The notes: generated from the letters alone by a model not told the origin. Shown: positions 1 through 64,000, numbered from the stretch's first letter. The stretch is 64,000 nucleotides of DNA from Flectonema sp. DT1601 (GCA_964019425.1 OZ025781.1:868001-932000), one strand, 5' to 3'. Translations and numbers: made by a program.

Positions 1-709
1 CTTTATCTTGCAGTTACGAGAAGGGTTTGTATTATTATTTATTTCCTTTTTATGGTGTCAACCTATTTGCCTGAGATAAAACATAAAATTAAAACAGGCA
101 TTCGAAGAGGCGGATGAATTAGCACTTCGCGGGTTAGCAACAACAGCATCGCTGGGTGGAAAAGAGTTTTGTGAAAATACTCCGTTACACGAAGCAGTTA
201 TCTGTTCTCATTTTTCGATCGTTTCGCGACTTTTAACATTCGGTGCGAAGATTGATGCCGTGAATGGAGAAATGAAAACAGCTCTTCATATCGCTGTTGA
301 ATTCAACGAGTTCCGACTCATCGCTTTACTTTGTTCAAGTGGAGCTGACACAACATATCAACACAATGGTAAGACTCCTTTAATAAAAGCAATTGATTAT
401 GATGCTTTCACTGATCAGATTCCAGTATTAGAGATGCTTGCTACTCCCGATGCACTTTTAATCTGCGGTCCGAAAGAGGACACGGCATTGCATCGTGCAG
501 CACTGAATGGAAACTTAATTTTCGTAAAAGCGCTGATTTCGTTTGGCGCGAACCCAAACTCTGTCAACAGCGTTGGGAAGACGGCCATGCAGTACGCTGC
601 AGCATTTGGAGGGAGAGAAAGACCAGCAGTAATTCAATATCTTCATCCTCTATCTTGTAAAGCTGTTCTCAGAGACGTATCTGAACTGGTCTCTGGGAAT
701 GTCGAGTAG
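1..709 (+). CDS. Ankyrin-repeat protein, 5'-partial (exons 1-24, 98-709)
   Basis: Ankyrin motifs TPLHEAV, TALHIAV, TPLIKAI, TALHRAA, TAMQYAA. Intron 25-97 (GTTTGT...AAACAG) joins LYLAVTRR to AFEEADEL in frame. Confidence 0.9.
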
Positions 710-986
710 CAGAAGTTCGACGTACCTCATTTACTCAGCCACAAAGAGCCCACTTTTTCTAATTTCGGGCGAGCTGTTAGTTTCTATGAGATCGTCAGAT
801 CTATTTACACATTTATTGTATTGTCGAATAGTCCGATTAGGAAGTGGAAGTAATTTATTATTTTTCCAAACATTTACTTCATTGAGTCCGTCTGGTGATG
901 AAGGTGTATCAAATTGTTTCTTTACTTGTTGGGTGTTTTATTAAAATATTTTCATAAAAAACAGTTTGTTCTCATGCGACGAAACC

Positions 987-1916
987 ATGCCCGGTAAGAA
1001 GAGTGTTGAGACTGAGCGTCTTTATATTTATCCACATTGGGTGACATGTGACTTCGATAAAAATCCTTATCCTGTTAAAGAAATGCAGTCGAAAGGGTTT
1101 TGGAATGAAATAAAGAATTTATATATCTGTCATTGTTGTTATGAACCATTTTCAGAAAGATTGAAATACGCAATTCACGTGAGGAGTTGTAAGTTAGTCG
1201 GAGGAGTTGTTTACAGCGACACGACTTCTGATGGAATGGATGTGATTGTTTATGAAATAAGAGGTAAAGATCATCCTCTTGTCTGTGCTAAACTTGCTTG
1301 TGTTCTCGGATGTATGGTTCCTGAGAAAGCAGTACTTTATGATATGGATCATTATAATTTATATTCTGTTTATCAAAAGATAAATCGAAAGCCACACTTT
1401 GTTGGTGCCTTCAGTTCACGACCGATACCTGCAGTTTGGCACGAGACTTACTCAGCGTTATCCGTATTCGCTGTGTTACCTCCTTACAGAAGAAAAGGAT
1501 TTGGTACGTTCATGATTAGATTATCGAGAGAGTTATCCCTCTCTCGTATGACTACTCCTCCAACAGCTGAGAGACCCTTTTCTCATATCGGAGGTGTCAG
1601 CCACGGTTCTGTTTGGAGAAAAGATTGTCTCAAAGCAATTCGAGACCTCGTCAACTCCGGAGGCGAGTTTTCACTCGCTGACATTGCTGAACGTGGTCGG
1701 GTAATGGAAGAAGACTTGTTAATGGTTTTATGTTCAATGGGCTTCTTAAAACCAGGTCCTCGTCTTGTTATCAACGAGGAAGCATTTGAATATCTGAAAT
1801 CAAATGAAATCTTCGATCCGGATCTCGTCATGTTCAATCCCGTCATAGGAATCGAACAAAAACCTGTTCTCAGACCGGGTCATATCCTTTCTGAACTTCA
1901 AGACGACAATTCGTAG
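987..1916 (+). CDS. Small MYST-family (MOZ/SAS) histone acetyltransferase
   Basis: C2HC finger (LYICHCCYEPF...HVRSC), VYEIRG, EKAVLYD, acetyl-CoA motif VLPPYRRKGFG, AERPFSHIG (catalytic Glu). First in-frame ATG at 987. Confidence 0.88.
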   Translation: MPGKKSVETERLYIYPHWVTCDFDKNPYPVKEMQSKGFWNEIKNLYICHCCYEPFSERLKYAIHVRSCKLVGGVVYSDTTSDGMDVIVYEIRGKDHPLVCAKLACVLGCMVPEKAVLYDMDHYNLYSVYQKINRKPHFVGAFSSRPIPAVWHETYSALSVFAVLPPYRRKGFGTFMIRLSRELSLSRMTTPPTAERPFSHIGGVSHGSVWRKDCLKAIRDLVNSGGEFSLADIAERGRVMEEDLLMVLCSMGFLKPGPRLVINEEAFEYLKSNEIFDPDLVMFNPVIGIEQKPVLRPGHILSELQDDNS

Positions 1917-2108
1917 CTCCCATTATTGGAACCTCACCGTCTAAAAGAAGTGGCTGTTTGTTAATCAGCCGTTAGTTATTATTATCTGTTAGAAGTATCT
2001 TGTATGTGGTAATTAGCCACTGTTACCAAGTTGGTTGTCAGTTTGAATTGTTTGTTTATTCCCCCTCTCAATCGAACAGGTGATTATACACACACATCTT
2101 TATTAACA

Positions 2109-3995
2109 ATGGCCCGCGAAGATGTCATCTCAACTGCGAGTGAAATGAGCTACGACCCTTACGCAGAGATTCCTGCAGACATGAGCCAGTCATCACAGAT
2201 GGTATGTATTTAAATCTCCCTTTGTGTAGTTGTGTAGTTGGTCAGGTGCAGTATTTAAAACACGAACAAACAGAACGTTCCTGTCAGCACTACACACATG
2301 CCATACGCCTCGTACGCTGGTATGCAGCAACAGCAGCAGTACCTCAGCGTTGTTCACCCGTCAGGTAAGGTTGCTTATATTCCTTACCAAGAGGGAACTT
2401 CTGTCGCAGTTATGAAGGAAGAGGTTGCTAGACAATTGCGACTTAACATGCAGGACGGGATTCAGTTAGCGAGAGTCACTCCAATGCTGGAAGATGTATG
2501 TACTCGTCTATCGTATCTTTCGTATTGTTGAAGTCATGAAACTCACTTCAATCACTTGAAGAGTACAACTGATAAAACTAATTATAACAACAGACTCCAG
2601 TAGACAGGCAGTGCATGGCGAATGATGTTCTTTACATTTTGCCAAACACGACGAAGCAACAGGAATTACAACAAATGTACCCTCAGACAGAAGTTGTGGG
2701 TCAGCCAGGTACTCCACTGGTCCCTTCCGTTCCAAGCACTCCTTTGAGCGCATCTGGCAATTCGTTCACATCTGCGATGTACCACTCTAACGTGTCCTCG
2801 TTCTCACAGAACTCCATGACCATCCAGTCTATGGGTATGATTTGGTTATTTATTGTTTTAATGACTTATATTCTTTAATAATAATCAAAATACTCCTTCC
2901 ACAAACAGGACAAGGCTGGCCGGTACAGTTGGAGGATAAACTTCAGAATGCCGCTGCTACTCTTCTTCAGGTAATCTCACAGAGCAGACAGTGCACAGAA
3001 TTACAGCAGGATCTTGAGACCGCCATGTCGAGGGGTCTTGACTGCAGTGCTGTCTTCCAGGCAGTTGAAAGACACCTCCCGGACCTGATTCTTCACCCTT
3101 CAGGTAACTACCTCGTTTCGAAGTGTTTCGAGTTGTGCCCAAGTCTTATTGATAGCGCCACTGCAATTATCTGTGGAGATGTATGTGTTCTCTTAATTTC
3201 CAACAGTTGGATTTCTCATAGCGTCTGAAGTGTTTTTGAAAACTTTAAATGAAAACACAAAACAGGTTCGCATGTATGCCCTTCACAAACATGGTTCATA
3301 CGTAGTTGAGGCTATCCTCGGTAACACAAGAGGAAGCAAGCAATCCAAGTGCGATTTGATCACCGCCCTGTTGAACCATCAGAACAGAATCATCGTTGCG
3401 ACTCACGATTCTGGAAACTTCGTCCTCCAGAGAGCGATCGAGTATGTCATTTATATTGTTTGGTAGAAAGTTGAAGTTTAGGTCTTTTGGACAACAAGAA
3501 ACTTAAATAATTAGGTACTGTCCTGATGAACTCCTCTGGCACCTTCAGGAAGCTATTAATTCAGTGTTTCACATGTCTACTCACGGACCAAAGATGTTGA
3601 AGAAATTGGAGACACGTATTCTGAAGTCAGTTGGAAGTGGAAATGGTAATGTTCCTCTCAGCAACAACAGTATGAGTTTACCTCTTCCAGCATCAACGAT
3701 GGCCTACATGAACCAGGTGAATGGAACCCAACAGACCCAATCGACTCCAATAGTTGCCAAGACTGAGGTTACAGCTGTGCCGACAAAGGAAGAAGAGAAG
3801 AACGACGGTAAAGAAACCTGGGTGATCGACACTGCGGAAACCCCAAAGGAAATAGTTCCAAAGGAAAAGTTAACTGCTGTCAGAAGCTTTGAATACCGTA
3901 CTCAGTACAGCGGGGAATCCTGGGCAGATGCTGAGGACGATCCACTTTCACCTCCTCCAATGTTCACCGAGGGAGGAAGAGTTCCTATCCCGTAG
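2109..3995 (+). CDS. Pumilio/PUF-repeat RNA-binding protein, 6 exons (2109-2201, 2274-2495, 2594-2834, 2909-3180, 3266-3441, 3515-3995)
   Basis: Five GTATG...AG introns join the short ORFs into one frame. PUF-like repeats HPSGNYLVS, HKHGSYVVE, HDSGNFVLQ, STHGPKMLK. Confidence 0.8.
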
Positions 3996-4365
3996 ACGGC
4001 TTGTTGCAGTTAGTTTTGTACCATACTCGTGCCTCGCATTTATCGAGCCAAACTTATTAAAATATTAATTGGAAAGTCTTCTTTTTTATTTTATTAGATT
4101 CCCCAAGTACCCATCCCCTCCTTCGAGACGATAATAAAGTGTGGAAAGCGATGTGCTAGGCAGCCTGGTATCAATCGCTTCCCACTGAGTTTCCCTCCTC
4201 TTACATGACGTGCAACCCGATTGTGCAAAAGAAATTGAAAAGAACTTCCCCTCACTGTTCATTTGAATTTTTTTATTTTTTCGTACAATTCAGTTCTTAA
4301 AAGGTGTCCCACGAAAAGTCGAAGTGAAGGTACTGAGACAAGTTAAGTTAACAATTGAGAACGCG

Positions 4366-4490
4366 AAAAAAAAAACAAAAACAAGACTATTAAAAAAAAA
4401 CAAAAAAAAAAACAAAAAAAAAAAAACAATTTAAAATTAACAAAAAATAACAAAAGAAAACAAAAGTATAAAAAAAACAAAACGAAAAAC
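4366..4490. repeat. A-rich low-complexity tract
   Basis: Runs of A interrupted by single C/T, downstream of the PUF gene. Confidence 0.9.
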
Positions 4491-5202
4491 GACTTAAAAA
4501 GACGTTTCAAAATTAGAATTATTATTAAAACACAATAAGGAAATAACGTAATCGTAACACCAGAGGCAATAGATGCCTTCTCGTGGTAAACTTAGCAGTT
4601 GTCCATTCATTCCTCCACATAGATTGTTTGTTTTCTTTTTCTCAGTTCCTATGTACGTAAATAAGCTACGTAGCTCTGTCAAAAAGCCTTTCGATGGGTG
4701 CATTGTCACCTCACTTCGGAAATAAAACCTTTTTGTTATTCTACCCTTTCAACCTTCTGCTGCATGCTGGCTATCTTTCTTCTTCCATAGTCGCTAAATA
4801 GCTTTTATTGGTTGGTTATAATTACCTTACGACTGGGAGTCTCATTTTTTTTTCTCATTTTTTATTACAAAAAAAAAGTTTCAGTAATTCATTACCTTGG
4901 CAATCATAAGCAGGATTTCCTTCAAAGAAATGCTGGTGAAATACTCGAAAAAAAAGCTGCCGTTAATTTGTCACTCCGCCCATTAGATCCTCCCACCGAA
5001 CTCCCTCACCTTCCCAAAACCCATTCCTTGTCAATATTGTTCAGAAAAAAAAGAAAAATACCAGCAGAAGTGAAGGCCAAAGATTCCGAACAAAGAACTG
5101 CCGGGCAATGCATCAGTGCGTTGCTCTGTATTAGTTCTTTTCTCCTCCCTCTCGTTGGAGTTTCTTATTCAAAAATATATTAACATCTTCTCTCCATTCT
5201 TC

Positions 5203-5373
5203 AGACGTATGAACATCACCTAAAGGAGTATTGCGATGGGTTGCTTAGGTTTAGTGGAAGACGTATGAACATCACCTAAAGGAGTATTGCGATGGGTTGC
5301 TTAGGTGGAAGACGTATGAACATCACCTAAAGGAGTATTGCGATGGGTTGCTTAGGTTTAGTGGAAGACGTAT
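5203..5373 (+). repeat. Tandem repeat, three units of 56/51/56 bp plus an 8-bp partial
   Basis: Unit AGACGTATGAACATCACCTAAAGGAGTATTGCGATGGGTTGCTTAGGTTTAGTGGA starts at 5203, 5259 (lacking 5 nt) and 5310. Confidence 0.95.
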
Positions 5374-5410
5374 TGTCAATCATCTCATTTTTTTTAATAA
5401 GTTCACAGCA

Positions 5411-5818
5411 ATGGATGTGGACGGGGAGCATTGTGATGTTAAAGTTAGTGACTTGCAGCAGGTAATTGAATGTCAAAGAGAGACTATCTCCTATCTGAGG
5501 GAGCAATTGAAAGCCAAGGATGAGGAATGGCTGATGGAAGTGGAGAGGAAGACGAAGGAAAATGATCGTTTGAGAGAAAGAGTTTCGGAACTCGTGTTTC
5601 AATCAGCGATGCAGTCGAACGAAAGTTCGTTAGTAGTTCATACTCAAGGTGGAAGTACTCAAAGTGGAAGATCAAATATTATGAAATCTAAAAGAGCTGC
5701 ATCCCCTCGTCCTCTTCAAATGATAGATCGCTCGGGTTATTCCTCTTCTGAGGCAGCTTCTGAGTTTCTATCGAATGAGCTCAAACGCCTCCGCGTCAGC
5801 ATCCCCACCCCGTCCTAG
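5411..5818 (+). CDS. Hypothetical coiled-coil protein (~135 aa)
   Basis: First in-frame ATG after the tandem repeat. Heptad-like segment LQQVIECQRETISYLREQLKAKD...LRERVSEL, then a Ser-rich tail. Confidence 0.6.
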   Translation: MDVDGEHCDVKVSDLQQVIECQRETISYLREQLKAKDEEWLMEVERKTKENDRLRERVSELVFQSAMQSNESSLVVHTQGGSTQSGRSNIMKSKRAASPRPLQMIDRSGYSSSEAASEFLSNELKRLRVSIPTPS

Positions 5819-6298
5819 CTCGCCATCTGAAAAATCAGCAGCAACTCATCTTTAGTAGTTTAGTCAGCTTTTCCTTTGCGATTTGTACTTTAGTTTACCA
5901 AAATTATTCTTTTGTTTCGTTAGTTTGAAGGAATGTCGTAGTTTGTCTCCTGACAAAAGTAACGACAGGTACCTCTTGAAGTTGAAACATGAAATGTGTT
6001 AAAACATCTCGAGGGTATCAGATACTTTGTACTAATTATTTATTCCTCACTATCCGAATCGACGACTTCTTTGTTGTCAAGTGAAAAGACTAAAGGATTC
6101 CTAGCCCGCTCTTTCAGTAGTTTTCGTGTCGGTTGCTTCCGACTTTATACCGTGTACCAGGTTATGAGTAAGAATTGATTTCCGCACTTTAAAAAGAGAA
6201 CAAATAAATGGCGGATGGGGATAGCATTTGTGTGGAGGTCACTTTTACAGGGTTTTCAGTAACAACATTTATGATTTTATCTACAGAGTGACATTAAA

Positions 6299-9200
6299 AT
6301 GCATCGATTACGCCCCCTAGCAAGGACTGGAAGGGTCCAGACTAGTGGGCAAAGAAGAGCCTGTCAGGCTATGCGTGTTGTACAACCGAGGAACTCAGAG
6401 ACGGTTCTGAACTCTACGTCACTCGAATATTTAGAAAATGCTTCAAAGTTAGTAGCAGACGGGGGCAGGTTAGATAAAGGAATTGAGAAGGTCATCGAAA
6501 CTGCAGACACCGAGGAAGATCTGAACATCAGTGTAGTTCCTTACTCGGTAGAGAGACCAGTTCGGGAGTCTGACAGAAGCGCAACCTCCGAAGAAATAAA
6601 GGACGCCATTAAAGTTGCTCAAATGGTGAGAGCCTTCTCAGCCAGAGGCCACTTGATGTGCGATTTAGATCCGCTCGGCCTTCTGAAAAATGGTGTCGAT
6701 AGAAGTGGAGATGTCCCTGATGAGTTAGACCCTGAGTACTTCGGGTTTACTGAAGCTGACATGGATCGTCAGTTTAGAGTTCAGATGCATCAGGATATCG
6801 GAGGATTCTTTTCAAAGGGTGGGCGGATGTCACTTCGCGAACTTCTGGAGAAGCTGAAGCAGATATACTGCGGCAGAATTGGATGGGAATTTATGCACAT
6901 CCCAGACAGAGAGACTACCAGATGGTTGAGAGACAGACTTGAGATGCCTGAGAAGGTGGAGATCACTCCATTGCCTGAGAAGAGACGTCGTATTCTCGAA
7001 GATTTGGCAACCGCTGAGCTCTTTGAGGGATTCCTTCACAAGAAATATCCAACAAAAAGATTTGGATTAGACGGAGGTGACTCGTTGATTCCTGGAATGG
7101 TTGCCTTAGTAGACAAGGCAGCTGAAATGGGAGTTGAAGATGTAGTTATTGGAATGCCTCACAGAGGTCGTCTCAACGTGTTGGCAAATGTTTGCGGAAA
7201 GCCACTCGTGCAAATGCTATCCGAGTTCCAAGATGTGTTACCTGAAAATGAATTCGGAAGTGGAGACGTGAAATACCACTTGGGAACAGTTCAGGATAGA
7301 ATTACTAGAAGTGGAAAGTCAATTCGTCTTTCATTAGTCGCCAACCCGAGTCACTTGGAAGCAGTGAATCCTGTTGTCACAGGTAAGACAAGAGCAAAGC
7401 AACGTTACGCAAAAGATCACGACGGCGATAAATCGATACCAATTCTTCTTCACGGAGACGCTGCTTTCTCAGGTCAGGGAATTTGCTACGAAACAATGGG
7501 TCTCGCTAACCTCTACCGTTACACTTGTGGTGGTACCATTCATATTGTTGTTAACAACCAGATTGGATTCACAACTAATCCGCAGGAAAATAGATCATCA
7601 CCATACTGCACTGATATTGGTAAGCAAGGTAACCCTGTATTCCACGTTAACGGAGATGATCCAGAGAGTGTTGTTCGCGTCTGTGAAATGGCTCTCGAGT
7701 TTCGTCAGAAGTGGAAAAAGGATGTCATTATCGATCTCATTTGTTACAGAAGACATGGTCACAATGAGAAAGATGAACCGATGTTCACTCAACCAATGAT
7801 GTACCAGGCGATTAGTAAGCACCCTTCTGTGTTGACAACCTACGAGAAGCAGTTAATGGCAGAAGGTGTCGTCACAGCTTCAGAGGCTAGTGGTGTTCGT
7901 AAAACAGTTGAAAAAAACCTAAGGGATGAGTTCAAGAAAGCACAGAACCACGAACCTCAGCGTGTCGATTGGCTCGAGTCGAGATGGGAGTACTACAGAA
8001 CTAGCAGTCAGCTGGCGTTCTTTAATTCTACAGGTGTACCTGAGGAGAAGTTGAGAGAAATTGGTCTCAAATTGTGTCAGGTACCAGATACCTTCACTCC
8101 TCACCAAAAGCTGAGAGCCATCTTAGCTCGTAATGAGGCAGCCATTAAATCTGGTCAGGGAATCGAATGGGGAACTGCAGAGGCTCTCGCTTTCGCTACT
8201 CTCCTCTTGGAAGGTAACCATGTGAGACTCAGTGGTCAGGATGTTGAGAGAGGAACTTTCAGTCAGAGACACGCAGTCCTTGTTGACTACAACACAGCTG
8301 AGCAGTACTGCGCTCTGGGTAGTCTCCACAGCACTCAAGCGCACTTTGAAGTTTGCAACTCCTCCCTCTCTGAGTACGGAGTTCTTGGATTTGAGGTTGG
8401 CTACAGTATGGAGAATCCAGCTTCTTTAGTATTGTGGGAAGCGCAGTTCGGTGACTTTGCAAACGGAGCTCAAGTAATCTTCGATCAATTCTTATCTTCT
8501 GGTGAAGCCAAGTGGGTGAGACAGTGTGGTTTAACAGTTCTGCTTCCTCACGGATATGACGGACAAGGACCAGAACACTCTTCAGCGAGATTGGAAAGGT
8601 TTTTAATTATGGCTGATGAGGATGAAGAAGGACCACAATTGGGAGGTGAATTTAACCTCAGCATGGACTCTGAAAAGCAAATTATGCTCTGCAACTGGCA
8701 AGTGTGCTACCCAACCACACCAGCTCAATACTTCCATCTTCTTCGTAGGCAACTTCACAGAGAATTCAGAAAGCCTCTAATCGTCTTCGTGTATGTAACC
8801 ATCTCTGCTCTGTTCACTTATTCGGTGTATTTATTTTTGTGATTGGGATTTGAGTAGTGAAAAAACAATAAAAAAACAGCTCGAAATCTGGTCTCAGATC
8901 TCCGAATGTCTCCAGCTTGTCGGAATTCGCTTCCGCATCCTATCAACTTGGTATGTGTTTCAATGCAATGGTGGCATTGCCGTTACTTTATAGCACTGAA
9001 AAGACTCATCGCAAAAATAACAATAAAAAATAAACAGTTATCGATGACGGTGCCAAGGAACTAGTTTCACCAGCAATTCTGGTAAAGAGAGTTGCCCTGG
9101 TGTCGGGACAAATGTACTTCAGGGCTGTCGAGGAGAGAAAGAAGAGAGGAAGGTGGGATGTTGCGTTGGTGAGAGTTGAGCAGTTGGCGCCTTTCCCATT

Positions 9201-9525
9201 CTCTGATCTTTTGGACATCGTTAACAGATACAGTAACGCTGAGTTCTGCTGGCTTCAGGAAGAACCTAGAAACATGGGTGCATGGAATCACGTAAGACCT
9301 CGTTTCAGAACTACTGTTAAACAAGCTGGACTGAGCTGTGGAAAGCTGAGATTCATTGGAAGAACTTCTTCTGCTTCACCAGCAACTGGTCACATGGTTT
9401 GTAGTCTTTTGTTAAATATTCTTCTTGTGAAGCAATACACGTTGTCAATTATTAACATTTAAACTAAACAGGACATCCATACGGCTGAGCACGAGGCCAT
9501 CATGAATGAGCTCTTTGAGGAGTAG
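6299..9525 (+). CDS. OGDH: 2-oxoglutarate dehydrogenase E1 subunit, 4 exons (6299-8790, 8880-8950, 9038-9396, 9472-9525)
   Basis: Motifs GMPHRGRLN, GDVKYHLG, NPSHLE, LHGDAAF, YRRHGHNE, QGPEHSSAR, QEEPRNMG, SPATG. Arg-rich presequence-like N-terminus. Three GT-AG introns restore the frame. Confidence 0.96.
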
Positions 9526-10589
9526 GAACGCGTTTCGTACTGACAGAAGACTCAAAGCAAAACGTATACGAGAAACGTTTTTGTACACTAACAGGGGAAG
9601 CTTCCATGTTAAACTACCAGGAAGAAGAACCTTTCACAACCAGGACCCTATATTTCGGACCCCTTTGCTTCTTTGAAGCCTGTTGTTTCTTATTATAAAA
9701 GCGTCCTAACGGATGCAGTGTGATAAATAAAAGTATCAGAAATGAGTCTTTTTTCATTTTCTTTAATCCCTTGTCCGCAAGTGGGCTGTATTTCCTTTCG
9801 TTCCCATCCCCATTTCTGATTCCCTTTGGTCCTTTAGTTCTCAATTTGTATTCGAGAGAGTAGCTCAAGCCATGCCGAAATACTAATTGTTGCTGTTGCT
9901 AAGGTTTTCATTGTTCGTGCGAGTGACTTGTTTGGAAGCCCGAGGGCTGCTTGACGGATTGGCGGCATACTTCATTCAGAGAGTGCGGACGGTTGATTTC
10001 TGTTAACTCGTTACTTCCATTCTCGGATGCGTGCAGTAGACCCGGATGACTGTACCTCGGAATGCATCCACAGGCTGCGATGATTCCTCCCATGCTTTAG
10101 GTGAGATCTTTTGTTTGGTGTTGCGACGTGATTAAGATAATAAAATAGCTTCCTGGAGTAGTTCTCAGTTGTTATAAAGAATCTGCTGCAACCAATCCCT
10201 CTGCAGCTGTCAAGTGTTCTCAAGTGTTCAATTTATTCTTAATTTAGTGAATGAATAACAAAAGAACGCTTTTCCCCCTTTTTTTTTTTAAAGGGATTAA
10301 CAGTTTGATAACTTTTATACAGAAAGAAAAGGTACGGAATAACTTCCCGTGTGAAGCTCTTTCCATGTTTTGCGGCTTACGTGTTGCAAACAACGATAAA
10401 AATAGAATCAAGATTACTGCAGCTGGTTACCTTATCTTGTTTAAGATTCAACACAAAAGATGTAACTGGATTCCGTGTGTGTGCTGGAAATTATTTTCTT
10501 CTTGTTGTCCTATTTGTGTTCCCGTTTAGTTATTATCGTCGTCCAGTGTTGGTTCTCGGACACAACTTATTATTTATACCAACAAAAAG

Positions 10590-11642
10590 ATGAAACGTTC
10601 GAAAACGCCACACGCAGTGGAAGAAGTTGATGGGTTTGTTGAATGTGGTGAGAATTGTGTGAAGAGGCACAACGGAAATTGCGAGAAGTGCGGATTGTCA
10701 TGGAAGGACCACATTGGTCATCGATGTCGGAATGGAAATCGAGGAAGTTGGCTGATGGTCGCAATCCCAGGAGACACGGAAATTACGATCGACAAAAACA
10801 AAAACCGCCTTCCGTTTGGAAATAAACACCTCCTCTGTAAGGGGATTTGCGTCTTATCTCCAGACAGTCGAATATTTATTTTGATTTGCATCATAATTAT
10901 ACTCCCTGTGACGTTCTTTGTCTACACTAACAATAATTTATTTATTAGAATCGGTGCCCTGTTTCTTGCAGGAGGAAGCTTGCTAACTGGAGCAATGGCT
11001 GTGCTGTTAGACCCTGGTATAGAACCAGCTCAGAATAATCCTTGTCCAGAAGCACCTCAGATTCCTTTGCGATGTGGAGGAGAGCTATTGAAGGCAGGCG
11101 ATGAAATTGTTGAATTTGAAGGAGTGCAAGTAGTTAGAAAATGGTGCAATACTTGTGGAATGTTACGACCTCTCAGAGCAGCTCATTGTTCTGACTGTGA
11201 TGTTTGTGTTAACGAATTTGATCATCACTGTGTCGTAATCGGTGCTTGTGTCGGCGAGCGAACTTTCCGTTTCTTTGCGATGTTTCTGTGGTTTATATCC
11301 ATCCTCTGTTGGTACATGTGTGTTATTTCTATTTATACAATTTCTGACTTAATTGACAAACGAAAATTCAATCGCAAAAATCCGATGTTTTCAAAAGTAC
11401 TATTTGGATACATAATTCTCATCGTGGTTACGACTATTATTGGAATGTGTGTGATGGGATTTTCTACTTATTATTGCTTCTTGTCGTGCAAGGGGCAGAC
11501 GGAGAGGGAAAATTTCAGGGACGAAGGGGAATCAAATCCCTACAGCAAGGGAAGCTTTTTCACGAATTGGTGTGATCGTATTACAGGTGACCTCCCGCCT
11601 TCGAAAATATTTTCCAGCGGTGAGTTTGTACGACTCGAATAG
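10590..11642 (+). CDS. DHHC palmitoyl-acyltransferase
   Basis: Cys-rich domain KWCNTC...RPLRAAHCSDCDVCVNEFDHHC, DPG motif, four hydrophobic segments, TERE and NPYS motifs. Confidence 0.95.
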   Translation: MKRSKTPHAVEEVDGFVECGENCVKRHNGNCEKCGLSWKDHIGHRCRNGNRGSWLMVAIPGDTEITIDKNKNRLPFGNKHLLCKGICVLSPDSRIFILICIIIILPVTFFVYTNNNLFIRIGALFLAGGSLLTGAMAVLLDPGIEPAQNNPCPEAPQIPLRCGGELLKAGDEIVEFEGVQVVRKWCNTCGMLRPLRAAHCSDCDVCVNEFDHHCVVIGACVGERTFRFFAMFLWFISILCWYMCVISIYTISDLIDKRKFNRKNPMFSKVLFGYIILIVVTTIIGMCVMGFSTYYCFLSCKGQTERENFRDEGESNPYSKGSFFTNWCDRITGDLPPSKIFSSGEFVRLE

Positions 11643-11833
11643 TCATATTTTTGATTTAAGTTTTTTCTAATTCGTTATTTTATTAACGTTTGCATTTTTT
11701 TGTTCAGTTTCGCGGTAGTAAAAATTTCCCAGATTTTATGAAAGGGGAACCAAAAATTTAGAGGTGACTGGTTTTAAAAACCTAAATTAGATATTTAATT
11801 ATTTATTTCTATTAGAAAGAAAAATCTTACAAA

Positions 11834-14599
11834 ATGTCTGAGAGATTTGTTGCACTGGACTGCGCTGATGTCACTTTTAAAGATTACGAGAACGAGATTA
11901 AACTTAAAGCTGCTTCACGGTACAACATTTACAAAGAAAAAAGTAAACAGCGAGCGGTGGTGAGACTGAAAATGTTGGAGAAAGATTGCGATTCGTTGAT
12001 CACGAGAGCAAAACAAGGGGCTGCTGATTGGGTTTTTTATAATTACTACGTCTTTGTTAATATCGTTACGGAACTTATATTACATCACCCAAGTTGCGAT
12101 AAAGACAAAAACAAGTATTGGACTGCTTTTGTTAACAGAGTGTTTGAACATCTCGAAAGTAAAATCAACCTGCACCCGATCTATGACAATGAAATTAAGA
12201 GAATCAAGGAAGAAGAGAAAAAAAAAGAAGAGGATCGAAGAAAAGAACAATTACAATACCTCGAGTACATTCCCAAGGCTGAAATTGAAGCTCGAAAACG
12301 ACTTACTGAAGCAGCAATGCACTCTTTGAAAGATATTTATCAGTCTGCTGCTGAACAGCGTCCGCTTGATGTAATCTGCGTTTCAGAATTGAGTGCTTTG
12401 CCAATTCATCAACCTGGTTCTGGTTCACTTCTCGGTGACTTATTTTCATCTCCGACAACTCCTGCACAGATAGCTCCGTCGTTTCAAGCTGCAAATGGCG
12501 CTGCTAAATTGTTTTCACCGGAACCAATCAAATCTGGTGTCGCTTCCTTATTGACCGGCGGAGGAAACCAGATGATTGCACCTTCTGCACCAATCCAACC
12601 AACATCTGCGTCAAGACTTCAGAAAGTAATGTTTGAAGACCCCACTGCTCAAGTAGTTGATGCTGCTAGAGAGCAGGACTTGAGAAACAAGATTCTAGGA
12701 ATCAATAAGACGGCAGACCAAGCATCGACTCAACATGATCGAGTGCTAAGTATTCTGTCTGCAAAGGATGAGGAAATTAAGAAACAGGAGGAAATGAGAA
12801 AACAAGCGGAAGAGCAGCAGAAACAGCAGAGAGATCTTCAATTGCAAGAAGAAGAAGAAAATAAAAGGAAGCTTTTGGCACAACAGCAGCGTGCGTTGAA
12901 GCTGCAAGAGGAATATGCGTTGAAGCTGCGGGAAGAGCAGGAAAAACAAAATCAACTAGATGTCGAGGAACAACAGTGGGCAGCAGAACTGGAAGCCACA
13001 AAAAAGAGACTTGCTACCGAACAACAAGAATTGACAAATGCGTTAACCGTTATAAAAGCGCAAAATGCTAACGGCATTAGTCAAGTAATGCAAACAGCCC
13101 AGCCTTATTTGGACTCAGCAAACTTGCTCCAACAGCAATGCAACAACGCCATCCAATCTAAAATATGGGACAGCGTAGAGTTGCTCAAACCAACAGGTAT
13201 CGAGGTAGGAAAGCAGATCGAGGCTGAACTAAGAATGTACGCAACGCAGCTATCAACTTTTTCTATTGAGACTCCTTCTTGGCAGACAGCAGCTTCATCA
13301 ATTGACACAGGTATCCAGGCTATTTCTACTGCCTTGGAACTTGCCCAGGCAGTGCAAGAAACTGCAATCCAACAACGCGAAGGACTTTCTAATAGATCAC
13401 AAATAAATGACATGAGAAAGCAGCTTCCGCATGCCACGCCAATCACTCCTGGCACTTCTGAAGACCACTACGCAATTATTTTAAGAGGTGAGTTACAAAA
13501 GTTGAAAAATCGACAGGCAGACCGCCACAGGCAATATGCGGCTTGCAATTGGAGCTTTCCTCTTTCAGCGAGAGCATCCCAACCACGAAGAGGGTTTGTA
13601 AATTTAGGAAACACGTGTTACATGAACTCCATATTGCAATCACTGCTTGTGACCCCTTTGGCGGAACCATTCAAGTCTGGTGAGATATTAAGTGCTATAA
13701 ATATTTTAAACCCTCTTGGTTCAACAGGGAAGGTAGCTAATACATTCTCAGGCGTCGTTGAAGATATGCAGTCGGCAGTATCATACCCGATATCGCCTTC
13801 CTTATTTAAGCGGGCCATTGGTCAACAAAATGAGACGTTTGAAGGTCAACGACAACAAGACGCCAATGAATTTCTACAAACTTTATTGTCCTGTCTGCAC
13901 GAAGATCTCAATCTGTCCCGAGGCAAAGAAAGCATCGCAGTCCCGGAGCTGACCTCAGATGGGAAAGACGATGTGCAAGTTGCTACTGAATCTGCAAATG
14001 CCTATAAACTTAATAATAACTCGCTGATTACAGATGTCTTTGGGTTTCTTGAGCGCTCTACAGTTACTTGTCCTCTTTGTAAACATCGAAGCGTTTCGTT
14101 TACAGTGCAGCAGTCCTTGCTGCTTCCAATCGATCAAACACGAGATGACTGCACTATTGTTGATTCCCTTTACAAATACACTGATCAGGAGAAGCTTCCT
14201 GAAGGTAACGAGTGGCTTTGCCCGACGTGCAACATCAAGTCTCGTGCTGACAAGCAGTTGTCACTTTGGTCTCATCCGAGAATTCTCGTCTTGGCATTAA
14301 ACAGATTTTGCACGTACGGGAATCTCGCTGACAAAATAAGAACGCCGGTGAAGTTTCCAGAAGTTCTCGATCTATCTTCGTACGTTATTAGTACGAATGC
14401 CAATGCGAAAGTCCTGTACGAATTAACCTCAATTGTTAATCACGATGGGGGTATGGGAGGAGGTCACTACACTTGTGATGTTAAAGGATCACAAGATGGT
14501 CAATGGCACCACTTTAGCGATGAGAGACATCACCCAGTTTCGGGATCTCCTAATTTCGCGCAGGCATACATTTTGTTCTATAAGTTGAAAACTAACTGA
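11834..14599 (+). CDS. Ubiquitin-specific protease (C19), USP8/Doa4-like architecture
   Basis: Cys box GFVNLGNTCYMNS, QQDANEF, His box HDGGMGGGHY. N-terminal helical domain and central Q/E-rich coiled coil. Confidence 0.93.
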   Translation: MSERFVALDCADVTFKDYENEIKLKAASRYNIYKEKSKQRAVVRLKMLEKDCDSLITRAKQGAADWVFYNYYVFVNIVTELILHHPSCDKDKNKYWTAFVNRVFEHLESKINLHPIYDNEIKRIKEEEKKKEEDRRKEQLQYLEYIPKAEIEARKRLTEAAMHSLKDIYQSAAEQRPLDVICVSELSALPIHQPGSGSLLGDLFSSPTTPAQIAPSFQAANGAAKLFSPEPIKSGVASLLTGGGNQMIAPSAPIQPTSASRLQKVMFEDPTAQVVDAAREQDLRNKILGINKTADQASTQHDRVLSILSAKDEEIKKQEEMRKQAEEQQKQQRDLQLQEEEENKRKLLAQQQRALKLQEEYALKLREEQEKQNQLDVEEQQWAAELEATKKRLATEQQELTNALTVIKAQNANGISQVMQTAQPYLDSANLLQQQCNNAIQSKIWDSVELLKPTGIEVGKQIEAELRMYATQLSTFSIETPSWQTAASSIDTGIQAISTALELAQAVQETAIQQREGLSNRSQINDMRKQLPHATPITPGTSEDHYAIILRGELQKLKNRQADRHRQYAACNWSFPLSARASQPRRGFVNLGNTCYMNSILQSLLVTPLAEPFKSGEILSAINILNPLGSTGKVANTFSGVVEDMQSAVSYPISPSLFKRAIGQQNETFEGQRQQDANEFLQTLLSCLHEDLNLSRGKESIAVPELTSDGKDDVQVATESANAYKLNNNSLITDVFGFLERSTVTCPLCKHRSVSFTVQQSLLLPIDQTRDDCTIVDSLYKYTDQEKLPEGNEWLCPTCNIKSRADKQLSLWSHPRILVLALNRFCTYGNLADKIRTPVKFPEVLDLSSYVISTNANAKVLYELTSIVNHDGGMGGGHYTCDVKGSQDGQWHHFSDERHHPVSGSPNFAQAYILFYKLKTN

Positions 14600-14887
14600 T
14601 CTCAACTACCATCGGATTTAACTTTAGTGTTGGTAACTCTTGATTTGTTTTCTCAATCTTCTGTTGGGTTGGCGAGTTCCGGTCTCTAGCTCAAATGCCG
14701 CCGCTTTTTCAATTATTCGTTTGTGTACCAATAACGATACTAACTGTGATGTGTTATTTTTTTTTTTCTTTCTTTCTTTCTCTCGTCGTTTCTTTTCGCT
14801 CATTGACTTTGGTTTTGAAGTCGTTTTTATATATGAAGTGTGGTGTGATATGAAATATTTTTTATTGTCAAAGAAGTTCCTCAAAAC

Positions 14888-15976
14888 ATGCATATTATCG
14901 CATCAAGTTGTGGCGTACGTGATGAGAAGGATGACATGAAATGGAAGGGTAAAAGCAGTTTACTATTAGCTGCAATCAAAGAAGGAAAGTTGGTAGAGTT
15001 GGAACAAGTGAAAGATGTTTCTTGCAATGCAATGTACTTCGCAACCAGCGGTAGCAGAATATTAGCAACAGAAGGAGGGGACGAAAATAATGTTGCTGCT
15101 GGCATTAGGGCAGTAGTGTTGGATGGGGAAGGTAAATTCAAAACCGAAAAGGAAGTTTTTTTTGAATCACCAAAAGGGTCAGGTCCCTGCCACATCACCG
15201 CTGAGAAGAATTATGTTGCGGTAGCTGAATATATGAACACAGTGACTCTAATTAACACCACAACTGGGGAAAAGACTTGCCTGAAAGACATCTTGTCTAA
15301 ACACAATCCAATTACTCCTGGTGATGGAAGACAAGATGAGTCTCACCCTCATTGTGCACAGCTTACGAGTGATGGCAAGTATTTATTAGTATCAGATCTT
15401 GGTACTGACACACTGATCGCTTACAATATTGAAGAGAAGAGCCACACAGCTATTAAGGTCTCTGATGCTGCTGGTGTACGCCACGTTGTCAAGCATCCGA
15501 AACTTCCCATTTTGTATGCAGTCGCTGAGCTGTCAAATGAATTAATTATTTGTGACCTGAATGGCAAGTTGTTATCGAGACAGTCTTGTTTACCTGTTGG
15601 CTGGACGGCGGAACCTCCTTTTCCATTTTACACCGCCCCAAGCCATGCTGCTGCTATTCGCATTACTGAAAGTGGATCTCATATTTACATTTGTAACAGG
15701 GGACATGATTCAGTTGCGATCTTTTCTGTTTCTAACGATGGTTCGGCTGGCATTCCAACCTTCATTCCATCGGGTGGTCACATCCCGTGGGACATTTCTA
15801 TTCTCCCAGGTGGTGAGTTTGCCGTCGTTGCCAATCAGTACACTCGTCCAAGTGAGGGTGATTTAACTGATGGAAATATTTCCCTCTTCGCTAGATGCGA
15901 AAGTACCGGTTCCTTGACTTTCGTGAATAGCATCCTTAAGAATAACGCTGTTTGTGTTGCTCCGTGGTGTCACTAA
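14888..15976 (+). CDS. 6-phosphogluconolactonase-like 7-bladed beta-propeller lactonase (Pgl/YbhE family)
   Basis: GPCHI, RQDESHPH, VSDLGTD, GVRHVV, AELSN, NRGHDSVAIF, VANQ. Intronless. Confidence 0.88.
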   Translation: MHIIASSCGVRDEKDDMKWKGKSSLLLAAIKEGKLVELEQVKDVSCNAMYFATSGSRILATEGGDENNVAAGIRAVVLDGEGKFKTEKEVFFESPKGSGPCHITAEKNYVAVAEYMNTVTLINTTTGEKTCLKDILSKHNPITPGDGRQDESHPHCAQLTSDGKYLLVSDLGTDTLIAYNIEEKSHTAIKVSDAAGVRHVVKHPKLPILYAVAELSNELIICDLNGKLLSRQSCLPVGWTAEPPFPFYTAPSHAAAIRITESGSHIYICNRGHDSVAIFSVSNDGSAGIPTFIPSGGHIPWDISILPGGEFAVVANQYTRPSEGDLTDGNISLFARCESTGSLTFVNSILKNNAVCVAPWCH

Positions 15977-16237
15977 GCTCGTCTTGGAGCAGTCACCCAG
16001 GGAGTACAATAATCCGTACTGATAAAAATCAGATCCGCCTTTTTAAGCACCGTGTGGTGTGTCTTTGCTAACGTTCAAATACTATAGAAACTTTTAAATT
16101 TTTCATTCGCTCACAAGAGAATATTACTTCACTGTACGATCAACCGTGTGTACGTGACTTTAGTTTTGGATACTCCTTTAAAGCTCAAAGGTTCATTTTT
16201 CCTCAGGTTCAATTGCGGTTCCAACCGCAACTGCAAC

Positions 16238-16939
16238 ATGTTATTTGGTAAGAGTAAGTCGTTAGGTTCCTACGCGATACCGACAGAAGATGTAAAGCCA
16301 GTTATGGACACCAATAAGCTGCCGAATACAAAGCACTACGGGATTGTTACAAGGTGGTTGCTTGACAGGGGATTCGGATTCGCCACTGCTGATGACTTGG
16401 ATTACGATGTACTTGTTCATTACGCATCTTTCGGAGGAGGGAATTTAGTTGTCGGGAAATACATTCACTTTGAATTAGATCCGAATGTGAATGGACCCAA
16501 AGCAAAGTACGCTGAAAATGTGACTGGCGGTGCCGTTAATAAACTGTGGATGGATGGTGACGGAAATGTTGTGGATTGGTCAGTGTCGTATCCCCGAGAG
16601 TTTTATCGAATTAAACTCCTCGACAAATGCGACGCATCAAAGAGGCTGAGGTGGCACCAGCTGGAAACACGATTTCTGACCCACGCGAGATCAGATGAAG
16701 AATATCAACAAATGATTGCAAATCAACTGGCTGAGGTAAAAGTTGAGAGTGTTGTTGACTTGCAAGAAGATGCTGAAGAAAAGGCGCGATTCCGAAAATC
16801 AGAACCCGGAAACATCTACGGACGTCGTAATTTTGGTAACAATATGCCTGGCCGAAACAACGGGGAGCGTCAAAGACGTGATCAACGCACAACTTACCGA
16901 CCCGCTCGCAGCCACAGTCGAGACAGGCGGAGACGTTAG
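16238..16939 (+). CDS. Cold-shock-domain protein with Arg-rich C-terminus
   Basis: GIVTRW..DRGFGFA (RNP1-like), VLVHY (RNP2-like), AENVTG. R/S-rich tail. Start codon uncertain (16238 or 16304). Confidence 0.8.
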   Translation: MLFGKSKSLGSYAIPTEDVKPVMDTNKLPNTKHYGIVTRWLLDRGFGFATADDLDYDVLVHYASFGGGNLVVGKYIHFELDPNVNGPKAKYAENVTGGAVNKLWMDGDGNVVDWSVSYPREFYRIKLLDKCDASKRLRWHQLETRFLTHARSDEEYQQMIANQLAEVKVESVVDLQEDAEEKARFRKSEPGNIYGRRNFGNNMPGRNNGERQRRDQRTTYRPARSHSRDRRRR

Positions 16940-17736
16940 CTTGTAGTGAATCAGTTGTTAGAATGATTAACTGGTCGAGTTTAGTATTACATTTCATGTT
17001 TACTAATCAAAATTAACCACTTTCTGAAATGTAACATTTATCAACAATTAGAAAAGAACCTTTTATGGTTTGTCTTTGGTCACTCTTTTCGAAGTTCAGC
17101 GACTCAGCTTTAAGGCCACAAACCAAACCATAACAGTTACTGTAAATCATGAATTGTGTATTTGCCTCTTTTTATTGAATCAGTTTCTCTTAATAAACAC
17201 GAACGTGTTTTTCATATTTGGATTATTAATTTGAACTCTTTTTGGTTGTACGGTATTAAAGATCTTTAGTGTCATCACCTCAGTATTATTGTGGCTAATC
17301 TCTTTTCTCTTATTCAGGCAGCAATCTATAACTCGATGGTACCCGTGCCAGCACCGCCACCGCCTGAAGCTGGTGAGCCTGGACCGGGAAAAGAATCACA
17401 ACCCAGAGAAGTGCTCAGTAACTTCCTATTTCATTTATTTTCCGGGAATAGAACGGTAATCACGCAAGCGTTTTAATTTATAAACCCGCACAGAAGTATT
17501 TTGCTCAATCCTTTTCCACTGCAATTCTCCAATCCCACATTTCTCTGCTTAGCAAAGGCATTCCATTTTTCCAAGTTGAGGAGGTGACAACAACGTGTTT
17601 ACTATTTATAATTAAAACCACAGCTGAATGTCAAGTTAATCACAAAAAAACTGCTTTGCTAAATCGATTCTGAAAAGTACATTATCTTCTTCTGTGAACA
17701 GATTAAAGGCAGCTATTCTGGAAAACAATAAACAAA

Positions 17737-20700
17737 ATGTTCAGAAAATATGTTGAATTTAAGGAAGTGAATATTGAAGATTATGAGGATACTGGTAATC
17801 CGTTGGCTGCCTATGAACCTCTGGAAGCAGTCGATCCGTTAGCTCCAACACAACCACCGAGCGTAGTGCCAAGTGGAGGGGCGAGTTCGTCGAGTAGGAT
17901 GAGTTTATCAACATCACCACCGCTGGGTTTGTTGTCTTCACCAGAAGCGTTAGACATGACGAAATTGATTGATGTTGGTAGCGACAGCGAATCAATCGAA
18001 TCAATTGTTGAATTTAATAAAATTGCTAAACAACAACAACCATCAGCGACAAAGAAGATCCTCGCAGCTGTTTGCATCATCACAGTGATAATCGCAGCAG
18101 TCGCAATCTACTTCCTCGCTGCCACAACTGATGACCAGGAGTCAGAGGACAAAGAAAATGTTGTCATCGACTACCACAGCGCGGCTGTTATTGGAAGTGT
18201 CCCTGTTGGATTAACAAAAAGATTAGCCATCTCTGGTAACATCGCTTACTTAGCTGATGAAACTGCTGGTGTTCGGGCCTTAGACATTACCAGTCCCCCA
18301 AGTCCGGTAGAAGTAGCGCTTTTACAACCAAATGAAAACTTTAAAGTTGCACGTTCACTCTGCGTTCATAAGAAAACGTTGGCAATAGCTGATGCGCAGA
18401 CGGGAAGTATTCTTATTTACGATGTTTCAAGTCCCCTTCCAAAGTACTTAAGTCAGTTTAAGGTCACTTCCCGAAACTCTTCCGATCCCTCAAGTGAGTT
18501 TTTAGTTTATCGACCAACATCTGGAAAACAGCAAGATGTCATATTTATCCTTGATGAGTCTTCTGGTCTTCATCTTTTAAATGTCAAGGATCCCAAGAAT
18601 CCGAAGTACCTTTCTGTTATACTTCATGATGAGCATCCTACGAACATTAAAATCCATGAAGACTTAGCTTATGTTATACTTCGGGATAAGATGGCTATCG
18701 TGAGAGTTGATGATCACATTAACCCTTTGGTGGTTTCTAAAATTGAAATATTCACATTAATTGCGAGTATCGATGTTAGTAATCAAAGAGCTTACTTGAA
18801 TGATAAGGAGGGAGGTATTTACATCATTAACGTCTCTGATGACCAAAACCCTGTTGAAATCGAGGTAGATGAAAAAGGTCAGGAGATTGCTGCAGCAGCT
18901 CAATTAGAGCAACGTTCTGCCCAAACGTTGGAATCGGAGAACGTTGTTTTCAACACGCACATTGCAGTTTACGGACAGATCACAATTTCTGCTTCCAGAG
19001 GTCAGGTTTGGGTTGTGTCGTACGAAGATAACAGTGACACACCTAAGAAATTAAAACGTATCCCAGAACTCGATGGCACTCACGGGTTCGCCGTAGAAGA
19101 TGATTTTATTTACGCAGTTACTCAGGGAGGTGAGTTCGTTGTCGTCAAACTTTCTGTTCTTCGAAAGGCTATCGATCCATTTATTCCAAAAATGATGAAG
19201 CCTTCTAATGCTGAAAACGATATCCACTGGATGATTGAACCTCTTTTACAGGCTCTCGATAAGGTTTGTTATTTATTCTTCAAATTATTTATTTATTTAT
19301 CTTTCGATTTTACATATTTTCAATTTAACACACAAAACAGATTAAAGGAATAGATGTAAACATGAACGAGTCGAATCTCAATAAGTTAGATCTGACAGGA
19401 ATGCCAGAACCGTCACATATGGTTCACGGGGTTGGTGCGTTGTTGGACATTAGATCGTCTGTTGCGAACTACTTTGAGTTATACGACACAGACAGCCACT
19501 TGGCAACTCTCGATGGGCTTGTAAATGTTATGTCTCACAATGTTCCAGCCCCCCAGTCTGAAACTTCTGTTCGTGTGAACACCTTTCAATGTAGTCACAA
19601 AACAGTTGATGACAAAGTGTCGATAAACATTCAACTTTCTGCCTTATCTTTAGTTCCTGCTTATTCATTGCAGCCGTCACTTAAAGAACTCTTTTTGCCT
19701 ATCAGTGAATTGCGAGAACTTTGGGAGCTTCTTGACAGAAATGCTCCACCTGCGAGTGATGTTACGATTCTTGACTTCAATATTTATTATGAAGCTGCGG
19801 CAACCGTTGAAATCGAGATCAGTATTACGAAATCGAAGGAAGTTAGGTTTGTTTTTCAACTTGTTTTTTTAGGTTTAAAATAAGAAAGCTCTTGATGAAG
19901 GATGATCTGAGAGATTGAACTGCCAAGGGAAAGATAAAACTGACTCTTGAAGCTTTTATAAATTCATAGTTGAGTCTCTGTGAGAATACAATGTTGTTTG
20001 TTTGTGAACGAAATTGCAATCCGGTTGGACTGTGAGCTAAGAAAAGATTACATGTGATGCCTGACTTCTTTTACAGAGAGAGTCAATAAGAACCATTCAG
20101 ATTAGTCAGTAAAAAAAAAAAAAAAAAACAGCATCACTGTAAAAGAATACCACGCTGAGGTACAAATACTTGTTGATCCCGTTGATATGGTCATCGGGGA
20201 CGGTCTCCTAAGTGTGGCTGACGGCATAATTTCTCTTGTTTTTGGAGTCAAGAGCAAAGCATTTGCTACTGCAACAGCTTCAGTTGTTGACGACTCGACT
20301 GACTTGATGAGTTTGATCTACTCGGTATGGCAATAGTTTTATTTTATTTTCTTAAAGGCTGACTTGATTACAATAAAAGGAATGAATCTTTTTGAGAACA
20401 TGAAAATAAATCAACACAGACAATGAAACCACAACCGTATGGCAAGTTGGATGTAGTTCTTCCACTCCACACGGACTCTGAGAGATTCATTCCGATTGTT
20501 GCCATTCACGATCTCGACATCCTCAACGGGAAAATAGCTGAAATGACTGTCGACCTGGATCTCTCCTTCCTCAGAGTCCAAGAAAAAGGGATATCGATTA
20601 ACCATCTCAACTTCGTGACCAGCTCACTCAATCAGCTGGTTGAAGATGTTTCAGCTCACAAACCTATTCCAGGTTCTGTGTACAGCGATAACTTGGAGTA

Positions 20701-23700
20701 CTTCTTATCAGGTGTGTTGTTATGTTTCTTATCAAGTGTCTGTTCTGTTTCTGCGTTTGGAAATGCAAATGACGAAGAAAAGAAAACCACCACAGGAATC
20801 AACGGCACGATGGACTTTGATGAGGTACTAGACAGGTACTTAGCAATGCATGAGTCGTACCGACAGCTGGGTATTGGACTTCCTCAAGAGTTAAAGTTAG
20901 ACGAGTATCGAAGCCGTCAGGAAATCTCAAAGTCGGTGTTGTTCCAAAGAGATATTCTAGCCAAGCTTCAGAGAATCCATCCGTCGATTTTTGGAAGATT
21001 TTCAGATTCAAGAGGTGCTGACCCGTCGAGTGGTGAGAAGTTCGAACCGATAAACTACATTGGTGAGATCCTCGAATTCATCTTTGAGATTCCAGGAGCT
21101 GCTAGTGGGTCGGAGTACGGAATCGAACATCTCTCTTGGATGCTATCATTGAAAAGTAATTATAAGTTGAGCAGAAAGAACGCTCTGGCAATGATTGACT
21201 TGCTTCCTGAAAACATCTCTTCTCAATTTGACAAAGATTTTGAAATCCCTCGCAATAAATCAAACGGTATTGAATTCTCGCCAGAGGACTACCTACCGGG
21301 GTTGTTTACCAGCCTTGGGATTAAAACTACAGCAGAGAATGCAACTTTAATGGCTCTGGGTAAGTTCCTTGCAACAGTTCCTCCAACTTATGGAGTTAAT
21401 CCACGGTTTCAACATGAAATGTTAGTGGAGTTGAATAATAGTTACCCGGCTTTGTTTGGAGGTTTCAATTCGGATCTTACAAACCCAAGCACCGGATCCA
21501 CTTTCGACTGGCGGGATTACCTTCCGGAGGTCGGCAACATCCTCCGCGTTGATCTTCGATACGAACGCGAGCTCAATTTGATATTTGGTTCAAGTCCTAC
21601 TGTTGGAGGTTTTCTGAGTTTTCTAAAAAACCGTTTTGAATATACATCCGGTATGGGAACTAATTTTATTGGTGCGGTGAAAACGATAAAGGGAGACAGA
21701 TATCTGACATTGGATTTATGGCTGGCGTTTGATATCGATCTGCTTGGAAATATTGAAAAGGTCTCCGAACCAGTCTTGAATAGAGCTTTAGATGGAACTG
21801 GTCTTGAGGACCTTATGAAGAATCGACTCATGTCTGTAGTCGGAGACATCATTCCAAATATCGACGGGGAATTCGGAGCTCGTTTAGGGATCAGTGTGAA
21901 GGTCGGAATGGCGATATCTCCTTTACTGAAATCTAGAACTGCTGGAAGGCCTCAGATGTATATTATGGTTCCTAATATGAAACTCGAAGGTAAGCTAACG
22001 GCGGTTGATTACAACACCAACATCGCGTTCTCTGCGGCTGAAACTTCGGACTTGACGTTCCCGATTAGGAACTCGAACATCACTTTGAGTTTTGGATTTG
22101 AGACGAGCAATGACGAAAGTAATCCAATAATGATTATCGATGAACGGTCTAGCTTGGTATTCAACACTGCTCCTCTGCTGAGTTCGCTCAAAGAGATTGG
22201 AATTGCAAACATGCAACTTCCGGTTAGATTTCCATCTCTGAAGGAGAGTGCTTTGCTTTCACTTGAGTTCGAACATCTTAACAACAACTCGGTTGGTGTA
22301 GCGAAGGCAGTGGTACCATCACTGCCATCTGTTGTTACTGTGAGTGAGTCGACAGTTATTTCATTCTTGGCTGGTGGAACACAATTTGACTTTCCGATTC
22401 AAGATATTTCCTTCACGGAAACAGGACTGGTGTCTCTGATCACCTACATGAAGGAAGAAGGCTTTGGTGATAATTGTCCTTACAAGATGCTCGGACACGA
22501 TCAATTAACTGATCAGGTCGCTGCGTTCTTTGCTAAGCCAGGGGATCTCGTATCGTATATTGTAAGAGAGTGGAATATTGATCTTTGCAGTTCAGGTTTG
22601 TTCTTTGTTCTTCTTTTTACTAACAAACAAGCAATCTTTTCAAGATGGTCTTTCTGCCGCTGGTGTGCTGTGAGGATTGCCCTCTGCTGTTCACTTTTGT
22701 AAATTTCGGTTAACTGATACTCGCTAGGATAACTCAAGTAACTCTCCCTGGAAAATAAAACAACAAACAAACACCCACAGCCATGACATTCCTCGCAAGC
22801 ACCCCGACACCGTTTGACGTTAAAAACCTCGACATCACGAGCATCGAAGTGGAGCTAATTTCGAACGGGAGCGATTGGCGAGGAATAGTAAAAGCCGACA
22901 CAACGATGTTCGAAACGGGCTGTGAAGCGGAGCTTTTAATTGGAACGAACTGGGAAGTTCAGAATACCAGCGTATCGTGTGATATTGTAACACCTCAATA
23001 CGAGTTCAGTACTCTCATTCAAATGGACGACGACAGCTGCAACGGTGCCAACAACGGAATTATAGATTACAAATCCACTACCTCTGGATTCGAAGGACAA
23101 GGAATTATAAAACAAAAAACCACTTGCGGGGTACATGGCGACCCGCTTTGGGAGGTTGCGGTGTCCGGCAGCAAGGCAATGTTGTGGGATGTAAAGGTTT
23201 CAGATGCGAATGTGAGTATTTCTTCGGTTATTGAAAAGAATCCTAATTCTGGAAAGTTTGAAACCAATTGGTCAGGAAGCGTGGAGGGAAGGGTTTCTAT
23301 TGGAGAGAGCAGTAATATTGTTGCTAACGTTCTGTTTGATAACCTCGAGATGACTGTAGCTTCACTTGATCTCAGTGGGTCTGCAACAATCGGACCTGTG
23401 TCGGGTACGATGGATCTGTCTTTTGATAACACTAGTAAGACTTTATCTGGAACTGGTGACCTTGTGATTTCTTTAAAGAATTCTCAACTAAGAGGCATTG
23501 CTTCGACAATCACTCACGTGGCTACTTACACTAAACAAAACACTCACTTGCCTCTGTGGACAGTCACTGGTAGCTCTGCTTCACTAAATGTTTACGGAGT
23601 TGAGGTTCAGACTGCCACTGTAAACATTAATGGAAGCATTTCTCAAACCACCACTTCGTGGGAAGGTGAGCTCAGCGGAAAAGGTTTGTTAATTGTGACG

Positions 23701-26700
23701 TTATTTTTCAGACTTCTACTGTTGCGTCATGTTCTTGTCGCGAGGTTCACTTTGGGATTGGCTGTCTTCGTATTGTTGATATTTATTCAATTTAATGAGA
23801 AACAACAAAACAGGTTCATTTATGAATGGAGCCGACCTGTCGGTGTCAGCCAACATAACGAAGGACGAGATGCTGACGCCACTTTCCGTCCCGATGACTA
23901 TTTCCTCGGGAGAGTTTGAGTTTATTGGAACTGCTGAGGTCAGTACTGATAATGAAGATGAACCGTGCAAGGCATTTGAAGCAATGGGAGATGTTACTTT
24001 CAGTAAACTGAATACCACTTTTATTAGCGAGCTGCAGTACTTTCGTTGTCTAACAGGACCTACGGAAACTCTTTATGAAATCAATGCGAACGCCGTACTT
24101 CAGGTACCGTATAACGGAATTACATTCAACGATGCGATCACTGGAGAGTTGATGTCAACAGTAGCTGAGCCAACTCAATTCGAAGGGAAACTGACATCAT
24201 CAGCGATGATGTTTGGTAACTCTGCCCTGGCTGAGATTCCAGTATGTTTGTCACCTTTGCTTGGAAATACCCAAAATGGTTTTGGGAAGGATACTTGTGA
24301 ACTTTCTAAAAGAACCTGAGAGAGGGGGGGAGGTCGATGGATCTGTCAGAGTCCCGATAATTTTATTTCTTTTATTTTATCCTTTTCCCGTGTCTTATCA
24401 TAAACATTATCAAACAGGTTATCCGAAGCACCCTTCAAGAAACAAGAATAGGAACCTTCTTTACAACAGCGAATGGATTAATTAGTGGAGACTTGCAATT
24501 CGACCACATCAACGACTGCAATACTCCATCTCCGGGAACTGGAGGTGCTACAGTTCGTATCGCAGGTCTCGAAGCCTTTGCGTTTAGAGGGCCGGTTGAA
24601 CACAACTCCTGCAGTGGTGTTGTAAAAATGTACGGCAAGTACATGAACACTTGGACTGCACAAGATGGGAAGATCTTTCAATGGCTGGAAGTTAATCTTA
24701 CTTCTTCCTCGCATGGAGGAAATCCCATGGCGAGCCTTAGCACTAGAACATGGACCGGCGTGATTACCGCCCACCCTGTTGTCGGGGTATGTTTTTCTTA
24801 TTACTGTTGCTCTACTAGCCTGTTGCTACGAGAGGAAACTGCAAACGATAACTTCAAAAACAGGGTGTATCACAACAATACCTTCTAGACACTACTAACA
24901 TGAATGCTTCTGCAGTAATTATCTGGAATGATCCAGCTGGTTACGTTTCGATTGCCGTAGCGCTGGATGGCTGCAAAGGACAGGGAACACTCGCTGTTAG
25001 AAATCTACCTGGAAACATACCTCCCTTTGAGGTCGGGGTTAATTTTTCGAGACCAGCATGCAATGAAAATGCGTGGAACTTAGCTGGTTTCGGAAGAAAC
25101 CTCGTTATTCCATTTGGGCCTGGCAAGCGACTGACGATCAAATCGCTAGCTGTTGAAATAGCAAATAACAACGCTGATCAGAAAAGTGTCCGCATAACCG
25201 GAGAGATGATGGGTTTTAACGCCGAAATGTCATTTCAGCTGCAGCCGTTTCGCAATTTCAGTCTCGTGGCCCAACCCAACTCGGGAAGTGTAGTCAATTT
25301 GGGTTCAATTTCAAAGGAGTTTGTGTCTCCAATAGGCGCCTCAGTTGGAATAGGTCATCCTGACATCAACTCAGCAATGAATTCTGTTATATTTAGTAAT
25401 GTTGTTCTCGTTGTTAACTTTACTGAGATGTATGCCTACATATCTGCTGATGCTTCGTTTTTCGGTATGCCAGTTGAGATACTAATAGCTGCAGGTGCTG
25501 GTTCTAATAACAAGTGGGGATTTGGTTTTATGATCACAGCAAGAGACCTTTCATCACGTTCTGGAACACCTCCAGTAATTGAGACTATTATCAAGGAATT
25601 GAAATTGCGTTACATTTCCTTCAGCATCTGCAAGCAAGGATTCGAAGTAATGGACATCAGGACCGGGCAGATGATTTCATTTCGCAGCGGCATTAGTATT
25701 CGAACAGTTTTGGGATTCAACTCGCAAGCTGTTGAAGACGTAATGGCTGTTGCACCACAAGACTTGGCGCAGCAAATCAGCGGTTCGAAAGATCCCCACT
25801 CGGGAGGTCTCATTGTCGTCGCTGATATCTTGTCCATCAGCGAAGTTGACGTTTTTGTAATACTGGCGGGTAACATTCCTCTTGGAGGAGATGTTGTTCT
25901 TCGTGAGGTTGCTTTGTGCTTTAAGATATCAATAGTTATGAGTATTGGATTTCTAGTCAAGCTTGACTTCACTCTCGGGGGTACGAATCCTCAGGTATTT
26001 CAAGCTGGAGGTTTTATTTCGATGGATACGACTGGAGCGTTGACAGTTGGTCTTTCAGTAGACAGCAACAAGCCTTGGGATGAGCCGTTTGGCATCTCAG
26101 GAACAAAAATATTATTTCCCGTTGGTATCCAAATGTCGGCTGTCCCAGCTTCCCCAATCGCACTGACCCGATTTTCTATCATCGGGGGAATTCAAGTCGG
26201 TGCTGCTGCTGGGACTGTTGTAATTGGAGCTGATGTTGTGGATTTCAGAAAAAGTGCTTTCAAGGCAGAAGTTAATAATCTAAACGTTCGCATTCTGATT
26301 GAAGAAGTCTGCGGATGCAAAAAGTGTGTCGAAGGACCTGGTGAGGTACTAACTGACAGCTCAGTTGATTTCATGTACGCAAGTTTTAACCCTGACCCTT
26401 TCAACGAAGTTAGAATCCACATTGGAGCTGTTTCTGAACCCATCCCCCCAGGCACTATCGTTAACATTACGAATATGAAAATTATGGGGGCCTTGACAGT
26501 AACAGAAGCAACGTTTAAGTTAGACGCTGAGGGTCTGGAAACCTCCCTTCAGTTACAACCAGTTACTTGGGGTCCGTTAGATATCACTGCGGCGAGTAAC
26601 CCAAATAAAGGACCGAGTTTTCTTGTGAAGCTCACTATTTTTGATAGGATTTTACAAGTTTCAGGACAAGTCCAAGTCCTGGGATTCTCTGCAACCATCG

Positions 26701-27518
26701 ACATGTTATTAAATGAGAAGATAACGAGAGGAAACGTCTCATTCAACATCAATAAGTTTGCTGTGATAGCATCACTCGAATCTACAGGCAAACCTTTATC
26801 TTCTAATCATAAAAGTGTAATTATGGGAAGTTTTGGTAATGATATCAACAGTCAACTGGCTGACGACTCGGCATCAGCAACCGATTCTGACTTGTCTGCA
26901 TCCTACACACGTGAACACAAGAAGGCTCTAAAGGACAAAAAATCGAAGCAAAAGAAATACGATGACGAGAAAAGGGAATACAAGAATAAGAAAGCAGCGT
27001 CCGATAAGAAGATAGACTCCGCCAAGAAAGATCTCCAGAAGAAGGAAAAGAAAAAGAACGATGCCAAATGCCCGAAGTGCAAATCCTTCACCGGCTGTTT
27101 TAAGTCCCTCGGTTGTAATATCGTTAAAACAGCTAAGAAGGCATGGGAAGGGGCGAAGAACACTTTGTCTACACTTGAAAATGATACCAAGAAACTTCTT
27201 GATTCAGCTGAAAAATTAGTAAATGACGCAAAGAGGGAGTTAGACAAAGCAATTGATACTTTAAAGAAGATCGGAGACATGTTGAAAGATTTAAAAAATA
27301 TGATCATCCAGTTTGATAAGAACTTAATAGTCGTCAACGAGGTTGACTTCTCAGCAACTCTCAGCAGAAGTTCAGCTACGGCATCGATAAAAGCTGACAT
27401 CACTGTGGCTGGCAATCGGTTAGTCCTGTCGTACCGCGGAAGGATCTTTCTTGGTGATGTGAGGAAAGCTATCCAAGACAAGGCTACTGATGTTATTAAC
27501 AAGTTAATTAAGAAATAG
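17737..27518 (+). CDS. Giant (~2,890 aa) membrane-anchored protein with LVIVD-type propeller and long beta-rich body, 9 exons (17737-19263, 19341-19846, 20132-20324, 20420-20711, 20796-22595, 22781-23683, 23814-24241, 24418-24786, 24864-27518)
   Basis: Eight GT-AG introns give one 8,673-nt frame. Single N-terminal TM (ILAAVCIITVIIAAVAIYFLA). LVIVD-like repeats (AYLADETAGVRALDITSP, GLHLLNVKDPKNP, GIYIINVSDDQNP). Confidence 0.8.
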
Positions 27519-29526
27519 TTGAGTAGATAGTAGTTCGCAACACGTTGTTCGTTTTTTATTAATTTGTTTTTATTAGTTTCCGTATGTGACTGAAACAATC
27601 CTTGCAAAGCAACGAACGTTTTCTTTTTGTTGTTAAATACTTCTGACGAGCAAGCAACTGCTCCTTTAATGACCAGCGTGCCATTTCTTTTGTACTCCGT
27701 GTTTCTGCTTTCGGATATTTGATAGAATTTATTTGCCTAAACATCTATTATTTATTTGATAACTTTCTTTAAGGCTAATACCAACTATTTGAGAAGTGCT
27801 TCTGCTGAAGTAGTACTGAAGTACTGTCTCGAAGCTGGCTTCCGTTATGTTGGTATTTCTTTGATTTATTTTATTTTTCTTTATTCTGTTACCTCATCTG
27901 AAAAAACTTCACGAGTATTGTTATGATTTGTTTTCTATTGGCATGGTTTGAGTTTTCTCACATTTCGAATGATCTTTGCCCGCGAGTACGCTTGTTTTTT
28001 TTTTTAATTCATAATTGTGTCGTTATTTTGGGGGTGCGCAAAAATAAATCCCTCTCTTTTCCCGCCAATCTTTTATTTTTATTTTTATTTTTTTTATTTT
28101 CGATTTTTTTTGTATCTTGGTAATCCGATGACGGTGGAAGCATTGAGGTTACCAGATCTGTTGATCTGGAATGCCGTAAATAGTCTTCTTGGAATTAAGT
28201 TCTGCAGAATTAGAGATCCTCAAATTTGAAGAGTCTCTAACTAATAAAATAATAATATTGACTGGAATACATTCCTCCAGAACTAACTCATAAGGGCCAA
28301 GGGAGACTAAGCAGGATAGGATTAAAGCCTGAAACTACCTACGTATTCTACAGTTCTAACGAAAGCAATTTATTGTTAATACCAACAATATAGCTAAACG
28401 GTTAGTTTGATGTGTGTTTTTTTTTTTTTTTTTTTTTACGTGTGTCACTTGTGATAATTCACTGCTAATGTACTAAAATTAATTGATACAAACTGTGGCT
28501 ACAAAGGTTCACTATTTCTTTTTAAAAACTAAAACCTAACTCCACACAATTGCATGTCATAAACCAAATCATTACCTTCCGATTTATTGGTTTGAATATT
28601 TGCTGTGTGAAAACTCCTGCTGATACCTAAATATTGGCCACAACCTAACTTCACAGAATAGTGCAAACGTCAAAAAAAAAAGAATGGAACCGAAATGAAC
28701 TTATTTCTTTTGAATTTATTTTTCATAATAGTTACATTAATATAATTACCCTTTGTCGTCTCTTCCCCTTTATTGAATTCAAATCGCTTCGTTTATCGAT
28801 GAAGAGGAAGTTCCTGGTGAGGCAAGAAGCTAGAACCATTTGATAACTGTGTTGTGAAGTGGAGGTGAATTTCTCCTTTCCATCAACCAATACACATAGA
28901 ACTCTATATCTTTCCCCTTCCTCCGTACTTTTATTTTTTGTGCAAAGACCTGCAGTATTCTTCCCAAATAAATCTTTTCGTATCGTATCAAACTTCCCCC
29001 CGTAATAATTAAGGAAAGTAATCTGATGTGGTAAAGTAAGAAATATGTAATGACAGTATTCTGGAAGCTATCCTTCTCACACATGTTCAGTTTAAGGACT
29101 GCGTGTGTCAGCTCTGTTTAGAAACATGTGCTGAAATTCGTTTATTCTTACTTAGGAGAGTTTATAGATGGAGACAACCAAATTACGATTGTTAACTTTC
29201 TATTTTAAGTAGTCCACTAATATCTAACTAATTAGTGAGTCGAAATATCGGATTGACCACTGGAAAGTCTGCACTCATTCTTTTTGCTAATCCTTTCTTT
29301 TTTTGAGATTTTTATTCCATTTTTTGAATTTTCGATAGAAAAATAAATAGTAGTATATCCTTCGTTACTTGATGGATGTGCTAAATAATTTATGTTTTAT
29401 ATTTATTTTTTATTTCCTTTAACATTTTTGCAAAAATAGTTTTCTTTTTTTAATTTTCCTTTAATATTTATTTACCTTTGAAGTGTGAAGGAATAATACT
29501 AACTGCTGACTAACTACTATTTTAAG

Positions 29527-29594
29527 CTGTAACGGGCTACAGGGCATGGGGCGCTCAACCTGTAGTACGTGGCCCCGAATCCCCATATTCGACA
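29527..29594 (+). repeat. Dispersed ~70-bp hairpin-forming repeat A (copy 1)
   Basis: Homologous to the reverse complement of 55957-56026. Confidence 0.85.
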
Positions 29595-30140
29595 GCACAT
29601 ATGGGATTTTTTATCGATACCAACTCCGAACCCTATTCTCGTTTTAGCCGGTTTCAAGTTGCTTTCCATTTAATATTAGTATCAAGTTACACCCCCGAGC
29701 ACTATGATCTACCTCCACTCTCGAGATGAACTAATCGATCCTTTTTACTTTTTTTTAGAACAGTTTAGCTCACTTCTTCCTCTCATATTTGATGTCACTT
29801 AGCTGGATATCAGCTTCTGGTTCTTCTTAAGACCAGCTCTGGCATGTTATCTTTTTATTCCCCATTCTAACTCGTTAACCTGAAAACATCTTTTGACAGG
29901 GTTTCTTTATGCTTCGTATTGCTGCACATGGTAATAGATGCTTACCTAAACCTTTCCCACATACCCAGATTTGAATCAACTGCTAAAAAAGCAGTACCCA
30001 AACTTCAGTAATGAATGGCGAAATGTTCAGCTGACCCAAGTGTTCTGATTACTAGCATGTATATGACTCTATGTTGAACCCCACCTGCAGTTCACACAAA
30101 CTATGTTACTGATACACCTGAAAACTACATATTCTATTAC

Positions 30141-30235
30141 CCTTTGATGTTAGGAAACTGCAGAAATGAATACTTTTCTTTTATTGATCTCTACTTTTCT
30201 TATTCTCACTTTTCTGTTCTAAAATTAATGGTACT
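30141..30235 (+). repeat. Dispersed ~95-bp pyrimidine-rich repeat B (copy 1)
   Basis: Near-identical to the reverse complement of 56029-56123 (CCTTTGATGTTAGGAAACTGCAGAAATGAATAC...). Confidence 0.9.
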
Positions 30236-30515
30236 GATACACCTGAAAACGTTATTTTTGTTGTAAAGCTCCACGAAACGTGGACCGCACATGGACCATT
30301 CAGAATCAAGCAACGAAACTGGAGGAGAAAGAGAAAGACTACACTGATTGATACAAACGACATGTGTGATGTCTGAACATACCTATGCTTGTTGTCATTT
30401 CATTTCCCCACCAGCAAAAAAAGCTATGGAATCAACCCGTACCAGGCAATGTTAGGCAATGTATATTCACACATATTTCAGGCAACACCACCAAAAAAAC
30501 CAAAAAATAATAACT

Positions 30516-31651
30516 ATGACATCTTCGTCAGAGTCAGAGTTAAGTTTCGAACAGCAGGAACTACGAAAAGTGTCAGCGAAACTTGAGATGATCGAAGCAA
30601 TTCAGATGGCAAAACACGAAAACGATCTCAACACGTACAAGCTGAAACTGGAGAAGAAAGAGCAAGACTACAGAGATATATTGAAGAAGCCTACTGAGGT
30701 ATACCTTTTACTTTTTCTTTGTATACCTTTACTTTTTTTCTTACACATGTATCGAGGTTCAAAAAGCAATTTCAGAGAAAAGGTTAAGATCAATCAGTTA
30801 CAGATAATGAACCTTGTCTGAACGGGTCCAACCTTTTTTTGTGTTACTCACCCAATAAATCAATCCCAACAGAAAACACGCAACCAAACCGAACATGAAT
30901 TGCCAGAGGGTTATGAATTGGCACCGGTATTGCGTGCGAGAGGAATCGACCCCACCATATTTAACCGATCGCGCACTGCATCCACAAAAGCAACAGATCT
31001 TTGGCCCTCCTTGATTCCAAATAAATGCGAAGTCTGCGGGGCTACTAAGGGGTTACTCGTGCCCATATTATTCGTGAGAGGAATGATGCTAAGCGACTGC
31101 AGTTAGACTATGACTCTAACAAGAATGTTCTCTTACTTTGTGGGACTAGGGATACATATCGGTCAAAGGATCCTCCGAAATCTTGGAAATGCCATGCGAT
31201 GTTTGACAGAATGATAATGTCATTTCTGCATGTACCTAATGATGAAACCCAGACACAGTTTATTGTGATTGGAGGGCCTCATAACGGCAAGGTGGTGACA
31301 TTCTCCCGCAGTCCACACCGACGTGCGATACATTCTCATTTTGAGCATTGTCGTTTGAATAATAGTTTCCGTCTTGCAGGGGACATAACCGTGAGGCTAG
31401 GGACAGAGGACATGAAACCAACAGACCAAACAATTCAGAACTGGGCCGCCAATGTTACCCCTACTGATGGTCCCACAAAAATAAAGGAATCCAAGAAACA
31501 TGAGGAGAAACGGGTGGATCCCAGCGACCCATCAGCAGGGAAGTTCACTTACAAGGAGTTCATCAACTTCTATGGTCAGAAAGATGGGGCTGCTACATGG
31601 AAAAAGGCAAAACCAAGAATAAGAAAGGGACACAATAAAAAAAAGAAGTGA
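30516..31651 (+). pseudogene. HNH endonuclease-like gene with one frameshift (exons 30516-30698, 30873-31651)
   Basis: Adding one G to the G-run at 31049-31052 gives CEVCGATKGVTRAHII...NVLLLCG...KCHAMFDRMIMSF, an HNH_2-like pattern. Could be a homopolymer sequencing error rather than a true pseudogene. Confidence 0.7.
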
Positions 31652-31864
31652 TGTTAGCATGTTTGATAGTGGAGACAGATACAGCTTACAGTCATAGTAT
31701 GTGGCAATCACCAACAGGCACCAGCTTGTGAATGTCTTCAGTCTTCTGCAGATTTGTGTGTATTTGAAGAAATAATCTTAAGGTTTGGAAACTATGTGAC
31801 TGAATGTTAATCTTTGAATGATCGGAAGTTCTAAGGGATGCCTGTGTTAACTCTTATTTCTCCT

Positions 31865-32406
31865 AGAGATGAGTTGAAAGGATCTTGCTTGTCTTGGATT
31901 CTCATCCGATCTTGTTATGCAGTCATTCTGTCACACTTCTGCCTACCCAAAGCCAGTTGACTTGGAGACCCAGAAAACTCTTCCTGACTTCATCAAGACC
32001 AGAGGTGGAGTATCCCTCCGTCGTGGAGATGGAATTATTCACTCATGGTTGAACAGAATGCTTACTGTTGGAACTGGTGCTGACTCCCACACTAGATTCC
32101 CAATTGGTATTTCATTCCCAGCTGGATCTGGTTTGGTTTTTGGTTGCCTTCGGTGCGGCAACTGGTGTAATAATCCCGCTCGACATGCCTGAGTCCATCC
32201 TCGTCAGATTCACAGGTGAGATGCAGCCAGGTATTTCTTCGTGATTTGGTTCACTCTATCCCACTGGAAGCTATTAAGTCTGGAGACCTTACACGCAGAC
32301 CTTCGAGCTGTCAGATGCCTCTGCTGAGAGATCTGCTGCAGGATGCACTATTAAGTTAGACCAGGAACCAATCATTGAATACTTGAAGTTAAACATTGTT
32401 ATGCTT
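31865..32406 (+). pseudogene. acnB: Decayed internal fragment of bacterial-type aconitase B
   Basis: [88 protein letters not shown]. Several frameshifts and deletions. Confidence 0.9.
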
Positions 32407-32870
32407 GGCTGGTTTCAGAAGGTTTTTACAGATTCATAGTTGGAGGGCAAATTCCGACTGATGGGTTATGTTGCCATTATCACCCAATCGACTTGGCTCG
32501 CTTCGCTCGCGCAAAGTTATTTTTCTTTTTGTTTTTCTGTATGAAATTTGTAATTCTTGTTGTACTAATGCTAGCACGAAAACGACGGCTAGCTTATGAT
32601 ATAAAAGAGTCCATGGTTTCCCCCAATTCCCTTGTAATAATATAACAAAGCCCGCAAACCCGCACTAGAGATAGTTACTCGGGGAGCTCCCTGCATGCAA
32701 TGTGTGGAGAAAGAGGCCATCCCTCCCCCTACCTCTCTGCTTTACTACGTCTTTTTTTGTGTGTGGCATTTCTTTTCTTATATTCTTTTCTTTTCAATCT
32801 TGTTCCTTCACACACGGTTGTTCGAACGGTTGTGAACCACCTTGGGTCCCTTACGGCCCCCAAGCTATAT

Positions 32871-32895
32871 AACGATTCTAAAGCTACAGTTTCTG
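32871..32895 (+). other. Spliced-leader-like sequence (partial)
   Basis: AACGATTCTAAAGCTACAGTTTCTG matches nt 5-29 of the diplonemid SL as I recall it (AACCAACGATTTAAAAGCTACAGTTTCTGTACTTTATTG) with 2 mismatches, including the ACAGTTTCTG core shared with kinetoplastid SL. Confidence 0.7.
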
Positions 32896-34696
32896 ATCCA
32901 AACAAAACGGTGAAAGAGCAGTAAGGTGCGCCCCCCATCAGTCACAACACCTTTTTGAATAACTATGAAGAAGAAGAAGAGTAGGGTCCAGTTGAAGACC
33001 ACAGCTATATCACCACCCAGGTCACCCCGGCTTGGAAATCCTTAATACAACTGACCTAATCGAGCCATTACCATCTACAACCAGTTTGCAAAGCAAACAG
33101 GCTTATCAGCAATCGACCGCCACCAAGTTTGGGAATCCAAACTACGAACCCCGCAAACCCGCAAACTTGAGGGTTCAGACAATCAACATCCGTGTCTCAT
33201 CCAACTGTATGTCACCAGTAGACACAAGTTACTTCGTCCCTACCCCTCAACGAGTCCAGACTGAACCTCAGTCATCAGACTCAACACCATCGTAAAGAGA
33301 TCGGCCTCCTTGCAATGCCACCCCCGACACCTGGTTCCCGTTTTTATATCACAGGACCGAACCTTCATAGGCCCAGCTCTTCCGACATGTGTAAGATCCT
33401 AGTAGGGCAGTGGAAGAAGCAACACACCTCCGAAAGAAAGGGTCCAGAGGGTATTTTGTATAATAGAATAGCAGAGTACAATGCAACAACAGAACGCCGT
33501 ACTCACAGCTGAGGTCACAGGTCTGACAAATCAGACGACTGATTTACTGAAGAACCTTCAGGCAGCACAGAATACTAATATGTCGCAAAAATGGATCAAC
33601 AAGAAAGGATGCAGCAGCAAGTCTCAGAGTTAATTAAGGACAATCAAAAGGCGCAGCTGAAGGCGACATCTCAGGCAGCGGAAAAGGACGCATATCGAAG
33701 AGCTACTTGAACGTCAGGGACAAATGCAGCAACAAATCTCGGAGCTAATGGCCCGATTAGACTCGAATTATCAAAACTCAACATCTGTTCCAACTGCAAC
33801 ACTGCAACAGAACTCGAATATTCCAAGCGCCGATACATCACAGCAGTTGCCATGTATAGAAATTTCTTCGGTGGAGATGAAAGCCCCTCCTAGGAAATCC
33901 AACAACAACTCGATACTGTCGAGGTCCAGGTCAAAATCGTTGATTGGCCGCGAATCGGACATGGCAGCTCAGTTACGGGGCCCTTCTCCCCATACGGTGA
34001 TAGATCTGGGACCCCAGGCAAATCCAGAGGAAGATCGCCTTGCCGAAACCAAAAATCGAAGTAGCAACTACAAACCCATCAACAACCAAGTAAAGAGTAC
34101 CATCTCTCTACTACTGCCAGACGCCGCTTAATTCTGTCTGGTATTGAATTGCCTGGTCCTTTGAGAGTACTATCATGGAACGTTAGATCATTATCTAACA
34201 CTCGAGCAGCTTTGGAGTCAATAGTATCCGCTACTAACCCTGATATTATACCTTCAAGAAACCTGGCTCAATAAAAACAGCTGTGACCTTCTTCACATGA
34301 ATGGATACTCATCACTAAGAAGGGACAGAGTTGTTGGCTCCAAATGTCGTGGTGGTGGTTTGCTCACCTACTTCAAAGACAGTCTGAAAATATCTCGCTT
34401 GCCGGAAACTGCTCCTGATTCCTCAGATATAGAAATTCTTAGTTATAATTTAGCGTCCGCCATGGGGTCCATTACATTTAATAATGTATACATACCTCCA
34501 GGTGTTACAAGCCTGCCGAACATTCGATTTGGGCGATATGGCCTTCGGAGATTTCAATGCTCACCACGAGTCCTGGACAAATAAGGTAACTGTAAGATAC
34601 GCTGGTAACGTAGTAAATAATTGGATTACTGACAACGGTTTGGAGATAACTCAACTCAGACCCACGATCCCCAGACACGGTACGACTCCAGATCTG
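32871..34696 (+). mobile_element. Decayed, 3'-truncated non-LTR retrotransposon (ORF1 remnant, UAG, 2A-like motif, APE remnant); 5' boundary approximate
   Basis: Translated fragments align with the - strand element: FSPYGDRSGTPGKSRGRSP, LRVLSWNVRSL, QETWLN, RGGGLLTYF, GDFNAHHESW, HGTTPDL. Multiple frameshifts. Confidence 0.92.
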
Positions 34697-35008
34697 CTAG
34701 CCGATCACTGTCGCAAAGGGCATCACCAGCGAACGACAGTTCAACTTCCTCCAGATCGACATCCCACTCGCCAGCCGCTGCCGTCAACACGTCGCTCACA
34801 ACAGAATCAGCACCAACTGTGACTGACACCGCAGGGAATCCTAAATCCGGACACGTCACGAAAACTTGCATTGTTGTTATTTTTGCTTGTTTTTTTTAGT
34901 AATCTACTGAAAGAAAAAAAGATTTATTAATCTTGCTGAAGTGTTCCAAACCGCGGCAACAATCGTAAAGTAATAAGGAAAAACTGAAAAGCAGCTTCCA
35001 TTCCTGAA
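34691..35008 (-). pseudogene. 318-bp duplicate of the 5' end and upstream region of the Ubl-LRR gene
   Basis: Same orientation as 57908-58225 with 2 mismatches by eye. Encodes MQVFVTCPDLGFPAV...DRLAD and then breaks off. Confidence 0.95.
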
Positions 35009-36176
35009 TGCATGTGCAACATATTCTGTGGTTTTATTTCCTATAAAATACTTACGGCTACTCTGTTTGTAAACATTTCCTTTGAACAGTTACGGATATT
35101 AACTTCTCAAGGATAAGAATTAACAAAAGCAAGAAAAAAAGCCAATCCGCCTCTTATTTTTTTACAATTAATGAAGTTCGTGCCAGACTACTGCCCAGTA
35201 GAAGAAAGGAACGCAACAGTTTCAATTATCGTTTAATTCCCCTAATTCACAATTTCTATTAGCCTGATATACTGCCATCCAGCAGGTTTGCACCTAATAC
35301 TAAAACAAGTAATAAAGTTTAAACTGAAAAAATGCACCCAACCCACATTTTTATTTGCTGAAGAAGACAAAAATGATAACGAAACCCTTATTTTCATCTC
35401 AGGGTCGAAATAGCCACCCAAGCATAGCAAAGTAATGCAGAGGTATGCATATAAACGGTAACCCTTATCACTGGGGAAGATAGTCGCTCTTCTCGATTAT
35501 TGATACACACATTCATCCTGTAATAAGAATTAATTTCAAAACATTTCCCGACTATCGATTACTTATTGCGCTTATGTTGGACTTGCCTGCATCTAAAAAA
35601 GAGCCAACACAGACAAGCCTCGAATAACAGAGGAGAGAAATAATATAAGGAAGAGAGGAAATAAACTGCAGCAGATATTTATCAAAATCTACTTTGGTTT
35701 ATGATAACTAAAACATTAAATTGTTTCAAAGAAAGATTCGTGAGATTCAATTTCATATTTCAGTTCACACAAAGCAGTTTTGCGAAAACTGAGTTATCGA
35801 ACTTTCGCAATTGCCTTCAATTACCAAGCAATTATTAAATAACAACATGGCGTACTCCACACTACTAATGAATAAATTATAAATATAGTTTTAAATCAAG
35901 AAGAACAAGTCAGCTGATTATGAAAGATTACGTACAATAAACCATGCGTACTGAGATGGCTCTGTTCTTACAGCCTAGTGCATTGCGAGAACATACTCAA
36001 GCAACTATGCGATTACTTCGAAAAGAATGTTTTTATCAAAGACAACATGATTTGGACGTGAAACGTTATCAAAACAACAAAAAGGAAACAAACAAATGAT
36101 ATTATCACACAAACAACGAGCCGCTTACTGCGGACGTCGCGCCCGAACAATGAGTTCAGGCTCCTCCGCTACAACT

Positions 36177-39083
36177 TCACCAGGCAACCGAAACACAGTT
36201 CGGAGCAGAAAGGGTCATCTTCGGAGCAGACTTACCATTCACTGTGATTGTAACATCAGCGAGGGTTCCCGTAGTGAGGCAAAGCTTCCACTGCTTCTGG
36301 TCGTTGCTGAGCTCACCAACGACCCCCGGAATGAACACCGGCAGCGAGTACTCTTCGCTAGTCGCGTACGCAGGGTCGAACGAAACAATTCCCTCAGGAA
36401 GGTTCACAACCTGCTTCGTCATCGCCAACATCGCATGCCACACGGTCATGTAGTAACCGTAGTGGGAAGTGAAGTAATTCGATCCTGGAAACCTTCCGTA
36501 GTTCCCTCTGAGAATTCCTGCAGCATTCCAAACATCATTCAAACCGGTACGGATTCTCTTGAACGGCGTCTCGGTTTCTGACAACGCGCGTTCCACATCG
36601 CTGCTCGTCTTCGCATTGCGGAGCAACAAGGCCCCGTGATCACCGTTAGCCATCATCCAGATGTCAGGGTCCGTGTGCCCAGAACGTCCAGTTAGAATCT
36701 GGAGACCGACACCATCGAAGTTCACTTTCTGCTCAGTCTCCAAGTGCTTCATAAGTCTCGTCTCGTTCACAAGTGTCTCCAAACCGACAGTGTACGCCAA
36801 CACCTGCGCATAGAAAGTGTCAGCCATGATGGTTCCGTTTCCTCCATAGTACGCCATGTAAGCGCCAAGTTCTTCATTCCACATCAGGTTCTCAAACGAC
36901 TCTTGTGCAGCCTTCGCAGCGTCGTTGTACTTCTCGGCCCCGGCAGTATCATCCATGAACACGCACAGCTCAGCCATACTTCTCATAGCAAGAATGTGGA
37001 ATACAGCAGAGTAAGAACAGGTTTCGTACTGGTTGAGGGCGAGCACGTCGTAGGTGGTCTGCAACTTGTACGGCAGATTGTGGAATGTCGAGACGGAGAT
37101 GTGCCAGTCGGCAGCCTTCTTCGCAGTTGGGAACCACTCTTTCACAAAGTCCTGGTCGTTGTTCCATCTCAGAAGCTCCAACAAGTAAACAATGTACATC
37201 GAAGATACGTCAGACATCACTCTTCCGCAACCGTGCTCGAAGTTAGGATCAATTCCACCCATGCAGCCACACGCCAACTGCTCTTGGATCATTCCGTTAG
37301 CGAGCTGTGCCTTACCCCATCCGACTACCTTGCTCTTCGTTGACTCAGGGAATAACATGATGTACGGAATGTGACGCTCACCGTCGTTGTGAACAGAGTC
37401 CACGTTTACACAGTCGTAGGCCTCCCACTGTCTCCAACGTCCGTCGTGGAACCACATCGCAGATCTCATGTGGTGAAGCTGACCAATCAATGTGTCTGAC
37501 AACCAAACAGGAAGGGTGCTCTTCAGAAGCGGATTTTGGATAGCAAGTGCATCGCCAACAGCATCCGTCAACCCAGACATCAGCTGCTCAGCCGAGTCCG
37601 TCGCCGATGTAAACAATTTAGTGTATTGGTTGCCCAGCATTTGGTTCAAGTAGTTGTGGTTAGGGAAGTAGTACCCAAGGACAATCGTCAAAGTCACCGT
37701 CTCACCAGCTGCCACAGTCTCGTTCACGGACAGAGAGATCGAGTCGTCCAGTGCTACTGTATTGTCGAGGAACCCGTCAGCAGAAAACTGTCCAAATGAC
37801 TTCTTTGAACCACTTCCCATAGTGACCTTCCCCCCAGTACCGCACAGCGTGTACCCTCCAGACATCGCAGCGGCGCCCCTCTTGTCAAGACCGACACACT
37901 GCGGGCTCTTCTTCGACACCGTTACGGGAGTGCCGCTGTTCACTCCGTCCATAAATGCGTAGTACGGCATCTCCTTGATCAACGAACAGGTGTTCTTAAC
38001 CAGCTTCCAACTACCACACGCCGCATCGGCAGTGCACTTGGACATGCAAGCAACTTCTGAATCGGTGCTGAAGGTCGACAACACCGTACCGTTCCTGTCG
38101 ATGTTCTCGTTGTACGTTGGCAGGTTGAAAAGAGAGGCCACGTTCACAGGCTTTGAACCCTTGTTGGTGAACACCATCGAGAACGCAATAGCAGGGTGGT
38201 GCGACTTGTTCATGTTGCCGGAAGATAAACGACCGTATCCGAACAGGGAAATGTCTACGTTCGGTTGTGCGGCATCCTTCACCTGCAGACGGGTCATCGG
38301 TGGCGAACCCCCGAAGTGCATCTCCGACACCCCCGATCCCGAAACGGATCCCTCAGGCTGAGTCTGAAGAACGCGTGACCAGGTCTTCGGACCATCTTGG
38401 ACACGGGCAGCGAAGAATGCGTGCTTTTGCTTTGGGAGTTTAGCGGAACCACCAGGGCTGTTGTTCTCAACAGTCCAGGCAGTGAGGGTTCCGTCGGCAC
38501 GCAGTTCGATCGTACCCGTGGCGAGACCTCCCAAAGGCGGGGCAGATCTAATTCCAATTGCAGGGTGCGCATCGTCCTCACCGTAAGACATTCTCACAAC
38601 ACGAGAGGACAACGGAAAGGTTGAGGTGATCCCAGTCGGTATTCCATTCTTAAGGTAGCAGCAGTTGCCTCCCTTCTCACAACTTCCAAATTTTAAAGGG
38701 GCTTTTGGGGCAAACACCCACGCACGGCAGTCGACGTTTCCATGGCAGGCGTTGTCGCAAGCAGCCTGAGTTGGAACCGTTACCTGCGACAAATCATATC
38801 CAGGCAAGTCAATCCCCTGTTTTGTGGTACTTGGGTTCCATACGTTCACTCTGTCCGAGTATACTTGCGGTGTCAAGCTTATGTCAGCCCAAGCAAATTC
38901 TGCCTTGGTTATGTTCTCAGGCTCGAGGTACAGTCCCTCTTGGATTACAATTGCAGTCCCGCTGGTGTTCGTCCAAACTCCTTCATTCAGAAACGATGCC
39001 GACTGCAGCATCTCAGTCAGGTCGGCGCCGGCAGCCTGGGAGAGACCCAGTGTCAGTGCCGCGACAGCGGATGGAATTCTCAT
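36177..39083 (-). CDS. Secreted GH116-like (GBA2-type) glycoside hydrolase with two PAN/Apple domains
   Basis: Signal peptide. PLGGLATGTIELRADG (GH116 N-domain), WRQWEAYDC and QTTYD (candidate catalytic Glu/Asp). PAN motifs GIDLPGYDL...CRAWVF...CYLK and IDRNG...CGSW...CSL. Confidence 0.8.
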   Translation of the reverse strand: MRIPSAVAALTLGLSQAAGADLTEMLQSASFLNEGVWTNTSGTAIVIQEGLYLEPENITKAEFAWADISLTPQVYSDRVNVWNPSTTKQGIDLPGYDLSQVTVPTQAACDNACHGNVDCRAWVFAPKAPLKFGSCEKGGNCCYLKNGIPTGITSTFPLSSRVVRMSYGEDDAHPAIGIRSAPPLGGLATGTIELRADGTLTAWTVENNSPGGSAKLPKQKHAFFAARVQDGPKTWSRVLQTQPEGSVSGSGVSEMHFGGSPPMTRLQVKDAAQPNVDISLFGYGRLSSGNMNKSHHPAIAFSMVFTNKGSKPVNVASLFNLPTYNENIDRNGTVLSTFSTDSEVACMSKCTADAACGSWKLVKNTCSLIKEMPYYAFMDGVNSGTPVTVSKKSPQCVGLDKRGAAAMSGGYTLCGTGGKVTMGSGSKKSFGQFSADGFLDNTVALDDSISLSVNETVAAGETVTLTIVLGYYFPNHNYLNQMLGNQYTKLFTSATDSAEQLMSGLTDAVGDALAIQNPLLKSTLPVWLSDTLIGQLHHMRSAMWFHDGRWRQWEAYDCVNVDSVHNDGERHIPYIMLFPESTKSKVVGWGKAQLANGMIQEQLACGCMGGIDPNFEHGCGRVMSDVSSMYIVYLLELLRWNNDQDFVKEWFPTAKKAADWHISVSTFHNLPYKLQTTYDVLALNQYETCSYSAVFHILAMRSMAELCVFMDDTAGAEKYNDAAKAAQESFENLMWNEELGAYMAYYGGNGTIMADTFYAQVLAYTVGLETLVNETRLMKHLETEQKVNFDGVGLQILTGRSGHTDPDIWMMANGDHGALLLRNAKTSSDVERALSETETPFKRIRTGLNDVWNAAGILRGNYGRFPGSNYFTSHYGYYMTVWHAMLAMTKQVVNLPEGIVSFDPAYATSEEYSLPVFIPGVVGELSNDQKQWKLCLTTGTLADVTITVNGKSAPKMTLSAPNCVSVAW

Positions 39084-40750
39084 GTTTTTGGTGAAGCTGA
39101 AACAATAAAACTAAACTATCACGGAGTAAAATGTTGTTGACCTGCTGGAGATTAAAAAAATGCCAAACTCACGGTCGACTACCCGAAAGGCAGAAGCGAT
39201 TTCCGTAGCAAAAATCCCATAATTGCGTTTTTTTTGCTAATCCTTGTTAAATATAAATGCTGCATAAGTACAGTTCTACTTCAATATAAAATTTAGAAAC
39301 TACATAACAGTGAAGTATGAGTGTTGTTTGTACAGAAAAACGAACTCAGCGAATAGAGGGTTTTAGATTGGCAGCAACTTATGCTAAGTCTCAAATAGTC
39401 GGAGCTTGTCCAAAAGGTCAAGTAGGCAATTAATGAAAGTGCTGTTGACTGTCCATTCTTGTTACTGCTTCCATTGTGTGCTGAGCTTGCTCATGCTGTT
39501 CTCGACGTGAGTAACACAATGTTCAGCTGATGAAGCCGGAAAACTGTTTGATGATTTAGAGAGCGTCTAATAGAAAAACTACACGAATAGTAACAGATAT
39601 TAAGGAACAGAACGAAACTCTTTTTTGCTGTGTCTTCAAAACAGAACTGAGACAACGCGGAGAATCGGAAAAAGTGAAGTCGTCCCAAAGGAGATCTCAT
39701 TCATTTATCATTCAAACATTCTTCGAACAGGGAAGGACAAGAAGCATTTTATTAAAACTGATTACGACCGTAGATACAATCAATCATACTTTTAAAGGCA
39801 GTGGCCCAAATATACCTCTTTTTGTTAAATGGCTCAAAATATAACGGAATGGCTGAGATGGATTGGTTCTCAACCAAGGGAAGGAATTATTTAGGGTAAG
39901 GCTCAAATACTCAAAAAAAAACCACCAAGTCAAGAAATAATAATAATGACTCTCCCGAAATTCGTGGTGTACCGACCTATGCAGACCCCAGGGGGCACAG
40001 TCAGGCCAGAACCTAACCACGGGTTCGGTGTATTTTGGGCCATAGCCCCACCTTTTAATATTAGGTAGCTATCAGGCGATATGTAAATAAACCATCCCTC
40101 TTACTTAATAAATTATCCGTTAGTCTCTAACTAGCTAACTGGAGGATTTTAATCAGGAATGAATGAACCAATGGCTGTTCTGCGGGATTCATATTTTACA
40201 AAGTTACAGACTTACAATATTCTAATTAATTTGATGCAGAGAAATTGTAAACTGAGCTTGTTGATATTGTTAACAGAATATTAGCATCAGCACCTTATCA
40301 AGATGAAACAAAACAAAAGGGTACGAAAACAACGCGGACAAGGCCGGCAGCTGAGTTCTTCAGTTTCAAAGTTCAGATAGGGGCCCTGCTTTTCTGACTT
40401 TGTATCAATAGCTCAGTTATGTAGTCAACAGAAAAATGAACCCTCGTAAGAGTTGTACTGGGTAGTGATCGCATACAAACCTTCACGGTGTGATGGTGGA
40501 AAGAAAAAGATTATCCACCGAGTTGGTTATCAAACTACATGAGAGCGATAAGCTCTTTTCATCTTTTTAGAAGAAGAAAACAATTAAAGTCTACAAAATA
40601 ACGAACGATGGAAAATTACCAGATGAAATAAAAAGACAGTAGCAGAACTATAAAAACAGAATAAGAACAAAATAGGAAGCCAGCATCGACTCATTAATTA
40701 ATTAACAAAAGAAAATATACGAATTATATCTTTTGCTGCACTTCTGTCAC

Positions 40751-41921
40751 TCATAGAGCCGTAACAGACGGATGAACCACCCGAGGCCTCGGCGGGGGTG
40801 AGACACTTACGATCGGAGACATGCTGCCACGGTACCCAGGAGACTTGGTTCTGTAATTCGCAAGAGACTTAACCGAGTGATTCCGAGATAAGTTATCTCG
40901 GGACGGGTCTCTACCGAGAGGGTTGGATGTTCTGTTTTGTGTTAAATTAAAACGACCTAATTTCACAATTCATTGAGTGACGCTGCTACACGGTGCGTAC
41001 CGTGCTGCCAACATCTACCCAACTAGAGTAACAAATAATAAACCTACAGTAAGTAATAAACATACAATCTTGCATGACGCATTGAATCCTTGCTTCCCCT
41101 TCCTACAGAAGTAGCCACGAGGATGGACTGCTTTTTACCGCTCATGACACTGCTGCTACTGCTGCTATCGTCCTGTTTATTTGTTTATGGTTGTTTAGAG
41201 AATTAGCTGAAAGCAATAAAATCAGTTTCAAGTGATAGAATAATGAATTACATACGTCATTACTCACTTTTACGATAGGAATACTAAAGTCAAGTGACAC
41301 ATTTCTTTTCAGATCGTTAAGCTGCATTGATGCCGCAGGCAAAGCTGCAGCAACCGAAGCAGCTCGCAGAGTTTTCTCGCGGGTTCGGAAGAAAGCAACA
41401 AGCCACACTGCACAACAACAAAGAAGTAAAACAACAACAACAACTAAGATAATGAGGACCACACGAAGGCTGCTCGAGTCTCCATCACTTTCTGCAGCGC
41501 GTTGGCAATCGTTACATTGAATAGGACAATACTGCCAACCCTGACTGCCTTTTAAAATTGGATTTAATCCTGATAAGTCAGCCTGACACCAGCTCAGCTG
41601 GGCAACTTGCACACAGTTGATTCCCAAAGAAGCGGTGTCCTTGTTCTTACACTTAGGAAAACTAATCGGAGCTTGGTCTGGTATATCTGCTGTACCTAAA
41701 GTCGGAATAAGTGTCGGAGGCACATCCGTTTTCGGTATCGGTGTCGGGACACTAGTTGGTCCTTTGATAGGCACAGTAGTTGGAGCAGCCGCAGCGGTTG
41801 GATCGCCGGGAGAAGTCATTGGAACATTTGTAGGAGAGCCACTGGTTGGTACTAAACATTCAACTGCTCTAGTCATCAGCATCAGCACAAGTAGCACGAC
41901 TTCCGACACCCGTCTAACCAT
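40751..41921 (-). CDS. Type I membrane protein with Pro/Thr stalk and ShKT-like domain, 3 exons (41921-41256, 41172-41066, 40931-40751)
   Basis: Signal peptide, PT-rich repeats, six-Cys CKNKD...C...WC...YCPIQCNDC, TM followed by CCC. Two GTATGT...AACAG introns keep the frame. Confidence 0.75.
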
Positions 41922-42469
41922 CTTGTATTAGTGGTGCCACCGTGCCTATGGAATAAAAAGTGTTGCATGCTTGGGATAAAGCTTCGCCAGCAAAAAATAA
42001 ATACAAAGAATAGCCCGTAAGTAAATCCCTTTGTGTAACTGCACTAAGAACCCACAAACTATAACTTCACTGGAAAGAGAGAACAAATATCGTCTGTCTC
42101 ATTGAACAATTCTTCTGTGCATTCACGTGTTACATTCCTGTTGATGAATATTACAATAAAAAAAAAGCGGGAAAAAATCGAAAAATGGTCTCAGACCGGT
42201 GGCCCAAAATCGGTCATCCTTGCGGCATGATGAACTTACTGACCGAGGAACCACCACTAATTATTATGCTACCATGTGCATTGAAATATTCGGATTGGAA
42301 AAGGATAGATTTAAGCGTGTGATCGGTGATAAGAAAGAAGGACCTGATTCCATAACTTTGCATTGCGGGATTTCTGTTCCTTGCTAACCTATTTGTGTTG
42401 TTGTCTGGAGACTCAACCATGTCGCAGAAGGGACTGATACAGGCCTGAACAAGAGTCAAGTTAGGAAAT

Positions 42470-43798
42470 TTATTTCAAAACAAAAGTATCGAGAAATAAT
42501 TTCTCCTCAACGAAAGCATCAACATTGTCCTCTAGCAGTCTGGAAAGTCTTTTTAAGAATTCTTGTTGTCCCAAAGTGCGTTCTACATTAACCACCCAAT
42601 ACAAACTTTTTGAATACATCTCCCCATTGAACACATCGTGGTTATCAACAGCGTCGGCTTCTTCTTTTTTGTCTGCTTGCGTAGTCTTTTTATCCTTCTT
42701 CTTGGAGTTGGTTTTCTTTCTTACTTCCGGCTCAGGTTTTTTCTTCTTTTCGAGTTCTACAGGTGCCGTGGAGCCTTCAACATTTGTTGGAAGCGAACAC
42801 TTGCGTCCCAAAAAAGAGTCAGCGAGGATTTTTTCGAAGTACTGAGCGAGGCCTTCCTTGACCCAAAAATCGAAGCCAACCAGGTTGCCCATCCACATAT
42901 GGGCAATTTCGTGCATAAGTAGCTCAACCAGCGAGTCGTTACTAACTTTTTTCCCTTTGGCAGGAGCTGTTTCAGTTCCATCTAAGAATATAAGACCGTG
43001 GTTTTCCATACCACCGATACACAGCTTTGGTACTACCACAACATCCAACTTAGAAAGTGGAAAGTCCAACTGCACATAATCTGAACATTCTTGTACACCT
43101 TTACAAGCAGCATCCAATATTAATTGAATTGGGTACTTCTTATGTCCCGAAGATACAAAGACTGTAATTGGTAATACTGAACCACTTGACAGTTCAAGGT
43201 CTTTATTAACTGACATGATTCCACAACCGAAAACTGCAAAGGCCAAGACGTACACTGGGATGGGAGGCGTTTCCTCGAATTCAACGACCTTTTCCGATTT
43301 TGACGTCTTTTCAGATCTCGTTGGCTGATTACTTAATATCGTCGCATTTGCCATACCGACAACAGTGATTGAAACTTTATACGGAACACGTACCGTTGAT
43401 ATATCAAAACAAGGAAAGGCCCTTCTAGCGTGAGTAACTTCAAAATGGGTTTGCACAACACTGGTATCTGATCCCGAGTAGTGGATTCCAACAGTTCCTT
43501 TTATTTGACCCTTAAAAGCAAAGTACAGTTCAGCCCTCCCCTCATTTATATTTTCCGCAGTTTTCAGCGTCAGCAGCCCGTCACCACAATTCTCCGTCCC
43601 ACCAAGTTTGACAGGCTTCTTATACTGAGAGACCTTCAGTGAAGTTATTTCGATATCTAGAGCATGCAATTTAATAAAATTTGTCGGGCTTTCAATGTTA
43701 ACTTGCCAAATCACATTCCCCGTAAAGACGTTGTTAGCTGGATCCAGTCTCCAGGAAACAACACATGATACTGGTACTATACACTCATTAAGAGACAT
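42470..43798 (-). CDS. Short M1-family zinc aminopeptidase-like protein
   Basis: THFEVTHARRAFPCFD, GGMENHGL, HEIAH, WVKEG, MYSK. No C-terminal ERAP1-like domain. Confidence 0.85.
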   Translation of the reverse strand: MSLNECIVPVSCVVSWRLDPANNVFTGNVIWQVNIESPTNFIKLHALDIEITSLKVSQYKKPVKLGGTENCGDGLLTLKTAENINEGRAELYFAFKGQIKGTVGIHYSGSDTSVVQTHFEVTHARRAFPCFDISTVRVPYKVSITVVGMANATILSNQPTRSEKTSKSEKVVEFEETPPIPVYVLAFAVFGCGIMSVNKDLELSSGSVLPITVFVSSGHKKYPIQLILDAACKGVQECSDYVQLDFPLSKLDVVVVPKLCIGGMENHGLIFLDGTETAPAKGKKVSNDSLVELLMHEIAHMWMGNLVGFDFWVKEGLAQYFEKILADSFLGRKCSLPTNVEGSTAPVELEKKKKPEPEVRKKTNSKKKDKKTTQADKKEEADAVDNHDVFNGEMYSKSLYWVVNVERTLGQQEFLKRLSRLLEDNVDAFVEEKLFLDTFVLK

Positions 43799-44718
43799 GT
43801 TCGTGTGGTACCTGCTCAAATTTTAAAAATCTGTTTTACAGAAAACAAAAAATATATAAATATAGTGCCACGCGAGCTACTTGATATTCTGAACTCGAAC
43901 CCACTGAAATAAAAATATTAGGTAGGCGTGCTGTTACCCGCTTTCTTTTACTTCACATGCTGTTCGTTGTCGTTATCGTGAAACACTTAACTACAAACTC
44001 AGAAGGAAACATTCCAGTGGACTGAGGAACGAAACGTACCAAAACTAACCAGACCATGAGGATGGGATGAAAAAGGGAATTTGACGTGACCTGGTTTTGC
44101 TGCAAAATTCCGTAATAAGTTTGCTTATGGAACTCAGTCGGTTATTCTACGCAAAAATCACCTTTTGGTTTTTGGTTCTTTTGTAAGTGCTTGATTCAAC
44201 GCGAAGGAAGAAGGATAAATCTAGAAGTTCACGTTTGTCCGTGCAAGTATAATTAAGAAAAAAGAAAAACCCGTCATCAAAGGTGAAACCGAGGGAACAC
44301 AAATACTACGGATAAGTAGGTCGTAGGTCACATCAGAATACTATTTTTTTTTTTTTTTTTTTGAAAAGAAAATTTAAGATTGGAAACCGAATTCGCAGTA
44401 TAGTAACAGAAAGACTAACAAGACGCAAGATGTCGCTCGTTAAGACGCAGTGATGGTTGCAAAAACAAGTGGAAAACTACCCTAATCGTCATTTCATCAC
44501 ACGGGATACACATAAAAAGGATAGCATTGAAGAATCTCTGCGCACGTGTAGATGTAGAATTTCACTTTGAAACAAATGAGTAGAATCATAAAAAGAGGCT
44601 GGCTAGCTGGTAATTAACTTCTTCTTTCTAAATATTTTGTGTAGCATCAGTAACACAAGTTGTATAAAAGTATAAATTATGACCGAGAATATCTCCTTCT
44701 TCAGTAAGGACACACACA

Positions 44719-45681
44719 TCACGACATCGTATTATACGATTTCGGGGGTCCCCCGTTTCCAAGAGGGTTAGTTTTTGCGACTGACGGCATGATGAGGTCG
44801 CGATTAATCTTACGACGAGTGTCAGCGGATTGGATCGATGGACCTCCCCAACGAGACTGATCCAAGAAGTAACATTTGTATTCAACTCTTCGCATGTCCA
44901 GAACTGGAAGTAACTTTAGGTCTGAACAGTTTGCCACAAATTCCGGGACTGTCTTCCCACTATCAACTAATTCTCTGATGAGGTCTATAAATGAAAGAAG
45001 AGTCGGGTCATCATTCGTATCTCCGATAAAGTCCGGACAAATAATTCCATTCATCGCATTTCGAATAACACAATCAGGAGTATTATCGATGATTAGTGTT
45101 CTGTCCGGATGCCTTCCTGTTAGTGCTAAGTTCTTTGTGTAACACTCATGAGGTGATGCTGGGTACCATTTAGAGTGTCTGTAAATGCAATGTTCGATTA
45201 CTCTGTCGGGGTCAATCGCTGCGATGATACGCTGGGCGTAACTACGGACTCCAGCAGTCCAAACAACGACTTCACAACAAGGGAGAGTCCCAAGAAAGTG
45301 AAGGAATTTGTCAAGATGTGGTCTCTTAACAATTGGCCCCTGGCGACCGAATGCAAGTGTCTCATCTAAGTCTAAAACAATAGTCAGAGTCTCGTTTCTC
45401 AGACGAGTGTAGAGTGGCGGAATCACTAAATACGTCGTCTTCTCCTTTACCATTGAAGGAACTCTCTTGCCCCTCTTTTTTCTCTGTCTCCTTCTTGCCT
45501 CTGTAAAGCTGCAGCATGAACTTGCTCTGCTTCGTCCGTCGTCACAATAATCCTCATCATCCTCTATTTGATCTTTTCTAAATAATCTCACTATTGGTCC
45601 GAACACACGCATTCCCAATTCTCGAAGCTCAAGTTCTGGGATGTCATCAGTATCCGCGTACGCCCCCTGGTAGGCAAACAT
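44719..45681 (-). CDS. FCP/SCP-type (NLI-interacting factor) HAD phosphatase
   Basis: TIVLDLDETL, KRPHL, VVWTAG, YTKNL, IIDN. Confidence 0.92.
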   Translation of the reverse strand: MFAYQGAYADTDDIPELELRELGMRVFGPIVRLFRKDQIEDDEDYCDDGRSRASSCCSFTEARRRQRKKRGKRVPSMVKEKTTYLVIPPLYTRLRNETLTIVLDLDETLAFGRQGPIVKRPHLDKFLHFLGTLPCCEVVVWTAGVRSYAQRIIAAIDPDRVIEHCIYRHSKWYPASPHECYTKNLALTGRHPDRTLIIDNTPDCVIRNAMNGIICPDFIGDTNDDPTLLSFIDLIRELVDSGKTVPEFVANCSDLKLLPVLDMRRVEYKCYFLDQSRWGGPSIQSADTRRKINRDLIMPSVAKTNPLGNGGPPKSYNTMS

Positions 45682-45857
45682 ATTAAATGAAGACTTGCTT
45701 TGAATAGAAAAGTAACAACCGGAGGACTCAAACTCAGTAATCTCTATAAACATCTTATCAAACGAAGTATATTAATATTATAAAATACAATGCAAGTCTT
45801 TGGTAATGCTGTAGCACTCTGTGAAAGTTTTATGTTCCTCTGTTTCAGACGGATACT

Positions 45858-47648
45858 TTACACAGGACAGACCAAATCGAGCGTTTGCTGCCAGATTGTC
45901 AGACCCAAGAATGAACAAAAAGGATGAGTTCCACCGGAATCCCAGACAGATACTTCCCAGTGAAGGGATTTCCCCATAAAGAAGGAAGGTAGAATCGCTC
46001 CAGGGCTGATTTCACCACTACTTGATAAGTTGTATAGTTCATTCACTACGGCAGAGTTAACTCGCCAGGCCCGGTCGCTGTTCTTTTTCCCACAGGCGAC
46101 ATCAACACTGGTTCCCGGAATGGGATGATAAATAAAAGGATACGAAATATCAAAACCCTTTTTAATGTTCTCTCTCATAAGCTGTTGATTAATATGAGAA
46201 CTTTGATGAACTGAATTGTGAAGACCCATATTAACGACAACAACCTTTTGAGCTGGCGAATATAGCTCCTCAACATTTCTCTTTAAGTTAGACAAATGGT
46301 CAAATAACGACCTTCCGATTGAATGAAATTCGATTTTTTCTGTTTCAGATTTTTTTCTGGATAGTTGTCCGAGTCGCTCATCAGTTCGATTCCCCCGCTG
46401 TGAAAGATGAGTATCCTTTGGTATTTTTGCACCCATCCACACAAATAGCTGATGACCATTGGTCATAGCAATTGAATCACCGACGTTTAAAAGAGAATAT
46501 CTACTCAAACAATCCCAGGCGTCGTCAACGCTGAAATAGCGAGGGCGACAGAGGTGGGGTCGATATCCCCATCGGGACTTTTTGTTGAATACAAATTTTG
46601 AATACTTGTGGGTCTCGTGAGGAATTGTCGGGCCGCAAGCGCCTACACTTTGAAGTAGTAAATGGTTATCAATAGAAGAACGTTCATTATCAAGTGGTCG
46701 TGTTGTTATCGGATGAGTACAGGTACCATTAGATTTACTGCACTCATCAACCCATCTACCAAACCAATGATCTTCATACGTTGGATACGATTGATGACAG
46801 AACGGTAATTCATTGTAAGGGACAAGACACTTTTCCTTATCCTCTGGTACTTCGATCTTCAAGTCCTGCCACACTTTACAGTGAAATGGCTTTTTCCGTT
46901 TCCTACATGATCTCACATCACAAACACTCGTACTCATAAAACGATCCCTGCCATGAGTTCTCTGAAATTTAAATCCACCTCCCTCAGTGTAGTTCTGCCT
47001 CATGAGATGAGGTCGAGTTCTAACTTTATAACTGCCGACTTCCATCGGTCGGAAGCTGATGACTTTCATCCAGCGATAGATTTCCGTCTGGAATGCATAC
47101 TCGATACTTCTCGGACCTTCAACCCGAATGTCTAGAACACTTTGTTTGCCGACAACCTCACCGCAGGTATTGAAAGTTTCAGTTCCAGCAATGGTCAAAA
47201 TGTGAACGACATGTCCGGGTTTTGGAGAAGTGTGACAGACCATAAAGAACCTGCCGTCATAAGGTTCTAAAATTCCATTTCCGAAATCTCCTTCTTTCTC
47301 ATCTACAGCTCCAGGAAAGTTCAGCTCATCTTTCCCGCACAACATTTCCATTTTCCGAATGTGTTCACCACACGCAGCTTCTAACGATTTCGGGATTCCC
47401 GTGATTTCCGGTGGCGGACCAGTCCCACAGCCGTCATGTTTCCAATTAGCTGGTAGTTCCAACGCGGGAATGTTTCGATAAAACGGCCTTTTCCCAATCA
47501 TAGGCACTGCAGTTCCCTTCCCTCTGCTCTGTTTAGCTGTTTGAGACACCTCAGTGTCATCAAATCGATCGTATGACGTTGTCATGTTGAATGCCAACAA
47601 AGAGAGAGTGACTGCGATTAGACATTTGAGTATTAATTTAGCACCCAT
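45858..47648 (-). CDS. Type II membrane protein, putative SGNH/PC-esterase-like O-acyltransferase or esterase
   Basis: N-terminal signal anchor, Cys-rich luminal region, CLSRYSLLNVGDS, VVNMGLH, terminal DSGGTH. Confidence 0.55.
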   Translation of the reverse strand: MGAKLILKCLIAVTLSLLAFNMTTSYDRFDDTEVSQTAKQSRGKGTAVPMIGKRPFYRNIPALELPANWKHDGCGTGPPPEITGIPKSLEAACGEHIRKMEMLCGKDELNFPGAVDEKEGDFGNGILEPYDGRFFMVCHTSPKPGHVVHILTIAGTETFNTCGEVVGKQSVLDIRVEGPRSIEYAFQTEIYRWMKVISFRPMEVGSYKVRTRPHLMRQNYTEGGGFKFQRTHGRDRFMSTSVCDVRSCRKRKKPFHCKVWQDLKIEVPEDKEKCLVPYNELPFCHQSYPTYEDHWFGRWVDECSKSNGTCTHPITTRPLDNERSSIDNHLLLQSVGACGPTIPHETHKYSKFVFNKKSRWGYRPHLCRPRYFSVDDAWDCLSRYSLLNVGDSIAMTNGHQLFVWMGAKIPKDTHLSQRGNRTDERLGQLSRKKSETEKIEFHSIGRSLFDHLSNLKRNVEELYSPAQKVVVVNMGLHNSVHQSSHINQQLMRENIKKGFDISYPFIYHPIPGTSVDVACGKKNSDRAWRVNSAVVNELYNLSSSGEISPGAILPSFFMGKSLHWEVSVWDSGGTHPFCSFLGLTIWQQTLDLVCPV

Positions 47649-48292
47649 CTGTGTGTAAGAAAAAACTAAAGAGACAAACAAAGTTACGAACAACCATGCC
47701 GTCGGCTATTCATTATCAGCGTATCAAAAAGAACTACTAAATAACTCATTATTATTACACAAAGTAATCAAATGTCACAACTAACTAACTCAACGTGAAT
47801 AGCAACTCGGAGTGTAAATGAACACCCCCACAGAAGCAGAAGGTACAAAAACAATTTTATCATTTTATCTAAATCATAACACTGAGAATAATAATAATAA
47901 TAATTATAATCTAATTCCGCCTGATTACTACAACTCCCTTCAGATCATATTTTGGATTGTGAACTCGAACAGAGAGAGAGTTGATTATTAAAAAGTCAGA
48001 AGAACACATTGATATTATTTACTGACACTGCTGACTATTTTCATAGACAGAAGTACTTATTACTAATGTTAAGAAGATAGATACCGTACGGCATCCTAAA
48101 GAAAACAATTACAAACACATCCGCAGCATTGCTGCGGAAATCTGTGCTTTTCACGATTGAGAAAGTCGTTGGCTAATTGGTGAAGTATTTTAATTGTTGA
48201 GCACGCATGGCTGAGTGCACAATTTAGTGATTGGTCTGTTAGATATCACTCGTAGCTATTTAGTAGTGTAACTATTTCCCGCGAGATTACGA

Positions 48293-48607
48293 CTAGCCGT
48301 GTTTCCAAAGTAATATTTGATGTTCTCCAAAACTAAAGTGTACAAACTTCATCGATTCGTACGATACAAAAGCCCCGAAGTGTTTTCCATAGACGCAGTG
48401 CCATCGTCCAGGTCCAAGAGCCCTGTCGGCTTCTTTTTTTATGAACATGGAAATGTCTCTCTCAGTCGCTTGGTCTTTTTGATTTAATGAATTGCTTGCG
48501 AACTCAATTGCCTTCTGTTGCTCTTCTTCAGCCATGTATGCATTCAGTATTGTTACTTTACGTTCTACAACATCTTTCTTTTCTTTGTCCTTTGCGCGGT
48601 CACCCAT
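48293..48607 (-). CDS. Dynein light chain type 1 (LC8-like family)
   Basis: MAEEEQQKAIE, ISMFIKKEAD, WHCVYGKHFGAFVSYE, ILLWKHG. Confidence 0.92.
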   Translation of the reverse strand: MGDRAKDKEKKDVVERKVTILNAYMAEEEQQKAIEFASNSLNQKDQATERDISMFIKKEADRALGPGRWHCVYGKHFGAFVSYESMKFVHFSFGEHQILLWKHG

Positions 48608-49193
48608 TGAATGTTAGGGGGGACTGAAGAGATGGTAATTACGAATTGTTACCTTTTTAAACATCGAAATCAACTTTCAGACTGACACAAAGCAGTCGGA
48701 CTGCGTTAATCGCGACATATCTACGGCAGAGCTGTTGGTGGAATTATTTAATAAAAACTTATCAACTATTTCGTAAAATAAAAAGCTGTTCAGGTAGCAA
48801 TTTGCAAAATTAACTACTTTCAGCGGCATTATTTTTACCACGGAAACCACGGAGTGGTTTATAAATGGAAAATTGAAACCTGCTCTCATAAATATATTTT
48901 CTGTTTTTTTTTTTGTTTTTTTTTATATTGGATCATTTTTTTTCTCGTTAGATCGGAGTTGCAGCTATTTTTTCAAAGTATAGCTGTCCTCCTCCTCCTC
49001 CTTAAAAGAGTACAATCACTGCGAACCAAATCCATACTAATGTGGGATTCGATTACCGATATGACATCACTTTCTGAGGTGCTTAATATTTCACAATGTT
49101 CCTCAGTGTGTATTAAGAACTTTTAATTAGACAGCTACTGCAGTCAGGTCGATTTTCAGATACCTACACTTGGTCGATATTTTTCGAACAAGT

Positions 49194-50585
49194 TTAAAAT
49201 CCTCTAGGTTCTAATGACTGATCAAGTGATTGATGACTACCTGGCTTATTATAAAGTAACATCAGAGGAATGAATGGGAAGATGTTGAGGAACAACGCAA
49301 TAGCACTCGATAAGACTACAATACTCGCGGAGTCTAAGTTATTATTACTGTGAGAGCTAATCTGAGAAATTGCAACTGCTACGAATGCCACTTCCACCAA
49401 AGTAATTAATATTGTTTGAAGTATGCGACCACACAATGTCTTAGGAGGTGGACCATTAACTAATGCCCAAGAGGGTATAATTCCGTACGCTAATGGAAAC
49501 AATGAACTGACGATTTTTGCAGCCTGCGCTGATAAAACAATCCAATCATCTCTAGGCGCTTGAATATCAATTCTAATTGCAGCGATGCCTGAGTCTTCAC
49601 ATTCTCTTAACATTTCCTCAACGTCGGATTCGGGAAGTCCCTTTAACGTTCTCCTTAAGATGTCGATAATATTTCTTAATTGGCTACTGGTATATTGAGC
49701 AAGGATAGCTTCATGAGCTTTCCCCATCAGTATCGCGACAAATGTAACCATTGGCTTCAAACTATAAGACTTAATACAATGCTGCCACAGTTTTGGAAGG
49801 AAATCGTCTCCTCCAAATGGCTGACACAGTAGTGATCCACAAAGCTGTCGGTAGATCATAAAACAACTATTTTTCAATTCGTCTTGTTCATCCAGCTTGT
49901 TACACAATCGCGCGCACTTTATTTGAAGTTTTGACTGCAGGAAGTCAACATTATCGTCAACTTCTTTCTCTGACATAAAACAACTTTCAAATACCATCGC
50001 AACGCGAACACTCATCACGTCATCCAAGTAACAGAGAAGCTCCCCGAGTACGTGTATCAAGTCGTCATTCCACAAACCACCAAGGTTTCCTTCATATCCT
50101 TGTTCTACCTTTAATGCTACAAAAGCGGCAAACGTTCTGTTTTTATTTTAACTCCTTTTCACTTTTCTGATTGCTTTGAGCATCCAAAGTTCAGCAACAA
50201 CTATAGCTGCAAAAAACTGAACTAATCATGTCAACATACCTTGAGATTCTAGCACTGAATCCTACAACACCTCCACTAGAGAGTTGGACAAGTGGATGTC
50301 TGCCAAACATTGTGGGCAGTTTATCTAATCGACTCCTGACCTCTGGTGGTAGAGATGTGTCTTCGTAGCCAGCGAGACTCAAGAGTTTCGTTCCAACAGA
50401 TTCCAACAAATCCTGTTTAGTGTTTGTAAGAAAGCTCTTTACTTGAGTTGGTAATAATTACAAAATACTTCATCAGAATACACAACAATAACTTATCGAA
50501 AACATACTTTTCTATTGCAAGCTCCAACAACCTTCTCTCCGACGTCTAAGTTAGGGACCATCACCTGATTCTGTTCCATTGACAT
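49194..50585 (-). CDS. Hypothetical protein with C-terminal TM helices, 3 coding exons (50585-50508, 50412-50240, 50136-49194)
   Basis: Two GTATGT...AACAG introns link MSMEQNQ..., DLLESVG... and TFAAFVALK...LWNDD in frame. Hydrophobic C-terminal segments. No family recognised. Confidence 0.6.
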
Positions 50586-51181
50586 CTTAATTGAGCCCAC
50601 CCGCAGGCTGGAGTAAAAGATATGAAGTAAGAATAATTAGATTACATCCTGTTACTTACCTGATGGACAAACTGAATGAAAGACCCGCATACCCATCTCA
50701 CTGACACCTGTGAAACAAAAAAACTTGCGTGAGAGACACACCACCGATGGGCGACTCATACAGGACGATTACTAAGCCGCCCAGTTGACTAGACTGAAGG
50801 TACAAAATATGACACTATTCTTTTTATTGCAACGGAAATACATTCGGTTTTCTTTATATTCAGGAGGATCGGTGTTCGGAAGGTGAATAACGAAGTTCGG
50901 GGGGGGATGTCTTATGAAATTACTTTTGTATATCAACTCGTGATGTAACTATCGAGACTTGGGATTCCACGAGAGGTAGAAGCCTTACAGCTAAGAAAGG
51001 CGAACTGTAAGAATAAAATAATATGCAATAAAGCCACCAAGTGACTCCATGCACTGTGACTTATCTTTGAATTGATCAGAAAGTACAACATCAATGAGAG
51101 CTACGCTAAAGCGAACAACAAATTTGATTCGTCACATTAATTAACAAACGACAAGGATACACAAAGTAAATAGTATCGCTA

Positions 51182-53632
51182 CTAATGGTAGTTGGGTGCT
51201 GATCGCGACCTTCCGTTCCGTGATGCGCTTGATCGAACTGACTGTGGACTGCCCAAGTGAACAGTTCGAGCCCTCGACGCAAATTGCAGGGTACAAATTG
51301 ACTCCGACGTTGCAGATGCTGCTGGTGATACCGTTGTAATCATAACAACTTTTGATCCTTTCTTAAGACAAGGCTGCAACATGTGAGTCAGACGAGAGTT
51401 TCTGTAAGGTACGTAATTACTACCACATGCTAAGGCGGAGATGACATTTCCAAGTGCAGACAACGATCTGTTGATGTGCTGAGTTTCTTTTAATAAATTC
51501 GAAGAAGGATTACTTGTTTTAATTGAACCATGAATAGTGTGATGTGTTGGGATTCTTTCTGATCCCGCGAGATCAACGAGATAGACCTGACCGTTTAAGT
51601 TTTCACGAGTAACAATATTAGTGCCTTCAACTCTAGCAAGAATCGCACAATGAGATCTAGAAGAATGAATATTTATATTTGACACTCCTACAGATCTGGC
51701 TCTCTCACCCGCCAGGAGTATCTCTGCGATGTCTACTTGCGAGTTCTTTATTTCGAATTCAGTTCCAAAATGCTCGCCGTGTTTCTTTTCTATTTCAATA
51801 TGAGATAGTAAGTCAGATGCATTTTCATTATAAACCTCACTTATGGAAACAAATAATTTATATTTGAATCCACCGAGTGATTCTCGTTGTTTCATTTTAT
51901 CAAATAACTCAGTGAGGAGAGATACGACAACACCGAACTCACCAAGCATTGAGTGAGTCTTACCAGAACCAGTCTGTCCATAAGCGATAACACAACACGT
52001 ACGACCGTCGAGAACGGAGTCAGAGACGCCATCTACTTCGTTAAATAAATCAGATTGTGTTGAGTCAGGTGGTAGCACTGCATCAACTTGAAAGTTACAC
52101 CGCTGACCATTAGACCTGTCTAATGAAACGGCGTCTGGAAGTGCTATACGGGGAGCGAACGTTTCGTGTCTTTCAGATTCTAAAAGCGGCCTTATACGAG
52201 CAACGACACGGATAGTGCCTCTCAGTTGTTGAAGCTGTTGATGTAATTTTCGCCGTTCACTATCAGCTTGCGCAAACATTGCCTCCGCCTGTAATATTCT
52301 ATCGGTGTTGCCTTGCTGAACTTTGTCAGCAGCTCGCTTGACTTCTTTTTTTACGAATTCGGTTATTTGTTTGCTGAATGCTTCTCGCAAGAAGACCCAA
52401 CTTCTCTTCATATCCATCGCCTCTTGTCTTTGAGAATGTAGCTGTTCTCTAAGTTCTCGCAACGTTCCCTGCATTTGAACTAACTTGTCGGCTGTTTGTG
52501 CTGATATTTGATCTCCTCTTTGGCGAGGTATCGACTGCTCGACTTCGATCTGGTACTGTTGGTGCTTGTCCTTTGCTTTAGCGAGTGAAAGTTCGCGTTC
52601 CAACTTGTCGACTCTTCTTCGCAATCCCATATTTGCTCCTCTCAGAGCTTCCGTAGTGGCTGATTCTGAATGCATCGGCGAGTCTGGTACGGGATCTTCG
52701 ATGGTAGCCGCAAGCCTCGCGAGCTCTTCAGCTCGCTGTATTAATCCAGCGCTTGCTTCTGACAAAGCGGCCCGAATACTACCAGGCTCGACACTACTGC
52801 CACGAGAGTATTGCGAACTGTAACTCATCGGAAGATGAATTCCCTGCGGCACAGTAGGATGGCCCTGAGTAGATGGTGAAACAGGTGAAGGAGATGGCAT
52901 AACTCCAGAAGCTATTTTTACAGATGCTTCGGATTCCCACGGCCCGGAAACTCCAGTTGCGATAACTGGTACCGACTTTTTGACCTGCTGACTACCATTT
53001 GTAGTACTGCGAGGACTACAATCTGAATCCCAGGCCCCATAACCTGCAGCAGAAGACAAAACAGCTGTTGACTTTCCCACAGTAACTGCATCAGAGTTGG
53101 CAGGAGAGGCAACTCCTCCCGGTTCCCACGGACCGGAATTGTGTGATAGTCTCGGAGAAGGCGGCCTCTTTGAGGATGCCGGCACAGCGATCATCGTCGT
53201 AGTCCCGGTTGTTGGAATACCCCTGACAGGTGATCGCATTGATCCAACACTTTCAGAACGTTGTTTGCTGTGCTTTTTCGTAAGTAATTCGTCTCCTTGA
53301 GAATTAGTTGAGTTCGGACTTCTGTGTACAATTTCTTCTTCCGCATTTGAGTCCAAAACATTAATGTGTGTGTTGCCACTGACGACATTCGTACTATTTG
53401 AGGTGCTCAGAATATTGCTGTCGTTTCCGTTAGGCGACTGAAACTCGAATTTCCTCCTCAACAGTACGGTATCTTCTGCTGACACTGAACTAGTTCTCAC
53501 TCTTTTGGGTGACGTCACAGGTCGGCATATCTGAGCTGCTGCAGGTGGTGGAGGGGACACCAAGTACTCATACTCTACGTCACCTTCTTCCACTTCATCT
53601 GGTGGGGATACGGGTAACATTGTTGAACTCAT
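51182..53632 (-). CDS. Kinesin-14 (C-terminal motor) protein
   Basis: LRGTIRVVARIRP neck, YGQTGSGKT, SSRSH, LVDLAGSER, VPYRNSRLT, preceded by a coiled coil. Confidence 0.95.
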   Translation of the reverse strand: MSSTMLPVSPPDEVEEGDVEYEYLVSPPPPAAAQICRPVTSPKRVRTSSVSAEDTVLLRRKFEFQSPNGNDSNILSTSNSTNVVSGNTHINVLDSNAEEEIVHRSPNSTNSQGDELLTKKHSKQRSESVGSMRSPVRGIPTTGTTTMIAVPASSKRPPSPRLSHNSGPWEPGGVASPANSDAVTVGKSTAVLSSAAGYGAWDSDCSPRSTTNGSQQVKKSVPVIATGVSGPWESEASVKIASGVMPSPSPVSPSTQGHPTVPQGIHLPMSYSSQYSRGSSVEPGSIRAALSEASAGLIQRAEELARLAATIEDPVPDSPMHSESATTEALRGANMGLRRRVDKLERELSLAKAKDKHQQYQIEVEQSIPRQRGDQISAQTADKLVQMQGTLRELREQLHSQRQEAMDMKRSWVFLREAFSKQITEFVKKEVKRAADKVQQGNTDRILQAEAMFAQADSERRKLHQQLQQLRGTIRVVARIRPLLESERHETFAPRIALPDAVSLDRSNGQRCNFQVDAVLPPDSTQSDLFNEVDGVSDSVLDGRTCCVIAYGQTGSGKTHSMLGEFGVVVSLLTELFDKMKQRESLGGFKYKLFVSISEVYNENASDLLSHIEIEKKHGEHFGTEFEIKNSQVDIAEILLAGERARSVGVSNINIHSSRSHCAILARVEGTNIVTRENLNGQVYLVDLAGSERIPTHHTIHGSIKTSNPSSNLLKETQHINRSLSALGNVISALACGSNYVPYRNSRLTHMLQPCLKKGSKVVMITTVSPAASATSESICTLQFASRARTVHLGSPQSVRSSASRNGRSRSAPNYH

Positions 53633-53851
53633 TAAGTAGGGTCCTGAAGGAATTAATATATAATTAAGTGTTTACATAATTCTCATTGTAATTGAAGGTG
53701 CTGATCAGAACAGGCGTACATTGAAACATGCAAGCAGTTCGAAGCGGTGAAAGCAGAGCTGAATAAACTCACTGAATGCTGACAAACATTCCACTAATTA
53801 AGAGATACATTATAAAGTTAAACTTTGACTAACCGTCAACAACAATAAATA

Positions 53852-54679
53852 TTAATTTGCGACCGTTGGCTGTGAATCCAGTCGCGCTAGCTCTCCGTGG
53901 AGACCAGCAAAGAAAACCTTTTGCTTTCCAAAGTGATAGTAAATAGTAAAGTGCGAAGCTTCATTTGGATTAACCTCACACAGCAACCAGGGGTTACTGG
54001 ATGCAGTGTGACTGGCAGATAATGAGAACAGAGGAGCGTCCCCGTGGGTAACAGGAATGTCACCAACAGAAGAAGTATGTTTTGTGATTACAGCTTTCAA
54101 CGGAAGCCATCTATCCAACTCATTTAAATACCTGTTGTCAAGTGTAATAACATAATGAGGAACTGGACTTCTATTTGGAGGTCTCATAGCTGCTAACCAT
54201 TTCATCGTCTCAGATAGTAAACAAATGCAGCGGATGATTTCTCCCTTATCTCCACGAAACCATGATGTAAAATCATCAACTAAAATGACTGTCGGCAGCC
54301 TTTCACGAGGTGTCTCGTGAATTCTAGCAATGTAGTGGAGGAGTTTTTCACCCGATGTGACGTATTTTAAATCAATTTTTCTTAAGATGTGTTCTTTCGA
54401 ACCAGTTTCATTAATGTCAGCCAGAGGGAGATTCCTCAACTTGTCTTGATCACACAGAAGTAATACCTGTTCTCCCATTGCTGCTATCGATAATCCGTAT
54501 TCGAATAGAAGAATTGATTTCCCACATTGTTCTGGTCCACACAACCCAATCCCAACTCCACTAAAACAATAATCTTTTTCCTTTCTATCACTAGCAGTTC
54601 CAACAGTAAAGAATGAGAGAGGATATACCAAAGGGTCTAAGTGATGGTCTTGAGTAGCGCCACATGTTTGTTCTGTCAT
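53852..54679 (-). CDS. RecA-fold ATPase, SWSAP1-like (Shu complex)
   Basis: Walker A GPEQCGKS followed by LLFEYG, KIDLKY, Walker B LPTVILVDD. Confidence 0.65.
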   Translation of the reverse strand: MTEQTCGATQDHHLDPLVYPLSFFTVGTASDRKEKDYCFSGVGIGLCGPEQCGKSILLFEYGLSIAAMGEQVLLLCDQDKLRNLPLADINETGSKEHILRKIDLKYVTSGEKLLHYIARIHETPRERLPTVILVDDFTSWFRGDKGEIIRCICLLSETMKWLAAMRPPNRSPVPHYVITLDNRYLNELDRWLPLKAVITKHTSSVGDIPVTHGDAPLFSLSASHTASSNPWLLCEVNPNEASHFTIYYHFGKQKVFFAGLHGELARLDSQPTVAN

Positions 54680-54875
54680 TTGAGCTGCTAAATTAAATGA
54701 AATCTGAAAAGTAATTATCCTCTTCAACAGATTCACTCTCACTAATAATAAATTAGTTTTAGTGATCTTCAGATCACTGCAAAAGTTGAGTTGTGGGTCG
54801 TTGCACTGTCAGCTACTATTTTAATCAAATTCTCCATTTTTGTTGTAAATCAGCAATAGCGACGCTAATGGAGAA

Positions 54876-55460
54876 TTAGTTGTTTCTGTTATGAACTGGT
54901 GGAGGATTAGAGGACGTACTAATCTTCCGGTGTGGGTTTTGAGGAATGTGATCAGGGTCAGGGAATTCAGTTGCCCAAGCAACAGGCCAAGCACCGCAGT
55001 GGTTTAAACACTTCATTGGAGACCACCAATCCCCAGTTCCTCCCTGAGAAGGAGGAGGTCCTTCCCAGTGGAGTGGTTCCTGACACGGTTCACAGTAAGA
55101 CCACCAGAACTTTATCATTTCATTATCTGAACATTTCTTCATATCAGCTGCGAAATCATCTCCAACATACTCCCAGTGATGAAACATTTGACTTGTCTCT
55201 TCGTGATAATAGACTACAAAGTTTCTCATGTTTGCTTCGTACATCTGTTTGGTCACTTCATCCCAAGTCCCATCATGTAATTGAGTGTACTGATCGAACA
55301 TGTCGGGTTTCAGTTTTATTAAACCAGCGAACCTCTTTGGAGCTTTTCTGTTACCCTTCGCAGTTTTAGCAGCTATAACTTTCCCCTGTTCCCTCATACA
55401 AAGGAATGTTGCGATACCACCAGCTGAAGCAGCTGATACAAGTTGAAGAAATAAATTCAT
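54876..55460 (-). CDS. L-rhamnose mutarotase-like protein (RhaM/DUF718)
   Basis: IKLKPD...YTQLHDGTWDEV...NMRNFVVY...EYVGDDFAADM...WW...PCQ, with a hydrophobic N-terminal extension. Confidence 0.85.
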   Translation of the reverse strand: MNLFLQLVSAASAGGIATFLCMREQGKVIAAKTAKGNRKAPKRFAGLIKLKPDMFDQYTQLHDGTWDEVTKQMYEANMRNFVVYYHEETSQMFHHWEYVGDDFAADMKKCSDNEMIKFWWSYCEPCQEPLHWEGPPPSQGGTGDWWSPMKCLNHCGAWPVAWATEFPDPDHIPQNPHRKISTSSNPPPVHNRNN

Positions 55461-55956
55461 ATTGTTATCTCTCTCTGGGTGTCAAATAATGTAGCGATTG
55501 AAGTAATTTGCATCCAACACTTTATGAAGCGCAATTTTCAAATAGTTCGCACAACACTCGCAAAAAAGGAATACTTATATATTTATTTATTTTGAAAATC
55601 CTAGCACTTGTACATCATGGTAAGCTTACGGGGTATCAGTCATTTGATACCACACAACCGTAAAGACTCCCTCAGGCGTGAAGGGACGTTGTGACAATCA
55701 GTATTCGTGTTAAGACCCACTTGAATAAAGAGCAACTGTTAAAGATGGTTGATAATCCCTATTTTCGCCAAGAGAGGAGGCGCATGCCACTTTGACAATG
55801 TAAAAACAGTAACAACTTTAGGTATTAAAAACAAAACTAATATCAAGTACTTGACTGAAAAATATTTGTAGTTGTTAATCAAAGAACATTACGTTTAGAA
55901 AAAAGAAAACATAAAAAGAGAAAACTATATTTTTTGTCTTACTGACCACAAGACGT

Positions 55957-56123
55957 TGTCGAATCTGGTAATTCGGGGACCACATACTAACAGGTTGAGC
56001 GTTCCATGCCCTGTAGTCCGTTACAGTTAGTATCATTAATTTTAGAACAGAAAAGTGAGAATAAGAAAAGTAGAGATTAATAAAAGAAAAGTATTCATTT
56101 CTGCAGTTTCCTAACATCAAAGG
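55957..56123 (-). repeat. Dispersed repeats B (56123-56029) and A (56026-55957), adjacent
   Basis: Reverse-complement homology to 30141-30235 and 29527-29594. Confidence 0.88.
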
Positions 56124-56873
56124 TTAGTTACAACTTACACTTAACCGAAGTTAAAAGAAAAAAACAGTTCTTATTCTAGCTAGTTCGTAGCACACTACTA
56201 GCGGCGCACTCTTTTGTTACAAAAAACAAAAAGTATAGCGTTGCCACAGGGGGGAAACCAAATAAAATAAAATAAAACAGAAATTTCTTTTTGGGGGGAA
56301 TGCGAGTTTGAACTTTCTTTTATTTGTTCAAGGAATACTTCACCGTAAACGACAAAATGAGTGACTGCCATTTGGAGAAACAAAGCACGTGTTAAGAAGT
56401 ACCTTGACTTACATAACGAGAACATCCGGTAAAAACATATTAAATTTTCTTACCGAACCCAATGGGGAAGAGTCCAACAGTCATACTGTAATACTGCGAA
56501 AGGGAAAAGGGATTTTTAGATAGCAGATAAGAAAGAGGCCATACAAGTTACGGAGGGAGGATGATGCCACAAAAACCTCGCGACACCACGAAGAGGTGGG
56601 CGCAGTCGGCCTTGACCACTATAAAATAACTTTCGTTTGATGTATTTTACGAATAAGTTGCAAATACTTTCCGTCCCGATATCGGCCGAGATATCGGCGG
56701 AGAAAAGGGAATAAAACAAGGAAATGGATTTAACTTAAACTAACACGGAAATCGGGAAACATAAAACCATTTTATTGTTTTCCCGTCCGAACAATATTTT
56801 TCAGTACCTTACAATACTTCAAACAAAAATACAAAAAATAAATGACAACCAAGAATCAATACAACACTTTACA

Positions 56874-58088
56874 TTAAACAGACCGTTCAAAGAGAGCTCT
56901 ATTATTATTTTGAGGCAGCTGAACAGTTTTCAGGGCGCTGCATTTATTGAGGAAGCGTCCACCAATTTTCTTCACATCACTAAGACCGGAAAGGTCTAGA
57001 GAAGTGATTTCTGAACATTCAAACAAAAAACTATTTCCAATACTAGTGACACTACTAAGACCTGAAAGGTCAAGAGAAGTGATTTGTGAACACTCATACA
57101 AGAAATCATTTCCAATACTGGTGACACAACTAAGACCCGAAAGGTCAACAGAAGTGAGTTGTGAACATCTAAACAAAAAACTATTTCCAATACTAGTGAC
57201 ACTACTAAGACCTGAAAGGTCAAGAGAAGTGATTTCTGAACAACAATTCAAGAAATCATCTCCAATACTGGTGACACTACTAAGACTGGAAAGGTCAAGA
57301 GAAGTGATTTCTGAACAATTATACAAGAAATCATTTCCAATACTGGTGACACTACTAAGACCGGAAAGGTCAAGAAAAGTGATTTTTAAAAACTCAGACA
57401 AGAAGTCATCTCCAATACTGGTGACACTACTAAGACCGGAAAGGTCAAGAGAAGTGATTTCTGAACATTCAAACAAAAAACAATCTCCAATACTGGTGAC
57501 ACTACTAAGACCGGAAAGGTCAAGAGAAGTGATTTCTGAACACTTATACAAGAAATAATCTCCAATACTGGTCACACTACTAAGACCGGAAAGGTCAAGA
57601 GAAGTGATTTCTGAACAATTATGCAAGAAGTCATCTCCAATAGCAGTAACTTGTGAGATGACCGTGCTATTGCAATTTGAATGGCGGAAGGAAATCCGTT
57701 TGGCATCTGAAGGAAGCAACCCCTCGTCAACAGTGAGGCAACCATCCACCGAGAATGTGAGAGTGTCCAGACATAAATTCTCCGTAATGTGGTCTCTGAT
57801 CCAAAGAAGCAGCTTCTCCCTTTTTTTATCATCAACAAACCAACATTTACCGAAGATCCGAACCAGCTTCTCCCATATTTCCAACTCGCTGTTTGCACCC
57901 ACTCCATGATCTGCTAGCCGATCACTGTCGCAAAGGGCATCACCAGCGAACGACAGTTCAACTTCCTCCAGATCGACATCCCACTCGCCAGCCGCTGCCG
58001 TCAACACGTCGCTCACAACAGAATCAGCACCAACTGTGACTGACACCGCAGGGAATCCTAAATCCGGACACGTCACGAAAACTTGCAT
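56874..58088 (-). CDS. Ubiquitin-like domain plus 25-aa leucine-rich-repeat protein
   Basis: N-terminal Ubl (MQVFV...VELSFAGDAL...LADHGV...ELEI), then about nine repeats of EITSLDLSGLSSVTSIGxxFLxxCS. Confidence 0.9.
   Translation of the reverse strand: MQVFVTCPDLGFPAVSVTVGADSVVSDVLTAAAGEWDVDLEEVELSFAGDALCDSDRLADHGVGANSELEIWEKLVRIFGKCWFVDDKKREKLLLWIRDHITENLCLDTLTFSVDGCLTVDEGLLPSDAKRISFRHSNCNSTVISQVTAIGDDFLHNCSEITSLDLSGLSSVTSIGDYFLYKCSEITSLDLSGLSSVTSIGDCFLFECSEITSLDLSGLSSVTSIGDDFLSEFLKITFLDLSGLSSVTSIGNDFLYNCSEITSLDLSSLSSVTSIGDDFLNCCSEITSLDLSGLSSVTSIGNSFLFRCSQLTSVDLSGLSCVTSIGNDFLYECSQITSLDLSGLSSVTSIGNSFLFECSEITSLDLSGLSDVKKIGGRFLNKCSALKTVQLPQNNNRALFERSV
56975..57650 (-). repeat. 75-bp coding tandem repeat (LRR units)
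   Basis: GAAGTGATTT recurs at 57001, 57301, 57451 and 57601 (multiples of 75). Confidence 0.95.
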
Positions 58089-58316
58089 TGTTGTTATTTT
58101 TGCTTGTTTTTTTTAGTAATCTACTGAAAGAAAAAAAGATTTATTAATCTTGCTGAAGTGTTCCAAACGGCGGCAACAATCGTAACGTAATAAGGAAAAA
58201 CTGAAAAGCAGCTTCCATTCCTGAACAGTATTTGTGTGTCTGATACTTTGATTTATTAAAAGAAAGCATTTGAAGACAATATGATGGCGATTCGTCCTTG
58301 TAGGTTTAACTACAAG

Positions 58317-58671
58317 TCACTGTAATCGATTGGCGCTATCATTTTGAGGAAGCTCAACAGATTTAATTCCACCGTTGCTGAGGCAAAAGTCTCCAACAGT
58401 AGTAACAATAATAGAGTCATCACTCAGACCTGAAAGATTAATAGAAGTGATTTGTAAACAGGAAGACAAGAACCCCCTTCCAATTTTGGTGACATTTCTA
58501 AATCCCGAAAGATCAAGATCACCTAATTCTGAACAGGAATACAAGAAATAATCACCAATAATGGTAACACTTTTAAGACCTGTAAGGTCAAGAGCAGTGA
58601 TTTGTGAACAGGAAGTCAAGAAATTATTTCCAATAGTAGTAACACTACTAAAACCTGAAAGGTTAAGAGAA
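58317..58671 (-). pseudogene. 3' part of a second LRR gene interrupted by the retrotransposon
   Basis: Reads SLNLSGFSSVTTIGNNFLTSCSQITALDLTGL... with no start codon and abuts the (CTAA)6 tail. Confidence 0.85.
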
Positions 58672-58915
58672 GTTAGTTAGTTAGTTAGTTAGTTAGCAAG
58701 TCCATCAGACCACCGAGTATCGGTTAGGTAGACACTCAAAGAGTACCGGGTGGCTCTTCTGAGGGTCCCCAATACTGCGGCAGTAGGAAGAACCTAATCC
58801 CGGGGGATTATTTTGTTAGTATCAGCACAGGGCATACTAGATCAGGAGACCTAGAAACACTTTGCTTCCACCTTGTCCGGTATACTAGCAGGAAACCACG
58901 CAATTAAGTAAACAA

Positions 58916-58975
<60 letters not shown>

Positions 58976-59101
58976 AGTTCTAATCTGAAACACTAAATAA
59001 ACTTGATATTATGATGAAAAAATAAAACAAAATAAAATAATATAAGATAACATAAAATAAAATAGATGAATTTAATAACTCAGTAAACACAGTTGATGAT
59101 T

Positions 59102-62100
59102 TCAGGGATTAATTTTGAATAGTATATCTATGTAACTCCGAGTCGGAGGACCTCGCACCTTGTAGTCGAACCACTTCCGTTCTATCCGCTCATAGTTGGC
59201 GTAGTGGATCTTATTGAGCAGATCAGTAAATTGAGTCTTTTCTATACCATTATAGCAGAAAAGCTCAACTGTCCACAGAAAATTGTGTATTTCCTCGATC
59301 ACCGTGTGATTGTAGGCATTATCGATGGCTTGTAAGACTTCGAGCTTATCTCGAGAAGTGAGTTTCGGAAGGTTAGAGAATTTAACAAGATGCCTCAATA
59401 ACCACTGTCTCGGCAGGGCCGCACGCAGCGGAAAGCTCTGCAGGTAGCTCTCCAGGTCCTTCAGCATTGCAGCTAGTTTCGGCTGATTCTCTGTGGCAAA
59501 GAACGTATGGTGGTGTTGTCCGTCATTTGTCGGGTCATCGCATTGCGGGATGTCCGGGAAGAATTGCTGCACTATGATCCTCGCGCCATTACATCTCGAG
59601 AGAAGGTGATGTGCGTCTGTGTCGGTGTGATTACAGAATCGACAGTCAGTAAGACCCAAGGCAGGGAGCTTTACCAGTTCGTGATGACCCGTTCTCACTC
59701 GGGCTATAATAATCTCGTCACTTCTTAAAAGGTCCTGATGGAACTTCTGTACCCTACCAGACGATGTTGCCAAGTTGTGGACGTGTCGCGTATCTCGGGA
59801 GCGAAGCCATGCTTTTCTGACTTGGTTCACAATTGAACATTGAGCCATTCGGTAGTCAAAGGGAACCTCCGTGAGCGGTATCTCAGATGACGCAGCTTTG
59901 GAAGCCAGGCTATCAGCTAACTCATTTCCAATAACACCACAATGAGAAGGTACAAACTGCATCGTAAACGGGCGATTCAGGGTGGAAATCTGGCTGAGAA
60001 TCTCGTGGTTGGTGCGCGAATGCTGGCAGAGGTACCCCTTGGCCAAGCTACTCAGCGATGACTGGCTGTCGGATATGATGTGTATCCTGCCGTTCGGTAG
60101 TTGTGGCGAATTATCGCGGACGATATCCAGAGCCGAGATCAAAGCCCTCTGTTCTGCGTTGTAAATCATCAGAGAGGGGTTATAGCGCTGTAGCTTCGTG
60201 TAACATTTATTTCGGAAAACCAAGACCGCAGCATTCCCACAGTGGTAACACCCATCTTTGTCCTCAAAGTAAGAAGCATCTGTATAAACACGTGCAATCG
60301 CAGGTGGCAAGGATTCGATTGATGCAAGGGCATAATTTAGGTTGTGCTCTGTGTCTGGTGACTTACGAAAGTCCCTTGAAGGCAGAACCGTGACGTTTGG
60401 AGGAGGTTCCCAAGGAGCCTGATGGTGAGGCAGGTAGAATCTGGACTTGACACTGGGCGTCGGGAAGCATTTCGAGAAGTGGGTTGCTGAGGATTCCCAA
60501 CGTCCTTCCTCCCCCTCTCCATTGAAAAGACTCCAGGTCGGAGCATTCTCTGCGTATCGTTGGTAACGTTCGTAGATGAGAGCCATGGATTTAGCCAGGT
60601 GTTGTTTGAATGGTAGGATGTCGGATTCTACTGAAACAGCTTGGACCGAAGCTGATGAAGAGCAACCAGTTAGCTTAAGCATGAGCTTCCTGTGTATGGT
60701 TTCTACGCGTTTCCATGAGTCTCGGCGGAGATAGGGTGCATATGCTGCAAGTCCGTGGTAAGCTCTCGCTAGTACAAGGCCGTTAACAAGTTGCCTTAGC
60801 ACTTCAGTTTTAATTTCGAAAGATGAGATCATCTTCAAGAGACCAATTCCCCGTTTCATAGTGCTAGTCACCTTATTCAGCTGGGGTTCGAATGTCAGTC
60901 TATCGTCAATCAGCACACCCAGGTAGCGAGCATGTTCAACACGGCGAATAGGTATTGCTGTAAAAATGTCAAGCTTCTTCTTGCCAACCCTGCTGCGAAA
61001 ATCGGTTCGAGTTGATACGTCTCTCCCATTCACTGTCAAGGGAAAGACGGGACCACTTTCCAAATTTAACTGAGCGCCAGGACCTTCGTCTAATTTGTCC
61101 AACAAGAGCGACGGTTGGGAGAAGGATTCTAGTCTTTTCGTTGATGGTAGGTACAGCCTAGGGAATCTGCAGAGACCCTTGCCGGAGTCAAATCGAGTGC
61201 CGATCGCCAGGAATTCGGTCTTGGCCTGCGACAAACTCATGTTCGAGTCAGAGAGCCAGCTTTCTACCTGTCCAATCGCTTCATTGGCCTTGGTTTCAAG
61301 GTCTCCAATCTTATTGCTGCTCACAAATACTGAGAGGTCATCAGCGTAGAGCAGTTTAATGTCTGCTTTCGTGACAGACCGCGGGAGTGTGTCGACGTAC
61401 AGCCTGAAAAGGAGAGGTCCCAGAATACTACCCTGCGGTACCCCCTTATTACAACCAATATCCTTCGAGTATGTTTTTCCATAAAGAAGCCGCGCTGAAC
61501 GGTTCGAAAGGAAGTCCACTAACCATCGTACATATGGTTTGGGCAACAGCGGGATAAGTCTTTCTACTAATATACGATGGCTTACGTTGTCGAAAGCTCC
61601 GGAGATATCAAAGAAGAGTAATACGCCACATTTTTCGAAGTCTTGTCTGGTTTCCGACGCAGCGTTAGCCAAGATCGCAATATTTTCATCCGTAGTTCTG
61701 CCAGGAACAAAGCCTGACTGATTGGGGTCTAAGCTCCCCTCCAATAGGTGTTCCAATCGGCGAAGGATAAGAGCTTCAATGAATTTTGCAACAATAGAAG
61801 TCATTGAAATAGGGCGGTACGAAGAAGGTTCTGAGGGGTCTTTTCCATTGCCTTTGAGAAAAGGAATGACGTTTGCCTTTTTGAAACACTCGGGGAGGAT
61901 ACCTCGTCTTAGAGACCAGTTGGCTATACGAAGGAGTACCAAAATCATTTGCGGTCCCAGATGTAGAAGCATGTTATTCGAGATGGAGTCCGGTCCTGCA
62001 CTGTTTGTTCTCTTGAGGGAACTGAACACAGCCCGGGCTTCTTCCTGCGAGAAAGGACTACACTCCGGAGTTTCATAGTCACCAGGTTTTACCTTTGGAG

Positions 62101-63256
62101 CTTCTGGCCTAGTACTGTCAGAGCCGCTTGGGAAGAAACGGCTTATAAGCGACGTCATTGGAGCTCGTGGTGTTGGAAGTGCCGTCTTATCACCCCTGAG
62201 TTCCCGTATTTTTCTGTAGGTCCACGAGAAGCCCTTATCACAACCTTGGGAGGCTACTTGGCTGGGGGATAGAGGAGCTAGGATACGTTCCCTTCCCTTG
62301 TGTCGAGGCTTGCACCACTTGTTGGGTAGCTTGGCGATTGCTACTTTTTCTACCGTATGGACAAAGTTGTTTGAGAGTTTCTTCAAGGATTTTATCTTTA
62401 ATAGTCGTGTTGTGTGTGATTCCAATGTATCAGAAAAGGCTGTCCAGTGTGCATCTTGGAACTGATTGAGGAGCCATTTGCGGTGTGGTGGTGAGTTGCT
62501 AAAGTTTGAGAAAGTCGTGATATCGAAGTCCGCTAAGATAGGTGTATGATCCGACATTAGTGCGTCAGGGTCATATTGGCAAACGCTCAGACATTTATGC
62601 TGAGGAGAGTGTAAGACCAGATCGGGGGTTGTACCGTGTTTCGGAATCGTCGGTTTGAGCTGAACTAACTCCAATCCGTTGTCATTTATCCAGTCAAAGA
62701 CCGTTGAGCCTGCTGATTTTGTAGGGACTTTCTGTGACCAGGATTCATGATGGGCGTTAAAGTCACCAAAAGCCATGTCACCTAGATCGTATGATGATGG
62801 AAGGCGTGAAACACCGGGTGGAATATATATATTCTTAAAAGTTATGGAACCTATTGTTGAAGCGAGGCTGAATTCCAGCGCCTCAATGTCGGAGGATCCA
62901 GATGATACGTCGTTGTTGTGAGAGATCTTTAAACCATTTCTGAAATACGTCAGTAGGCCACCACCCCGGCTCTTGGAGACTGTCTTCCTGTCTCTCCTAA
63001 TGTACGAGTACCCATCCATATGTAAAAGATCACTGTTGTTCTCATTCAGCCAGGTCTCCTGCAGGTTTATTATATCAGGGTTTGTTGCGTTAACGATGGA
63101 CTCTAAGGCTGCTCTAGTGTTAGTAAGCGACCTTAGATTCCAGGATAAAATTCTCAGAGGACCCGGGTTTTGTTCTATCCCCGATCGGATTAAGAGCTGC
63201 CTCGCGGTGACCGTCAGATGGAAATCCCTGCTGGGATGTGGTTGGGGATGTCGTTG
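59102..63256 (-). CDS. Retrotransposon ORF2 (linker, 2A-like motif, APE, RT, RNase H, zinc knuckle); frame open 79 codons upstream of the first ATG at 63019
   Basis: APE ILSWN, LQETW, GDFNAH, SDH. RT GVPQGSILGP, YADD, YLGV. RNase H VYTDAS, NAEQ, ISDSQS, VPSHCGVIGNELAD. CRFC...HHLLSRC. Confidence 0.95.
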   Translation of the reverse strand, partial: QRHPQPHPSRDFHLTVTARQLLIRSGIEQNPGPLRILSWNLRSLTNTRAALESIVNATNPDIINLQETWLNENNSDLLHMDGYSYIRRDRKTVSKSRGGGLLTYFRNGLKISHNNDVSSGSSDIEALEFSLASTIGSITFKNIYIPPGVSRLPSSYDLGDMAFGDFNAHHESWSQKVPTKSAGSTVFDWINDNGLELVQLKPTIPKHGTTPDLVLHSPQHKCLSVCQYDPDALMSDHTPILADFDITTFSNFSNSPPHRKWLLNQFQDAHWTAFSDTLESHTTRLLKIKSLKKLSNNFVHTVEKVAIAKLPNKWCKPRHKGRERILAPLSPSQVASQGCDKGFSWTYRKIRELRGDKTALPTPRAPMTSLISRFFPSGSDSTRPEAPKVKPGDYETPECSPFSQEEARAVFSSLKRTNSAGPDSISNNMLLHLGPQMILVLLRIANWSLRRGILPECFKKANVIPFLKGNGKDPSEPSSYRPISMTSIVAKFIEALILRRLEHLLEGSLDPNQSGFVPGRTTDENIAILANAASETRQDFEKCGVLLFFDISGAFDNVSHRILVERLIPLLPKPYVRWLVDFLSNRSARLLYGKTYSKDIGCNKGVPQGSILGPLLFRLYVDTLPRSVTKADIKLLYADDLSVFVSSNKIGDLETKANEAIGQVESWLSDSNMSLSQAKTEFLAIGTRFDSGKGLCRFPRLYLPSTKRLESFSQPSLLLDKLDEGPGAQLNLESGPVFPLTVNGRDVSTRTDFRSRVGKKKLDIFTAIPIRRVEHARYLGVLIDDRLTFEPQLNKVTSTMKRGIGLLKMISSFEIKTEVLRQLVNGLVLARAYHGLAAYAPYLRRDSWKRVETIHRKLMLKLTGCSSSASVQAVSVESDILPFKQHLAKSMALIYERYQRYAENAPTWSLFNGEGEEGRWESSATHFSKCFPTPSVKSRFYLPHHQAPWEPPPNVTVLPSRDFRKSPDTEHNLNYALASIESLPPAIARVYTDASYFEDKDGCYHCGNAAVLVFRNKCYTKLQRYNPSLMIYNAEQRALISALDIVRDNSPQLPNGRIHIISDSQSSLSSLAKGYLCQHSRTNHEILSQISTLNRPFTMQFVPSHCGVIGNELADSLASKAASSEIPLTEVPFDYRMAQCSIVNQVRKAWLRSRDTRHVHNLATSSGRVQKFHQDLLRSDEIIIARVRTGHHELVKLPALGLTDCRFCNHTDTDAHHLLSRCNGARIIVQQFFPDIPQCDDPTNDGQHHHTFFATENQPKLAAMLKDLESYLQSFPLRAALPRQWLLRHLVKFSNLPKLTSRDKLEVLQAIDNAYNHTVIEEIHNFLWTVELFCYNGIEKTQFTDLLNKIHYANYERIERKWFDYKVRGPPTRSYIDILFKINP
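63158..63181 (-). other. 2A/StopGo-like motif (LLIRS)GIEQNPG|P
   Basis: Matches (D)[V/I]ExNPGP except for the Asp and sits immediately before APE strand LRILSWN. Confidence 0.75.
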
Positions 63257-63262
63257 CTATTG
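63251..63262 (-). promoter_or_regulatory. Candidate stop-codon readthrough signal CAA UAG CAA CGA
   Basis: One base from the TMV-type UAG-CARYYA context. The paralogous copy has UAG CAA CUA at 34062-34070. Confidence 0.7.
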
Positions 63263-64000
63263 CTTTGACATAGAACTCCGGTGAGGCGTCCTACCCCGTG
63301 ATCTGCTGGGGGTATTCGTTCTGTCCCCGTAGGGAGAGAAGGAGTCTTGTAGCTGCTTTGCCACCTCTGATTCCTGTCCCAGGACTGATTTAGACCTGAT
63401 TCTGTTCAGCATCGTCTTGTTGGATGCTTTCTTCGGAGGTGCCTTCGTGACTGGTGCTGTTGTGACTTCAGCAGTTGGAGGCTGTGCCGGCTTACCGTGC
63501 ACCGGAGGTTTCATGTTCTGAGGTGGCACTTCAGTTGTTTCCGCAAGAGGAGACCCTTCCGGCGATGAGGACTGTTGAAGAACAGTGTGTTCGATCGAGA
63601 GTTTCTGCTCGTGCATTTGGTTAAGCCGAGCTAACAACTCCGATATTCTTCGTGACAGGTTAGCCACTTCGTCGGTGAGTCGGGAGTTCTGTTCCTGCAT
63701 TTTAACTTGCTGTTTCAGAAGATCTTGGATGCGAGCGTCTCTGTCTTCTAATGACGCCTGTGTCCGTGCTGACTGGTCCTTCTGTTGTTGATCTTGACGA
63801 GCCATGAGATCCGAGGCCTGTTCTGTTAAGCCCGTCACTTTGTCGGTTAGGTGGCCGTTCTGGACCTGCATCTGTCGCTGTTGTTTGAGAAGTTCTCCGA
63901 TTCGAGTGTCCTTAGCGGAGTCGGATGGGGACGTAGTGTCAGTTGGGGTGCTGTTGTCCGGTGAAGGAGCAGAGTCATCTGGTGAGCTATCATCTATTGT
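63257..64000 (-). CDS. Retrotransposon ORF1, 5'-partial coiled-coil protein
   Basis: Frame is open from the window edge to TAG at 63259-63257. Duplicated heptad block KDTRIGELLKQQRQMQVQNGHLTDKV / RDARIQDLLKQQVKMQEQNSRLTDEV. Confidence 0.85.
   Translation of the reverse strand, partial: TIDDSSPDDSAPSPDNSTPTDTTSPSDSAKDTRIGELLKQQRQMQVQNGHLTDKVTGLTEQASDLMARQDQQQKDQSARTQASLEDRDARIQDLLKQQVKMQEQNSRLTDEVANLSRRISELLARLNQMHEQKLSIEHTVLQQSSSPEGSPLAETTEVPPQNMKPPVHGKPAQPPTAEVTTAPVTKAPPKKASNKTMLNRIRSKSVLGQESEVAKQLQDSFSPYGDRTNTPSRSRGRTPHRSSMSKQ

Follow-up and report, generated by a model that had tools for sequence, protein, structure and literature searches.

The window analysed here, a stretch of 64,000 nucleotides from Flectonema sp. 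DT1601 (GCA_964019425.1, OZ025781.1:868001-932000), contains on its minus strand a retrotransposon whose two ORFs lie in one reading frame. For ORF1, the 3' 247 codons (63260..64000) are present and the 5' end lies past the window edge; the encoded protein is rich in Gln, Ser, Pro and Thr, has a basic C-terminus and gave weak, coiled-coil-type matches only in a Pfam search. Its last codons, ATG TCA AAG CAA, are followed by TAG (63259-63257), past which the frame stays open for 1384 codons, to a TGA at 59104-59102. On the same strand, ORF2 encodes an APE endonuclease (62546..63148; Pfam Exo_endo_phos, ORF2 residues 37-237, matched from profile position 1), a reverse transcriptase (RT; 61205..61834; Pfam RVT_1, E 9e-34, residues 475-684; best PDB matches R2 and LINE-1 ORF2p), an RNase H (59891..60289; Pfam RNase_H, E 5.3e-09, residues 990-1122) and a C-terminal Cys/His motif read from the translation, CRFC...HHLLSRC (59591..59644), which is likely to bind zinc. 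The likely 3' UTR (58671..59101, boundary presumed) is T-rich and includes a poly(T) run of 57 nt (58917-58973) and (TAAC)6.5 (58671-58696), the latter probably the 3' tail. An N-terminal APE with a non-LTR-type RT downstream of it, dispersed copies that are mostly 3' fragments, and the (TAAC)n run past the tentatively bounded 3' UTR identify the element as a LINE.

The ORF1 stop is embedded in CAA-UAG-CAA-CGA (63251..63262), a predicted leaky context, and is followed by a 33-codon in-frame linker (63158..63256) that lacks AUG and ends in a 2A-like peptide. The linker translation reads QRHPQPHPSRDFHLTVTARQLLIRSGIEQNPG and then P, this Pro being codon 33 (63160-63158). The 2A/StopGo core, GIEQNPG followed by P (63158..63181), fits the pattern (D/G/C/N)(V/I)ExNPGP described in PMC12846837, with the skip predicted between Gly (63163-63161) and Pro. 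The first in-frame AUG is codon 80 (63017..63019), corresponding to Met48 counted from the 2A Pro, and the earliest ATG past the UAG in any frame (+214 nt) is out of frame. The reading frames thus confirmed the proposal of the initial annotation that ORF1 ends at a UAG after which the same frame continues open and without AUG up to the endonuclease motif SWN, and also that the AUG at 63019 lies downstream of the APE motifs, as both conserved residues of the domain, Asn and Glu, precede this Met. In an alignment-based model of the APE started at the 2A Pro (pLDDT 89.7), whose best fold matches were the TRAS1 endonuclease (E 1.2e-11) and the LINE-1 endonuclease, strand 1 is predicted to span residues 2-8 and to begin one residue past the Pro. 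Asn8 is nearly invariant and Glu35 invariant in an alignment of 46 sequences; positions of this type are active-site residues in APE chemistry. According to the model, a start at Met48 would remove strand 1, helix 1 and strand 2 along with Asn8 and Glu35.

A degenerate, 3'-truncated paralog lies on the plus strand (33448..34696, truncation near 34696) and consists of an ORF1 remnant, UAG-CAA-CUA (34062-34070), a 32-codon linker and a frameshifted APE remnant. It is 66% identical to the intact copy over 831 nt of DNA and, broken by several frameshifts, is dead. Its junction reads AAG TAG CAA CTA (34059-34070), and its linker is collinear with that of the intact copy except that the Asn codon of NPGP has been deleted in frame. 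The homology between the two ORF1 sequences extends to the stop, with 17 identical residues over the last 26 codons; the end of ORF1 is conserved like the linker, indicating that both flanks are coding up to the stop. Linker mismatches fell on codon positions 1, 2 and 3 in the ratio 4/9/21 over 32 codons (P=0.0006) and 1/3/8 over codons 3-14, ahead of the 2A core (P=0.019). When substitutions were placed at random with equal load (20,000 trials), at least 17 identical residues were obtained in 3.3% and a stop-free linker in 38%, so that an open frame by itself says little and the argument rests on the codon-position bias. The linker is accordingly read as having evolved as in-frame coding sequence. 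The paralog retains the UAG, CAAC at +1 to +4 and A at +6, while linker residues 2-7 differ throughout; for five common context bases at a local identity near 0.67, persistence by chance is estimated at about 13%. The two copies, read as DNA, share ancestry and represent one origin kept across 34% divergence, not independent draws. Neither copy has an AUG, whatever the frame, from the stop as far as SWN. Since the paralog keeps the UAG and the spacing, the linker evolves as coding sequence and AUG is missing from both, we judge the UAG to be inherited and not a fresh nonsense mutation. The conservation of stop, context and spacing, proposed earlier as a check, was found in a 66%-identical paralog, minus one codon within NPGP. 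We conclude that the junction is a real, inherited feature under selection, for which we infer a mechanism below. As a side observation, the ORF1 of the paralog may begin within 32965-33050 (MKKKKSRVQLK...), in which case ORF1 would have near 370 codons and would start in the intact copy about 120 codons past the window edge.

The same comparison bears on two simpler accounts. The start chosen by gene callers is the internal AUG (63019), from which an endonuclease-dead RT would be made, with the 79 upstream codons vestigial; this is extremely unlikely, as over the first 28 APE codons 24 residues are identical to the paralog and mismatches are distributed 8/1/14 by codon position, pointing to selection upstream of that Met. 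Alternatively, ORF1, 2A and ORF2 could form a single frame into which the UAG came by ordinary nonsense mutation, the copies being dead or trans-mobilised. CAG to TAG is one transition, and 2A-linked single-ORF LINEs are the norm among the elements described in PMC3708506, but a paralog diverged by 34% has its stop at the identical position, ORF2 is intact over 1384 codons with copies of 99%+ identity present, and no fused protein was found among candidates of 761-2422 aa or among the family members listed, which makes this account very unlikely.

The initial annotation had described the stop context as the tobamovirus type, UAG-CARYYA. This holds strictly for the paralog (UAG-CAA-CUA); the intact copy (UAG-CAA-CGA) has G at +5 and fits only the wider yeast readthrough motif UAG-CAR-NBA, which in yeast is accompanied by 5' adenines (PMC3159437). 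The CAA preceding the UAG of the intact copy is the same as in TMV, whose sequence is CAA UAG CAA UUA, and contexts of this type I are described as active in plants, mammals and yeast without downstream structure (PMC13517186). At the UAG of MuLV, Gln is inserted, according to PMC8310308. The context exceeds what chance would give: in the window, CARNBA follows 13 of 1245 TAG triplets (1.0%) and CARYYA four (0.3%), and CARNBA was found after none of 19 host ORF stops. The 9-mer stop context showed no window-wide enrichment (10 found, 7.1 expected), so that the weight lies on its position, at the boundary of ORF1 and ORF2 in two copies. No RNA structure common to both copies was found 3' of the stop (z +1.17 and -1.55 over about 110 nt, with the windows for the paralog starting 2 nt inside the stop). 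In both copies the 24 nt past the stop (63233-63256; paralog 34065-34090) lack structure and are rich in C and A, most codons beginning with C, and a related family (family 2, below) has a PPPP run at the matching position. This stretch is reminiscent of the C-rich repeat that follows luteovirus readthrough stops.

Judging from its genes, the host is a diplonemid, because the 2-oxoglutarate dehydrogenase of the window shares 76% identity with its Diplonema papillatum counterpart, against at most 57% for matches ranking after the first eight, and the window genes are arranged in two unidirectional blocks. This agrees with the trans-splicing host assumed at the outset, as D. papillatum carries a spliced leader on essentially all mRNAs (PMC10161547). 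The 2-oxoglutarate dehydrogenase E1 gene (6308-9524) has a single long exon and, towards the 3' end, three short GT-AG introns that are AT-rich and have A-rich acceptors ending in ACAG; its stop is TAG. As this TAG coincides with the C-terminus of the homologue and no TAG occurs over 826 aligned residues of exon 1, reassignment of UAG in the host was ruled out.

In such a host, RNA processing could in principle bypass the stop, through a cis-intron or through addition of a spliced leader at the AG of the UAG or within the linker. The GT-AG introns of the host and the trans-splicing of essentially all diplonemid mRNAs speak for this, as do the AG dinucleotides that both copies have within the stop (+3) and at +29 and +59. 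Against it, no GT splice donor is common to both copies, contrary to what an intron bypassing the UAG, named earlier as a potential refutation, would lead one to expect; the junction has 57% GC compared with 26-32% in three host introns; the best 20-nt window 5' of the stop contains 4-6 T compared with 10-17 upstream of 19 host genes; and a transcript trans-spliced there would still be without AUG before SWN. Constitutive introns are lost on retrotransposition, and one at the junction would not have survived it. Taken together, we regard such a bypass as highly improbable.

Comparison of junction DNA covers the two copies in the window; the other family copies and the sister families were compared as proteins. 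Eighteen members spread over many contigs make up the family cluster, most of them 3' fragments; of the 15 that were listed, one is the window's own gene and none exceeds 1305 aa. Neither these 15 nor the candidates of 761-2422 aa include an ORF1-ORF2 fusion, so that the listed members give no sign of a sense codon replacing the UAG in most copies, the other potential refutation raised by the initial annotation. Four others of the 15 that have an APE start (P0001, P0015, P0021 and P0024) were called from the same internal Met, which fits a common stop, although 5' truncation could give the same calls. The copies of 99%+ identity and the intact 1384-codon ORF2 point to recent activity, as far as sequences can tell. 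In three 5'-truncated copies (P0018, P0019 and P0022) the called proteins open with a meaningless Phe-rich stretch, which implies that the DNA 5' of the insertion points is T-rich.

In a tree of 44 rows (7 of 49 candidate proteins with short RT matches left out; no named Ingi reference), two families of about 52-54% identity, families 2 and 3, formed a clade with this element (support 100/100), family 2 nesting with family 3 and this element lying outside both. All four full-length calls of family 3 start after SWN, and all four of family 2 start at a Met at linker position 3-4, ahead of GVHPNPGP (H for E). The next branch (98/98) comprised the P0088 cluster (101 members) and a Flectonema neradi transcript protein. 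Among the 15 P0088 members listed, six of nine N-terminally complete calls start after SWN and three start before GDVERNPGP, possibly at GTG or TTG; the F. neradi relative has a Met 32-34 codons upstream of the 2A Pro. The NPGP motif persists in family 2, in the P0088 cluster and in the F. neradi protein. To judge from these calls, a missing start appears to be common in the lineage, not universal.

These starts are pertinent to another route, in which translation ends at the UAG and begins anew at a linker codon other than AUG; unconventional initiation has been proposed for LINE-1 ORF2, and the 2A would here trim the short leader as in L1Tc/ingi. LINE-1 ORF2 is not known to need its AUG, Met occurs in the linker of some relatives, and a distant LINE has a TGAATG stop-start. 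Reinitiation is the described route for LINE ORF2 (PMC5972666, PMC5009743), as in SART1 and LINE-1; in these two the ORF2 AUG is reported at or near the ORF1 stop (PMC5972666), in contrast to the present element, which has no AUG before the endonuclease. The two copies have a common frame and a readthrough-type hexamer, neither of which reinitiation would require. The in-frame CUG and ACG of the intact copy are not retained in the paralog; no CUG, GUG, UUG or ACG occupies one position in both, with only Ile codons within the 2A core so placed. The nesting of family 2 with the Met-less family 3 suggests that its Met may be derived or incidental. We consider reinitiation improbable.

Readthrough of the UAG in a type-I-like manner, followed by StopGo at the 2A-like peptide, is the best reading of the junction, and we hold it with fair confidence. 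It had been advanced in the initial annotation, and is supported by the UAG and spacing of the paralog, by the listed proteins, which include no fusion, and by the lack of a common splice donor. Most ribosomes would terminate at the UAG and release ORF1p, and a minority would read through it, adding to ORF1p a 33-residue tail (the readthrough residue and 32 linker residues); a skip at NPG/P would then yield free ORF2p with an N-terminal Pro and its first beta-strand directly after. On this reading the ratio of ORF1p to ORF2p would be fixed by the leakiness of the stop, and the 2A would undo the fusion created by readthrough. We infer readthrough, its rate, the 2A activity and the ratio-setting role from sequence. 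The broader proposition, that a diplonemid LINE lineage expresses ORF2 without an initiation event by means of a tobamovirus-type leaky UAG and StopGo about one exit-tunnel length further on, seems to us moderately probable. A single ribosome would then yield ORF1p or, occasionally, tailed ORF1p and afterwards free Pro-ORF2p from one RNA.

The 2A is the part of this scheme for which a variant has to be weighed, namely that readthrough is real and the 2A weak or inactive, the enzyme being made mainly as an ORF1p-ORF2p fusion in the manner of retroviral Gag-Pol. Of the LINE 2A-like peptides tested in vitro, several showed very weak activity or none, among them one with an E-to-H change as in family 2, and low or no activity is reported for many LINE 2A-like sequences (PMC3708506), so that the motif by itself does not suffice for skipping; in addition, the paralog has lost its Asn codon in frame and family 2 has H for E. 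However, the intact copy has the full core octamer with Leu-rich residues upstream, NPGP is kept in the three groups of relatives named above, the paralog, with its several frameshifts, is no longer a live copy, and a p14=H variant is described as more than 95% active in its natural viral context (PMC12846837). According to the same source, full 2A activity can take more than 30 residues, approximately the linker length. A predominantly fused enzyme is, in our estimate, unlikely.

Each component of the favoured reading, readthrough followed by StopGo, is known singly. In the Ingi clade RNase H follows the RT, as seen here by Pfam. Ingi elements also carry a conserved 5' signature with an HDV-like ribozyme; the 5' end of the intact copy lies past the window edge, and a search of 32000-33500, 5' of the decayed paralog, against Rfam gave two sub-threshold compositional matches only. 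The element is not filed as Ingi, because ORF1 is present and the tree is without named Ingi or L1Tc references. As here, L1Tc/ingi elements have a 2A-like peptide directly upstream of the APE in the APE-RT ORF, and their hosts are also euglenozoan (PMC3708506), which agrees with the earlier statement that a 2A precedes the APE in L1Tc/ingi and other LINEs. In that account the Ingi clade is reported without ORF1 and with the 2A in an initiated ORF, in contrast to the ORF1 of at least 247 codons, in-frame UAG and missing AUG found here, and most 2A-before-APE elements lack ORF1 as far as they are described in PMC3708506, PMC13405545 and bioRxiv 10.64898/2026.09.24.754024. The terms 'readthrough' and 'read-through' have no occurrence in PMC3708506 (Odon et al. 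2013), where ORF2 translation from bicistronic LINE RNA is described as unclear.

As to readthrough, the CAA-UAG-CAA of the intact copy resembles that of the TMV type I signal, and neither system has a conserved 3' structure; differences from type I signals are the protist LINE setting, the G at +5 in the intact copy and the 2A afterwards. In LTR elements and retroviruses the polyprotein is cut by a protease, in place of which StopGo is predicted here. MuLV, VdLTRE5 and Tca2, which are LTR or retroviral, are described as using an in-frame leaky stop to set the ratio of structural protein to RT (PMC8310308, PMC3441728), as proposed here. Cardioviruses also place two recoding events close together in one ORF, but in the opposite order and of another kind, StopGo and then -1 frameshifting (PMC5009743). 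Providence virus has readthrough and 2A-like sites in one genome (PMC6548363, PMC3542737), but in separate ORFs, as described in PMC6548363 (readthrough in REP, 2A in p130 and CP), and not in one cassette as here. In the searched literature neither a LINE that uses readthrough nor a 2A placed after a readthrough stop was found, in line with the initial annotation, which knew of no such cassette in a LINE; the element tables of PMC3708506 or 2A catalogues could hold an example.

If true, the element would provide the first example of a LINE stop codon being read through, a natural readthrough-then-StopGo cassette, programmed type-I readthrough on euglenozoan ribosomes, and a third solution for ORF2 beside reinitiation and single-ORF 2A elements, compact at 105 nt as an alternative to reinitiation. 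It also suggests an intermediate on the way from two-ORF to single-ORF 2A LINEs, with ORF1 in frame, a stop for the ratio and a 2A for free ORF2p. A 'leaky stop plus 2A' module would be a ready design for tunable expression of two proteins. The missing AUG accounts for the truncation of these ORF2 proteins by gene callers, so that further such cassettes may hide in other annotated genomes.

Beyond this genome, the cassette pattern gave 21 matches in JGI metagenomes, four of them in frame and none leading through an open linker into APE; in viral contigs one scan gave none and another four, all out of frame by length, and a protein-based locus scan of viral contigs gave none. The protein-based scan of prokaryote genomes returned one distant LINE (27%, L022 1-4718), in which no 2A was seen. 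This eukaryote-type element lies in a bacterial MAG contig, encodes a zinc-knuckle ORF1 and APE-RT-RNase H with a TGAATG stop-start, and is probably contamination. Among 1.84 billion representatives, the family 2 protein was the sole match below 1e-30. No ORF1 homologue was found among proteins of 135-433 aa; ORF1 suffixes matched in 0 of 6 cases in the collection searched, with atlas matches of at most 0.82 and no family. So far, the feature looks confined to diplonemid elements. In three metagenome elements (L005, L011 and L012) a coiled-coil-like ORF comes after a 2A-like ADVELNPGP, with RT similarity in L005 as well; they resemble the ORF1p-type 2A elements described in PMC13405545.

At the 3' end of the element, ORF2 is followed on the sense strand by poly(T), not poly(A), then by about 220 nt and (TAAC)6.5. 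The poly(T) run may be a trans-splicing/polyadenylation signal or part of a separate short element. The (TAAC)6.5 merges into the TAACT of an LRR gene fragment (58317-58676), which suggests a (TAAC)n tail with target microhomology. Both LINE copies adjoin pieces of a ubiquitin-like plus LRR gene family (34699-34870; 56874-58676), the end of the paralog abutting an inverted 5' fragment of a ubiquitin-like plus LRR gene, and these neighbours hint at a target preference or a common rearrangement.
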